Assembly (NCBI GenBank): GCA_951406725.2
Contig: OX597817.1
Span: 37,696,001-37,760,000, forward strand
Direction: 5' to 3'
Source of the DNA: Octopus vulgaris
Taxonomy: Eukaryota
Length of the DNA: 64,000 bases
In this document: piece by piece, positions 1 through 64,000 of the stretch
Layout: every line of letters starts with the position of its first letter
Numbering within the stretch: the stretch's first letter is position 1
Made by a program: the position numbers and the translations under genes
Notes under the pieces: generated by a model
Told to the model about the DNA's origin: nothing
The model's input: the letters and a program-made list of their open reading frames with translations, nothing else
Databases searched by the model: none

Positions 1-697
1 CTATAAGCTGACCACTGAACTGGACGCTGGTGTGTCACAGGGTTAACTCCAAAACGCCAAAAGTGCTCATTCTCAGCTGATTTTTACAAGAAGAAAATGA
101 AATTAGATGTTTTGTTGAAGGAGACAATTCACCACCCAATCTCAGAGTTAAAATCCATGCATACATTTGTATGTGTGTGTGTGTGTGTGTGTGATCATTG
201 TTATTACCATCATCGTTCTCATCATCATCATCATCACTATCATCATCATCAACGTCGTTGTCATCATCATCATCATCATCCCCGTTCTCCTCACCATCAT
301 TATTTAACATCCCTGTTACATATTTGCATGTGTTGGACTCTGACAGGATTTGATAGGTCAAAGGACTCTGGCATGCTCCAGTTTATGCTTCGGCACAGTT
401 CCTATGGTTAAATGCCCACCCCACCCACCACCTACCTGAAACCAACCACTTTACGGTGTGTACAAGGTGCTTTTTCTTTTTTCTGCACTGATGTGGCCAT
501 CATACAGTTTGCAAGACTGCAAACCCCAACAGTGCAATGTTATACTAACAGATGATGGGCAAAAGACCACAAAAGTATGCTAGAAAGTGCCAGAACAGAA
601 TGGGTCTCTTGCTTCAGAGGAGCTACATTACTCATATTTTAAAAGAGAGTGGTGGTGGTGGTGGGACAAACACAAACATACACACAAACACACATAT

Positions 698-740
<43 letters not shown>

Positions 741-1178
741 TAAACACTGGGCTTCCACATAGTTTCCATCTACTAAATTCACTCACAAGGAATTGGTCAG
801 TTCTGGGTTAAAGCAAAAAGTACTGCTGGCCCAAGATGCCTCACAGAGGGACTGAACCTGGAACGATATGGCTGCAAAGAGAGACCCCTAACCACACAAC
901 CATTCCTTGCACTTATAAATAATCAATATTGTTGTTGTAACTACAATTATTGTTGCTTTTTGTTGCTGTTATTATTGTTGCTTTTTGTAGTGTTTATTAC
1001 AGTTGTTGTTGTTGTTACTGTTTTGTATTTGTCCTTATGGTTGTTGTCATTGTTGTTGTAGACGCAATTTTTGTGTTGGTTATTACAATTGCTGCTTTTG
1101 TTGTTGTAGTCTTTATGGCAATTAGTATGGTTTTTGCTGTTGTTGTTGCTGTTGTTGCTTATTGATGTCATTAACAAA

Positions 1179-1770
1179 GGCAGCGAGCTGGCGGAAACGT
1201 TAGCACGCTGGGCGAAATGCTTAGTGGTATTTCATCTGCCGCTACGTTCTGAGTTCAAATTCCGCCGAGGTCAACTTTGCCTTTCATCCTTTTTGGGTCA
1301 ATAGATTAAGTACCAGTTATGCACTGGGGTCGGTGTAATCGACTTAATCCCTTTGTCTGTCCCTGTCCTTGTTTGTCCCCTCTATGTTTAGCCCCTTGTG
1401 GGTAGTAAAGAAATAGGCATTTCGTCTGCTGCTAAGTTCTGAGTTCAAATTCCGCTGAAGTCGACTATGCCTTTCATCCTTTCGGGGTCGATAAATTAAG
1501 TACCAGTTACACACTGGGGTCGATGTAATCGACTTAATCCCTTTGTCTGTCCTTGTTTAGCCCCTTGTGGGCAATAAAGAAATAAGAAACGTTAGTACGC
1601 CAGTTGAAATGGTTAGAGGCATTTCGTCTGAGTTCAAATTCCACCGAGGTTGACTTTGCCTTTCATCCTTTCAGGGTCGATAAATTAAGTACCAGTTGCA
1701 TACTGGGATTGTTCTAATTGACTGGCCCCCGCCCCCAAATTTTCAGGCCTTGTGCCTAGAGTAGAAAAGA
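1179..1770 (+). mobile_element. Trimeric tRNA-derived SINE (family A)
   Basis: GGCAGCGAGCTGGCGGAAACGTTAGC head, B-box-like GAGTTCAAATTCC, and core GCCTTTCATCCTTTCGGGGTCGATAAATTAAGTACCAG repeated three times. Many dispersed copies in the window. Confidence 0.85.
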
Positions 1771-2081
1771 TTATCGTCACTAATGATTCTGTGGTTATTG
1801 TGATGGTTCTTGTGTCTTTTGTCTTTTACTTGATTCAGTTATAAGACTGTGGCCATGCTGGGGCACCACCTTGGAGAATTTTAGCCAAATGGATTGACCC
1901 CTGTTCTTATTTGTTTAAGCCTGGTACTTATTCTATTGGTCCTTTTTGTCAAACTTGTAAGTTACTGGGGACATAAACACACCAACACCAGTTGCCAAGT
2001 GGTGGTGGGGGACAAATACAGTCTCATAATAACACACACAAACACAAACATATATTTATACACACACATATACACACACAT

Positions 2082-2145
<64 letters not shown>

Positions 2146-2386
2146 ATAATAATATCAGGGAATAAATCCAAACTTACAGGGAAAAATTAGATTTAGGATT
2201 AAATCCAATTTTATAGTATAAATATATTATATTATATTATATTAAATTACAGATAAAACCACTATTAGGCAAATCAAACAGTGAAAAACATAAGCAAATA
2301 CATAAAATGAATTTAAAAATATAAAAGTTAAAAATTAAAAAATTATTAAAATAATTTAAACTTATAAATTTTAAATATATATATAC

Positions 2387-2422
<36 letters not shown>

Positions 2423-2971
2423 ATTTTTATATTTATATATTATTTTGTTTATTAATTAATTAATTTATTTATTTATTTTTTATATATATATATCATCATC
2501 ATCATCATCATCATCATCATGTCCATGTTCCGTACTAGCATGAGTGAGATGGTACCACAAGAGACGACTAGGCTGAAGCCGCCTGCACCAGACTTCTGTG
2601 ACTAATTTGGCAGGATTTTTACAGCTGGATATACACGATGGGCTTCTTTCAGTTTCCATCTACCAAATCCACTCAGAAGGCTATGGTCAGCCCAAAACTA
2701 TAATAGAAGTCACTTGCCCAAGGTTCCACACAGTGGGACTGAACCTGGAACCATGTAGTCGGGAAGCAAGTTTCTTACCACACATCCACAAGCGTAACCA
2801 TTATTGTTGCAGAAGTTATTACTGCCGAAGACTTTGTAGTTGTCACTATAGTGGTGGTGGTGGTAGTTTTGGTGGTGGTGGTGATGGTGGTGGTGGTGGT
2901 GGGGTGGTGATGGTTTTGGTGGTTTTGGTGGTGGTGGTGGTGGTGGTGGTGATGGTGATGGTGGTTGCTGC

Positions 2972-3022
<51 letters not shown>

Positions 3023-3489
3023 CGCTGCTATCATTATTAGCCTTGTATTTTTCTTTGTATTAATTATTATAGTAGCTGTAACTGTAACTGTTAGTGTTGA
3101 AGTAGTTATTACAGTTACTGCTGTAGTTTTTGTAGTGGTCACCACACCACAGTTGTTGTAGTTGCTATTGTCGTAAGTGACTGTTATCAGTGGGAGGGGA
3201 GATTATTCGGCAATAGCTACAAGTTATTTCATAATATCCTCAATATATTATTCACCGTGTGAACCGTGATATATAAAAAGGTGTGGCTAAGCTGAGTTAG
3301 GCTCATTCACAACCAAGTTACCAGTCAGGCGTCATTAGTCCACCAGCACCAGAAAGTATTACGCAATAACTGCCTATAATACCGTAGGTAAGATAACTTC
3401 AAGTAATCAATCTGTGACTATGCACATACATATGCATGTGAGTGTGTGTATATGTCTGCGTGTATGTGTGTGTGTATATATGTATATAG

Positions 3490-3818
3490 TCTTTTTACTC
3501 TTTTACTCTTTTACTTGTTTCAGTCATTTCACTGCGGCCATGCTGGAGCACCGCCTTAGGACTTATTCTTTGTAAGCCCAGTACTTATTCTACCGGTCTC
3601 TTTTTGCCGAACCGCTAAGTGACGGGGACATAAACACGCCAGCATCGGTTGTCAAGCAATGCTAGGGGGACAAACACAGACACACAAACACACACACACA
3701 TATATATATATATACATATATACGACGGGCTTCTTTCAGTTTCCGTCTACCAAATCCACTCACAAAGCATTGGTCGGACCGAGGCTATAGTAGAAGACAC
3801 TTGCCCAAGGTGCCACGT
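3490..3818 (-). mobile_element. SINE family B, partial
   Basis: Near-identical to the copies at 25820-26220, 28345-28750 and 54145-54540 (GCGGCCATGCTGGAGCACC, CCAAATCCACTCACAA motifs). Confidence 0.8.
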
Positions 3819-4067
3819 ATATATATATATATTTATATTTATCTGTCTATCTATCTAGCTGCCTATTTATTAAACTACATGTGTGTGTATATATATATAT
3901 ATGCACACACACATACACACATATATATGCATATATATATGTATGTATAAATATATGCATATATATATATGTGTTTGTGTATGTGTCTATCCATATATGT
4001 GTGCGTGTGTGTATAGAGAGAGACTGATTGATAGATAGAGTGAAGATAGATAGACAGACAGACAGAT

Positions 4068-4131
<64 letters not shown>

Positions 4132-4209
4132 TCTTTTACTTGTTTGACTGCGGCCATGCTGGAGCACTGCCTTTAGTCGAGCAAATCAACCCCAGGACAT
4201 ATATATATT

Positions 4210-4251
<42 letters not shown>

Positions 4252-4419
4252 ATTCCGATGATATTTGTTACATGGAATGAAATAAACGCAAGTTTACCTA
4301 AAAAATAACGAACAAAAACAGCTATAAATGTTATCTTAACCATAATTAAACTATGATCATTCAATATTAATGATCAGCTTCTAATTGTTACATGTTGATC
4401 CATTTAATTTCTTACCTTA

Positions 4420-4460
<41 letters not shown>

Positions 4461-4644
4461 CAGGAGAATTCACAAAAAAATCAAAAGTCGAGGACAGGTG
4501 GTGTAGACAATATACAGATGTATTAGTATAATGCTCAGGAAATATTATTAATACCTGTAATGTTTTTATTCCCATGCTGGCCACTTGATATGATCAGTAT
4601 TTTAAATAAAGATCTTATCCTTATTTATATAAATATATACATAC

Positions 4645-4713
<69 letters not shown>

Positions 4714-5195
4714 TATTTGCGTAAAACGATAAAAAACCAAGGCTGTATAGATATTAGAGCATCCAACCTTGGTTTTTATCTTATTATGCAAAAAATTCTT
4801 ATATACACATGCTGACATAGAACCAACGTTGAACCATTTTTTCACAATATTACTGAATCTGGAACTTAACTATGGTTTGTCTATAGCACTTATTCAGCAT
4901 TACCTGACACCTTTGGGTCGCAATGACACCATTATCTCTTATAACCTCAACTTCTCGCCATATATATATGTATGTATAAATATATGTATCTATGTATGTT
5001 TGTATCTATCAGCATGGCTGCATGGTACAAGTGCAGGCATGGCTATGTAGTTAAGAAGCTCACTTTCCAACCACATGGCTTCAGTTTCAGTCCCACAACA
5101 CAGTACATTGGGTAAGTGTTTTCTGCTATAGACCCAGACCAACTAACACCATATGAACAAAACTTTGTAGACAGAAACTGTGTGGAAATCCATGG

Positions 5196-5234
<39 letters not shown>

Positions 5235-5254
5235 ATATGGCCACCAATAAATTC

Positions 5255-6105
5255 CACTGCAGTAAATTCCACCACAGAAAATTCCACCAGGTAAATGTCA
5301 CTATAGGTAAATTCCACCGCGCTATATTCTACCATGGTAAATTTCACCTATGGTGAAATTATCATTATTATTATTATCAATATTATTATTATTATTATTA
5401 TTAATTATTATTATTATGAAATCATTATTTAGAAGGGTTCCACAGTGCTTTGCGTTCATCACTAACATCCACACATCCAAAATTGTGGAAACTATGCACT
5501 GTCCTTAAATCTCAGAAGGATTAAGCCAAACAAAAGTTGCACACGTTTGACGTGGAGACTCAACAACAACAAAAGTAAAAGACCTATCAAATTATTGATG
5601 CACGACTGAAGAACTTAGTTCAGGAATATCAAAATGAAAGCCTTCCATAATTTTTAAGAAGTATTGCACATAATTTGTCTTAAGAAATTTTTCTTTAAAT
5701 AAATAAAACTTTCTTATCCTAACTCTACTTCACAATGTACTCACTGTTATTTTTTATCCTATTGTTATAATAAAATGTGTGCTAAAATTTAATCTTTCCT
5801 TTCTTTATCCCAAATTATATTAGTTTTTAAATTTTGTAATGGGTCTTTTTCATAGATTCTTGCTCGATGGGAATACATTAAAGTGATCCCATCTCAATTC
5901 AAGTAGATAATAAAGATTATTTTCTATCTCACCCTCAGACTCTCTCTCTCTCTCTCTCTTCTTAAGACTTGAGAGACAGACAGATTAAATAACAGGTAGT
6001 GACCCACAGTCTAGAGAAACTGACCGCGGTGATTATTAGCGGGTGAATTTATCTATGGTGAAATTTACCTGGTGGAATTTTCTGTAGTGGAATTTACCTA
6101 GAATT
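5255..6105 (+). mobile_element. Decayed Mutator/MULE-like DNA transposon
   Basis: Tandem GTAAATTCCACC motifs at the left end and inverse GGTGGAATTT motifs at the right end. Internal translation NHYLEGFHSALRSSLTSTHPKLWKL...FLRSIAHNLS* resembles MULE transposase C-termini (NNxxEGWH...HPxIW). Confidence 0.55.
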
Positions 6106-6329
6106 GTGTGTGTCTGTGTGTATATATATATATATATGACAAGAAATAATTTTTGCCTCTTTTTATGGAGACAAAAGTGTTTATAAAACTTCAAAAAAGA
6201 AGTGTTCAAATAAAATTGAGACAGAGATAAAAAAAAAACATTGGTTAGAGAACAAACATCAAATTGGAATCAATTTGATGCTTGTTCTCTAATTAATGCT
6301 TTTTTATCTCTGTCTCAATTTATTTGAAC

Positions 6330-6394
<65 letters not shown>

Positions 6395-6407
6395 TCTCTC
6401 TCCCTCC

Positions 6408-6510
<103 letters not shown>

Positions 6511-7106
6511 GTGCACACACACACGAATATGAATGTGTGTTTATGGTGTGTGGGCGGGTAGGTGGTGTATGGGCGGGTAAGTGCTGTGTGTGCATGTGCA
6601 TGTGTTCATGCATACATACGTTGTGTGTGTGTGTGTGTGTGTGCTTCTTTGTATTTCTCCCTCACAACCACTTGACAGCCAGTGTTGGTTTCTTCTTGTT
6701 CCCATAACTTAGCGGTTTGGTCTTAGGGACAGATAGAATAAGTAGCAAACTTGTAAAATACAAAAAAAAGATCAGGACTGGAGTTTATGTCTTTGGCTTA
6801 ACACCTCAAGGCAGTGGCCTAGAATCTCCACAATGCAATGACTAAAACAAACAAAAGAAAGATAATATATATATATATATTGAGAGACAGACAGATTGAA
6901 TAACAGGTTATCGTAATCATGTTGCCAGCTTTAGGTCAATCAATAAGAGACATTCGACATATTTGGCAGATTTTATATGGCGACTGAAAGAGGCTAATAC
7001 GAAATACAACATTACTTGGTCCATAGTTAGACATGCAAAACCATACAGTGCAATTTCCAGGAGATGCCGTCTCTGCTCTGAGGAATCCCTGTCTATTCTG
7101 TGGACT

Positions 7107-7492
7107 AATAATAATAATAATAATAAAACATTGTGTACAGTGCTCAGGTGCTCTACAACTCATCTAAAATGTATGTATAGTACATAGGTTAATGTACAAG
7201 CGTCAGGAAAAGAACAGTGCATGAGTCATGACATACACCTATGTGTATGAGTATGGAAGGGGGACAATCAGGTGTGGTTTCGGCGGATTTCGGAGAGCAT
7301 GAGGGCCTTAAAGGATGCAGTGTCATGGCAGTCAACAACTGATGCAGGCAGTTTGTTCCATGCTTCAGCAACTCTGAGTGTGAAAAAATGTTTCCAAAAG
7401 TCATGGGAGCTGTGCTGTTTTCTGACTTTGTATGCATGTCCACGTGTGTTGGACACATGGAGATCAAAAAGGTGTTCAGTGTTGTTGTTGGT
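7107..7492 (-). mobile_element. CR1/L2-clade LINE 3' end
   Basis: TRGHAYKVRK...HFFTLRVAEAWNKLPASVV...SFKALM is the typical post-RT C-terminal motif. (TTA)n tail at 7107-7126. Confidence 0.75.
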
Positions 7493-7982
7493 AATAGAAT
7501 TTCTGAAAGACTATTGAGATGCCTACAAGCATATAAATGTACTTTCGCATTATGTAGTGAGAATGAATTTTGAGTAACTGTTAACTTAGTGTAATTTTAT
7601 TTTATTTTGAGGTATGGATGACTTAAATTTACTTTAAACCTCCCCATTATTCTAAACACCTACTAAATATCTAACCCGCTTTGTAATTATGAGTGCACCT
7701 AACCTTACATGTGCATATGCTCACATTTTTGCTGACGCTTGTATGAGCATGTGTACTCATGCCATGCTTCTTGCCCAAGGGCATTTATACATCCATATTG
7801 GTTAACGGTTATTTTCAATACTTTTCTCACTCGATTAGGTGTTCATTTCTCTTTTTGTCTTCTGCAATTTTATTTTTGGATCTTCTATATATATGAAGAA
7901 TTTTCCTCTGTCAGGCTGTTTTTCTCTCTGTAAAACGAAGAGTTGCATTATGGAACTGTCATTTTAACAAAATTTTTTATCT

Positions 7983-8094
7983 ATTTATCGCCTGACGAGA
8001 TACGTCCGCACTGCCAGATGCTCCTGTACCAGTTTTTGTGTGTCCCACAAGAGGAGTTGATGTTGGATGTGTCGAAACAATTGTCGTGATTAAT
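7983..8094 (+). ncRNA. Type I hammerhead ribozyme motif (PLE-type)
   Basis: Stem I ATCGC/GTGAT; core CTGACGA 7992-7998; stem II GATACGTCC/GGATGTGTC; GAAA 8074-8077; palindromic stem III CAATTG; GUC cleavage triplet ending at 8085. Confidence 0.75.
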
Positions 8095-8222
8095 AATATA
8101 TTCTCGTATATTCCATCTTCTGTCTTTTATTTATAATTTATATATATATATATATAAAGCAAGGGAGAGACAAATACAAATACACACGCACACTTCCATA
8201 TATATATATATATGTATATATA

Positions 8223-8600
8223 CTAGTTGTTGGACTCAGTGTTGCTCATGTTTTCTGTGTTGAAGTTAAGCCCACCTCTGACCTTGTATGGAATAAGCAT
8301 TTCCTAAGAGACTATTCTATCGATTTTGTTGAAGTTTTACATGCGGAAAATGGAAAAGCTGCAGGAAAAATAACATGGTTATGGGAATTTCCATTCAAAC
8401 ACCCAAGTGAGCTCACAAAAATTGATGCCAACTAAGCATTATCGAGTTTTCGAAAAATTCCAGCCTTATTTGAACTTCAGGGCATGTGATCTACTTATGT
8501 GCCAAAAATCATTAAAATCGGTTGGACAGTGTGGGAGGAGTTAGAGTAACCCCAGACACACACACACAGTCACACACCATTACACATTTATGTATATAGA
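8223..8600 (-). mobile_element. Old non-autonomous Helitron
   Basis: ACTAG at the left end followed by a decayed hairpin, and a TATAGA|T right end. Same organisation as 37010-37542. Confidence 0.45.
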
Positions 8601-8748
8601 TATATATATAGTTCAAACTTACAGAAAACAAATGACAAGACAGGTGTATGAACAACAAGCAGGTGTATTAGTTTGACAGAAAGGAATAATAGAAAATATA
8701 CTATCATAGGACTGGAGTTGCATGTAAACACACACACACATATGCACA

Positions 8749-8785
<37 letters not shown>

Positions 8786-9059
8786 TCACAAACATACATT
8801 ACTTGCAAAATGTACATGTATTGAGTAACAGATTAAATGTTTGGCAGTTTAAAAATTCAGTCCATGGAAATTGGTTTATATTTTTGTATATCATACATTG
8901 ACATCTAGCAAGACTATTATCTATTAGACCTCTCTCTCCTTCTCTCTTTGTGTCTATCTATCTATCTATCTATCGCCCTCTTTATCTACCTATCTATCTA
9001 TCATACATACATACATACATACATACATACATACATACATACATACATACATACATACA

Positions 9060-9092
<33 letters not shown>

Positions 9093-9264
9093 GTATATAA
9101 ATTAGAGAAGAACCACCTTTTATCAATTCAACAATGAAATAACAATGATATAATTAAATTATACCATATAGAAAAAAATTAAATATATGATAAAACATAT
9201 GCCAATAATTAAGTAAAGTACAAAATAATAAATAAAAAGTATATATATAAAGAAAGAAAAGTTT

Positions 9265-9349
<85 letters not shown>

Positions 9350-9381
9350 TGTATATACATACATGGTGCATCATCATCCTC

Positions 9382-9412
<31 letters not shown>

Positions 9413-10243
9413 AATGTTTACATGCAACGCTAACCCTGCCATGGCTCTCAGCTAGTTATGGTGTCAATATTATGAAACTAGCACTAGAAGCCAAGAGTTA
9501 TTTTTTGGACTAAATTAACCAGTACAATATGATAGTAGACTATTTTATCAACTATTTTATCAAAACTATCTGCTTCTTGTGTACATTAGCAGAGAAAAAT
9601 TTGTTGAAAGCTCTGAGATCTGGTATCTGTATTTCGTCCATGGAGGCATGCAAAAGAGTTTAAGGCATGGCCTTTCTCTCTCTCTGACCGAGCTCTATGA
9701 AAATAAAATTTTTCAAGGACAAAATGTTTTTGCAGAAATTTAACAAGGGGAAATTTGAATCCATGAAGTGTTTTTTTGTTTTTTTTTCATTTAGTAGTAA
9801 TGCTGAATAAGGTCAAGTGAAATATAGTAAAATAATTGCAATAGATAGCGTAAATGTGTTAGCATTTAACAACACCTGCAAATGTGTATATATATATTTA
9901 TATATATATATATATTTATATATATATACATATATATACATATATATACATATATATTTATACATACATACATATATATATATATATGTATGTATGCATG
10001 TATGTATGTATGTATGTATGTATGTATGTATGTATGTATGTATGTATGTATATGTGTGTGTGTGTGTTCATATGTATATACACACACACGCACATACATA
10101 TTTCATTTATATAGGCTTTATGAAGTATGAGCATTATCATTCCATAATCCAAAGTATTGTTTTATGTTTATATTAAATAAAGATTCTTTGCAGAACAATT
10201 GTTGCAAAATTTGAAATCTATTCATTTATTCATTTGATAGAAA

Positions 10244-11505
10244 CAAGCGTTAGACAAAATAATGGAAACACCTTAAAATTTCAAACAAATTTATTTTAAT
10301 ATGGAATAGGATCACCTTTGGCAGTAATTACAGCTTGGATTCTATGAGGTATGGACTCGTACAAACTTTGAATTGTTTCCAAAGGAATTTTTGTTCATTC
10401 TTCAGCTAAAATAGTCTCCAGTTCTTGTTGTGATGATTGTGGAGGATATCAACTCCTTACTTGTTTTTCTAAATTGCATCATAAATGTTCAATAATATTG
10501 AAATCTGATGACTGTGGTAGACAGATAAGATGTTCAACTTCACTAGAATGTTCCTTGTGCCATTCAGTAACAACTTTAGCTCTGTGAATTGGTGCATTAT
10601 CATCCTGAAAAATTGCGTTTCCCTCCAGAAACAGTTCTGCAAGCATAGGATCAATTTGATCTGATGAAATGCTTAAATAGTCTTGACTATTAATTCTGCC
10701 ATGAAGAAAAACCATTGGGCCAGTGGATTTCCAAGATATAGCTCCCCAGATCATCATAGATCCTCCTCCATGTTTAACAGTTGGAAGAAGGCAGTCTGGG
10801 TCAAATGCTTCTTTTGGCTGTCTCCACAGCCGGTGGTTGGAAATAAGGTAAAGGATGACTTATCCGAAAAAATAACATTCTTCCACTACTCTAGATTTTT
10901 TCTCCACTCTGTAGGTTTTTACTCCACTCTAAATGCTTTGTAGTGTTTGATTTTGAAAGTAGTGGTTTTCTGATTGCAGCCCTCCTGTGAAATCCAGCTT
11001 TGTACAGCCTCCAGCGAACAGTTTTTTGTGGAAACTGGGTTCTCGAGGTAGTCATTAAGCTCTGCAGTAATTGTGGGAGCTGTTCTTTTGTGATCCTTTC
11101 TAGCAATTCGTGTAAGGGTCCGGAAGAGTCTGAAAGTTTTGGTTTTCTTCCAGAGTTTTGTTTTGACGAGGAGGTTTTTCCCTCTTTCTCAAAGGCTGTC
11201 ATTACTTTTGAGACAGTACTTCTTGATACACCAAACATTTCAGTTGCTTTTGTTACGCTAGTGCCTGCCATATGAACACCAACAATCTTACTTCTTTGAA
11301 AGTCCGATAGATCTGTCATTTTAATGAATTTTAATTACCTTTTTCTGATATCTGAAAAGAAGCAGCAAATTTAGCAAAACATTTTAAGCAACACTAATAA
11401 TAAATCAAAAAACATAAAAATAAACATGCTTTTGACAGTATTATAGATCTTTCAAAATTATGATGCTATGATACTAGGTGTTTCCATTATTTTGTCCAAC
11501 CCCTG
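10244..11505 (-). mobile_element. Tc1-family DNA transposon, inactive
   Basis: ~29-bp TIRs (CAGGGGTTGGACAAAATAATGGAAACACC) with TA flank at the right. Frameshifted transposase: HTH MTDLSDFQRSKIVG...SRSTVSKV (10891-11319) and DDE part MIWGAIS...FQDDNAPIH...PQSSDFNIIEHL (10479-10757). Confidence 0.9.
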
Positions 11506-11561
11506 TATATGCATACACACACATGTATGCTTATGTTTATGTGTGTATATACATATATATA

Positions 11562-11626
<65 letters not shown>

Positions 11627-11676
11627 TGTATATATGTATATATATATATATATATATATACATACATATATATAAT

Positions 11677-11720
<44 letters not shown>

Positions 11721-11794
11721 GATATATTTATTTATATATGTGTTTATGTGTATATATGTGTCTGTGCGTGTGTGTGTGCATGGGTGTATGTGTA

Positions 11795-11834
<40 letters not shown>

Positions 11835-12185
11835 TGTGTGTGTGTGTGTGTGTGTACTTGTGAGTGTTTGTCTGTATGTGTATGTGTTTAAAATGATGAA
11901 AACAATGAATCCATCACAGGAAGCTTTGTTTTGTATGAAAACACTTTTGAGACAAAACAAAATGTGTTTTGTTAGACTCAGTGTTTTTGATAAAACTTCC
12001 TGACACTCAGTGCCAACACTTTGACTTTTATAATCTAATTGACCCAGCCATGTTCCTTTGACTAGACAGATAATCACAAGACTTATCTATGTATATATGG
12101 ATGTCTGTATGCATGTATATATGCACATGAGTATGTATGTACATATATATGTATGTACATATGTATGTCTGCATATATCTGCATG

Positions 12186-12235
<50 letters not shown>

Positions 12236-12479
12236 CACACGCACACATGTATACATCAGCAGTATTTTGTATTTGCTTTCCATGCTGTCATGAATTGCAT
12301 TTGTCATTTCAAATTCAGAACAACTGCTAAACTAGAAAGGTCAGAAAACTTCAGTTTTACTTGTGATTTGGCATGGTTTCTATGGCTGGGTTCCTTTCCT
12401 AACAACAGCCATTCTAAAAAGTTTTATTGAGTGCATTTCATTGTGGTATCACCACTGACAAGGTTGTCACAAATAAAGG

Positions 12480-12897
12480 TGGCGGGCAAGCTGGTAGAAA
12501 CGTTAGCGTGCCGGGCGAAATGCTTAACGGTATTTCGCATGCTGCTACGTTCTGAGTTCAAATTCCGCCGAGGTCAACTTTGCCTTTCATCCTTTCAGGG
12601 TCGATTAAATAAGTACCAGTTACGCACTGGGGTCGATATAATCGACTTAATCCCTTTGTCTGTCCTTGTTTGTCCTCTCTTTGTTTAGCCCCGTGTGGGT
12701 AGTAAAGGAATAGGTATTTCGTCTGCCGTTACGTTCTGAGTTCAAATTCCGCCGAGGTTGATTTTGCCTTTCGTCCTTTCAGGGTCGATAAATTAAGTAT
12801 CAGTTACACATTGGGGTCGATGTAATCGACTTAATCCCTTTGTCTGTCCTTGTTTGTCCTTTCTGTGCTTAGCCCCTTGTGGGTAGTAAAGAAATAA
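12480..12897 (+). mobile_element. Dimeric SINE family A
   Basis: Same head and core as 1179-1770, two cores. Flanked by AAGGTTGTCA on both sides (probable TSD). Confidence 0.85.
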
Positions 12898-14694
12898 GGT
12901 TGTCATAAACAAAACAAACTAGAGTTTCCTCTCTCTTCTATGTATTCTCCATTCGTTTTCCAGCCACTCTGTAGAGTGTACTGTGCACACATGTCACCTT
13001 CACTAGAGAAGATAGCTGGCATGGAAACTCTCATGACGTATTTGGCTAATAGTTGGATTCTTCATACACAGCACAACAGCTGTTTGGACATAACTAACAC
13101 ACTAAACATGTGTGCAGAATATTTTCATTGCTCTGCATACATCTCAAACAGGACTAGTTTATCTCAAATCAGCAATGCCCACCCTCTGTGGCATTAACAA
13201 GTCAGAGATTTCAGGAACTTATCTATAGTTCCTATACTGAAGTCCTCCTAGAATAAGCTCTGCCGTTTTGTCTTTTTTTTTGTCATAGGTGCCCCAGTCT
13301 TCCAAAGAATGCCATAGCTCTTGCCTACTACTAACCTTCCATCGAATGTAAGGGTTGATGTACTTCCCACTCACATTACCCAACTTGTGAACTATGAGCA
13401 CCTAACAACATTCCAGATTCCAGGTCCCCGATTTTGGCCTTTGTGCAACCCAGTACTGTAGCTCTGTCAAAGACTTGAGCTGGAGGAAGATGTGGTTTGC
13501 AAATATCTGTCACACTTGCTCACCATTCATGAATCTCTGCAGATCCTACAGCTTCAGTGTTTGCCTGTGCATCATCAGTTGGGACATACTGAGGGTGTTG
13601 GCAACAGATGGATCTCTTATGAGTGTAATGCATTTCTCTCACAAGAAACACTTGAGCAGTCATTCCATTGTAATCAGATGTAAACCAAAATAAAGCACAA
13701 TGGGCAGGTAGTTATAAATAACATGAGTAATATACAAATTTGCAGTATCAACTCAGTGGCATAGCCTGGTTGTGTGCCACCCAGTGTAGCCTGTGTGTTT
13801 ACTACCCCAACTGCCCTGGGCACCTGAGCCTATACAGGTTTATACAGCAAATCCAAACTACCTCAAAGATCTGGTCCAGACCAAACAGCCAAACACTTGA
13901 TATGTCTGTGTGTTTTAGGATAAACTTTATTAATCTATTGCAAGCAACAGTGAAACTATGGCAGTTAGATTATTGCTGTTGTTATTGCTAGCGGGTCATT
14001 TATAATACTTAGGACTACACTGCCCTATGTGACCTTCCGTTTTTTTAAATCGTAGAACATAATATGAAAGCTGTTTGACAACTACCATAACCTGTATGTG
14101 AATCAATCACACAAAGGCTGTCTTAGTGGTGGTGGTAGTGGTGGTGGTGGTGGTGGTGGTGGTGGTGGTAGTGGTGGTCGATATTGATGGTTGTGATGAT
14201 TGTTGTCATGAAGTTACACAACTTGTTCTAGTTTTTGTCTTTGACAACATAAAAAAGTTGCATAACAGCTTTTCATTTCAGTAATTTGTAGAGAAAAGCA
14301 ACTTAATAGATGTCCTTAGTGATATTTTTGTTTTAGTATTTTATATTATAAATGTTGTTTATTTTTGTCTACTCAGCTCCTCCTACTCTTGTTAAACTGG
14401 TCAGTTCAGCCAGTTAATCTGTATGTATAATTAACTCTCATTATTTCAAATTTAAAAACAATTCATTATGTTAATTACAGCTATAAATGGAGGGATTGAT
14501 AGACATAATTTTGACATTGGGAGAATGACAATCTGCTTATTTACATATTTTTGTGACAGGGTGTGAGAGACATCCCTGAAACTTTAATGTATGCATGTAC
14601 GTATATATGTTATATATTTGTATGTATGTAGGTACATATATGTAGATATATAACTATTTAAATAAACATGTATACACACACACATACATACATC

Positions 14695-14992
14695 CAAACG
14701 CGGCTGATGCCAGCGCCACCTTGACTGGCTTCTGTGCTGGTGGCACGTAAAAAGCACTAACCAATCATGGCCACTGGCAGCCTCCCCTGGCCCCTGTGCT
14801 GGTGGCACATAAAAAGCACCCACTACACTCACAGAGTGGTTGACGTTAAGAAGGGCATCCAGCTGTAGAAACACTGCCAGATCAGACTGGAGCCTGGTGC
14901 AGCCTCCTGGCTTCCCAGACCCTGGTCGAACTGTCCAACCCATGCTAGCACGGAAAACGGACATTAAATAATAATGATGATGATGATGATGA
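14695..14992 (+). mobile_element. RTE-type LINE/SINE 3' end with (GAT)n tail
   Basis: AAGGGCATCCAGCTGTAGAAAC...CCCATGCTAGCA...GATGATGAT. Related copies near 18000-18175, 31900-32050, 32760-33165 and 63170-63400. Confidence 0.65.
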
Positions 14993-15863
14993 TACCTACG
15001 TACATCTCTTATTATAAAAGGCAGATTTTATCTGCCTCCCTTTGTCACTTATAGAAATCTACAATATAGGATTTCTTCAATTACAATTTACCTAGCATTT
15101 TTAAGAGTAGAATGCATCGGGTCATGCCAGGTCCAGTTTTTAAAATTTAAACTCCAATTAAGCAAAATTTACAGAAAACTCACATTCTGGTGTGTATGTC
15201 AAATGCTTTTCTTAGTCTGGTTTACAGCACACGCAAACGCACACACACAGTGTGCAACGAATAAAGTGAAACTAATTCACTGTGTGTTTGTTGACAGGTA
15301 GACAATAGAATGCGATGGCGATGGTGATGTAATATTTGTTTCTGTCTATCACGCTGATAGATACATGAGTAAAATGTATGGCAAGCTAAGAGATAAGAGT
15401 GAGTGAAAATGTTCTTGGAAGAGAGTAAATAGCGACAGAGTGATTTGAGGAAGACTAAACTGAAAGTATGAAACAGTGTTTATGTATAAACAGACGACAC
15501 TTATATATAGTTATTAATAAATGTATGCATCCGTTTAACCCTTTCGTTACCAAACCGCCCAAATTTACCTATTCATATTTAAATGAGAATATCAGAGTAA
15601 ATCTCTTTAGTACATTCGTGAAAACACGTATTATACTTCGTAAACACTTCAAATACAGTTTTGTACAAAAATCGAAGTGTAATTTTAATTCCGTGAATTA
15701 TGGGAGATTTTTTTCCGAAATTTGTTTGTATTGTGTTTTCAAAATTTGTAATTCTGACAAAAAATGGATACGAATTTCATTATATCAAGCAGAGAGTCAG
15801 AATTCGAAGGATTTTCTACTGAAGACCTTCATAAATCTAACTCTATGACTGAAAAAAAAAGCA

Positions 15864-16258
15864 TCTTTATATAAGAGTGAAGTTGTGTGTCTGTCTCCTA
15901 CGATTTAGATTCGTAACTACTCCCACATTTTGCGGTGCAGTTTAACCAAAAGCGGGTATCTTATAGTCGTGATTCATATCGAGCCCTTCTGGGTATTAGC
16001 GCGCGTCTACGATGAGTCTACGATTTAAAAAAAATTTACCATAATTTTTTTCCATTTTAATGCATTTTTTTCGCTTTTATATAAGGGAAGTAACTCTCTA
16101 AAAATATCTACGATGTGTCAACGATTTAAAAAAAAATTTACCTTAATTTTTTTTCAATTTTTAATGCATTGTTTTGCTATTTTTTGGCTATAACTCTCTA
16201 AAAATGCTTATATAGTTATTTCCCTTACAACCCGAGCAACGCCGGGCGATACTGCTAG
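15864..16258 (+). mobile_element. Non-autonomous Helitron
   Basis: A|TC 5' end, subterminal hairpin CCCGAGCAACGCCGGG, CTAG|T 3' end, no TSD. Four near-identical copies in the window. Confidence 0.85.
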
Positions 16259-16260
16259 TA

Positions 16261-16740
16261 CATTATAAAGCTGAAGATCAGTGAAAAAGAGAACACCTAC
16301 GCTGAACTATTGAGAAATCTGCAGTTACTCTATCCAGATTACAAGTTCAGGTTTATATCTGTAATTATTGGGGCTCTGGGATATGTAACACACTGCCTAA
16401 ATACCAATCTTGAGAAATTAGTCTTCTCAAAACCAGAAAGGAGAAAGCTAATTCGAAGACTACAGATCCAATCTATCACTGGAACTGTAAAAATCTGTAA
16501 AACTTTCCAGAAGTTTATCATTTAAATATATATGAGCAACTATATGCATGAGAATACATACATAAAGCAAAACATACAAATCTGCATACATACATACATA
16601 CATACATACATACATACAAACAAACAAAAATACCCTGTTGTTGATGTTGAAATTCCAATGAAGGAGCCTTGGATCTAGGTTAGGAACCTATTCTTTCTCT
16701 ATTGGCTAGAAATATTGAAATAAACTGAATAACGATAAAC
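16261..16740 (+). mobile_element. 3' fragment of a restriction-like-endonuclease LINE (R4/NeSL/CRE-like)
   Basis: EKENTYAELLRNLQLLYPDYKFRFISVIIGALGYV resembles the RLE domain (KxxxY...VIGALG). Second copy at 56027-56710. Confidence 0.65.
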
Positions 16741-16784
16741 ATATATACAGATATAAATAAATATATATATATATATATAAACAA

Positions 16785-17752
16785 AGTGTGTTCAAAAAGT
16801 ATCCAATTTTATTTTTTCCCACCAAAACTGATGCTTTATGGACAAAATCCTTTGGGTGAGACGTCATGCCACCCTTCCTGTGCATGCATGAAAATTTTTG
16901 CACCAATAGGCCATATCAGTTCCTAGCTGCTCCGTTTAAAGTACAGAGGTGTAGTGTGCATGCTCATCAGACTTTCATTTTCATGCAAGATGACTGACCT
17001 CATCGAACAGAGACCGTAAGCCTATGTCTCATCACCAGCAATGACAGTCTTCATGATGTCTCGGTTGTGGATTGCAGTCCATGGAACTAGCTCCTCCAAA
17101 TTCACAAAGCAAGGGCCACATGACTCACAGAGGGACATGCTTGTATGTATGGATGGCCACAATATTACTTAGCCTGAATGATTTCCATGTGAAGTTTCTT
17201 CTGCTGCTCTGTCTGTGCCTTGTGGATGAATTTCGCTGACACCCTCTGCATTCACAAATCCTCTGTTAAAATTTAATTCACTGTTTCTGTGCTTATTCTC
17301 ACTTTCTGAGCAATTTTCTGATTTCTTACATGAATGGTCTTCCATAACTATTTGCTGAACCTTCTCAATCATCTCTTCCTTCTGGTTTGTGGATGGCATG
17401 CCTGAGCATGCCTTGCTCTCCACTGAGGTGTTGCCATGTTTGAAGCAGTTGTACCACTCCTTGATCTGAGTTCACCAAAGGCCTGCTGACTCTTCTGGAT
17501 GGTATGAACTGGAGTATCATCAAATGTTTGGCAAAACTTGATGCAATATCTCTACTTAATGCATTTGGTAGGAATAAAAATCCAAAAAGTGTGCACCACA
17601 TGGCCATACCCTAGGCATAGCAGCCTACCAGCATGAAAATTTTCCCACACATGCAGGAAGGGTTGTATAACCTCTCACCCAAAGGATTTTGCCCATGCAG
17701 CATTAATTTCAGTGGGAAAAAATAAAACTGAATACTTTTTGAAAGCACCTCA
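16785..17752 (-). mobile_element. Internally deleted mariner element
   Basis: ~110-bp imperfect TIRs. Decayed N-terminal HTH RYCIKFC...QIKEWYNCFKHGNTSVESKACSGMPST. Confidence 0.75.
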
Positions 17753-19859
17753 TATACAACTTACCTCTCCATTTGCCTTGCCCAATCTTCTGTACTACTT
17801 CAACTTACATTAGTATGCCCTGTCACCCTTTCACCACCGTCTCTCTGTTTTCCAGCTGGGGTAGCCCTATAACTCCTCTACAGCAAGACACATGTTTCTG
17901 TCCTATTATACATTAACCTCTCATTATTTGGCACAAGGCCACCTCCCTCAGTAGTACACACACCCTCAATTGAGGGATCTTGTCTTGCAAGTTATTTGGT
18001 GCCATGTAGAAAAAAAAGCACCCAGTACACTTTGTAATGTTGTTGGTATTAAGAAGGGCATCCATCCATAGAAACCACACCAAAACAAACAACAGCTCTC
18101 TGACTTTCCAGCTCTGAAAAAAACCCATCCAACCCATGCCAGTATGGAAAACAGATGTTAAATGGTGATGATGATGTTTTTTACATGATTACCAAAACAA
18201 GTACTTTTTACGTGGAACTAGCTCCTCCAAACTCACAAGGCAAGGGCCTCATGGCTCACAGAGGGACATGTTTGTATGTATGGATGGCCACAATTTTACT
18301 TAGCTTGAAGTGTCTTCTCAAGCACAGTGAATCACCAGAAGTCTCTCCCAATAATTGCATATTCATAACAGCTAAAACTACATCCTAAAGACTTGCTCAC
18401 CTTTTCAGGTCCAGCAAACACGTCAACCCTAAACAACTACTGCCACCACAAGGTCCATTCATTGTTGCAGTGAAAAGGCTAGGGTACCTCAATGATGCTG
18501 AGAGTCATGCCAGTGGAATGCAAGCTCCTGATAGGGCCCCAATACTGGAAAGGTCAAATAATGCAGACCTGAACAATATGGACCACCTGTTCCTAGGTAA
18601 AATGGGTTTCTGTAGGGCCAACACCCCTACTCAGGAAAAGAAAAGCAAAGTTACAGAAGCATCAATAAAAATTCAAAACCAACAAGACTTGTGAAAGGAA
18701 ATGACAGCCCAGAGTCGAGAATAGTGGAGAAAAGTCATCCATGACATCTTCTCCATAGGAAGCAAATGGCTTACCTAAATAACTGCTGGCTCTTTTCAAA
18801 AGCCTTGACCACATGTTTGCTTATGAAGGCTAAAATCACAACAATAATAACAACTGCTTTGTAAAAATACATTTCCCTTTTTTTAATCTTTTTTTTCATT
18901 CAGGAATAGTTATCTAGTTCTACATCATATGTATTAGTGTACTAAGGTCTACATACTTTTGTTTAAAAATGTTTTGTTTTTTGTTGTTTTTTTTTGCGAT
19001 TTAAGAAACATTTGATGACTTCTGTTTCAAGCAGTTGAAATGACTGCCTGGACTCTCTCTTATTGGCTCAAGGGCCACTATGGCAGGTGTCAATGCCTCA
19101 AAAATAACCTGTCACCTTTCATTCTATAGTAAAATACTTTTGTCAGCATATTAGATATTTCTTACCTTCCCAGCTCTTTACTAATGTAAATTCTTGCTCT
19201 TTTTATATAACCAGTACATAATTTCAATAAAATATATTCTCAACCAATTATTTATCAATAAATATTGCTGGAAAGTGTGTCACAGAATTAAAATGTAGTT
19301 TGTCAACTTTAGAGCCAAAGCTTAGAAAACCAGATGTAAAAAAACAAAATAATGTATTTTAAGCAACACATTTTATTCACAAGTAGCTATTAAATTTCTC
19401 TCATATCACACCCAAATAGCTTTAAAAAATAAATAGATATATTGAATGGTGTTGCCCTTGATATACCATGTCTTCAGAGAGAGATTGTAAAGTCATGAAC
19501 AGACTGTTTTTAATCATAGGTTTGTTTCTTTACCCAGGGCAGATGTGGGACTTAACAACCACAAAGGCCCCTAAATTTCCTCCTCTGCTTTGTTAGTCTA
19601 CCTTTGATATATTCACAAATAGTTATATTCCAGTAATAATTAGGTCACCTAGTTAACAGAAACTGTTTAGTACTCTGAGTGGACCATACTAGTAATTTAT
19701 AGACTTTGTTACATTAACGCTGCAACTATTAATGACACCTCAACATTTATGCCGTTAAAAGTTGTTGGCTATCCATCAACTAATGATCCCACTGTATCTT
19801 TTGTGACTATTGTTTGCACTTAATATAGATTATTAAAATATTTGTGCTTATCACAAGAT

Positions 19860-20300
19860 CCAGTCCTTGTTGTAATATCGTGGCTTGTGTGTGACAGTGA
19901 TCATAAGAGTTGTGCCAATGGAGTGCTGAGCAGAAGTCAAACAATTCCTGTGACCACATCACTCCTAACATCTGGCCACCTAACTCCCCAGACTGCAACC
20001 CTCTTGATTATTATGTTGAGTGAGAGACCAACAAAACTCCTTGTAACACCAAAGATGAACTGATGGCAAGGATTATGGCAGCATTCACCAACTTAAACGA
20101 GATCATCCAGAAGGGTTGCAGAAGATTCTGAAGTCATCCGGAGGCTCTGGTTGAAGCCAACGGCGATTTTGTTGAATAAATTTACTCTTTAGTATTTCAA
20201 GATATTTTCATATAATTTTGGTAAACATATCTGTTAAAATAGGATGTCTGTTATTTTCATTTTTGCATAATTTGAACGACAGTTTATTCACTGTACCCTG
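19860..20300 (+). mobile_element. Tc1/mariner-superfamily 3' remnant
   Basis: WPPNSPDCNPLDYY...NTKDELMARIMAAF...LVEANGDFVE*, ending CCCTG|TA. Confidence 0.7.
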
Positions 20301-20558
20301 TATATACATCAAATATATGCACGATCTAGTATTTGTGAGTGACTATGTGTGGGTGAGTTTTCTGTAGTGACAGAAAACTAACCATAGATAAGTATGCGTG
20401 CACATACATGCATATGCTCACATTCAAAATTCACAATGTGAAAAAATACCTTGTTAGTATTTAAAATATCATTTTTGGTTAATATGTTTTATAATATTTC
20501 TTTTCTCTACTTTTCTTTCTTATTGTATCTTACAGAACAACATACAAAATAATTTACA

Positions 20559-21698
20559 ATGGCTGAAGAAAGCAGCAAGAAAGAAATTCCTGAAGTCAAG
20601 AAAGACCAAAATTTGAAGGTAACAGATGCCAAAGAACATGTTGATAAAGAAAACATACCTGCTGCAGCAGAAGGGAAGAACACTGAGAAAGAGAATCAAC
20701 AGAAAGATACATCCAAGAAAACACCATGTAACTCTGGGAAACATGGAAGATTTTCTAATTGCAATCCAATGAAAGAGAAACAGATATCTGAAGAGAATCA
20801 CCATTTTCCTGGATTTTTTGGTAGATACCAAAATGATTGTTGCCATCCTTACTATTTTAGAAGTGGCTGGAATACTTTTTCAGATCATTCCAATTGTTCA
20901 TGCCATCAGAAGGACAATTCAAAAGACAAAGAAAGTAAAGATTCCAAGACTGAGAATCTAAATCAGAGCAAACATGAAGAATGTCATGCCGATTCTTCTT
21001 GCCACATGGGGAGGCATTTTGGGAATCATAATTTCTCCAACCATTCAGAGAATTTTGATCAGTTTAGAAGACCACACTTTTCAGATATTCCTCCTTCTTT
21101 CAATAGACCAGGTCATCATGGTTTTCCTGGTAGAGGCAATTCTTTTGAGGTACCCTGCTTTTATGGTGGACCAAATCACTTTATTAGCCCTGACTGTGAT
21201 GACATGTCAAATTACTTTGATAGACCATGTATGTATGGAGGTCCAGATCACTTCATGAATCCATGGCAATTTAATGCTCCATGGCAATCTCATAGAAGAG
21301 GTCCTTTTGACATCCCTTGTCATTATGGTGGACCAGATCACTTTGTAGATCCGAGATATTTCCAAAGACCAAATTATGAATACAACTGTCACCCATCTGA
21401 AAACAGCTTCTTTCAGATGCCAAGACAAACACATGATTCCTCCTATTCTCCCAAAGAATGGCATTTTGATAGTCATCGTCATTTTGGCAGACCAGAAAAT
21501 TTTGGCCAGCATGGCCCTTTTCACCAAAGATTTGAAAAAAGCCAAGACAAAGCAGATTTTACATGGAATTCTAGATATGACAGACCACCATTTGATCATT
21601 TCTCACATCATCCAAGACATCCCTTTTTCCGTCGTTTTTCTAAACTGAATACTCCCATTGAAGATCGACCAATTTTCAAAGAATTTGATTTTTGCTGA
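20559..21698 (+). CDS. Uncharacterised 379-aa low-complexity protein with Lys/Glu-rich N-terminus and His/Phe/Pro/Gly-rich [FY]xxPxx repeat domain
   Basis: Longest ORF in the window and not microsatellite-derived. Polypyrimidine tract plus AG acceptor at 20534-20535, ACAATGG start context, and clustered AATAAA signals at ~22440-22560. Confidence 0.8.
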   Translation: MAEESSKKEIPEVKKDQNLKVTDAKEHVDKENIPAAAEGKNTEKENQQKDTSKKTPCNSGKHGRFSNCNPMKEKQISEENHHFPGFFGRYQNDCCHPYYFRSGWNTFSDHSNCSCHQKDNSKDKESKDSKTENLNQSKHEECHADSSCHMGRHFGNHNFSNHSENFDQFRRPHFSDIPPSFNRPGHHGFPGRGNSFEVPCFYGGPNHFISPDCDDMSNYFDRPCMYGGPDHFMNPWQFNAPWQSHRRGPFDIPCHYGGPDHFVDPRYFQRPNYEYNCHPSENSFFQMPRQTHDSSYSPKEWHFDSHRHFGRPENFGQHGPFHQRFEKSQDKADFTWNSRYDRPPFDHFSHHPRHPFFRRFSKLNTPIEDRPIFKEFDFC

Positions 21699-23264
21699 AA
21701 TGAAACTTTAAAATTTTTGATTTCCAATATTTTATTTCTTCCATGTTTCTTAATATTTCACTAACAATTTAGAAAATACTATTTTGCTTCGAAGCTTTCA
21801 AACAGCAGTAACAGTTTCTTTTTCTTAATCCGTCTTTTCTGAGAAATTCATTCTGCTCAAAAACCATTTTCCTCTTGATCATTTCCATTTAGCAGGGAAA
21901 GCTTTAAACTCAGTGCTCAGACCATCATATGTGCATATGTACACAGTATAAATGTGTTCCCATCCACTTTTTCATGCTTGCATAGGTTGGATGGAGTTTA
22001 TCAAGGCAAACTTTCTACAGCCAGATGCCCTTCCTGTCACCAACCTTCACCTGTTTCCAATCAAAGTAATATTTCCCCATGAGCAGACATGTTTTCACAG
22101 AATATTGGAAATGAATAACACCACTTGTATAACAGTGGTACTTATTTACAATATATATATATATATATTGTTGTATTTGGAGATGGTCACACAGTTAACT
22201 CAAAGTATCTCAGAGCAAGTCATCTAAATTTAGCTGGTTTATTATAAATTCAAGCTAATAATCGATAGAGAGTCATGAGATTTGAATGCAAAACATGAAT
22301 TATTGCTAAATACAACAGGGCATGGTCTACCAATGAGCTACCAATTGTGGTCAATCTACAGAAGAATTTATCATTATCAGCATCATCCTATCACTATTAT
22401 AATTTTATAGTATATTATTAGATTGAGTTTTATAATTGAAATAAAGCATATTAATACGGAAATTTACATTTAAGCACAAAAAATAAAGACATAAAGAATT
22501 TTAAAGTTTCTTTTTATGAAAATGTTATTTTTAATGTAATAACAGAATAAAAACAATAAAACAAAAATTTATATTTGTTTCTGTCAATAATAATATTTTC
22601 TGACAGTTTTGTTGTAATTCTTGGAACTAAAAATTTAATGAATAAAATTTAAAAGAAAAAAAAACTAAACAAACAATATGTAACACTTTCTTTATTTTAA
22701 AATTTGTTGAATATTTAACTGTATGTATCTATGCATCTGTAATATATGAGGCGCTGAAAAGTTCTTGGTTTTCGGTAAAAGAAAATACAGGAGAACCAGT
22801 TCATTATGATTTGATACAGCATATTCCCCTCTCAGATTCACACACTTGTTGCAGTGGTCCTTCTGTTTTTCTAAGCCCTGGAAAAGAAGTTGCATTCAAC
22901 CAGGCCTTTCATGATACCCTTAAAGCCATGAACTTTCCTGCACTGCCTCATATAGGCACCAGCATGGCTGAGTGGTAAAGAAGCTTTCTTCTCAAACACA
23001 GTTCTTTGTTCAAAACCATCGTAAGGCACCTTGGATAAATGTCTTCTACTATAGCCCATGGATTTGGTAGATGGAAACTGAAAGAAGCCCATTGTATATG
23101 TATATATACATGTGTATTTATATCTGTATCTGTATGTATGTATGTATATATATATATATATACACATACTTAACTTTTAGAACATGCTTCTTTATGAACT
23201 ACTGACCAATTATATAATTATGTGCATGTGTGTGTGTATACATATATGTATACATGTATGTATG

Positions 23265-23297
<33 letters not shown>

Positions 23298-23299
<2 letters not shown>

Positions 23300-25050
23300 C
23301 ATGGGGGCTATGGAATTGATTCACAAAATGAAGAGGGAACAAGGCTACTGGAGTTCTGTGAAGCAAATCAAATAACCTACTGATCAGCAACACCAACTTC
23401 AGTAAGCCAGCCAGCCATCTGATATCCTATCAATCAGGTGACTGTACTAGCCAGATCGATTTCATTCTCACCACACAGCAGGATGCATGGTTGCTCTTAA
23501 ATACAAAGATCCTCCCTGTTGAAGAATGTATCTCCCAGCACCGACTAATCGTTAGTGACTTTAGACTCCAGGCTAGAAGGATGCCAAGAAGCAGACCAAT
23601 CTGGAAAAGAAGGATTTGGAAGCTTAATGACCCTTCATATGGTCAGAATTTAGAAATTTGATGAGTGAGAGGAGGAGCTACACGCTTGTGACATAGAGGG
23701 CAACTGAGAATTCCTGTGGGATAGCTTACTGAGTGCCACAGACCAAATCTGTGGCTGGTGCAAAGTCCCTTCCAGACATAGGGTAACATTGTGGTTGAAC
23801 GATACTGTAGACAGGGCCATTAGAACAAAGAAATGGGCCTGGAAAGCATGGAAGAGTGGGGGTAGCAGGGAACTGTATCAGATAGCCAGAAGGGAAGCTA
23901 TGAGACGGGTATATCTAGCCAAGGAAGAAGCAGAAAAGAAGTTTGCTTATGTTCAGTGACATAAGGACCAAAGAACTGAATTATTTCAGATTGCAGGACA
24001 GTGTGTGATAGAAAATTGTGTTGTCATAGGAGAGAAATGTGTCCGCATGGATGATGGTGCACTTGCTTTTAATGATTCTGCAAAGAATGAGGCTTAAAGA
24101 TGCTATTATGAAAGGCTGCTGAATGTGGAGAATGAATGGGAGGAGGAGAGTCTGCCAAATGTTGACCCAATTGAGGCATCAGCTACCCAAATGAACAGTA
24201 CCCTGATAGATAAAGCAGTTATGGATACGAAAACAGGGAAGGCCCCTGGCTCATCAGGAATCACTGCTGAGATGCTTAAAATATCTGGCAGTGTGATTTA
24301 TGGTCTAGTCACCCATATTGTAAATCAGGTGGTTCTTGAAGAAGTCATAACCCAACTAATTAGGGAGAGAGTTAGTCTAGATGAGATGTAGTTTGGTTTT
24401 GTGCCAGGTAGAAGCACCATTGATGCTATATTTCTGGTAAGGCAACGGCACAAGAAATACCTAATCAATGATAAATTTCTGTACTTGGCTTTTGTTCACT
24501 TGGAGAAAACCTTTGACTGGGTTCCCTGATAGACAAGTGGCTGGTGAGAGCTGTACAAGCCTTGTACAGGGGTGCTACCAGTAAGGTGAGGGTGGGCAAT
24601 GAGTACAGCAAACTATCCAGGGTACAAGAAGGGGTTCATCAAGGATCAGTCCTCAGCCCCCTCTTGTTCATCATAAGCCCCCAGGCAATAACAGGAATTT
24701 CAGACAGGCTGCTCCTGGGAACTCCTCTATGCTGATGACCTGGCCCTCATAGCAAAATCACTACCAGAACTAGAGAAGAAATTCCAGGAATGGAAGCAAG
24801 GCCTAGAGTCGAAGGGCTTTAGAGTTAACCAAGCAAAAACCAGAGTCTTAGTAAGTAGGACGGCAGACAAATCACAAATCCCTTCAAGTAGATGATCCTG
24901 CTCAATCTGTAGAAAAGGAATAAGTAAAATCTTCATAAGATTCACCTAGTGTAAGCTTTGGACATATAAAAGGTGCAGCAATATCAGAGGAAGGTTAATT
25001 GGGAAACTTACTTTTGTATGTGGAAGAGGCACAGGTACAATTTACAATCG
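23298..25050 (+). mobile_element. RTE-clade LINE remnant (APE and RT), multiple stops
   Basis: SQIDFIL, TGKAPGSSGITAEMLK, QEGVHQGSVLSPLLFII and ELLYADDLALIA motifs. Confidence 0.9.
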
Positions 25051-25085
25051 TAAGCTCAATTCTTTAATCACTGAGCCATGTGCCT

Positions 25086-25129
<44 letters not shown>

Positions 25130-25199
25130 CACATACATAAATACACACACACTTATATATATACATGAACAATACATACATACACATACACGCATGCAC

Positions 25200-26720
25200 A
25201 CACCAAAATTTCAATGCTGTTCAAGAATGCCATAATGTCATAAATTCGCAGAAAGATCTCAATGCTTTACACTTCAAGTGGAAGACAGTTGTCCTGTCGC
25301 CTTGATTACTATTGCCAATTGTTGTCTTTTCACAATGTGAAATTAACAGTTGTGCTCAAAGGAGTCCAATGGTATTGTCTCTATGTAACTGGTAAACTAC
25401 TGAAAGTGGTCAAACATTCTAATACTTGAACAAGATAGGGGAGGAAGAAAGATGCAATCATTTATATCTGGAACATTTTGGAAGAGTTAAAACCAAATTT
25501 TGGCATTGCAATCTCAACAAAGTTCAATTGGAAAACTCACTTTTGTATTAAAACTAGATATTGCAATAATTTGTCTTAGGAAAAACAAAAATAAGACTGT
25601 TTAATATTTATGTTTAATATTAGTATTTGTAAGGTTGTTGTTTGGTAGCTGGCATATGGAATCATTCATTATCATTCCTTTAACCCCCGTGAACCATAAC
25701 AGTGGAGAAGTATTGCCAAGAAATTGATACAAAAGTACCAACAAGTGCAACTCTATTATGTTCCAGCATTGGTTAATTCAAAGGAGCCATTTCTTTTACA
25801 TGACAACACCTAGGTACATACTCTTTTACTGGTTTCAGTCATTTGACTGCGGCCATGCTGGAGCACCACCTTTAATCGAGCAACTCGACCCCGGAACTTA
25901 TTCTTTGTAAGCCCAGTACTTATTCTATCGGTCTCTTTTGCCGAACCGCTAAGTTACGGGGATGTAAACACACCAGCATCGGTTGTCAAGCGATGTTGGG
26001 GGGGACAAACACAGACACACAAACACACACGCACATATATATATATATATACATATATACGATGGGCTTCTTTCAGTTTCCGTCTACCAAATCCACTCAC
26101 AAGGCTTTGGTCGGCCCGAGGCTATAGTAGAAGACACTTGCCCAAGGTGCCACACAGTGGGACTGAACCCGGAACCATGTGGTTGGTAAGCAAGCTACTT
26201 ACCACACAGCCACTCCTGTGCCTTTTTTTTTTTTTTTTTTTTACTTTTTTTTACTTTTTAACCATTTTGTCCCAAACAAGGCTCGAGGCCACTGTGTAAC
26301 ATAAGGGACTACAAAGAAGGTTAAGACGAGGCCTACAAAGTTGTCTGACAGAAAGCCTAAAGCAATGAATATTATAGAGCAGAGAAAAATGAAACAAAGT
26401 TAGTGAATCCTAGAGAGCAGTAGTTTGAGGGAAGAAATTATTAGAATAATAGGACAGAATGCAACCGACTATAAAAATTGAACAAATTGTGCAATGATAT
26501 TTACATTTTACCACACTCAGCTTACTTCCCAGACCTCTCTTTGACTAACAACCATTCACTCAAGCATTTCAATATGCTCCTGCAAGAGAAAGTCTTCAAC
26601 AACCAAGTAGTAATGCAAAATGTCATAGAAGAAATCATCAGTTTCAGGACTTCAGAATGCTGTTATCAGTATAAATAGACTTCTTTCTTGTTGGAAAAAG
26701 CGTTTAGTTTATAATGGTTA
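25200..26720 (+). mobile_element. Old mariner remnant with nested SINE
   Basis: FLLHDN at ~25790 and ILPHSAYFPDLS (degenerate YSPDL motif) at ~26510. Confidence 0.5.
25820..26220 (-). mobile_element. SINE family B, full length
   Basis: tRNA-like head GGAGTGGCTGTGTGGTAAG...GGTTCAGTCCC, internal (TG/TA)n, and AAAGAGT tail. Confidence 0.85.
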
Positions 26721-26723
26721 GTA

Positions 26724-27289
26724 TTGGGTTGTCCGGAAAGTTCATGCCGATTTATAGTAGCTTACATTTCGACTTATTTTAGAACATGGTTGAGTCCATA
26801 AAATAAGATTTGACTACACTTCCATTTAGAGCAAAGTTTTAGCTATCTTTTCATGGAAGAGGGTTTATGTTCCTATAACCTGTGTTAATTCTGTATCCCT
26901 TTAAAATGGAAGATAAGAAAGTTCATTTCTGGCACTTGATGCTTTGGGAACCAGACGAAAATTGCTGCAGCTCAGCTGGGATGTGTTACCCTACCCTCCA
27001 TATTCACCAGATATTGCTCCTTCGGATTTCCACTTATTCAGGTCTCTGCAGAATAGTCTTAATGGTAAAAATTTCAATTCCTTGGACGACGTAAAAAGAT
27101 ACCCTAATGAATTCTTTGCCATGAAACCACCTCAATTCTGGGAAGAGGATATTTTCAAGTTAAAGGAAAGATGGGGACGCATTGTGCAACAAAATGGTTC
27201 ATATTTGGTTTATTAAAAATGTAATGGCAAGTATTTATTGACCTTTTTCTTTCCTTTAAAAATCGGCATCAACATTCCAGACAACCCAA
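26724..27289 (+). mobile_element. Internally deleted mariner element
   Basis: TA-flanked ~30-bp TIRs (TTGGGTTGTCCGGAA.../...CAGACAACCCAA). N-terminal MEDKKVHF joined to C-terminal WDVLPYPPYSPDIAPSDFHLFRSLQN. Confidence 0.9.
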
Positions 27290-27383
27290 TATTTTAGTTA
27301 ATAACTTTTCTTCAGAGAAATGTTTATATATTGCTAGAAATGCTATAAGTATTATTTTAATTAATAATATTTCTTCAGAGCTG

Positions 27384-27585
27384 AGCTGGCAGACACGTTA
27401 GCATGCTGGGCGAAATGCTGAGTGGTATTTCGTCTGCTGTTACGTTCTGAGTTCAAATTCCGCCGAGGTCGACTTTGCCTTTCATCCTTTCAGGGTTGAT
27501 AAATTAATTCCTTAATTGGCTTAATCTCTTTGTCTGTCCTTGTTTGTCCCCTCTATGTTTAGCCCCTTGTAGGCAATAAAGAAAT
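27384..27585 (+). mobile_element. SINE family A monomer
   Basis: Family core. Long direct repeat AATAATATTTCTTCAGAGCTGAG on both flanks. Confidence 0.8.
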
Positions 27586-28344
27586 AATATTTCTTCAGAG
27601 CTGAGAGATATAACGCTTTAAAATAGATGGTTTAAAACTGCAGTTAATTTTGCTCTAACCTGATTGCTTATATTTTTGTCAGTCTGTGCTGATATTTTGG
27701 AAGATATCACAGTTCAAGGTTATCTGTCATTTCAAGGGTGGATTTAACTAACTCCCCTTCCTCTGGTTAATCTACATGTTTTCATTATAGCTGCACTGCC
27801 TTTTGCAAACATTCAAATCTCTGTTCATTTTCACAGATAGTATATTTCTGTTGTCAAGAACATACATACTCAACCTATTTTACACATGCACTACATACTT
27901 ATGACAACAAGGGAATCTCTATGTTGTAAGCCTATCTGCTAAATGTAACAGTCAAATATCTTCCATGAATTATCAGCATTACACTGGTGTGGGAAATCAA
28001 TATAAATGGGACAACTAGGTCTGAAATCAGCCTTCCATCGAATAAAATCTTATAAAATCATTGTAAAGTTTATTGAGTTAATTTTCTCTAGATAAGAATT
28101 TTAAACATTTTCTTACATTATTATATAGATTTTTGTGTGTATTAATAGCAATTGCTTTTTAACTGAACAGAGAAGAGCAGTACCCACGATCCATTATTTT
28201 CAAAGGTCTTCAAGAGCAGCAAGAGAAAAGAAATGAACCCCAAACCAAAGGCCTTGTCTAAATGTTTGTAAGAGTAAATTTTACAAAAGGCACCCAAAGC
28301 CTATATGGTGATGTTAAATAGGGTGATGGATTAAGCCTAATATA

Positions 28345-28557
28345 TACTCTTACTCTTTTACTTGTTTCAGTCATGTGACTGTGGCCATGCTGGAGCACCG
28401 CCTTTAGTCAATCAAATCGACCCCAGGACTTATTCTTTGGAAGCCTAGTACTTATTTTATCGGTTTCTTTTTTTGCCGAACCGCTAAGTTACAGGGACGT
28501 AAACACACCATCATAAGTTTTCAAGCGATGTTGGGGGGACAAACATAGACAAACACG

Positions 28558-28589
<32 letters not shown>

Positions 28590-28750
28590 CGACGGGCTTC
28601 TTTTCAGTTTCAGTCTACCTAACCACTCACAAGGCTTTGGTCGGCCCGGGGCTATAGTAGAAGACACTTGCCCAAGGTGCCACGCAGTGGCGTGAACCCG
28701 GAACCATGTGGTTGATAAACAAGCTACTTACCACACAGCCACTCTTGCAC
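28345..28750 (-). mobile_element. SINE family B
   Basis: Full-length match to 25820-26220. Confidence 0.85.
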
Positions 28751-30218
28751 CTATATATATATATATATAATGAGTTTTCACACAGTTTCTGTCTAATAAA
28801 TTCACCCACAAGGCATTGCTTGGCCGGGGGCTATAGAAAAAAAATTTGCTCAAGGAATCACACATTAGGACTGTAAAGCGAGCTTCTAAATCACACAGCC
28901 ATGTCTGCACCAATAGGCAACCAGTTTTTTTCTTTGTTTTTTTTTTGTACACCACCACACTAGTTCTTGTATCAAAATACAACGCAACCAGTTCATGCTG
29001 TCAAGTGTTTTGTAATAGGAAAGGCATCCATTTATATAAATTGAAGGAAAACATGGAAGAGATATGGATTCCACAAGCTGCATATAAGGACAGTAATTCT
29101 AACATTAGGGTAGAGAAGGCTCTCTAATCATGGTCCCAGAGACCCTATTTTGTGTTGAGGACATAATAATATGCACCTAGTCCATGCTGTAAACTAGTTG
29201 TTGACAGGAAGGGCATCCAACTGTAAAATTCATGTCAAAAGAACATGACATACACAGCAAGGATGGCTATTTCTCTTTGCTTTTTTGCTGAGTGCATGAG
29301 AAGATGAAGGAATGTGACAAGTGGGAAGATGTTGTGAGACTTCTCTAACCCATGCTAGCATGGAAAATCAAATGTAAATTGATGATGATTGAATACATAG
29401 AAAGTATTATTAAAAACATAAATTTACTCTTTTCATGATCCAGAAAGATGAAAGAACAAAGCTTCACTATAGTTTCATTGGTGTTAAGTAAACCAAAATT
29501 CAATCTGTATTTTTGGATTGGGTACCAATCTATAAAAGGTAACACCACAGAAAATCTATCAACTCTTTGCTGTCTCATCTCGTCCTCATCTTTTAACACC
29601 TGTCTTCCATGTTAGCATAGGCTGGATGGTTTAATACCATTTGACATGTCAAGCTCCAATGTCTGCTTTGGCATGACTTCTATGGCTGGATGTCCTTTCT
29701 AGTGTCAATCACTTTACATAGTATACTGGGTGCTTTTTCATGGCACCAGCACTAGTGAGGTTGCCTAGTAGCTCTCAAGATAAAGATCTCCTTTGAGGGA
29801 GCAGGACTACAATAGAAAGAGAGATAGCTTTATGCTTGGTGATAAAAAGTTATTGTGTGAAAGAGGCAGGGGGAAAAAGTGAGAATAATCTGGGAGGAAC
29901 TGAAAAAAAGAGATAAAGATAGTTGTGATGAGGTGTCAAGGTGGGGCCTGGAGAGAGAACATTATTATCCCATGATTTTTTTCTTTTTTGTTGTTTTCAA
30001 AATGGTAGTTCTTTACTTTGTTTTAGCCATCACAAGAGAGGTCACTGCTTTGATAGAGAGGAGCTAGAAGGAAATTTAGCTGTTATTTCTAGCAAATCTT
30101 GTAACTGTGTAAAGGCTCTTTTAGTGCTTTGTGTTATAAATGAGGATGGCTCTGATAAGCTATAGAATGAAGTATACACTTGATCACTCCACTGTGGTTA
30201 TGGTACTAAGCCATAAAG

Positions 30219-30447
30219 TGGCGAGCTGGCAGAAACGTTAGCACGTTGGGTGAAATGCTTAGCGGTATTTCGTCTGCCGTTACGTTCTGAGTTCAAATTC
30301 TGCTGAGGTCAACTTTGCCTTTCAACCTTTCGGGGTCGATTAAATAAGTGCCAGTTATGCACTGGGGTCGATATAATCGACTTAATCCCTTTGTCTGTCC
30401 TTGTTTGTCCTCTCTGTGTTTAGCCCCTTGTAGGTAGTAAAGAAATA
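30219..30447 (+). mobile_element. SINE family A monomer
   Basis: Family core; TSD GGTACTAAGCCATA. Confidence 0.85.
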
Positions 30448-30955
30448 GGTACTAAGCCATAGTATCATGGTTTATTGTATTTCAAATCCTCTGTCAGACA
30501 CAACTAACAGCTATGAAACCATGGTTACCATGTTTCAAACCTTCTTGACAAAACTGGTATGGTAGCTGTCTCTGATATTAAGAAAGAATAGTGTAGAGTG
30601 GTTATCTTTCAAATCCTTTTTTGTTGACAATATCTTAGTAATGCTGCCAAGCTAAAATCTGGGTCATCACTCTTGCACTCTACCCCAACACTTCAATGCA
30701 ACTGTGCTGCCACCTATTCCCCCACCTGACCAATACCTACTTCTTCCACCTTCCTCCCAACTGATATTCATAACTGTCGCCACCCATGTGCACCTCCCAT
30801 TGCATTCCTCTCTTTCCATCTGTCATTCTTCTTTCACACTTTTGTGAACTTTCTTTTATTCATTTAATTGGCCACAAGGGCCTTACAAAGAAAAGAAGCT
30901 GCGGGTTGGACACGGACATAATGAGATGGAATGGTTAACGATATGATAATAATGA

Positions 30956-31161
30956 GGGCGAGCTGGCAGAACCGTTAGCATGCCAGGTGAAATGCGTAGC
31001 CGTATTTCGTCTATTATTACGTTCTGAGTTCAAATTCCGCCGAGGTCGACTTTGCCTTTCATCCTTTCAGGGTCGATAAATTAAGTACCAGTTACGCACT
31101 GGAGTCGATGTACTCGACTTAATCCGTTTGTCTGTCCCCTCTTGTGGGTAATAAAGAAACA
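30956..31161 (+). mobile_element. SINE family A monomer
   Basis: Family core; TSD GATATGATAATAATGAG. Confidence 0.85.
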
Positions 31162-31507
31162 GATATGATAATAATGAGAGCAACATTTTGTGAACTTTCT
31201 TACCTACCCACTCACCCTGTCCAATTCTCTGTATCATTTATATTTACCTTCCTGTACCTTGATGGTATGCCCTGGCACATCTTCACCAACATCTTATCCT
31301 TTTCCCAACTATGGTGACTATGTATCTCCCCTATAGCAAGACACTTGTTACTGTCCCTCTATCATACTTCAACTTTGCAACACTTTGGCATAGAAACCAC
31401 CTCCCTCAGTCTTAGACCATACTCACTTAACGAATCTTGTCTTGCGAGTTATTTGGTGACCACATTGGTGCTGGTGCCATGTAAAAAGTATCCAGTACTC
31501 TGTATGG

Positions 31508-31891
31508 ATGAAAGCACTCCGTCGGTTACAACGACGAGGGTTCCGGTTGATCCGATCAACGGAACAGCCTGCTCGTGAAATTAACGCGTAAGTGGCTGAG
31601 CACTCCACAGACACGTGTACCCTTAACGTAGTTCTCGGGGATATTCAGCGTGACACAGAGAGTGACAAGGCCGGCCCTTTGAAATACAGGTATAACAGAA
31701 ACAGGAAGTAAGAGTGAGAGAAAGTTGCGGTGAAAGAGTACAGCAGGGATCACCACCATCCCTGCCGGAGCCTCGTGGAGCTTTAGGTGTTTTCGCTCAA
31801 TAAACACTCACAACGCCCGGTCTGGGAACCGAAACCACGATCCTACGACCGCGAGTCCGCTGCCCTAACCACTGGGCCATTGCGCCTCCAC
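31508..31891 (-). mobile_element. Young tRNA-derived SINE family C
   Basis: Head GGAGGCGCAATGGCCCAGTGGTTAGG; almost identical to 50874-51259; TSD GTACTCTGTAT. Confidence 0.9.
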
Positions 31892-32677
31892 TTGTACTCT
31901 GTATAGTTGGTATTAGGAAGGGCATCAGGCTAAAGAAATCATGTCAAAGTAAACATTCGAGTTTGCTGCAGTCCTCTGGATCACCACTCTTGCTGAACCA
32001 TCCAACCAATGCCAGTATGGAAACAACTGTTAAATAATGATGATGATGATATCCTATACTATATAATAGCATCTGTTATTTTTTTCCTCTTAAAGCTTCC
32101 CTCTGTCAGAACTAAGAGGGTAAAACTATGAATTTTTCTTACATCAATGAATGAAATAAAACAAATACCCACCAAGAAATTAAAAGAAGTCATATATATA
32201 TCAACTTATTTTTAAGTCTTAGTACATATTCTATCAGTCTCTTTTGCTGAATTGCTAAGTTACAGGGACATTAAACACACCATCACTGGTTTGTCAAGCA
32301 GTGATGGAACAATACACACACACACACACACATACAAACACGCACAAAAAGAGAAAAGTTTATATGTATACTTAGAATTGAACTGTTGATGTTCTCATGA
32401 TGTTCTGGTGATCTGATGAGCTGGTTTTCTTTATTTGTATTGATTTGTGAATTTACAATTGCATTGTATAATGCATAGCACGCATATTAATGCTAATATG
32501 TGAATATATTTTTTATCCCACAATGAAATTATTATTATTATACAAAGAAGGCTGTGAAATGGCCATAACCCTAAGGATGCCAAATAGTTTATCCATCACT
32601 GGACGTCTGTTTTTCATTAAATAAATATATTCATCTCTCATACCTCTTGACTTTTTATGGTTTATATATATATATAG

Positions 32678-32734
<57 letters not shown>

Positions 32735-33160
32735 CATATGTGTGTGTGTGTGTGTATTTTCAAGCATTGGACCTCATGGAGCCAAAGTGGCTGAGTTCCT
32801 TTCGAGTGTTGGGCCTCACAGAGGCAATGACCGAGACCTTTGGCATTATGTCGTGCTTGAGATGAAGACCCATCAAGCCGAGTGAAATTGCAGTCGTGGC
32901 AGATACTGGTGTCACACAAATTGGTGCCCATGCCAGTGACATGTAAAAGCACCCCAGTATCACACAAATGGCACCTGTGCCAGTAAAACGTAAAAGCATT
33001 CATTACACTCTGAGAGTGGTTGGCATTAGGATGAGCGTCCAGCAGTAGAAAACCATGCCAAATCAGACTGGAGTCTAGTGCAGCTTTCCAGTATGCCAGC
33101 ACTGGTCAAACCATCCAACCCATGCCAGCACTGACAACATACGTTAAATGATGATGATGA

Positions 33161-33198
<38 letters not shown>

Positions 33199-33245
33199 GA
33201 AAAAAGATTAGAGATCTATATAAATCCAATTTTTATATATAAAAG

Positions 33246-33523
33246 ATGGAGATGGAAATAGCACAGAAGTAAGTTCAAGAGGGAATTTAATAAAAAAGAT
33301 TTTAAGAAATTATATAAAGAAACTATTACCGGTTTCAAAGAATTTCATCTTAGCAAATATCAGTAAAAATTTATATTCTTATAAATTTTCACTGACATTT
33401 GATAAGATGAAATTCTTTGAAACCAGTAATATTTTCTTTATATAATTTCTTAAAATCCTTTTTATTAAATTCTCTCTTAAATAAAATGTGTTAGACTTAC
33501 TTCTGTGCTATTTCCACCTTCAT
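33246..33523. repeat. Long AT-rich inverted repeat just downstream of the FAM50 stop codon
   Basis: TGGAAATAGCACAGAAGTAAGT...ACTTACTTCTGTGCTATTTCCA; ~125-bp arms with a small central loop at ~33375. Confidence 0.85.
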
Positions 33524-33871
33524 GTTATTTACATATATATATATATATGTATATATATAATGTATATATGTACATATGTATATGGATGTATATACACACA
33601 TATACAAATACAAACATGATGGGCTTCTTTCAATTTTCATCTACTAAATCTACTTACAAGGTTTTGTTTAGCCTGGGGCTATAGTAGAAAACACCTGCCC
33701 ATGGTGCTATGCAGTGAAATTAAACCTGAAACCATATGGTTGAGAAGTAAGCTTCTTAGCCATACTTGTGCTTATGATACAAGAATAAATAAACAGACAA
33801 GTTCACATGTATAAAATAATTTTAAAGATCAAAGAGACATGCGATATTAAATCTATGCAAGATACAAGAGT

Positions 33872-34382
33872 TCATTTTACTGTAATCCTTGCAGCATTTT
33901 TATCAGAAACAGTATATTGGTCCCATTTCTTCTCAGGGTCATATGGTTCCCATCGACATGCTGGGAATATATGCTTATTCCTTTCATACCAGCTACGCAA
34001 GCAAACTTTGCCAGCATGTGATTCATCTTTCTCCACAGTGGCATCATTGATCAAACGGATATCTTCATGCACATCAAAATTGAAGAGGGGTCCACTTTTG
34101 CCCCGAGCTTTTGTCACAATGAAATCATAAAATGTGTAATGATGTGGGATGATTAAGTCTTCTTTGACGTACATCAACTGATCGACTGTGATAGATTTCA
34201 AATCATTGAACTCTTTACGTAAATTCTCCAAACACCGTTGCAGGAACTGCTGTATACTGTTGCCTTTCTTCATTTTCACTTGTCGGCGATGACCAGAACC
34301 ATCCCAGTAACTGTAAGTAATTTCAATCTCTTCGTTTTTAATTTTTTCTTGTTTAGCAACCCATTCTTGACGAAGCTGTTCC
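33872..34382 (-). CDS. FAM50A: FAM50/XAP5 family protein, coding exon 4 (conserved C-terminal domain)
   Basis: EQLRQEW...[17 protein letters not shown]...[32 protein letters not shown]...[44 protein letters not shown] acceptor at 34384-34383, phase consistent with exon 3. Confidence 0.97.
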
Positions 34383-35101
34383 CTATAACAGAAAGAATAA
34401 AAATTAATAAAACATGGTACATATATATATATATATAAATATATATGGTATGTATATAAATGATATGCATACAAAAATGCATATATAAATATATGCATAT
34501 TAATTCAATTTGTATACATGTGATATATGTATATATATATATATATATGGGCATGGCTGTGTGGTTAGGGAGCTTGCTTCCTAACTACATGTTTTCGGGT
34601 TCAGTCCCACTGCGTGGCACTTTGGGTAGGTGTCTTCCGCTATAGCCCTGAGCCGACCGGAGCTTTGTGATTGAATTCGGTAGGCGGGAGTTACTGCCAT
34701 GTGTGTATGTGTGCGTATAGCTGCTCAGTGCCTCTCCAAAAGAGAAAGGGATATATATGATCCTTCTTAAGCCATGCCAGGCTCATAAGGGCCAATTTCC
34801 CGGTTTCAGTGGCATAGAAATTCGCCACCTGGACAGAACGCTGGTCTGTCGCTGGATTACTTATTTTTGCCAGCTGAGTGGATTGGAGCAACGTGAAATG
34901 AAGTGTTTTGCTCAAGAACACAATGCATTGCCTGGTCCAGGAATTGAAACCTCAACTTTACAATCTTGAGTTCAACACCCTAACCACTAAGCCACGTGCC
35001 TCCACACACACACACATATATATATATATGATAAAAAAATATTGCAAATTATTAAATATGTAAAAATCAAGTAAAACCTGGAGTAAGAAAAATCGACTCA
35101 C

Positions 35102-35286
35102 CTCAACTTGTTCTCTTCTTCTTCTCGATCACGGTCAGGTAAAAAGCTTGTGTCAACATCAGGATTCTTTCCAAGACGTTTTCTTTTCAATTTCCCTGTT
35201 GTGAAATCAATTTCTGGGAGTTCTTCCTCCAAGTCAGATATATCTTCATCATCACCTTCATCAGGGTCAAATGACAAAGCTGCTCT
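35102..35286 (-). CDS. FAM50A: FAM50/XAP5 coding exon 3
   Basis: RAALSFD...[27 protein letters not shown]; TTTCAG acceptor and GTGAGT donor; 185 nt. Confidence 0.95.
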
Positions 35287-35947
35287 CTGAAATGTGCAAA
35301 GATAAAATAGCTGCTTCATCAGAGCACGGGAGATACACAGATTATAACAAACCAAAATGAAAATCGTCGTCGCCGTCATCATCAAGCAGTGATCTTTGTT
35401 TCCAATCTTCAGTAAAAACATCTCTGGTCACAGGAAAACATTACCTTAGGAACAAGTGAGAGTTGGTAACATGAAGGGGATTCAGCCACAGAAAATCTGG
35501 CTCAACAAATTCTGTCCAACCCATGTGAGCATGGAAAAATAGACGTTAAGACGATGATAATGCAGATGACTTAACATTTTCAAAGAATTAAAGCCACATT
35601 TGAAGGAAGATAAATACTTTTCCATACAATGACTTGACTTTTTAGAAAAAAAACACTCATAGTGTTTTATCGTCAAAGCGGACATCATTATCTTGAAAAT
35701 GCTTTTCTTTATATTATCTTTTGTAATGCACTTAATATGTTATATATAGCCAAAGGCATGGCTGCGTGCTTGAGAAATTCACTTCCCAACTAAATGTATT
35801 TAGGTAGAGTTACACTGTATGATACCTTGGGCAAGTACTGCTTCTACTGTAGCCTTGGGCAAAAACAATGCTTAGTGAGTGGATATGGTAGATAATGGAA
35901 ACTAAAAGAAATCCTTCATATATATATATATATATATATATCATCAT

Positions 35948-35988
<41 letters not shown>

Positions 35989-36020
35989 TATATGTACATA
36001 CACACAAACACACATAATGC

Positions 36021-36054
<34 letters not shown>

Positions 36055-37009
36055 CAATAAGAAAATGGAGGGGGATCAATAGGTGGTTCATCAACTTTTA
36101 AACATTATATTATGTCAACGTATTTATTTATTTACTAAAATGACAATTACAAGAATATACATACATGTATACTATATTATGCTTTACATATAAAATATAT
36201 TAATATATAAAGATATTAATAATTGGGTATTCTACCAGCAATATATTGGATAGATATTGTCCCTTAGTTGGTTGGATTCACAACCTCTAACTCTCTTTGT
36301 ATTATATATATATGTGTGTGTGTGTGTGTATGTATTTTATGCATGAGTGAATGCATACATGGAGGTATGCATGTATTTGTGTCTCTTTGTCTTGACATTG
36401 CATGACAGTGGTAAATAAGTGTCGCAGTCATACATGCAATCTTTTGTGAAAATATGTCTAACCAAGAGGAAATATCACCTTACTTGGAAATAGACATAAT
36501 TAGGTTACAAGGAAGGCACCTTGCTGTCAAAAATCTGCTGCAACAAATTTCATCCAATCTATCCAAGCATGAAAATGTGGATATTAAGACAGCAATGATG
36601 ATGACGATGATGTTCATAGCTTTTGTAAGTTCATGGAGATGAAACTTATCCTGATATTAAGCATACTTAGGGACAGCTCCTCCCTCTCTTGCTTATGATA
36701 CCAATGTAGAACTGATTTATTTTCCTACAGGTTTCTCAGATACAAAGGATTAACCCATTAGCATTAGAACTGACCATACCTAGCCCAAATATTCATTGTT
36801 TTACTTCAAACTAGCTAGATCCAGTTTCTCACACCTACCCAAAAATGTCATTCTAAAAATAACAATCACACCATCAAAATTTTGAAGCCACAAGATTATG
36901 CATAATTAATTCAAAACAATGTGAATACATAAGTGTTACATTTGATAGAATAATCTGAATGCTAAAAGGTTAAACTGGGGTTCATTAATCATCATACTTT
37001 TATACCAAA

Positions 37010-37542
37010 CTAGCAGCATAGCCCGGCGTTGCCCGGGTATGTAAGAGCCCCTAGTAGGCAACGACTAATCCCAATCTAGTCCTTTCCCTCTAGGGAACAA
37101 AGGTGCATGTGTAGGTTGCAATGTCCTCTGTGTATACGATGTTCCTAGATGTCCCTTTGGGCGAAAACGCGATTTCCCAAAATGGCACGATTTTATCGAT
37201 ATTTCTGATGGTAAGGTATTGCATGGAAAACTAACGTCAGAATTAAGTTTCTTAGGGTAACATAACCATGAGTTTGGTGAAAATCGATTGCAAGTTGCAA
37301 AAACTACAACAGAAAATGTGTTGCATATAAAAAGCTTAGATTCTCGACCCCATGTCGAATTTATCGATCTTTTTTCAGAACTGGGGGAACTTTTAAAAAT
37401 TTTTGCTGCGTTAGTTTTGAATTATGACATTGGGCTATGTGTGTGTCAAGTTTCATCAGAATCGGTTGAAAGCCATGGTCAGGGTGAAGGTATAACCTGA
37501 CAGACACACAGACGGACAAACTGCCATTTATATAGAGAGAGA
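37010..37542 (-). mobile_element. Non-autonomous Helitron (second family) in FAM50 intron
   Basis: A|CTAG end with CCCGGCGTTGCCCGGG hairpin, and GA|T at the other end. Confidence 0.75.
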
Positions 37543-38179
37543 TATCCAAACTGTATGATACAAGTTGTCCCCCTTGTTTTTTCCTTTTGATCAATCTAAC
37601 ACTTTCTCCAGCTTTTCAAGAAAATAATGAGAAATTCAATTAATCTATTCACGATGTGAACTACGTAATAATAGGCTTCAAATTTGAAAAAACCCATCTC
37701 AGTAAAGTTAACATGAAAACAAAAAGATGCAAGTGACAAATAGAAAAAAACACAAACAAACAGAAGTACTTCCTTACTTAAAACCAATGTTTTTGTTTTT
37801 ATTTACCAAGGCCCATTCCCCCATAGGAGGGGGTAGCCACAACAAGAAACACACTAGGCATTTCATTCATTTTCTAGCTCAAAGAGGCGAGCCCTGCCCT
37901 ATGCTTGAGTCAAGGCATAGAAAGCAACCCCAAATATCAGCAGCAAGGAACGACAGCATATGCTGGTTTACCCCCGCTATATCTTGCTGGTTCCGTACCC
38001 CTTTGAGCAACATCAATTCACTCATCCGTCCACAAACACTCTCCAAGCTTTCCTATCATTTATAAACTCTCTTGCCTCTCTCAGTCCAACACCTCTAACC
38101 ACCAAAGCTTTCCTCATGGCAAAGGATGAAATATTAAGTGAAACTTCCTATTCTTTCTCCCATAGTCCCTCTTACATAC

Positions 38180-38319
38180 CTTCATTTTCTCATACCGTCT
38201 TTTCTCTTCCTGTTGCTTTGCATACTGCCGAGCTTCAGCATCTTTTTTGGCAAGTTGCTTTTCACGTTGTTTTACCACATCTTCTTGCTTTGCTTTCATT
38301 TCATCCAGAGTAACCAACC
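38180..38319 (-). CDS. FAM50A: FAM50/XAP5 coding exon 2
   Basis: GLVTLDEMKAKQEDVVKQREKQLAKK...; AG acceptor and GTATGT donor; 140 nt, phases match neighbouring exons. Confidence 0.95.
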
Positions 38320-39442
38320 CTTTTGATGAGAACAACGAAGGATGTCAGTATAAGAATAAATGACTTATAAGTAGAAGAAGATCATTACACAAGTAAATCT
38401 GTTGCATGTGAACTAAAGTATAAATTTTAGCAAATTGTGTGTCAGAATTTGCTTACTAATATAGTGGAAAATATATTAATGTAATTCAAAAGTTTTTTTT
38501 TTTTTAATGATTATGGTTATAGACATACATTTTCAAATTTTTAATATTGAAGAAAATTAGAGTTTTAGCAATGTAAATGAAAGCAGTTTTACTTGGAAAC
38601 TGAGCACATAATTTTAGCATTATAAGAACACAACCTTTGAAACCACCACCAACAGCAATAGGTGTTTTTTATTAGTTTAATGCTATGCAAACTGTGAAAT
38701 GCATCACCTCTTGAAATAGTCTTGTTTGAAAATGAAATAAGATTAGAAAAAAGTAGCATCAGGACAATTTGTGGAAATTGACAAATTTCTTGAGTCTGCA
38801 CTAAAGCAAGAAATCATTGATATTATTAAAAAGATATTATAAAAGAGACTGTTCTAATTACAGTCATGCTTTACAGATGTTTGCAGTCTAATATGATAAT
38901 ACTGTTTTGATCAAAGTTTTCTAGAGTGGAGTGGTGTATCACATAAAAAGGGATATCATGTATAGATTTGACACTTGGGAATTCCTACTGGAAACTACTT
39001 AAGAAGGTAAGATTTAAATATGTTCTTTAACCTGGTTTGAGTTGATCTATGATCAAAAACTTTAACCTGGTTTGAATTGACCTATGATAAAAAAAAACTT
39101 TTTAGTCAGGACTATACCAATTTTTGTGCATCTAGGACCACTTTGTCCAATGTGTCTTTCGAGTTGAGGGAGATGTAGCTGGTAATTCCAGTAAGCTGAG
39201 CAACCAAGTAGAGACCTCCCCTTGTATGCAGTGTTTTAAGGTAAATGCTGTTAACTGAATGTATTATTTAGGTTGTCTTCATATTTGTGGGCTTGTTTAA
39301 GAAGACTCAATAAAAAAAAAAGAAAATAACATTAGGTTGTGCCAAGAATTTAAATGCAAACACACAAATATTCCAAATCATTTCATATTCATTTCAAATT
39401 GTTAAAAATTATCCAGTTTTGAAAATATAAGATACAACTTAC

Positions 39443-39635
39443 CAATAGTATTTGATTTGAGTTGCTGTTCAACGGCATCATAATGAGCTGCAAATTTGTT
39501 CTGAATGCTACCAATTTTTAATTCCTCTTCAATTTTTTTCTTTTTTGCTTCCAGCTCTTGATGTTCTTTCTGGCGTTTCTTCATCAAACTGAAAGCTCTT
39601 CCAGCTTCTGATGCAGCGCCTTTGTAGTGTGCCAT
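39443..39635 (-). CDS. FAM50A: FAM50/XAP5 coding exon 1
   Basis: [14 protein letters not shown]...[20 protein letters not shown]; GTAAGT donor; upstream acceptor at 39677-39676 implies a 5' non-coding exon. The four exons total 1029 nt (342 aa). Confidence 0.96.
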
Positions 39636-40159
39636 TTTTTTATAGACAACTAATGGATCTTCAAATTAATTTAACCTAGAAATAATAAAAGGGGAATAAT
39701 TTCTCACATAGCCTTCTGCTTCAATTTATGTTTGACAACAATGCAAGAAACAGCACAAAGTCCAACCTTTAAATCTCAATCAATTTAATGTAGTTATAAA
39801 CCAAAGTTAGCTAAAACAAACGGAAATTTATTGTTATTTATATGTCTCTTTATCCATTTTTGCAAGGATTAGATGGGCCTTTTCCAGCAGAGTCTCTTAC
39901 TACTTTTCATGGTCTGTTGTCATCTTCATTCACCATTTCCTCCTATATCTTCCTTTTCTGCAAGAAATGCTTTCTACTTGAACTGTTTGCCACTTCTTTA
40001 ACCAACTGTCACTCACCACAAACATCATGTTTGTACCAATAGTCTCCTCTTTTGTATACTACCTTTTTTGCTCTTAGCTCATCTGTGCTTTGTCATTCAT
40101 GCACATGAACAGCACATATCCAGCCAAGTATGCTGATTTCATTTCTTTTAAACCTTCAC

Positions 40160-40414
40160 AGGAGTGGCTGTGTAGTAAGTAACTTGCTTGTCAACCAGTT
40201 TCAGTCCCACTGTGTGGCACATTGGGCAAGTGCCTTCTACTATAGCCTCGGACCAACCAAAGCCTTGTGAGTGGATTTGGGAGACGGAAACTGAAAGAAG
40301 CCCACCGTATATATAGATATATATATATTTTATACATTTTATTTTTGATGCACTAAGCCACTTGGTGTTAAATGGATGTACTATTAAATTAGTATCCAAT
40401 TTTCTCACCCTTAT

Positions 40415-40456
<42 letters not shown>

Positions 40457-40630
40457 ATCTTTGTGTTTGTCCTCCCACCATCACTTGTTGGTGTGTTTAC
40501 GTCACCATAACTTAGCAGTTCAGGAATAGAATAAGTACTAGGCTTACAAAGTCCTGGGGTCGATTTGTTCGACTAAAGATGGCACTCCAGTATGGCCACA
40601 GTCAAATGACTGAAACAATTAAAAGAATAT
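40160..40630 (+). mobile_element. SINE family B, interrupted/decayed
   Basis: Head at 40160 and tail (CTCCAGTATGGCCACAGTCAAATGACTGAAAC) at ~40590. Confidence 0.7.
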
Positions 40631-40699
40631 CCTCTGCATTTAATGTCAATATTTCCCCACCATGCAACACTGCATTTCATGCACAAGAATAATATATGT

Positions 40700-41780
40700 C
40701 CTTCACTCTGAGAGAAAATACCATTGTTAATAGCTTCCTATGCTTTTTCCTATGCTAATTAGGTCATCTAGGTAACAAAAGCTATTAACAACATCTATGG
40801 AGCATTCAAAACATTTGAAAGAATCTTTATTGCAGGTATTCTTAGTTAATTGTGCATTCAGGTATACAATATTTTCCTCTCCTGTTAGCCTGCCTGTGCA
40901 CCTAAAGTTTACATTAGGTACACTATATGGAATTCTTACTCACTCCTTTTTTTGCATATCAAACATAGCCACTTTTCATATGCTAACAGAGTCCTGTCTT
41001 TTTCCCCTTCTGCTCAAGATTTTTTGCAGTTGCTATGTTTACTTCAAGGCCTCTCAATTTTAGGTTTGTACCTGGATTTGGAATTTCTACCCTAAATATG
41101 CAACAGATTTGGCTTTGAGACCTAGGTTACTGGCATTCAGGAATTTCCAAGGACAATTGACTTTATATTCATCTATTAAAGCCTGGAGAACAACAACAGA
41201 GAAACTGGATCTCTGATGGACATCTACCCACATCCTAACCTCTTTGTTGAACTCATTGCCAACTCTGACCTGTTGACAACATCTCTGTTAATGACTTGCA
41301 CAGTTCTCATAAGGAATTCATCATAACCTAGTTTTTTCAACAACCACTAGACTACAAAGTATGATACTCAGTCAAAGGTTTTCTCTAGGTCAACAAATGC
41401 TAAGGACATCTCCTTTAGCTGTTTCACTGTGAAGAATGCATCAGTGGTCCCCCATTTTGATACAAGCCCAAGCTACACCTCATAAGTTAGTTCTCTCTCT
41501 AATCAGTTGTACTATAACACCTGTTACTTTTATAACTTGGTTCATCAGTTTGTGGCTTTTGTAATTGCTTCTTTTTAGGGTATGACATTTGCCCTTACAG
41601 CAGTGGACAAAGATACTATCACATTAGTCATTTGGTATGAAACCTCCCTGTTTGCTATGCAAGTCAGTAGTCTGACTTCAAATATTTCCAGCATTTCAAC
41701 AATTCTCTTCTTAATGGCCCAACTATTTTCCTTATCTTTAATAACAATTTTGAACATCTAGCTATTAACTTCAATAGCTG
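40700..41780 (-). mobile_element. Old RTE LINE remnant
   Basis: Antisense similarity to the 24300-25020 RT region (AFVDLEK-like motif at ~41385). Confidence 0.55.
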
Positions 41781-44220
41781 ATCCCCCAGTTGTCTACCCT
41801 GGTAATCTCTTCATTCAGTAACCTCATATTGTAACATTTCCAAACCTTTTCAGTGTCAGAGGGGAGTTTCCAGTGATGAGTGAATTGTTTGAAAATTAGT
41901 TTTCTGTATCTGAAAGAAAATTTGCATAGACATTTGATTATGGTTGAGGGTTCTCACATATAGCAAGTTGTTCCCAGACAGCCACCCTATTTTAACTCTA
42001 TATATGTCAACAAAGTTTTTTTTTTATAGTTTTTGTGTCTGTAGAGTGATTTTCTTTTTAAAAGCTGTATATCCTTCAGATCACAAACCACTTGAACTGG
42101 ATGCATTTTATTATTCCACAAGGACTAGAGATGCACTCTAGAATGGACCAAAGTGTCCACTCTACAGTGCTCCCTTAACTTATAGTCCATGTCACTCCAA
42201 CTATAATTAATTGCATGACAAACTCAAATAGCCTCACTTGAGAGAATGCTTGCTTCTTATATAAGCCTGATTTTTCTCTTTTTTCAGAAAAGGAAATGAA
42301 AAGTTGTACTGTCAATGCCTTTCCCAGGACTATATGTAGCACAAATGGAGTGACATGTAATCGTTTATAGGACAGAAAGAAAAACAGACTCAAGAAATTA
42401 ACTTTACAGTGGTTGACAATGTATCATCTCTTTGTGATTTCTACCTTTATTAACATATCTAATGTAGTGAATGCTGCACACACGAAAATTCTCCATTAAT
42501 TGAAGTTGCCCTCTTATTTGGAGAAAGAAAAACTTAGCAGCAGTCCTCCGTAGGTCTCAAAGAGAAGGGGAGATAATCGCAAGACATTTTTAATTAGTTT
42601 CTCAAATTAATTAATATGCTTATGACAGTATTATCTTTGCAAGCAAGTGACAAAGAAGGACATGTTTTGGTTTGTTAGAGCGAATCAGCATAGTGTATTC
42701 TGTACACAAGAATGTACAGTACATATGTAAGAGTTGAAGGGTAGATGAGTACAGAGAACATATTGACCAATGACATAAGGGAGATAACTATACAATTTAT
42801 ATTCATTTAGAAATTAGAATGATGACAAAATTCACAAAGGGGAAAAGATAACTATCATTCGAAACTAGTTTTAAAACAAGGAGTTTGACAATATTATATT
42901 ATACAGTTCGCCTAATTTGGATCTATACAGAATAGCACTATTCAAATACAATGTATTATATATGTAATAATCAATTCATATACTAAAAAAAATTAATTCC
43001 TATATCAATTTCTCGTGCTTAAATTGTAATGCGGTTTGTGTGTGTATATTAAATTTTCTAACGCTTCGAATACCATTGAAAAGAACATTAAAGTTACAAC
43101 CATTGCAATCTTTCTTACATAAAAATACGGAGTGTATGGAGTTAGAAATTTTTTAAAAAGTGGGGTTAATTTCCCTGGAGACAATTTTAATAAGGGAGAG
43201 GAAATATTTTATGAAATAGTTCAAAGTTGATGTAGAGGAGAAGGTTTAATGTTTCAAGCAAATCTATTTGTCAGAGCGATGTTTTCTGGTGATAATAAAT
43301 ATATAGTTTAAAGTGGTAAGAAACCCTCAAAAGAGCTGAACAGCAAGTCTTCAGAGAAGAAACCCGTCTCAGGCATGTATTTCGGCCCTTAACATCAAGG
43401 TGCTGCATCCAGGTCATGATTCCTGGGTGCCCTTCTGATGACCACTTTTCAGGATGTCGGAAACGTATGCATTTAAACTGCTTGGAGATATCATCTGGTT
43501 GTAACTCCAGCCCGTTGACGGTAAATTTCCCCACTTCTATATCATTTTTATACTCACTAATTGCCAAGGAAATGATAGAGGCGTGTGAGTGAAAAACCGA
43601 AGTGAACTAGGAACAACCCTCAGCGAAAATAGTATAACAAATAGTTGATGCATGGTTAGAGAATTTACAACATATTGTTTGTGGTGACTGCATGAATGTT
43701 GAAGAGGGGAAAACGTGCGAGCCGAAAGAATCAGGGCATTCCCTAATTGCATCGACGCTGCTCGACACTGTTGGAGAAGCGATGATGTTCGTAGGTTAGC
43801 GATCGTTGTCATATAATTCAGCAGTTGATGATGGAACTACTGAATTCCACATAGTGCAAGCTGCTTGTAAATATAAATACTGATCATCCACTAGCTTTCA
43901 CAGATCCCGCGGTTTACTCAAATAAAGCATCAAACAGTGATTTTGTAAAACAAAAATAGTTATATCTTTATGCTAAGAGTATAATAGTTCAATAAATAAT
44001 TTAAACAAAAGAAATGTTTAATTATAAATTAGTAATATACATCGTGAATAATAATGGAATGTAAGCATAATATGTTATAGTTTATATACATATATGCAAA
44101 AATTAACATAGATAATTTCATTCGGCTGCCACAATATTATCATCCTAGCTTATTCGAGCAGGAAATATAAATATTCCAAACAAAATCTGGCGAGAAATAA
44201 ATATTTATAAACTGAAACTT

Positions 44221-44260
44221 ACGCGAAGAGTTTGGGTAACGATTACGCATGCGCAATAAC
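44221..44260 (-). promoter_or_regulatory. Candidate FAM50 promoter/first exon: NRF1-like site and splice donor
   Basis: ACGCATGCGCA at 44245-44255 and minus-strand donor GTAAGT starting at 44222. CpG density rises from about here onward. Confidence 0.4.
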
Positions 44261-45275
44261 GGTGTAAACAAAAACAAAATTCCTATACATTAATCAGGTT
44301 TTGTGGCAATCTTGTACAAAACCGTACATTGTTGGCGTGGTTGGTGTTGATTTTATTGATTATACTCTGCTGTAATGGGTATACTTGACTGGTGCATTAT
44401 TTTATCGATCTCGGTCGATAACATAAAGTACCACTCAAGTACTGATAGGTTTATACGAAGTAATACGTTTTCTAGTATTGAATTATAATGGATCACAAGA
44501 GAGAAACTCGGAATGATGAAAGACAAATTGATTTCGGGATGGTTGTATAGTAATTTTAATGTGCCTAGAAAGTCAACAAGGAGCCCTTGCGTGATCACTC
44601 GACCTGTTAGCAGCCAAATACACTATCTTCTAAAAGGAAAAGGCAGATAATGTAGTCCTAGATAGCCTCTAAATAGATGAATGTTTGCGATTAGAATTCC
44701 TTGCTATATAGCTAAATGTGAACCAATTCATATGGACTGCGATTATAATTTGTAGGCTCTGGACAATTCATTATCTGATATTTATCCTGTTATAGGTATT
44801 ATTAAGTTAATAGTCAAAGTTACAAGTTCCCAAAATTGCCGATTGAAGAGTAATGGTTACAAGTGTTATTTCATTTCATTGAAAGTTCTGAAACTTCACT
44901 TAGCAATTGCGTAGAGGTTCCCTTGACTCTCTATTTAATCTCGTTTGTAACTTAATGAATCGATGTATGTTGAGATGTTGTAAGAAGAAACAGAAACTGT
45001 TTTGAGGCGAATTATTTGTCGTAAAAAACAGACTTTTCTTTTTCTCTGTCTAACATAGAGCTCACAATAATGTTTATCTCTCATCTGAACACACCAATGT
45101 TTCTCGTTTCTTTGTTGTTGCTTAACCCCAACTCAGCTGGTTGAGTTGATCTATGGATCAAAAACACCGAAACCTAATTTTTAATAGGGCGGCAAGCAAG
45201 CAGAACCATTAGCGCGCCGGACACATTGTTTAGCGAAGTTTCGTCTGGCTCTTTACTTTCTGAATTCAAAATACA

Positions 45276-45493
45276 TATTTCTTTACTACCCACAAGGGGC
45301 TAAACACAGAGGGGACAAACGGATTAAGTCGATTACATCGACCTCAGTGCGTAACTGGTATTTAATTTATTGACCTCGAAAGGATGAAAGGCAAAGTCGA
45401 CTTCGGCGGAATTTGAACTCAGAACGTAACGGCAGACGAAATACGGCTACGCATTTTGCCCGGCGTGCTAACGTTTCTGCCAGCTCGCCGCCT
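45276..45493 (-). mobile_element. SINE family A monomer nested in an older SINE
   Basis: Reverse complement of the family core; flanked by TTTCTGAATTCAAA on both sides. Confidence 0.85.
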
Positions 45494-45803
45494 TTTCTGA
45501 ATTCAAATACCGCTGAGATCAACTTTGTCTTCCATCCTCTTGAGGTCAAAAGAATAAAGTACAGAGGGTTGATGTAATCGATTTGCAACCACACCACCTC
45601 AAAATTACTTTGTGCCAATCCAAGTCAAGTAATCGGAGTTTATCCCGTTTTCGGCGACTTTAAAGAGATTGAGAATACAAGACCCCCACATCTTCCCTGA
45701 ACACGATAGATAATGTACCTTGTGCTCAAAACTTTGAACTGAAATTTCATTGTCTTACTGAAGAAAGTAATTAACTGCTGGGAACAGGAACCACCTCACA
45801 GGT

Positions 45804-46616
45804 GGATCTAGTTGGTTTGGCTGCCAGCATTTCAATAATTAAAGTTTATCGAAAATTTTAAAATTTGGCACAACAATATACTTTTTCAAGCTGAATTGCT
45901 GGAGTTATTATTATTATTATTTTTTTTTTTTTTCAGAAAAAATGTTCTTAAAAAAGTTTGATAATTTTCTCCAAGTCGGGAAACAGGATTCCAAATCCTG
46001 TTTCCCGACTTGGAGAAAATTATCAAGCTGTCATTTTGTGCAAGTGTTCTCAACAGTCTGAAAATAGCGTGTGTTTTTATATGAAACTGTAAACAAATCA
46101 AATTCTGCTTAACGTACGACATATAACCCCTCAAAACCTTTTTAAAATTTGGAATTTTCAGAAAATTTTTGCGGAATGGTACTCTACACACGGGAATTCA
46201 TACGATTATGCAAAAAAAATTTTTTAGATGTGGGGCGTGATTTAAGACCTATTTAACTAAGAACTATTTAACTATTTCTAGCACATCTCACGGCCAGGAT
46301 ACAAGCAACAGAATACAGCGTCAATGCAAGTGACATCGCGTAGAATATATTTGTCAACACACGCGCTTTCTCGCTGACAAAAGAGTTCTCGTTTGACTTG
46401 TTACTATGGAAACAGACATGAATGTGTCTATAGCTTACGACTGGCTGAAATTACTCAAAATTTTCAAACTTTAATTGCTACTAACTCTTTATTAATTGAT
46501 TTACATCGAAAATGATTGTCACGTCGTTCATTAGCTTTTAAAAAAGGTATCATTTACACTGAATATGAAATCAGTTTGAGCAGAAAATGATGCTGGCAGC
46601 CAAACCAACTGGATCC
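45804..46616. mobile_element. Non-autonomous DNA transposon (Merlin- or Mutator-like)
   Basis: ~27-bp TIR GGATC(T/C)AGTTGGTTTGGCTGCCAGCAT; 9-bp TSD CTCACAGGT/CTCGCAGGT (1 mismatch). Confidence 0.75.
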
Positions 46617-47155
46617 CTCGCAGGTTATTCCCAGTTCATTATTCGGGACAGAGTTTTTAGACGCAGCAAATGATTTGAGCTCAAATGCTGGCATTTCATT
46701 GGTTAAAATTCGAAGAATTAAACTACGTTAAACTTACAAATTACAATGTTGTTTTCAGTTTTGTTTACAATAATGTTTTCTTTTGCCACATTCTACCAGT
46801 ATACAAAGTTTCAAATTGTTTAGTTAACTAGAAAATTCCGTCCATCAAAAGGAAAATATCCCTATTTTTCTATGAATTAAAGAGGAGACTTCTGCACGGC
46901 CCTTCGACCTGCTAGAAATAGAAGCAAAATTGCCCTAAAAATCGCACCCTACCGTCTTAAAAAGGATACATTGGATATTGTAGTGCCAGATTTGTAAACG
47001 AAATGGTCACAACTGAAGCACTTTCCATAATTGATCCGCTTAATCTATTTCGATTTACTCTATCCTACGAATCTTTTTTTCTGTCTACTTGCCTATATTA
47101 CATATACACACACATATATACACGGAGAATAACATTACCACTGCTAAATACATCA

Positions 47156-47220
<65 letters not shown>

Positions 47221-47248
47221 CTGATAACGGCAATAGAGACTTCTAGTT

Positions 47249-47727
47249 AAGTAATGTTTATCGCCACTTACACGTGGCTGTTCCGTAAGAATCGACGTTA
47301 GTGCTTTTTTTAACCGCAGAAGGACGCCTGTTCCCGTTGGTTATTCGATGCAATCAGCACACGATATACATTGCAAACAGGGGAGTGAACCGCTACCATC
47401 TTCTAGCCACAAGACCACCAGACCGTACGGTTTATACCTCTGTGTATGTCACTTGGTTTTCTATATATTGCGAGCTGGAGTGAACTATGCTATCTCTAGC
47501 GGACGAGTATCTACCACCGAGGATGACCACAAAGACGTCGAAACCGCATGGTCTGGTGATCTCGCAGTTAGAAGAATGTAGGGGTTCACTCCCCTGCTTG
47601 CAATATGTCTATTAGATTCAGATTGCATCGAATAACCACCTGGAGGAGACATCCTCCTGAGGTTAAAAATAACAGTAACATCGGTTCCTACGAAACAGCC
47701 ATGTTTAAGTGGCAATAAAAATTACTT
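47249..47727. ncRNA. Rod-like imperfect inverted repeat carrying a hammerhead-like fold
   Basis: ~230-nt arms align with very few indels. Hammerhead-like fold at 47496-47571 on the plus strand. Confidence 0.5.
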
Positions 47728-47974
47728 CTCAGTATAGTTAGTGCGCTCATCACTTACAGAAATTTTCTAAGTAGCTAATTTATACGTCGCAAAACTTTTA
47801 GTTGCTTTATGAAACGTCTCCCTTCTCAAGTTATTCAAGGTCTTATATTGCTTTCTTCACTCTCGAAACTCATCAAGCACAAGAAATTGTTTGATCATTA
47901 TCAACAGCATTCGAAATAACTTTCCTTCTGAAATTGTCATGCTCTGTGATTTCAACAAGACATCTTGACTGTAT

Positions 47975-48005
<31 letters not shown>

Positions 48006-50353
48006 TCTATCATTAGGGTGGTGAGCTGGCAGAATAATTTGCATGCCAGGCAAAATTCTTAGCGGAATTTCTTACATTCTGAGTTCAAATTCCGCCGTGG
48101 TTGACATTGTCTTTCGGGGTCGATAAAATAAGTACTAGTCAAGCACTGGGGTCGATGTATTCGACTAATCCCCCTCACCAAATTTCAGGCCCTGTGCTTA
48201 TAATAGAAAATATTGTTGTTGTCGTTATTATTATTATTATTGTTGTTGTTGTTGTCATTATTATTATTGTTGTTGTTGTCGTTATTATTATTATTATTAT
48301 TATTATTATTCCAACTGATGAAGGTTCTGAAAGTTTTACCAACCAAAATTAAGTAAATTAGGAGTATCACTATAATTAGTAAGCGAGAGATGACCGACAT
48401 AGTCATTGTTGAGACTGAAAATAAAACTGAAGTTAAGTGACCGAGAAGCTAATGTTTCTTGTTTCTTCTCCAACAAAGAGCCCCACCCCAAAATTAGTTT
48501 CTACTGCATCTCACACCATAAAAATACACAACTCTTTCTATATTTCTATGTATTGATATATTTCCAGTCCTTCTTTCCCTTGTGTTGTTCAATTCTCCGA
48601 TACGTAGCGTACACACGATCTCATTTTAACCTCGACGCTCTCTTAATACATGTATTACAACGCCTATAAATATGAGGCATAACAATCAATGTCACGCTGT
48701 CAACTTACATCAGAATACCGCACAACAGCAATAACTTTGCGTCTCCTTCGGTTTGTTGTACTGGCTGCGAGTTGTCTCATACGAATGTTGTTGAAACAAT
48801 ATTTTATTTTATTGAAGGAAATTACAATATTTACATAATTACATAACAGTTCGCTAGAGCCAAATGTAGTTGCGATTAAATTACTAACAAAAGATATCAG
48901 CTTCGTGTGAAAGGCAAGAATAATGCTTGACCATGCAGGTTGAAGAATTCCGTTTAACTCGGAGCTGAACTACAGCCAAGGAAAACTTGATGAAGTAACG
49001 GGCTTGTTGTTTGTGTTTCCAACGTGCGCCTCTATCTGATTTGTTTGCGTACAGGGTGCTTATATAACTAAAAAAAACAGCACAGGAACTCCTGGAACTC
49101 CAAAGAACATTCCTTAATACGGAGTGATATTCCAGTGACTTAATAATGGCCTGGAAAGGAAGACAGAGAGATAGGTGGAAAGATGGGATAAGTGCATAGT
49201 GTGGAGATGGTATGAGAATGTGTAGCTCTGAAGAGTTGAGGTTGTGGTTGAAGAGAAATAAAAAGAAAAATACGTGAACATCGATTCTTTGAGCTAGAGA
49301 TTAGTTTGTACTGATGAGTGAACCACTACAAACCAGTCAAATGGCTTTACTTTGGATAAGATGGAGAACGCTTGCTTTTTTCTGTGTAGCAACAGCAGCG
49401 TCTTAAATGTGCGAGCAGTATTCTGTTGTAGACATCATTTCAGTTTTATAGAGTCAATAGATGTCCGAGGTTGAAGTATTTTCTGATTGTAAAGAAGAAA
49501 ACTAGTCTTTTTGATGCAGTTTTTGCTTTATTCATGAATGCGAGACTAATACTAATAGTACTATTGAGGACTTTACTTTTTGTTGGTTGAGGATTCCTTG
49601 AGTTCAGATTTTGTTGTTTACGAATAAGGATTTAGGATTCTTTTGTTGAATGCGTCAAACTAGTGGCACATTTGTTTCACGTTTAATGAAAGAATCGGTG
49701 TAAATCACTTGAATACAAATGATATATTGAAATTTAGTTTGTACAAAGTATTCAGCACCCTAGGCCAATCCTGCAACGAGAGGCTCCTTCCCCAGTCTTT
49801 TCTACATCATCTACCCATCACCTTACATCCACTGGAAAATGCACTTGTCAAACTATATGTAATTAGCTTGGCGAGCAAGCAATGTATAGTTCTATGATAT
49901 TGTACACAACAGGGTAAATTTGTTCCTGGGCAAACTTTGGAAATATTCTACGGCAAATCATTGTGACAGGTCATAACAGCCCCATGAGCCTTTCGATTCC
50001 ATTCCCATCCAACTATGCTCATTCTGGAGTGATTTAATCTGCTCTCTTTATTACTAATTTTTCCTGTTTTTAATTGGATGAAGAAATTCTGTCTAGATTA
50101 TATCTGGTGCTTTTCCTCCTTCCCATCCACAACTCGATTTTAGTACTTCAGGTGACCTCCGAGTTAACCTTGTACGGGATGCCAGCTCAGAGCTTGTATC
50201 ATGTACCTGGTTGATGAAATATACAGACGGCACTCACAGATGTCAGGCACGCATAGTTCGACTAACCATGTGGTAAGCGTTCGTTCAAGGTCTACTTCTA
50301 CTGGGAGCTTGTAGAATGTTTCATGCCGAGAGACTTTCAATAAACTGTACGAT

Positions 50354-50688
50354 TTGAGACCCCCTTCGGTCACGACACAGACCATGGGATTACACCTAGA
50401 AAGTTCCCCTTCCAGGCACAAGAGCGGGCAAGGTTGTTTATGGAAGACCAGCAGTCGCCCATGCATACCGGCCTCCCCTCTCCACCAGTGTTATCCAAGG
50501 GAAAGGCAAGGGCCGATACAACTTGGCACCTGTGACGTCGCAACTCATTTCTACAGCTGAGTGAACTGAAGCAACGTGAAATAAAGTGTCTTGCTCAAGA
50601 ACACAACACGCAGCCCGGTCCGGGATTCGAGCTCACAACCTCACGCTCGACGTTCGACGTTCTAACCACTGAGCCATGCGCCTTCACA
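50354..50688 (-). mobile_element. tRNA-derived SINE (shares a central domain with family C variants)
   Basis: tRNA-like head at the right end. GCAACGTGAAATAAAGTGTCTTGCTCAAG domain also at ~34890 and ~52670. Confidence 0.7.
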
Positions 50689-50873
50689 GCTGTACAATAT
50701 GTACAATAATACGACGTACATGATACTCGTGGTATGAGTATATTACTAACAGATACTTACTATATACACACCTCTCACTTTCTGGTACTTAGTGCGTATT
50801 ATATGGCAGCAATAAATCATTAAATAACTACTTAACAGCTTTAAGTTATAACAATTAGATTACATAATTCATG

Positions 50874-51259
50874 TGGAAGCACTCCGTCGGTTACGACGAC
50901 GAGGGTTCCGGTTGATCCGAATCAATGGAACAGCCTGCTCGTGAAATTAACGTGTAAGTGGCTGAGCACTCCACAGACACGTGCACCCTTAACGTAGTTC
51001 TCGGGGATATTCAGCGTGACACAGAGAGTGACAAGGCCGGCCCTTTGAAATACAGGTACAACAGAAACAGGAAGTAAGAGTGTGAGAAAGTTGTGGTGAA
51101 AGAGTACAGCAGGGATCACCACCATCCCCTGCCGGAGCCTCGTGGAGCTTTAGGTGTTTTCGCTCAATAAACACTCACAACGCCCGGTCTGGGAATCGAA
51201 ACCGCGATCCTACGACCGCGAGTCCGCTGCCCTAACCACTGGGCCATTGCGCCTCCACA
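50874..51259 (-). mobile_element. SINE family C
   Basis: Near-identical to 31508-31891; TSD ACATAATTCATG. Confidence 0.9.
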
Positions 51260-51370
51260 ACATAATTCATGATAGTGTCATGATTTACATGTTACTACAG
51301 TAATCGGCCTACCTTCGCTGTATATTGGTTGCTATTTGTTACTTTTTATGATTATGCTATTTATTTTAAA

Positions 51371-51769
51371 CTAGCAGTATCGCCCGGCGTTGCTCGGGTT
51401 TGTAAGGGAAATAACTATATAAGCATTTTTAGAGAGTTATAGCCAAAAAATAGCAAAAAAATGCATTAGAAATGGAAAAAAAATTATGGTAAATTTTTTT
51501 TTAAATCGTTGACTCATCGTAGACATTTTTAGAGAGTTACTTCCCTTATATAATAGCGAAAAAATGCATTAAAATGGAAAAAAAATTATGGTAAATTTTT
51601 TTTTAAATCGTAGACTCATCGTAGACGCGCGCTAATACCCAGAAGGGCTCGATATGAATCACGACTATAAAATACCCGGTTTTGGTTAAACTGCACCGCA
51701 AAATGTGGGAGTAGTTAGGAATCTAAATCGTAGGAGACAGACACACAACCTTACTTTTATATATAAAGA
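51371..51769 (-). mobile_element. Non-autonomous Helitron
   Basis: Reverse complement of 15864-16258 with TC/CTAG ends. Confidence 0.85.
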
Positions 51770-52089
51770 TTATGATACATACAATTTAGAATAGCTTACT
51801 TTTCAGAACCGAAAACGAAATTACAATATGTTTAAATATAATTATCATATAAAGACTATAACCAATCACGTAAATAAGAAAAACATAAATACAATCGTTA
51901 GAAATGATAGGACAATTCAATAAGTATGAGAAATTTAAAACTAGAGCTTTTTTCGAAGCGAACACGTATACCAACCTTTAAGATTCAGAGAGGCGCCGAG
52001 CATACGGCGACCCATTAAGACATTTCCTAATATCCTGGCGAGCTTCTAAGCCACTGCTTTTAGTGGAATCCTATAATACAAAGTATTCA

Positions 52090-52840
52090 AGTGTGATGTA
52101 TCTCGCAATCGATCTTTTAATGCAGGTAGAACGACGGAGCACAAATTCTGTGGATGGTTCATTAGTTTGTAGTGTTTGGTCAGGTTACTCTGTGAGTGCA
52201 TCATAAGGATTCAGAGTGGGTATGTCAGAGCGATTTTGAGAAATATTCGTACTTTCAATTGAAGCATTCTTGTCAGCCTAGCTTCAACCTAATCTGAGGT
52301 ATCTCCTGAGGGGGGGGGGCTAATTCTTTAATTGTTGCAGTATCTTCTTGACCACCAGGAAAACGAATATAGACATTTTGGAAATTTGTTTTCAGAAGTC
52401 TATTTTTTAATACTAAAGGGTCGTCCTTTTTATGGATATATCTCCTAAATCTTAAAAAGACTCCGCCGGTTACGACGACGAGGGTCCCAGCTGATACGAT
52501 CAACGGAACAGCTTGCTCGTGAAATTAACGTGCAAATGGCTGAGCATTCCACAGACACGTGTACCCTTAACGTAGTTCTCGGGGATAATCAGCGTGACAC
52601 AGAGAGTGACAAGGCTGACCCTTTGAAATACAAGTACAACTCATTTTTGCCAGCTGAGTGGACTGGAGCAACGTGAAATAAAGTGTCTTGCTCAAGGACA
52701 CAACGCGTCGCCGGGAATCGAACTCACAACCTTACGATCATGAGCCGAATGCCCTAACCACTAAGCCACGCGCCCTCACTATCTCCTAAATAGAACCTTC
52801 GAGACACCAGACTGAGTATTGAACCCACAGCTGGATCACA
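52090..52840 (-). mobile_element. Gypsy-type integrase C-terminal remnant, interrupted by a SINE
   Basis: VLFRRYIHKKDDPLV...NVYIRFPGGQEDTATIKELAP and the later VLRRSTCIKRSIARY resemble Gypsy pol C-termini. Confidence 0.55.
52452..52779 (-). mobile_element. SINE family C variant
   Basis: Family C 3' half with a different head; TSD TATCTCCTAAAT. Plus-strand copy at 57920-58200. Confidence 0.85.
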
Positions 52841-53261
52841 ACAGTTCTGGACAGGAACCTGCAGAAGAAAGTGATTCACATTTTATACAAGAACTAGGCT
52901 GATTGTCGATATCGACGACCAGCCTACAATCACACCAACACATATGTGCACGCGTGCACACACACTTATGCATGTATACATTTATGTATGTATGTATGTA
53001 TGTATGTATGTATGTATGTATGTATGTATGTATGTATGTATGCATTCATGCATGCATTCTTCTCCAGCTCTTATTGATTAAGAGTAAATTTTGACCTGCC
53101 ACCAACTTGGTAGCAAGGTGGCAATGGAAACTATCTTGCTTTAATCATCACCCTTTAAATCTTAAGAAGATCTTGCAGATTTTTATTGTTGTTGGCATCC
53201 TTTTGTCTCGAGAGACAATGGAGTTGCGCATAAACTAATCTAGTCTGGTTTTTACATTTTA

Positions 53262-53647
53262 CCAGCAGTATCGCCCGGCGTTGCTCGGGTTTGTAAGGGA
53301 AATAACTATATAAGCATTTTTAGAGAGTTATAGCAAAAAATGCATTGAAAATGGAAAAAAAATTATGGTAAATTTTTTTTTAAATCGTTGACTCATCGTA
53401 GACATTTTTAGAGAGTTACTTCCCTTATATAATAGCGAAAAAAATGCATTAAAATGGGAAAAAATGATGGTAAATTTTTTTTTAATCGTAGACTCATCGT
53501 AGACGCGCGCTAATACCCAGAAGGGCTCAATATGAATCACGACTATAAGATACCCGGTTTTGGTTAAACTGCACCGCAAAATGTGGGAGTAGTTAGGAAT
53601 CTAAATCGTAGGAGACAGACACACAACTTGACTTTTATATATAAAGA
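53262..53647 (-). mobile_element. Non-autonomous Helitron
   Basis: Same family as 51371-51769 (CTGG end variant). Confidence 0.85.
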
Positions 53648-54144
53648 TGTCCTCTCCAGTTTTGCACAGGCCTGGGCTAGATGTAAGAAAATTCTGGGTA
53701 GCCCAATCGTCAGGATTCCTCTCTCGACCTTGCTGACGTAGTCCAAAGGAGTGCAGAGCATTACGTTTGGCACCAGCTTGGTTGCAGGAGCTGCCGGAAG
53801 AGTGTTGAGTCGAACACTAAACCGCCTACGGGGCTCCACTCCGGATTTCTTTGAAGGTTGTTTCCTTTCCGTAACCCTGGAAAGGGGCCCATACCGGGTA
53901 CTGTCAGCCGGAGCCAGCTGAGCCTGGGACTCGTGTCAGGCAGGGTCGTCATTCCCTGAAGTAAAGAAAATCGCTTCCCACTACCTACAGATTTCTATAG
54001 TCCCTGACAACGTGATCGTGATCATTTGTAGCATACGAATGAAGGATTTGCATTCTTTTCCCAAGATCCCAATTTCAGACATACTTTACTCCAGACGTGT
54101 TGATAAGCATTCTGTCGCTCCAGTAATATGTTTGTATGTATGTA

Positions 54145-54540
54145 GGAGTGGCTGTGTGGTAAGTAGCATGCTTACGAACCACATGGTTCCGGGTTCAGTC
54201 CCACAGCGTGGCACCTTGGGCAAGTGTCTTGTACTATAGCCTCGGATCGACCAAAGACTTGTGAGTGGATTTGGTAGACGGAAACTGAAAGAAGCCCGTC
54301 GTATATATGTATATATGTATGTGTGTGTGTGTTTGTCCCCCCAACATCGCTTGACAACCGATGGTGGTATGTTTACGTCCACGTAATTTAACGGTTCGGC
54401 AAAATGTCCCGACAGAATAAGTACTAGGCTTACAAAGAATAAGTCTTGGGGTCGATTTGCTCGATCGACTAAAATCGGTGCTCCAGCATGGCCACTGTCA
54501 AATGACTGAAACAAGTAAAAGAGTAAAAGAGAGTAAAGAG
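54145..54540 (+). mobile_element. SINE family B, full length
   Basis: Head, internal microsatellite and AAAGAGT tail present. Confidence 0.85.
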
Positions 54541-54735
54541 TATGTATTTATGCATGCATGTATATAATGCGGTTATAACGCAATTTGGGAACAGGAGTGG
54601 AATGTTAATCTGGAAATTCAATCGGAATATCTGGTAGAGTATATTGCATCAAGGCATACAACTGAATACGTACGCCTGTATGTATGTATGTATGTATGTA
54701 TGTATGTATGTATGTATGTATGCATGTATGTATGT

Positions 54736-54809
<74 letters not shown>

Positions 54810-55022
54810 ATGTATGTATGTATGTATGTATGTATGTATGTATACAAACATACACACATATGCACGTATATACAAAACACAGCTCTACTTTAGTGTATTG
54901 AGCACTGTGTCTATGACATAAATATGTACCGAATATCTCCATGGTAACATTTCAAATCGAAATCTGAAATGTCTAAACCTGTCTTTTGATTTCTCTCCAC
55001 GCATGTGTGTATGTGCGTGCAC

Positions 55023-55063
<41 letters not shown>

Positions 55064-55487
55064 AGGGAGAAGTGGTTATGGGGGTAATGACAGAACGAGA
55101 AATGACGAATTCATATTCCGGAAACTTACGCTAATTATGATGTAGAAGAAATAGCTTAATAATACTTTTCGTAAACACAGACAGACATGAAATTGCAACA
55201 GGAGAACGAGGGTGAGTGAATGGTGAGTGAAGGAAGGGGGCGTGGAGGGAAGATGTTGAATGCTCTGGAACGGAGGAGGAGGAGGAAGAGGAGTAAATAG
55301 AGAATCGTTTAGTGACAATACAGTTGGAAATTGTCAGAATATAAATTATACCATCATCATTTCCATAGTAATAATACATCTCGTTACTGTTGTGTAGTAA
55401 GTCTAGTGTTTCTCCGTAAAATGAGCTCCGTTAAAATATGCTGGTCCGTCAGTTATGGTGGTTTAGTTTTGTTGTTTTTTTTGGCGA

Positions 55488-55830
55488 TCTTTCGTCTCTA
55501 GTAGACCTTTCCGTCGATTTCCGTAAAAAATTTTTTCTTTTTTACATATGGGCTTGCGGGAACTTTTGAAGTAATGAGAGCGAAAGAGACTAAGAGAAAG
55601 CGATTGTATGACGAGGGAAGTTCTTTTGAAGTTACCGTGCATACCCTATCAAACACACACACACATGTACATCAATGCTTCCCATGCACGGTAACTTCAA
55701 AAGAACTTCCCTCGTCATACAATCGCTTTCTCTTAGTCTCTTTCGCTCTTCAAAAGTTCCCGCAAGCCCATATGTGAAAAAAAAAAATTTTTACGGAAAT
55801 CGACGGAAAGGTCTACTAGAGACGAAAGAT
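55488..55830. repeat. Near-perfect long inverted repeat (foldback/MITE)
   Basis: ~150-bp arms (ATCTTTCGTCTCTAGTAGACC...GTTACCGTGCAT) around a ~41-nt spacer. Confidence 0.85.
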
Positions 55831-56026
55831 GGCCTTTTTTTTCATAAATTTTAATAAATGTTTTTTTCATAAATTTTAATAAATGTTTCTTTTATAAAAA
55901 GGAAATGGCATTCACCGTTTAGAAAATTATAAGACCTTTGTTTTATATATTAACCGCAGGAATGACTCCGTGGTGAAGAAACTCCCTTTGTGACCACTTA
56001 GTTTCGGGTGCAGTCCCATTGCGTGG

Positions 56027-56710
56027 TTACTCTACCCAGATTACAAGCTCAGGTTTATTCATGTAATTACCTGGGGCTCTGGGATATGTGACACACTGCC
56101 TAAATACCAATCTTGAGAAATTAGGCTTCTCAAAACCAAAAAGGAGAAAGCTAACTCGAAGACTCCAGATCCAATCCATCACTGGAACTGGAAAAATTTC
56201 CAGAACTGTAAAACTTTCTAAAAGTTTATAATTTAAATATATATGAGCAAGTCTAGATGTGCAACTATATGCATGAGAAGACATACATAAAACAAAATGT
56301 GACCGCGTGTGTATCGTGGGCGATTTCTTTTCCTCCATCTTCCCTTCCTTGGATCTTTCCTTTTCCAATGTTTCTGACGACGAGCTCCGCTCGAAACGTT
56401 AAATTCTCCTTCTTTCTTTCCTTTCTTGAGCGTCCAATAACACTATACCTGTTCCACGTCCTCGCGTTGTGTTTTCTCTTTGTGTTTTCATATTTGGATT
56501 AACTTTACATACATACACACATACATACACACACACATACATACATACATACATACATACATACATACATACATACATACATACATACATACATGCAAAA
56601 ATACCCTGTTGTTGATGTTGCAATTCCAATGGAGGAGCCTTGGATCTAGGTTAGAAACCGGTTCTTTCTCTCTAGGCAAGAAATCTTGAAATAAAACTGA
56701 ACAATGGCAC
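56027..56710 (+). mobile_element. RLE-type LINE 3' fragment with inserted hammerhead-bearing segment
   Basis: Homologous to 16325-16740. The extra segment ~56297-56505 is absent from the other copy. Confidence 0.7.
56367..56405 (+). ncRNA. Minimal type I hammerhead motif
   Basis: TTT-CTGACGA-C-GAGC(TCC)GCTC-GAAA-CG-TT-AAA; palindromic AACGTT stem III typical of dimer-forming minimal hammerheads. Confidence 0.55.
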
Positions 56711-56914
56711 ACTTACTTATGTCAGTTTGTATATGTGTGTCATTGTGTTTGTCCTCACACCACTTGACATCCGGTGTTGGTTTGTTTTCGTTCCTGTAAC
56801 TAAGCAGCTCGGCAAAAGAACCGATAATACAAGTTCCAGACCGAGGTTAATTTGTTCGGTTAAACCTACCAAGGCGGTGCTCCAGCACGGTCGCAGTCCG
56901 ATGAATGAAGCAAG

Positions 56915-57875
56915 TAAAAAGTTCCAGAAAAATGGATATTTTTTTAACGAAATCTTCAACTTTTTTAATGAAAGCTTCAGATTGTAGATTCCAGTTATAC
57001 AGGAATTTGGGGTGAAAATTTTTTTCCCCGAGGGTAGGGTAAGGAGTTTCGGAAAATTTACTCGAGTTGGCTTTGTTTCTTCATAACTTTCAGAAAAACA
57101 GGCAACTTTTTGATGAAATTTTCTACAAATATCTTTTAGAGTGTGTAGGTTACGAGTATGTCGGAATTTAATATGAAATATGAAATAAATAAATAAATAA
57201 ATAAATTGGTGGGCTTGTACACATACTGACACAAAATGAAACCTGAACTTTCGACAAAAAAAAATTGTAATGTATGCCAGTAAATTGTGTGTACGACTCC
57301 ACCAATTTATTATTATTATTTTTTTATTTTTTTCGTATTAAATTCCGATTTAATCGTAATCCACATACTCTGAAAGGTATTTGTGAATTTTATTTAAAAA
57401 TACCCATTTTTCTAAAAAGATATGAGGAAACAAAATCGACTCGTGTGAATATTTTGAAACTCCTCACCCCACCTTCGGAAAAGAATTATTCCCATTAGAT
57501 GGTGTTACACATTCATATCTATGTGTTTGCGTATGCCAAACTACATCCCACCGCTGCCACTATGTTATGTGTAGTTTGTGTTCTAATGGGAAAGACAACC
57601 AATTGAAAACCATTGTTATTGTTACGTGTTTAATTTCTATTCATGTTACACGGACGACGACATTCGGCGTAGTAATACATTATATACTTTACACAGTTGT
57701 ACTGTTCACTAACAAAATAGTGCCAATACTGGGGATGTAGTTTGGCATACGCAAACACATAGATATGAATGTGTAACAGATGGTAATATAATCGGAATCT
57801 ACTCCATCTGAAGCGTATTTGTACAAAATTTCATAAAAAAATATCCACTTTTCTGGCAGTTATGAAGAAACAAAA
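56915..57875. mobile_element. Old foldback element with long diverged arms
   Basis: Left arm 56915-57230 matches the reverse complement of 57275-57500 plus 57780-57875. Confidence 0.6.
57503..57778. mobile_element. MITE with TGT...ACA termini (Ginger-like)
   Basis: ~45-bp perfect TIR TGTTACACATTCATATCTATGTGTTTGCGTATGCCAAACTACATCCC; 5-bp TSD GATGG. Confidence 0.85.
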
Positions 57876-58819
57876 CCGCAAGAGGGACGGATTAATGTAG
57901 GTAGACCTTTTTCTAAGAAGGCGCGTGGCTTAGTGGTTAGAGAATTTGGCTCACGATCGTAATGTCGTGAGTTCAATTCCCGGCGACGCGTTGTGTCCTT
58001 GAGCAAGATGCTTTATATCACATTTCTCCAATTCATTCAGCTAGAAAAATGAGTAGTACCTGTATTTCAAAGGGCCAGCCTTGTCACATTCTGTATCATG
58101 CTGAAACTCCCTGTGAACTACGTTAAGGGTACACTTGCACGTTAATTTCACGAGCAGGCCGTTCCGTTGATTGGATCAACTGGAACCCTTGTCGGAGTGT
58201 AATATGCAATACAACATAATCTAGTTGGTCTTTTAGACAGAAGAAGGTGATTTGAGAATAAATTGGTGGAGGTACTCAACGAAGGCGACTACGCAATGCC
58301 GTCTTAGGCCATGGTCCTTTTGGGCAGTTACCCAGGTCTAGGGACCCAATTCTAATTTATATATGTTGTCGCTTGCTGTCAATAAGTTAATGCTATCGGG
58401 CCCAGGTTTTCGAAAGGGCTTGTGATGTTGTTAAGGCGGCATTGTGATCATGTATCGCTTGAGTAATCCCAATGATCCAAGACCAGTGACGAAGATAGAG
58501 TGTGCACTATCTGGGGAAGCTCTTGAGTTTGCCACCCTCCTCAGGCCAATACAATTTATACTGGCTTCTCGAACAGGCCCTTAAGTTCTGCCCCTTAAAA
58601 GTGTCGCCCGGGGCGGACCGACCCCTACTCTTCAGCTACACTGCTGTCTAACAATCATGTTTTTTTTTACTTATGTGCAAGGAACCCAGGATCACATTGG
58701 CAGACTTTCGGAATAGGCATCACTATTACATGAGGAACGAAAAGGACATGGAATTGGGGATAGGGGCAGAAATCTAAAAAAGAAATTGAATGTTTTGGAT
58801 AAAAAAAAAATTATTTCAC

Positions 58820-59270
58820 GGATCTTTTCCTTTTGAACGGCACTTTGTAACATAATTTCTAGGTAACTAAAAAGTTTTAAACTTCGTATACTGGTAGAAT
58901 GTGTTTATAAAATATCATTTTCTCTTGGCTTTATTGAGAAAATTCTATAGGTTGTAACATATTTCGTCTAAAATTTCTTGCATTTCGGCAATTTTAACCA
59001 ATCGCTGATGTCCATTTAGGTAAATAACATTCTGTGCATAATGAATATGTCCCTCCTTTAAGAAACAGATTGGGTTTATTTACATTTGTGAAGAAAAAAA
59101 AGATACCCTTCTCCCACCCCTAACCCTAACTCTAACCCTAAATCTAAAATAGATTGAAATGCAATAGATCGATACTAGGGTTATAATTATGGGTGACAAT
59201 TTCATACGACGCCGCTATGGAAAATACCTAGAAATTATGTTACAAAGTGCCGTTCAAAAGGAAAAGATCC
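58820..59270. mobile_element. Merlin-like MITE
   Basis: 46-bp perfect TIR GGATCTTTTCCTTTTGAACGGCAC...; 8-bp TSD TATTTCAC. Decayed relative at ~46690-46860. Confidence 0.85.
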
Positions 59271-60016
59271 TATTTCACAATTGTAATTATCGTTGCATGA
59301 AACACGGGTATAGAAAGAAATGAAGAAAATAACACTCAATTCCTTGTTATCTTCCTTCTCCGTGAGGTAGTAATGTCTACTGCGAAAGTCCGCCACCACA
59401 TTGTCTAATATATCCTTTTCTCAGACGGCGGGAGTGGTTTGTGGAAGATGAGATTAGGCTGTTATTTCTAGCGGGTTGAATAACTGAGTCGACAACTATG
59501 GCAACGATTATAGTATTGTTAGTATGATTTATCTCAAACCTGATATAAACAGTATTGGTTGGATACAAATCAAAGCTTGTTATTCAAATGTTATAAGTGG
59601 GCAGATGAGTGAGTGAAAATATAGGTGGGCGGATGAGTGACTAAAAGGTAGAAGCGTGAGTGGACGGGTGGATTCTTGAGTGAGTGAAAGGGTAAACTGA
59701 TGAGTGAGTGGGTGAATAAGAGAGAAAAGATGGGCGGATGAGTGAGTGAACGAGTAGGTGGTTGAATATGTCTATAAAAGAGAGTAGCTGAGTGAGATGA
59801 GTGTTGGTATTAGTAGGTGAAATGAGCGAGCAAGCGAGAGAGAGATAGAGAGAGAGAGTGTGTATATATATATGTGGGTGTGTGTGCAAGAGGAAGAAAT
59901 GCGTGAGTGGCTAAAAAAATACGTACGCGACTGAGTAGGCGAAAGGTAAAAGAAAATCGTTCGTGTAAATACAACTACATACATGCGCTTGTGCACGCTC
60001 ACACACACACGAGCAT

Positions 60017-60106
<90 letters not shown>

Positions 60107-60543
60107 GGGAAAGGCAGATATATTTAAGGACAATGCTGAATTAATTATATATTCATGCGTAGGAAGAACGAGAGTCAATAGTTGATAATTATGATAACAA
60201 CGGACAGAAAAAAAAAAATTTTCAGATTTTCATAAAGGGAAATGGAACCACAAAAATAGATGTTAAAACAGATAAGAGGAACGAATGAATAGGGTGAAGG
60301 AATAAATGGAAAGTAGCTAAACGAAGATAATGATAATGATAAATGCGCGCCGACAAGGGTCCCTGTGTGTCATCGCACGACCTGGTAGAAAGGAGTCAAA
60401 TCATCTTTCAGTTATATGCCAATATTTGGAAAAGGAAAGGGTGTTAAATCATGTAGTGCTAGACAGATACTGCCCGAGAGATGAATGGGTTGATAATAGG
60501 TCTGCTCAATCAAGCCCTGACATGGCCTAAACGACAACAGAAA

Positions 60544-60914
60544 TCTTTATATATAAAAGTAAGGTTGTGTGTCTGTCTCCTACGATTTGGATTCCTAACC
60601 ACTCCCACATTTTGCGGTGTAGTTTAACCAAAACCGGGTATCTTATAGTCGTGATTCATATCGAGCCCTTCTGGGTATTAGCGCGCGTCTACGATGAGTC
60701 TACGATTTAAAAAAAAAATTACCATCATTTTTTCCATTTTAGTGCATTTTTTCGCTATTATATAAGGGAAGTAACTCTCTAAAAATGTCTACGATGAGTC
60801 AACGATTTAAAAAAAAATTACCACTTTTAATGCATTTTTTGGCTATAACTCTCTAAAAATGCTTATATAGTTATTTCCCTTACAAACCCGAGCAACGCCG
60901 GGCGATACTGCTAG
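60544..60914 (+). mobile_element. Non-autonomous Helitron
   Basis: A|TC...hairpin...CTAG|T, same family as 15864-16258. Confidence 0.85.
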
Positions 60915-60929
60915 TAATAAATGATACTG

Positions 60930-61750
60930 GCTTCAAATTTTGGCATGGCCAGCAAGTTCAGGGGAGGGGCTAAATCGATTTCACCGACCCCTAGTGCTCA
61001 ACTGGTACTTATTTTATCAACTCCGAAAGGATGAAAGGCAAAGTCGATCCTGGTAGGATGTGAACTCAGAACGTAATGACGGACGAAGAGCCGCTAAGCA
61101 TTTTCTCCCAGCGTGCTAACGTTTCTGCCAGCACACCGCCTTAAAATATAAAATATTTTTTTTCTACTCTAGGCATAAGACTCGAAATTTTTTGAAAGGG
61201 GGGCCAATCGATTATATCGACTCCAGTACGCGATTGGTACTTAATTTATCGACCCCGAAAGGATGAAAGGCAAAGTCGACCTCGGCGGAATTTGAACTCA
61301 GAATATAAAGACAGACGAAATATAGTTAAGCATTTCGCCATGCGTGCTAACGTTTCTTATTTCTTTATTATCCACAAGGAGCTAAAAATAGAGGGGGTAA
61401 ACAAGGACAGACAAAGGGATTAAGTCGATTACATCGACCTCAGTGCATAACTAGTACTTAATTTATCGACCCCGAAACGATGAAAGGCAAAGTCGACCTC
61501 GGCGAAATTTGAATTCAGAACGTAATAGCAGACGAAATACCTATTTCTTTACTGCCCACAAGGGGCTAAACACAGAGAGGACAAACAAGGACAGACAAAC
61601 GGATTAAGTCGATTATATCGATTCCAGTGCGTAACTGGTACTTAATTTATCGACCCCAAAAGGATGAAAGGCAAAGTCGACCTCGGCGGAATTTGAACTC
61701 AGAACGTAACAGCAGACAAAATACGGCTACGCATTTCGCCAGCTCGCCCG
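60930..61750 (-). mobile_element. SINE family A trimer (61160-61750) plus adjacent older monomer
   Basis: Same internal junctions as 1179-1770. Confidence 0.85.
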
Positions 61751-63788
61751 CCAAAGGCACCCAAGATCCACTTGCTGTTTTTTATTTTTTGTTATTGGGC
61801 AACAAATTATGTCTACCTTCAAAGAGAAGGCCTCTTCAGCAAGTTTTTTTTACCCAACTTCCGTCAACCAAATTTCGAGTGGGCGGTCATATACACCTTA
61901 TCTAAGGTTCCACGCAATGGGATTGAACCCAAAACGAAGCAGTTACAAAGCGAAGTTCTTAACCACACATCCATTCCAGTTCTGATTACTCTATTTCTCC
62001 CTGGAAACCGAACATCCAGACATCTTTTCCTCACATTTATACGTTGGGTATAATTAAGGAAGATTCTAGAACCATTTATTTATACAGAGCCGAGCAACAA
62101 CATAGAGGCTTCGCATTAGTTGCGTAAATCAAAGCTGGAACGGCTTTGATCGTAGTTTTGCTCAATCAGGACAGAATTGAGGCTTAACAGTAATCAAAAG
62201 GAAACCCCATTCAGCTCTGCTTTGAGTTCATATTGCCGCCACTCGTTCTTCGTCCGTGTGATATTTGCACGTTGCTATGACAGCCAGCGTTTAACCGCAA
62301 TCGTTCGTTGCCATGACGATACAACAGCATCGTCGGTGTGTGTTGTTGCATTAAGAAAAAGGAAAAAAGTAATCACCAACTAGATAGAGATGGAGAACAG
62401 AGCGCTTATTCCTGTGCCTGATGATTTGACTGTCGGATTGGATTCACTGTCTTTCGAGAAGGCCTTCGGAGAAAACAAGTCAAAATACCTCAACAAATTG
62501 CGCTATTCTTGTAAGATAATAAACATAGCTATATGTGTGTACGCCGTATATTTTATTAATGCCTTGGATGCCATCAAGTAAGTTGGTAGTAATAATATGA
62601 TCGACGGGGGAAAAACATTCTTTTTCTGATTTGATTTCTGTTGTTACAATGGTGTGTGTATGTCTGTGTGTGCGTGTATGTCTGTGTATGTTTGTGTGTG
62701 CGTGCGTGTTTATATATGTATACATACACTTAAGTACGTATGTACGCAAGTTTGTAGTATGTACGTACACAAGTTTCTATGTATGTATGTATGTATGTAT
62801 ACATGCATGTATGTATACATGCATGTATGTATGTATACATGTATGTATGTATGTATGTATACATGCATGTATGTATGTATACATGCATGTATGTATGTAT
62901 ACATGCATGTATGTATGTATGTATACATGCATGCATGTATGTATGTATGTATCAATGTATTACATGTAAATTTATGAGGATATTAAAAGACGTAAGTCGG
63001 TAATAGCATACTGAGGCTTCTTCCGGTAGTGAACCGAAAACGAACGGCTTGAAGGGAATGGAATTCTTGATATGTGTGTAGGGAGTGGGGAATGTGTGTG
63101 TGTGTTAGTATGCATGTATCTGTATATCCATTCATGTAAACTTGCATGTGTATGTGTGTATGAGACTCTTCATTTAACGTCTGTTTTTCCATGCTAGCAT
63201 GGGCTGAGTGGTTCGACTTGAACTGACGAGCAGAGGGCTGTACCAAGTTCTAATGCCTGCTTTTGCCTGATTTCTGCAGCTGGATGCCTTTCCTAACGCC
63301 AACTACTTCACTGAATGTAGTGTGTACGTTTTCCGTGATGCCAGCACTGGTGAGGTCACCAAGTATCCATAACACAAGAAACCCTCTCAACTGAGTGGTT
63401 ATAGTGCTGCGGGAAATAAAAGCAGGTGTTTCGCTGATGAGCTGAATACATGCACACACACACACGTGTGTGTATGTATATATATTTCGTTTTTGGATTT
63501 GGTTTGCTTAAACTAACAAAAGGGAACGCAGTGTAAATAACGGACAGAGTCAAAACTATTGAAATAGCAAGACGCAACGAAATTATTAGGACAATAAAAA
63601 TAAGAAAAAAATGTGGAAATTTTACCGGTGAGTGTGTTACATAATAAGGCACAAAGAAAATGACTCTCCCCAGACACAACAGTATATATATCGTTATTTC
63701 TATTCTGTTTTAACAAAACTGTCTGACGAAGGGGAACGGGAAACTCTGAGTACCAGCTTTTGTTATATTTCTGCTGTTTTTAAATAAA

Positions 63789-63828
<40 letters not shown>

Positions 63829-64000
63829 CAACAGTTGGTTGCAGTTAATCATATATACAACTGGAATAATAATTTGTCTATACTTCGGTATGTAGATATT
63901 TGTTCCTATACTTTCGTAATATACACGATTCCCTTTGTTTGACCTGACCTGGTGCTTTACCATTTTAGTACCTGATTTTTGAAGTCTTATATGTGTCTGT

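What the first reader, a model, noticed from the sequence alone, without database searches (positions are those of the whole stretch)
47249..47727. ~480-nt rod-like RNA candidate with a hammerhead fold on one strand and a decayed counterpart on the other
Seen: the element folds back end to end, with ~230-nt arms, roughly a quarter of positions mismatched, and very few indels. By hand count about 16 transition mismatches give G:U on the minus strand versus about 6 on the plus strand. The right arm can alternatively form a type I hammerhead: stem I CGAG-ATC-ACCA (47504-47516) with TGGT-GAT-CTCG (47554-47564), extendable by TCTAGC/GTTAGA; core CCGAGGA (47517-47523, U4C variant plus one extra nt); stem II GAC/GTC; GAAA; stem III CC-GCAT-GG; GUC site ending at 47553. 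The left arm read on the minus strand keeps the same outline (AAA-CC-GTAC-GG-TC-TGGTG) but its core is broken. No TSD, no convincing ORF, single copy in the window. Established: opposite-polarity hammerheads paired in a rod are typical of Avsunviroidae and viroid-like circular RNAs, and Penelope pseudo-LTRs and retrozymes also carry type I hammerheads. Inference: an integrated viroid-like or retrozyme-like unit, an inverted PLE end, or a hairpin-RNA gene. The plus-strand A:C mismatches would also be favourable ADAR sites.
Basis: partly seen in the sequence, partly recalled or inferred. Interest (0 to 1): 0.75.

Follow-up and report, generated by a model that had tools for sequence, protein, structure and literature searches.

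The report
Old Penelope-type hammerhead retrozyme, inverted insertion
The rod is two back-to-back, cut-short copies of a 359-base repeat found hundreds of times in this genome; the repeat carries a predicted self-cutting RNA and was likely pasted in by a Penelope-type jumping-gene enzyme, so it is a known kind of genomic parasite, not a viroid.

Summary
The fold-back is real (z about -21) and the plus-strand type I hammerhead outline is there. But the element is not unique and not viroid-like. It consists of two 5'-truncated copies of one ~359-nt non-coding monomer joined head-to-head; the genome search gave 1,405 candidate places. The 'minus-strand hammerhead' is the same ribozyme, cut off before its core. 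The element runs on past 47727 into a ~55-65-nt tail, probably within a 10-bp target-site duplication. Across the family, 3' ends cluster at two points. All 16 inverted pairs with both ends at those points carry the tail on one arm only, and 8-9 of them have 8-12-nt flanking repeats (null about 5%). That matches published Penelope-like insertions. Stem II covaries among copies and a sister family keeps the fold, so the source ribozyme was likely real. This copy is ~11% diverged, its arms show at most one shared change, and the G:U bias is not a family trait. Verdict: an old non-autonomous Penelope-type retrozyme. This scan already reported younger families of this kind elsewhere in the same genome. 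Cleavage and circular RNA are untested.

The parts
47239..47248 (+). Candidate target-site duplication, left copy (10 nt)
   Evidence: Matches 47794-47803 at 9 of 10; abuts the left arm directly. Suggestive only for this copy.
47249..47445 (-). Left arm: 5'-truncated monomer copy, positions M166-362, ending at the no-tail 3' end class
   Evidence: 89% to family majority; 22 of 197 positions differ
47415..47445 (-). Remnant of the same hammerhead (loop 2 to stem I 3' strand); C3-A9 absent by truncation, G12 changed
   Evidence: Mapping and sequence
47443..47781 (+). Right arm: 5'-truncated monomer copy, M79-416, running across the monomer junction into the tail; overlaps the left arm by 3 nt
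   Evidence: 89% to family majority; 33 of 337 positions differ
47504..47564 (+). Predicted type I hammerhead. Stem I 47512-47516/47554-47558; core CCGAGGA 47517-47523 (U4C); extra U 47524; stem II 47525-47527/47537-47539; GAAA 47540-47543; stem III 47543-47545/47550-47552; predicted cut after C47553
   Evidence: pairs and probabilities; family conservation; covariation
47728..47793 (+). Tail: the start of the next monomer, present on this arm only (clear to 47781, degraded match to about 47793)
   Evidence: 40 scored matches to 47728-47781 elsewhere; period 359; the last 12 nt are judged by eye
47794..47803 (+). Candidate target-site duplication, right copy

Best explanation
The element is an old genomic insertion of a 359-nt non-coding, hammerhead-bearing repeat (a retrozyme-type unit), made of two 5'-truncated copies joined head-to-head, and it was likely written by a Penelope-like RT/GIY-YIG enzyme acting in trans. 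SHOWN: monomer, copy number, circular permutation across the monomer junction, two 3' end classes about 60 nt apart, tail on one arm only, head-to-head geometry, flanking direct repeats in about half of complete pairs, and coding PLEs in the same genome, one with the same inverted layout. INFERRED: the source RNA was a tandem or circular hammerhead-processed transcript. The endonuclease made a staggered cut of about 10 nt in AT-rich DNA. Both DNA ends primed reverse transcription at two fixed internal sites (M~362 and M~420), and the two unfinished cDNAs were joined at their 5' ends. The rod is therefore a by-product of insertion geometry. The arms have since decayed independently and this copy is likely inert.
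For: 1,405 candidates. Period 359. Of 169 unique pieces in 99 loci, 47 end at M354-371 and 62 at M407-429. Of 42 unique head-to-head pairs, the 16 with both ends in these classes are all one-of-each, with none A+A or B+B (chance about 1e-5 by hand), and there are 0 tail-to-tail pairs. 20 of 49 pattern-picked loci have an inverted partner. Flanking direct repeats in 8 of 16 pairs (score >=8) against a 4.6% null. Stem II pairs 163-175 and 164-174 change on both sides among 69 copies. Sister family B is 58% identical with a canonical CTGATGA core, and 17 of 41 helix pairs changed on both sides with 1 broken. L161 is an RT+GIY-YIG element with 775-nt inverted arms and a U4C-core, GTAC-loop hammerhead. 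Literature: inverted 5'-truncated copy with a one-sided tail (PMC8557442), 8-10-bp TSDs (PMC3846280), two internal RT start sites explain the tail (PMC11167929), 350-390-bp mollusc retrozymes (PMC7229834).
Against: No coding element sharing the monomer's sequence was found: 0 convincing BLAST matches to PLE sequence in 46 GIY-YIG loci (the one strong hit was a family-B copy) or to PLE family C. So the driver is not identified. 26 of 42 pairs have at least one end outside the two classes, and only 1 of these 26 has a flanking repeat. Only 4 of 169 pieces span two hammerheads and none reaches two full monomers, so long tandem arrays were not seen. 5' ends are spread over the monomer with no clear pile-up at the cut site. 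Only 24 of 73 hammerhead-spanning copies keep an intact core. The samples are biased: 59 loci were picked by similarity to the window's rod or tail. In L008 the adjoining PLE arm stops about 135 nt short of its family's usual end, which weakens it as a chimeric insertion.
Confidence: 0.88

Rival explanations
1. The monomer is the solo pseudo-LTR of an extinct coding Penelope-like element rather than a free-standing retrozyme, so the template was a long PLE transcript.
For: Hammerheads sit in PLE pLTRs, and opposite-strand pairs 100-700 bp apart were reported for truncated PLEs (PMC4209133). The U4C core and GTAC loop are shared with the L161 PLE.
Against: Upstream of monomer position 1, copies continue into the previous monomer, not an ORF: 21 pieces exceed 380 nt and 4 span two cores. 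No shared non-monomer upstream sequence other than nested repeats in 55 loci. tblastn of two PLE proteins against 164 loci hit one family-A site only.
Confidence: 0.06
2. The rod was kept or co-opted as a hairpin-RNA gene or ADAR substrate, for example a source of small RNAs against the family.
For: Very stable fold. One run guessed to be RNA holds a 251-nt contig matching 47447-47692 with 2 differences. The site lies about 7.6 kb upstream of a FAM50/XAP5 gene start.
Against: Each arm is about 10-11% from the family majority, like other copies, with at most 1 shared change between the arms. The G:U bias is unique to this pair among 33. Similar rods are common in the family. The X1 evidence is one study, its RNA status is a guess, and the contig has no strand information.
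Confidence: 0.04
3. An integrated viroid-like (Avsunviroidae-type or retroviroid-like) RNA with hammerheads in both polarities.
For: Rod shape, size and one hammerhead outline.
Against: The two polarities are one duplicated sequence. The monomer has no minus-strand core, the repeat is dispersed in DNA, the ends follow PLE rules, and the rod abolishes the hammerhead fold.
Confidence: 0.01
4. A foldback or MITE-type DNA transposon with 197-bp terminal inverted repeats.
For: Long inverted arms and a possible TSD.
Against: Arm lengths and junctions differ in every pair, the two outer ends are different monomer positions, and 29 of 49 pattern-picked loci have no adjoining inverted partner.
Confidence: 0.01

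Closest known systems
Metazoan non-LTR retrozymes (Cervera and de la Pena 2020, PMC7229834; mussel 350-390-bp repeats; Li, Clavereau and Pollet 2026, 10.64898/2026.07.22.740005)
   Same: Non-coding monomer of 359 nt, one type I hammerhead per monomer with a short stem III and palindromic loop, highly self-paired monomer, tandem junctions, coexistence with coding PLEs.
   Different: Mostly sub-monomer or under-two-monomer dispersed copies, old (8-29% diverged), U4C majority core; circular RNA and cleavage not shown here.
Penelope-like element insertions (PMC8557442, PMC3846280, PMC11167929, PMC4209133)
   Same: 5' truncation, head-to-head inverted copy, tail at one end only, 8-12-nt flanking repeats, AT-rich targets, hammerhead with an unpaired base before stem II.
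   Different: No RT/GIY-YIG ORF; tail about 55-65 nt rather than 30-40 bp; hammerhead has an extended stem I rather than the minimal pLTR form.
Avsunviroidae and viroid-like rod RNAs (features recalled, not from a call)
   Same: Rod-like fold of a few hundred nt containing a hammerhead.
   Different: One ribozyme in inverted duplicate rather than two distinct ribozymes; multi-copy chromosomal DNA; no sign of selection on the rod.

Membership tests
Non-LTR retrozyme | Non-coding monomer of about 170-400 nt | tested here: met
   Period 359; no ORF of 120 aa or more over the element
Non-LTR retrozyme | Type I hammerhead in each monomer | tested here: met
   One plus-strand core per monomer; stem covariation. 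Core is U4C in 44 of 73 copies and U4 in 24. Rfam models gave no hit.
Non-LTR retrozyme | Head-to-tail tandem organisation with two or more hammerheads | tested here: inconclusive
   Not at this locus. In the family 4 of 169 pieces span two cores and 21 exceed one monomer; no longer arrays seen.
Non-LTR retrozyme | Self-cleavage and circular RNA | not testable with these tools
   Only contigs were available
Penelope-like element (insertion type) | 5'-truncated inverted copy joined head-to-head | tested here: met
   42 unique head-to-head pairs, 0 tail-to-tail
Penelope-like element (insertion type) | Optional tail at one end only | tested here: met
   16 of 16 classifiable pairs have one tailed and one untailed arm
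Penelope-like element (insertion type) | Short TSD (8-10 bp reported) at AT-rich sites | tested here: met
   8 of 16 at score >=8 against a 4.6% null; flanks 74-78% AT. The window's own TSD is 9 of 10 and only suggestive.
Penelope-like element (autonomous) | RT plus GIY-YIG ORF within the unit | tested here: not met
   None in the monomer; tblastn over 164 loci. Coding PLEs exist separately.
Avsunviroidae / viroid-like RNA | Distinct hammerheads in both polarities of one monomer | tested here: not met
   Left motif is a truncated inverted duplicate; no minus-strand core
Avsunviroidae / viroid-like RNA | Rod maintained by compensatory change | tested here: not met
   At most 1 shared change between arms against 42 mismatches
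Avsunviroidae / viroid-like RNA | Autonomously replicating circular RNA | not testable with these tools
   No raw RNA reads available
MITE / foldback DNA transposon | Fixed identical termini and constant internal structure across copies | tested here: not met
   Junctions vary in all pairs and the two ends are different monomer positions

The most novel reading that the evidence does not exclude
Family A and its sister family B define a cephalopod-type retrozyme lineage whose whole 359-nt circle is under structural selection, including a 3' multiloop that closes only across the monomer junction and brackets the two RT start points. A Penelope enzyme copies this RNA from both cut DNA ends using a different fixed start site at each end. 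The enzyme comes from a PLE lineage that shares the U4C hammerhead core, and it can occasionally pair a retrozyme RNA with its own RNA in one insertion (L008). This would give a minimal, testable cis-element for PLE trans-mobilisation.
Probability: 0.4. Interest if true: 0.55.

Novelty: new member of a known kind. Interest (0 to 1): 0.27.

Why it matters
The locus itself is a fossil. The family adds genomic support for the proposal that animal retrozymes are mobilised by Penelope-like elements, which the 2026 preprint argues from co-distribution and phylogeny. The strict one-tail-per-insertion rule, the TSDs and the structure conserved between two 58%-identical families point to the RNA element that a PLE protein would recognise. 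It also warns that long imperfect rods with a hammerhead in this genome arise routinely from insertion geometry and should not be read as viroids.

Tried and rejected
Rfam scan: no hammerhead hit. Sequence upstream of the hammerhead fragment in L040 as a possible autonomous partner: single-copy. Flanks shared by L022, L039 and L040: nested repeats that look like octopus SINEs, by recall. A 30-nt match between the monomer and the L161 pLTR: E 0.43 and antisense, rejected. Intron location in FAM50 as the cause of the strand bias: the start codon is at about 39635, so the element lies outside the coding span; a 5' UTR intron was not excluded. ADAR signature: A>G 337/8727 against T>C 376/9961, p=0.76, and no hyper-edited copy among 65. 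5' ends at the cleavage site: no clear enrichment. A young CCGATGA subfamily: 5 pattern hits; of 4 examined, 2 were old family-A copies and 2 unrelated. L008 as a clean chimeric insertion: 28 of 30 family-C copies run 102 nt or more past the marker motif, against +4 in L008, so it is not established. Sequencing runs: no RNA holder listed on record. X1 and X5 gave no cover of the unique flank 48320-50276 and X1 none of the element's immediate flanks, which proves nothing because a filter drops records. Orthologous conservation: organisms B and C hold the locus nearly unchanged, too close to measure selection.

Full report
OBSERVATION. 47249-47727 folds into a rod on both strands: plus -235.7 kcal/mol, z -21.8; minus -263.8, z -20.3. 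The plus strand carries a type I hammerhead outline with C3 at 47517 and C17 at 47553. Rfam found no hammerhead at E up to 10. The rod and the ribozyme exclude each other: all 11 ribozyme pairs have probability 0 in the rod. In the right arm alone stems I and II form and stem III does not (0.03-0.04). A weak stem III with a palindromic loop is usual for metazoan type I ribozymes, which work as dimers (PMC4209133, first quarter of text read).

WHAT IT IS. The genome search returned 1,405 candidates, 40 scored, and most top hits cover only query 195-479. Aligning 28 loci gave a unit whose first ~64 nt recur 359 nt later, so the family is a circularly permuted 359-nt monomer (M). The window holds M166-362 on the minus strand (47249-47445) and M79-416 on the plus strand (47443-47781), each 89% identical to the family majority. 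The left 'hammerhead' is thus the same ribozyme, truncated inside loop 2. An exact 19-mer occurs 55 times; with about 11% divergence per non-CpG base this implies some 500 copies of that region (my estimate). Pieces over 150 nt are 8-29% diverged, mean 15% (103 pieces); no young copy was seen.

INSERTION ANATOMY. Among 169 unique pieces in 99 loci, 47 end at M354-371, 62 at M407-429 and 60 elsewhere; 5' ends are spread out. Fifty-nine loci were chosen by likeness to the rod or tail, so these proportions are biased. In the 49 pattern-picked loci, which include the window, 20 have an adjoining inverted partner. One search lists 43 head-to-head pairs, of which L057 and L058 are one site, leaving 42; there are no tail-to-tail pairs. 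All 16 pairs with both ends in the two classes have one tailed and one untailed arm. Direct repeats of 8-14 nt flank 9 of these 16 at score >=7, or 8 at score >=8 (which excludes the window), against 6.2% and 4.6% for mismatched flank pairs. Two of the hits involve microsatellite-like sequence, and only 1 of the other 26 pairs has a repeat. The window's candidate repeat is 47239-47248 / 47794-47803, 9 of 10, and needs the tail to run about 12 degraded nt beyond 47781. The 20 nt beyond the ends are 74-78% AT. These are the described PLE features: an inverted 5'-truncated copy and a tail at one end (PMC8557442, passages), 8-10-bp TSDs and mostly head-to-head inversions (PMC3846280, passages), and a tail defined by two internal RT start sites at AT-rich cuts (PMC11167929, parts 1-2 of 4).

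IS THE RIBOZYME REAL? In 69 copies, stem II pairs 163-175 (6 double changes, all paired) and 164-174 (16 double, 12 paired) covary, and pair 141-201 more weakly; the other 21 of 24 tested pairs do not. These are subfamily events, not independent ones. A sister family B (2,521 candidates) has a canonical CTGATGA core, aligns at 215 of 373 columns and folds into the same overall shape. Over 41 pairs in 8 helices that I registered by hand on the two majority sequences, 21 are the same, 2 changed on one side, 17 changed on both sides and 1 is broken. One of these helices pairs the monomer's 3' part with the tail, so it forms only in tandem or circular RNA. Position 4 is C in 44 and T in 24 of 73 copies; it lies in a CpG, so some T may be decay, though the G164-C174 subfamily has T in 6 of 9. 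U4C lowers activity in vitro but can suffice in vivo (PMC3088659, passages). Only 24 of 73 copies keep an intact core; the window's right arm shows all core residues but has one stem II and one stem I mismatch.

THE ROD IS NOT SELECTED. The arms differ at 42 of 197 positions: 6 G:U on plus, 17 G:U on minus, 19 transversion-type (p=0.035). It is the only one of 33 pairs under 0.05, about what chance gives. All 23 transitions are one-arm departures from the majority; 21 of the left arm's 22 changes fall at mismatches, so at most one change is shared. The family shows no A>G excess and the monomer has no minus-strand core.

THE DRIVER. The genome has 6,136 GIY-YIG candidates, many in 781-aa open frames. 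L155 and L161 carry RT-like (just under the Pfam cut-off) and GIY-YIG domains. L161 has 775-nt inverted arms in the same geometry and a hammerhead with a CCGAAGA core and GTAC loop, also in L164; L168 has the U4 form. No coding element shares the monomer's sequence. At L008 a tailed family-A arm adjoins, head-to-head, 458 nt of the 3' end of a coding PLE family C of similar age (92% to its majority). That arm stops well short of family C's usual end, so it is a lead only.

EXPRESSION. No holder is on record as RNA. Run X1, guessed to be RNA, has one 251-nt contig matching 47447-47692 with 2 differences; contigs give no strand or ends. The site is about 7.6 kb upstream of a FAM50/XAP5 start codon, in a CpG-retaining region.

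MECHANISM. Shown: anatomy, copy number, end classes, flanking repeats, covariation. Inferred: a tandem or circular hammerhead RNA was bound by a PLE protein; both ends of a staggered cut primed reverse transcription at two fixed sites; the truncated cDNAs were joined. The framing of one circle copied from both cut ends also appears in earlier notes of this scan on other DNA in this genome, which I saw after stating the PLE/retrozyme reading. Self-priming on an antisense template, proposed in PMC3846280, is an alternative route to head-to-head inversions that I did not test.

NOVELTY. Animal non-LTR retrozymes are known, including 350-390-bp mussel repeats (PMC7229834, passages and section 14). 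Their PLE origin is argued in 10.64898/2026.07.22.740005 (part 1 of 5 and passages; supplements not seen). Three searches found no paper describing an octopus or cephalopod retrozyme; the host being a cephalopod is my inference. The scan's index held no note on this sequence but listed eight on younger families of the same kind here. Verdict: new, old member of a known kind; interest 0.27.

Noticed in passing
L008:1445-2273 (G000:C2, about 94.349 Mb): A tailed family-A monomer is joined head-to-head to the 3' 458 nt of a coding PLE (family C, 3,152 candidates), between microsatellites. Possible two-template insertion, but the PLE arm lacks its usual end.
   Followed up: partly
L171-L200 (for example L161:5585-5812): Sister hammerhead family B: about 355-360 nt, canonical CTGATGA core, 2,521 candidates, copies mostly 90-97% to majority, ending at a fixed point in TA repeats.
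   Followed up: partly
L161:1812-4992; L164; L168: Coding PLE with 775-nt 99% inverted arms and a pLTR hammerhead with a U4C core (CCGAAGA); a relative has the U4 form.
   Followed up: partly
L236-L265, about 55-85 nt after the marker motif: By eye, PLE family C has a minimal hammerhead-like motif whose core seems to read A3 and U8 instead of C3 and G8, with a 2-bp stem II and a palindromic loop 3. Not tested.
   Followed up: no
L155, L156, L157: Near-identical intact 781-aa RT+GIY-YIG ORFs at many sites: a recently active PLE family. No clear pLTR hammerhead found by my scan.
   Followed up: partly
L052:1173-1667: Inverted pair whose two pieces end and start at M191 and M189, at the predicted cut site; a single case.
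   Followed up: no
window 33872-39635, minus strand: FAM50/XAP5 gene (Pfam PF04921, E 6e-58), coding exons near 39.6, 38.3, 35.2 and 34.5 kb.
   Followed up: partly
window about 44000: CpG observed/expected jumps from 0.2-0.5 (1-44 kb) to 0.8-1.0 (44-64 kb), like a boundary of a methylated domain.
   Followed up: no
window 45955-46029: Near-perfect 36-bp hairpin (97% complementary, 3-nt loop).
   Followed up: no
window 20553-21698, plus strand: 381-aa open frame rich in H, F, P and G with short repeats; no Pfam hit.
   Followed up: partly
window 10479-11334, minus strand: Broken frames that look like a Tc1/mariner transposase (recalled resemblance).
   Followed up: no
window 45188-45492, 48017-48166, 50300-51400: Copies of abundant short repeats, probably SINEs (recalled), very deep in all runs laid over 50300-51400.
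   Followed up: no
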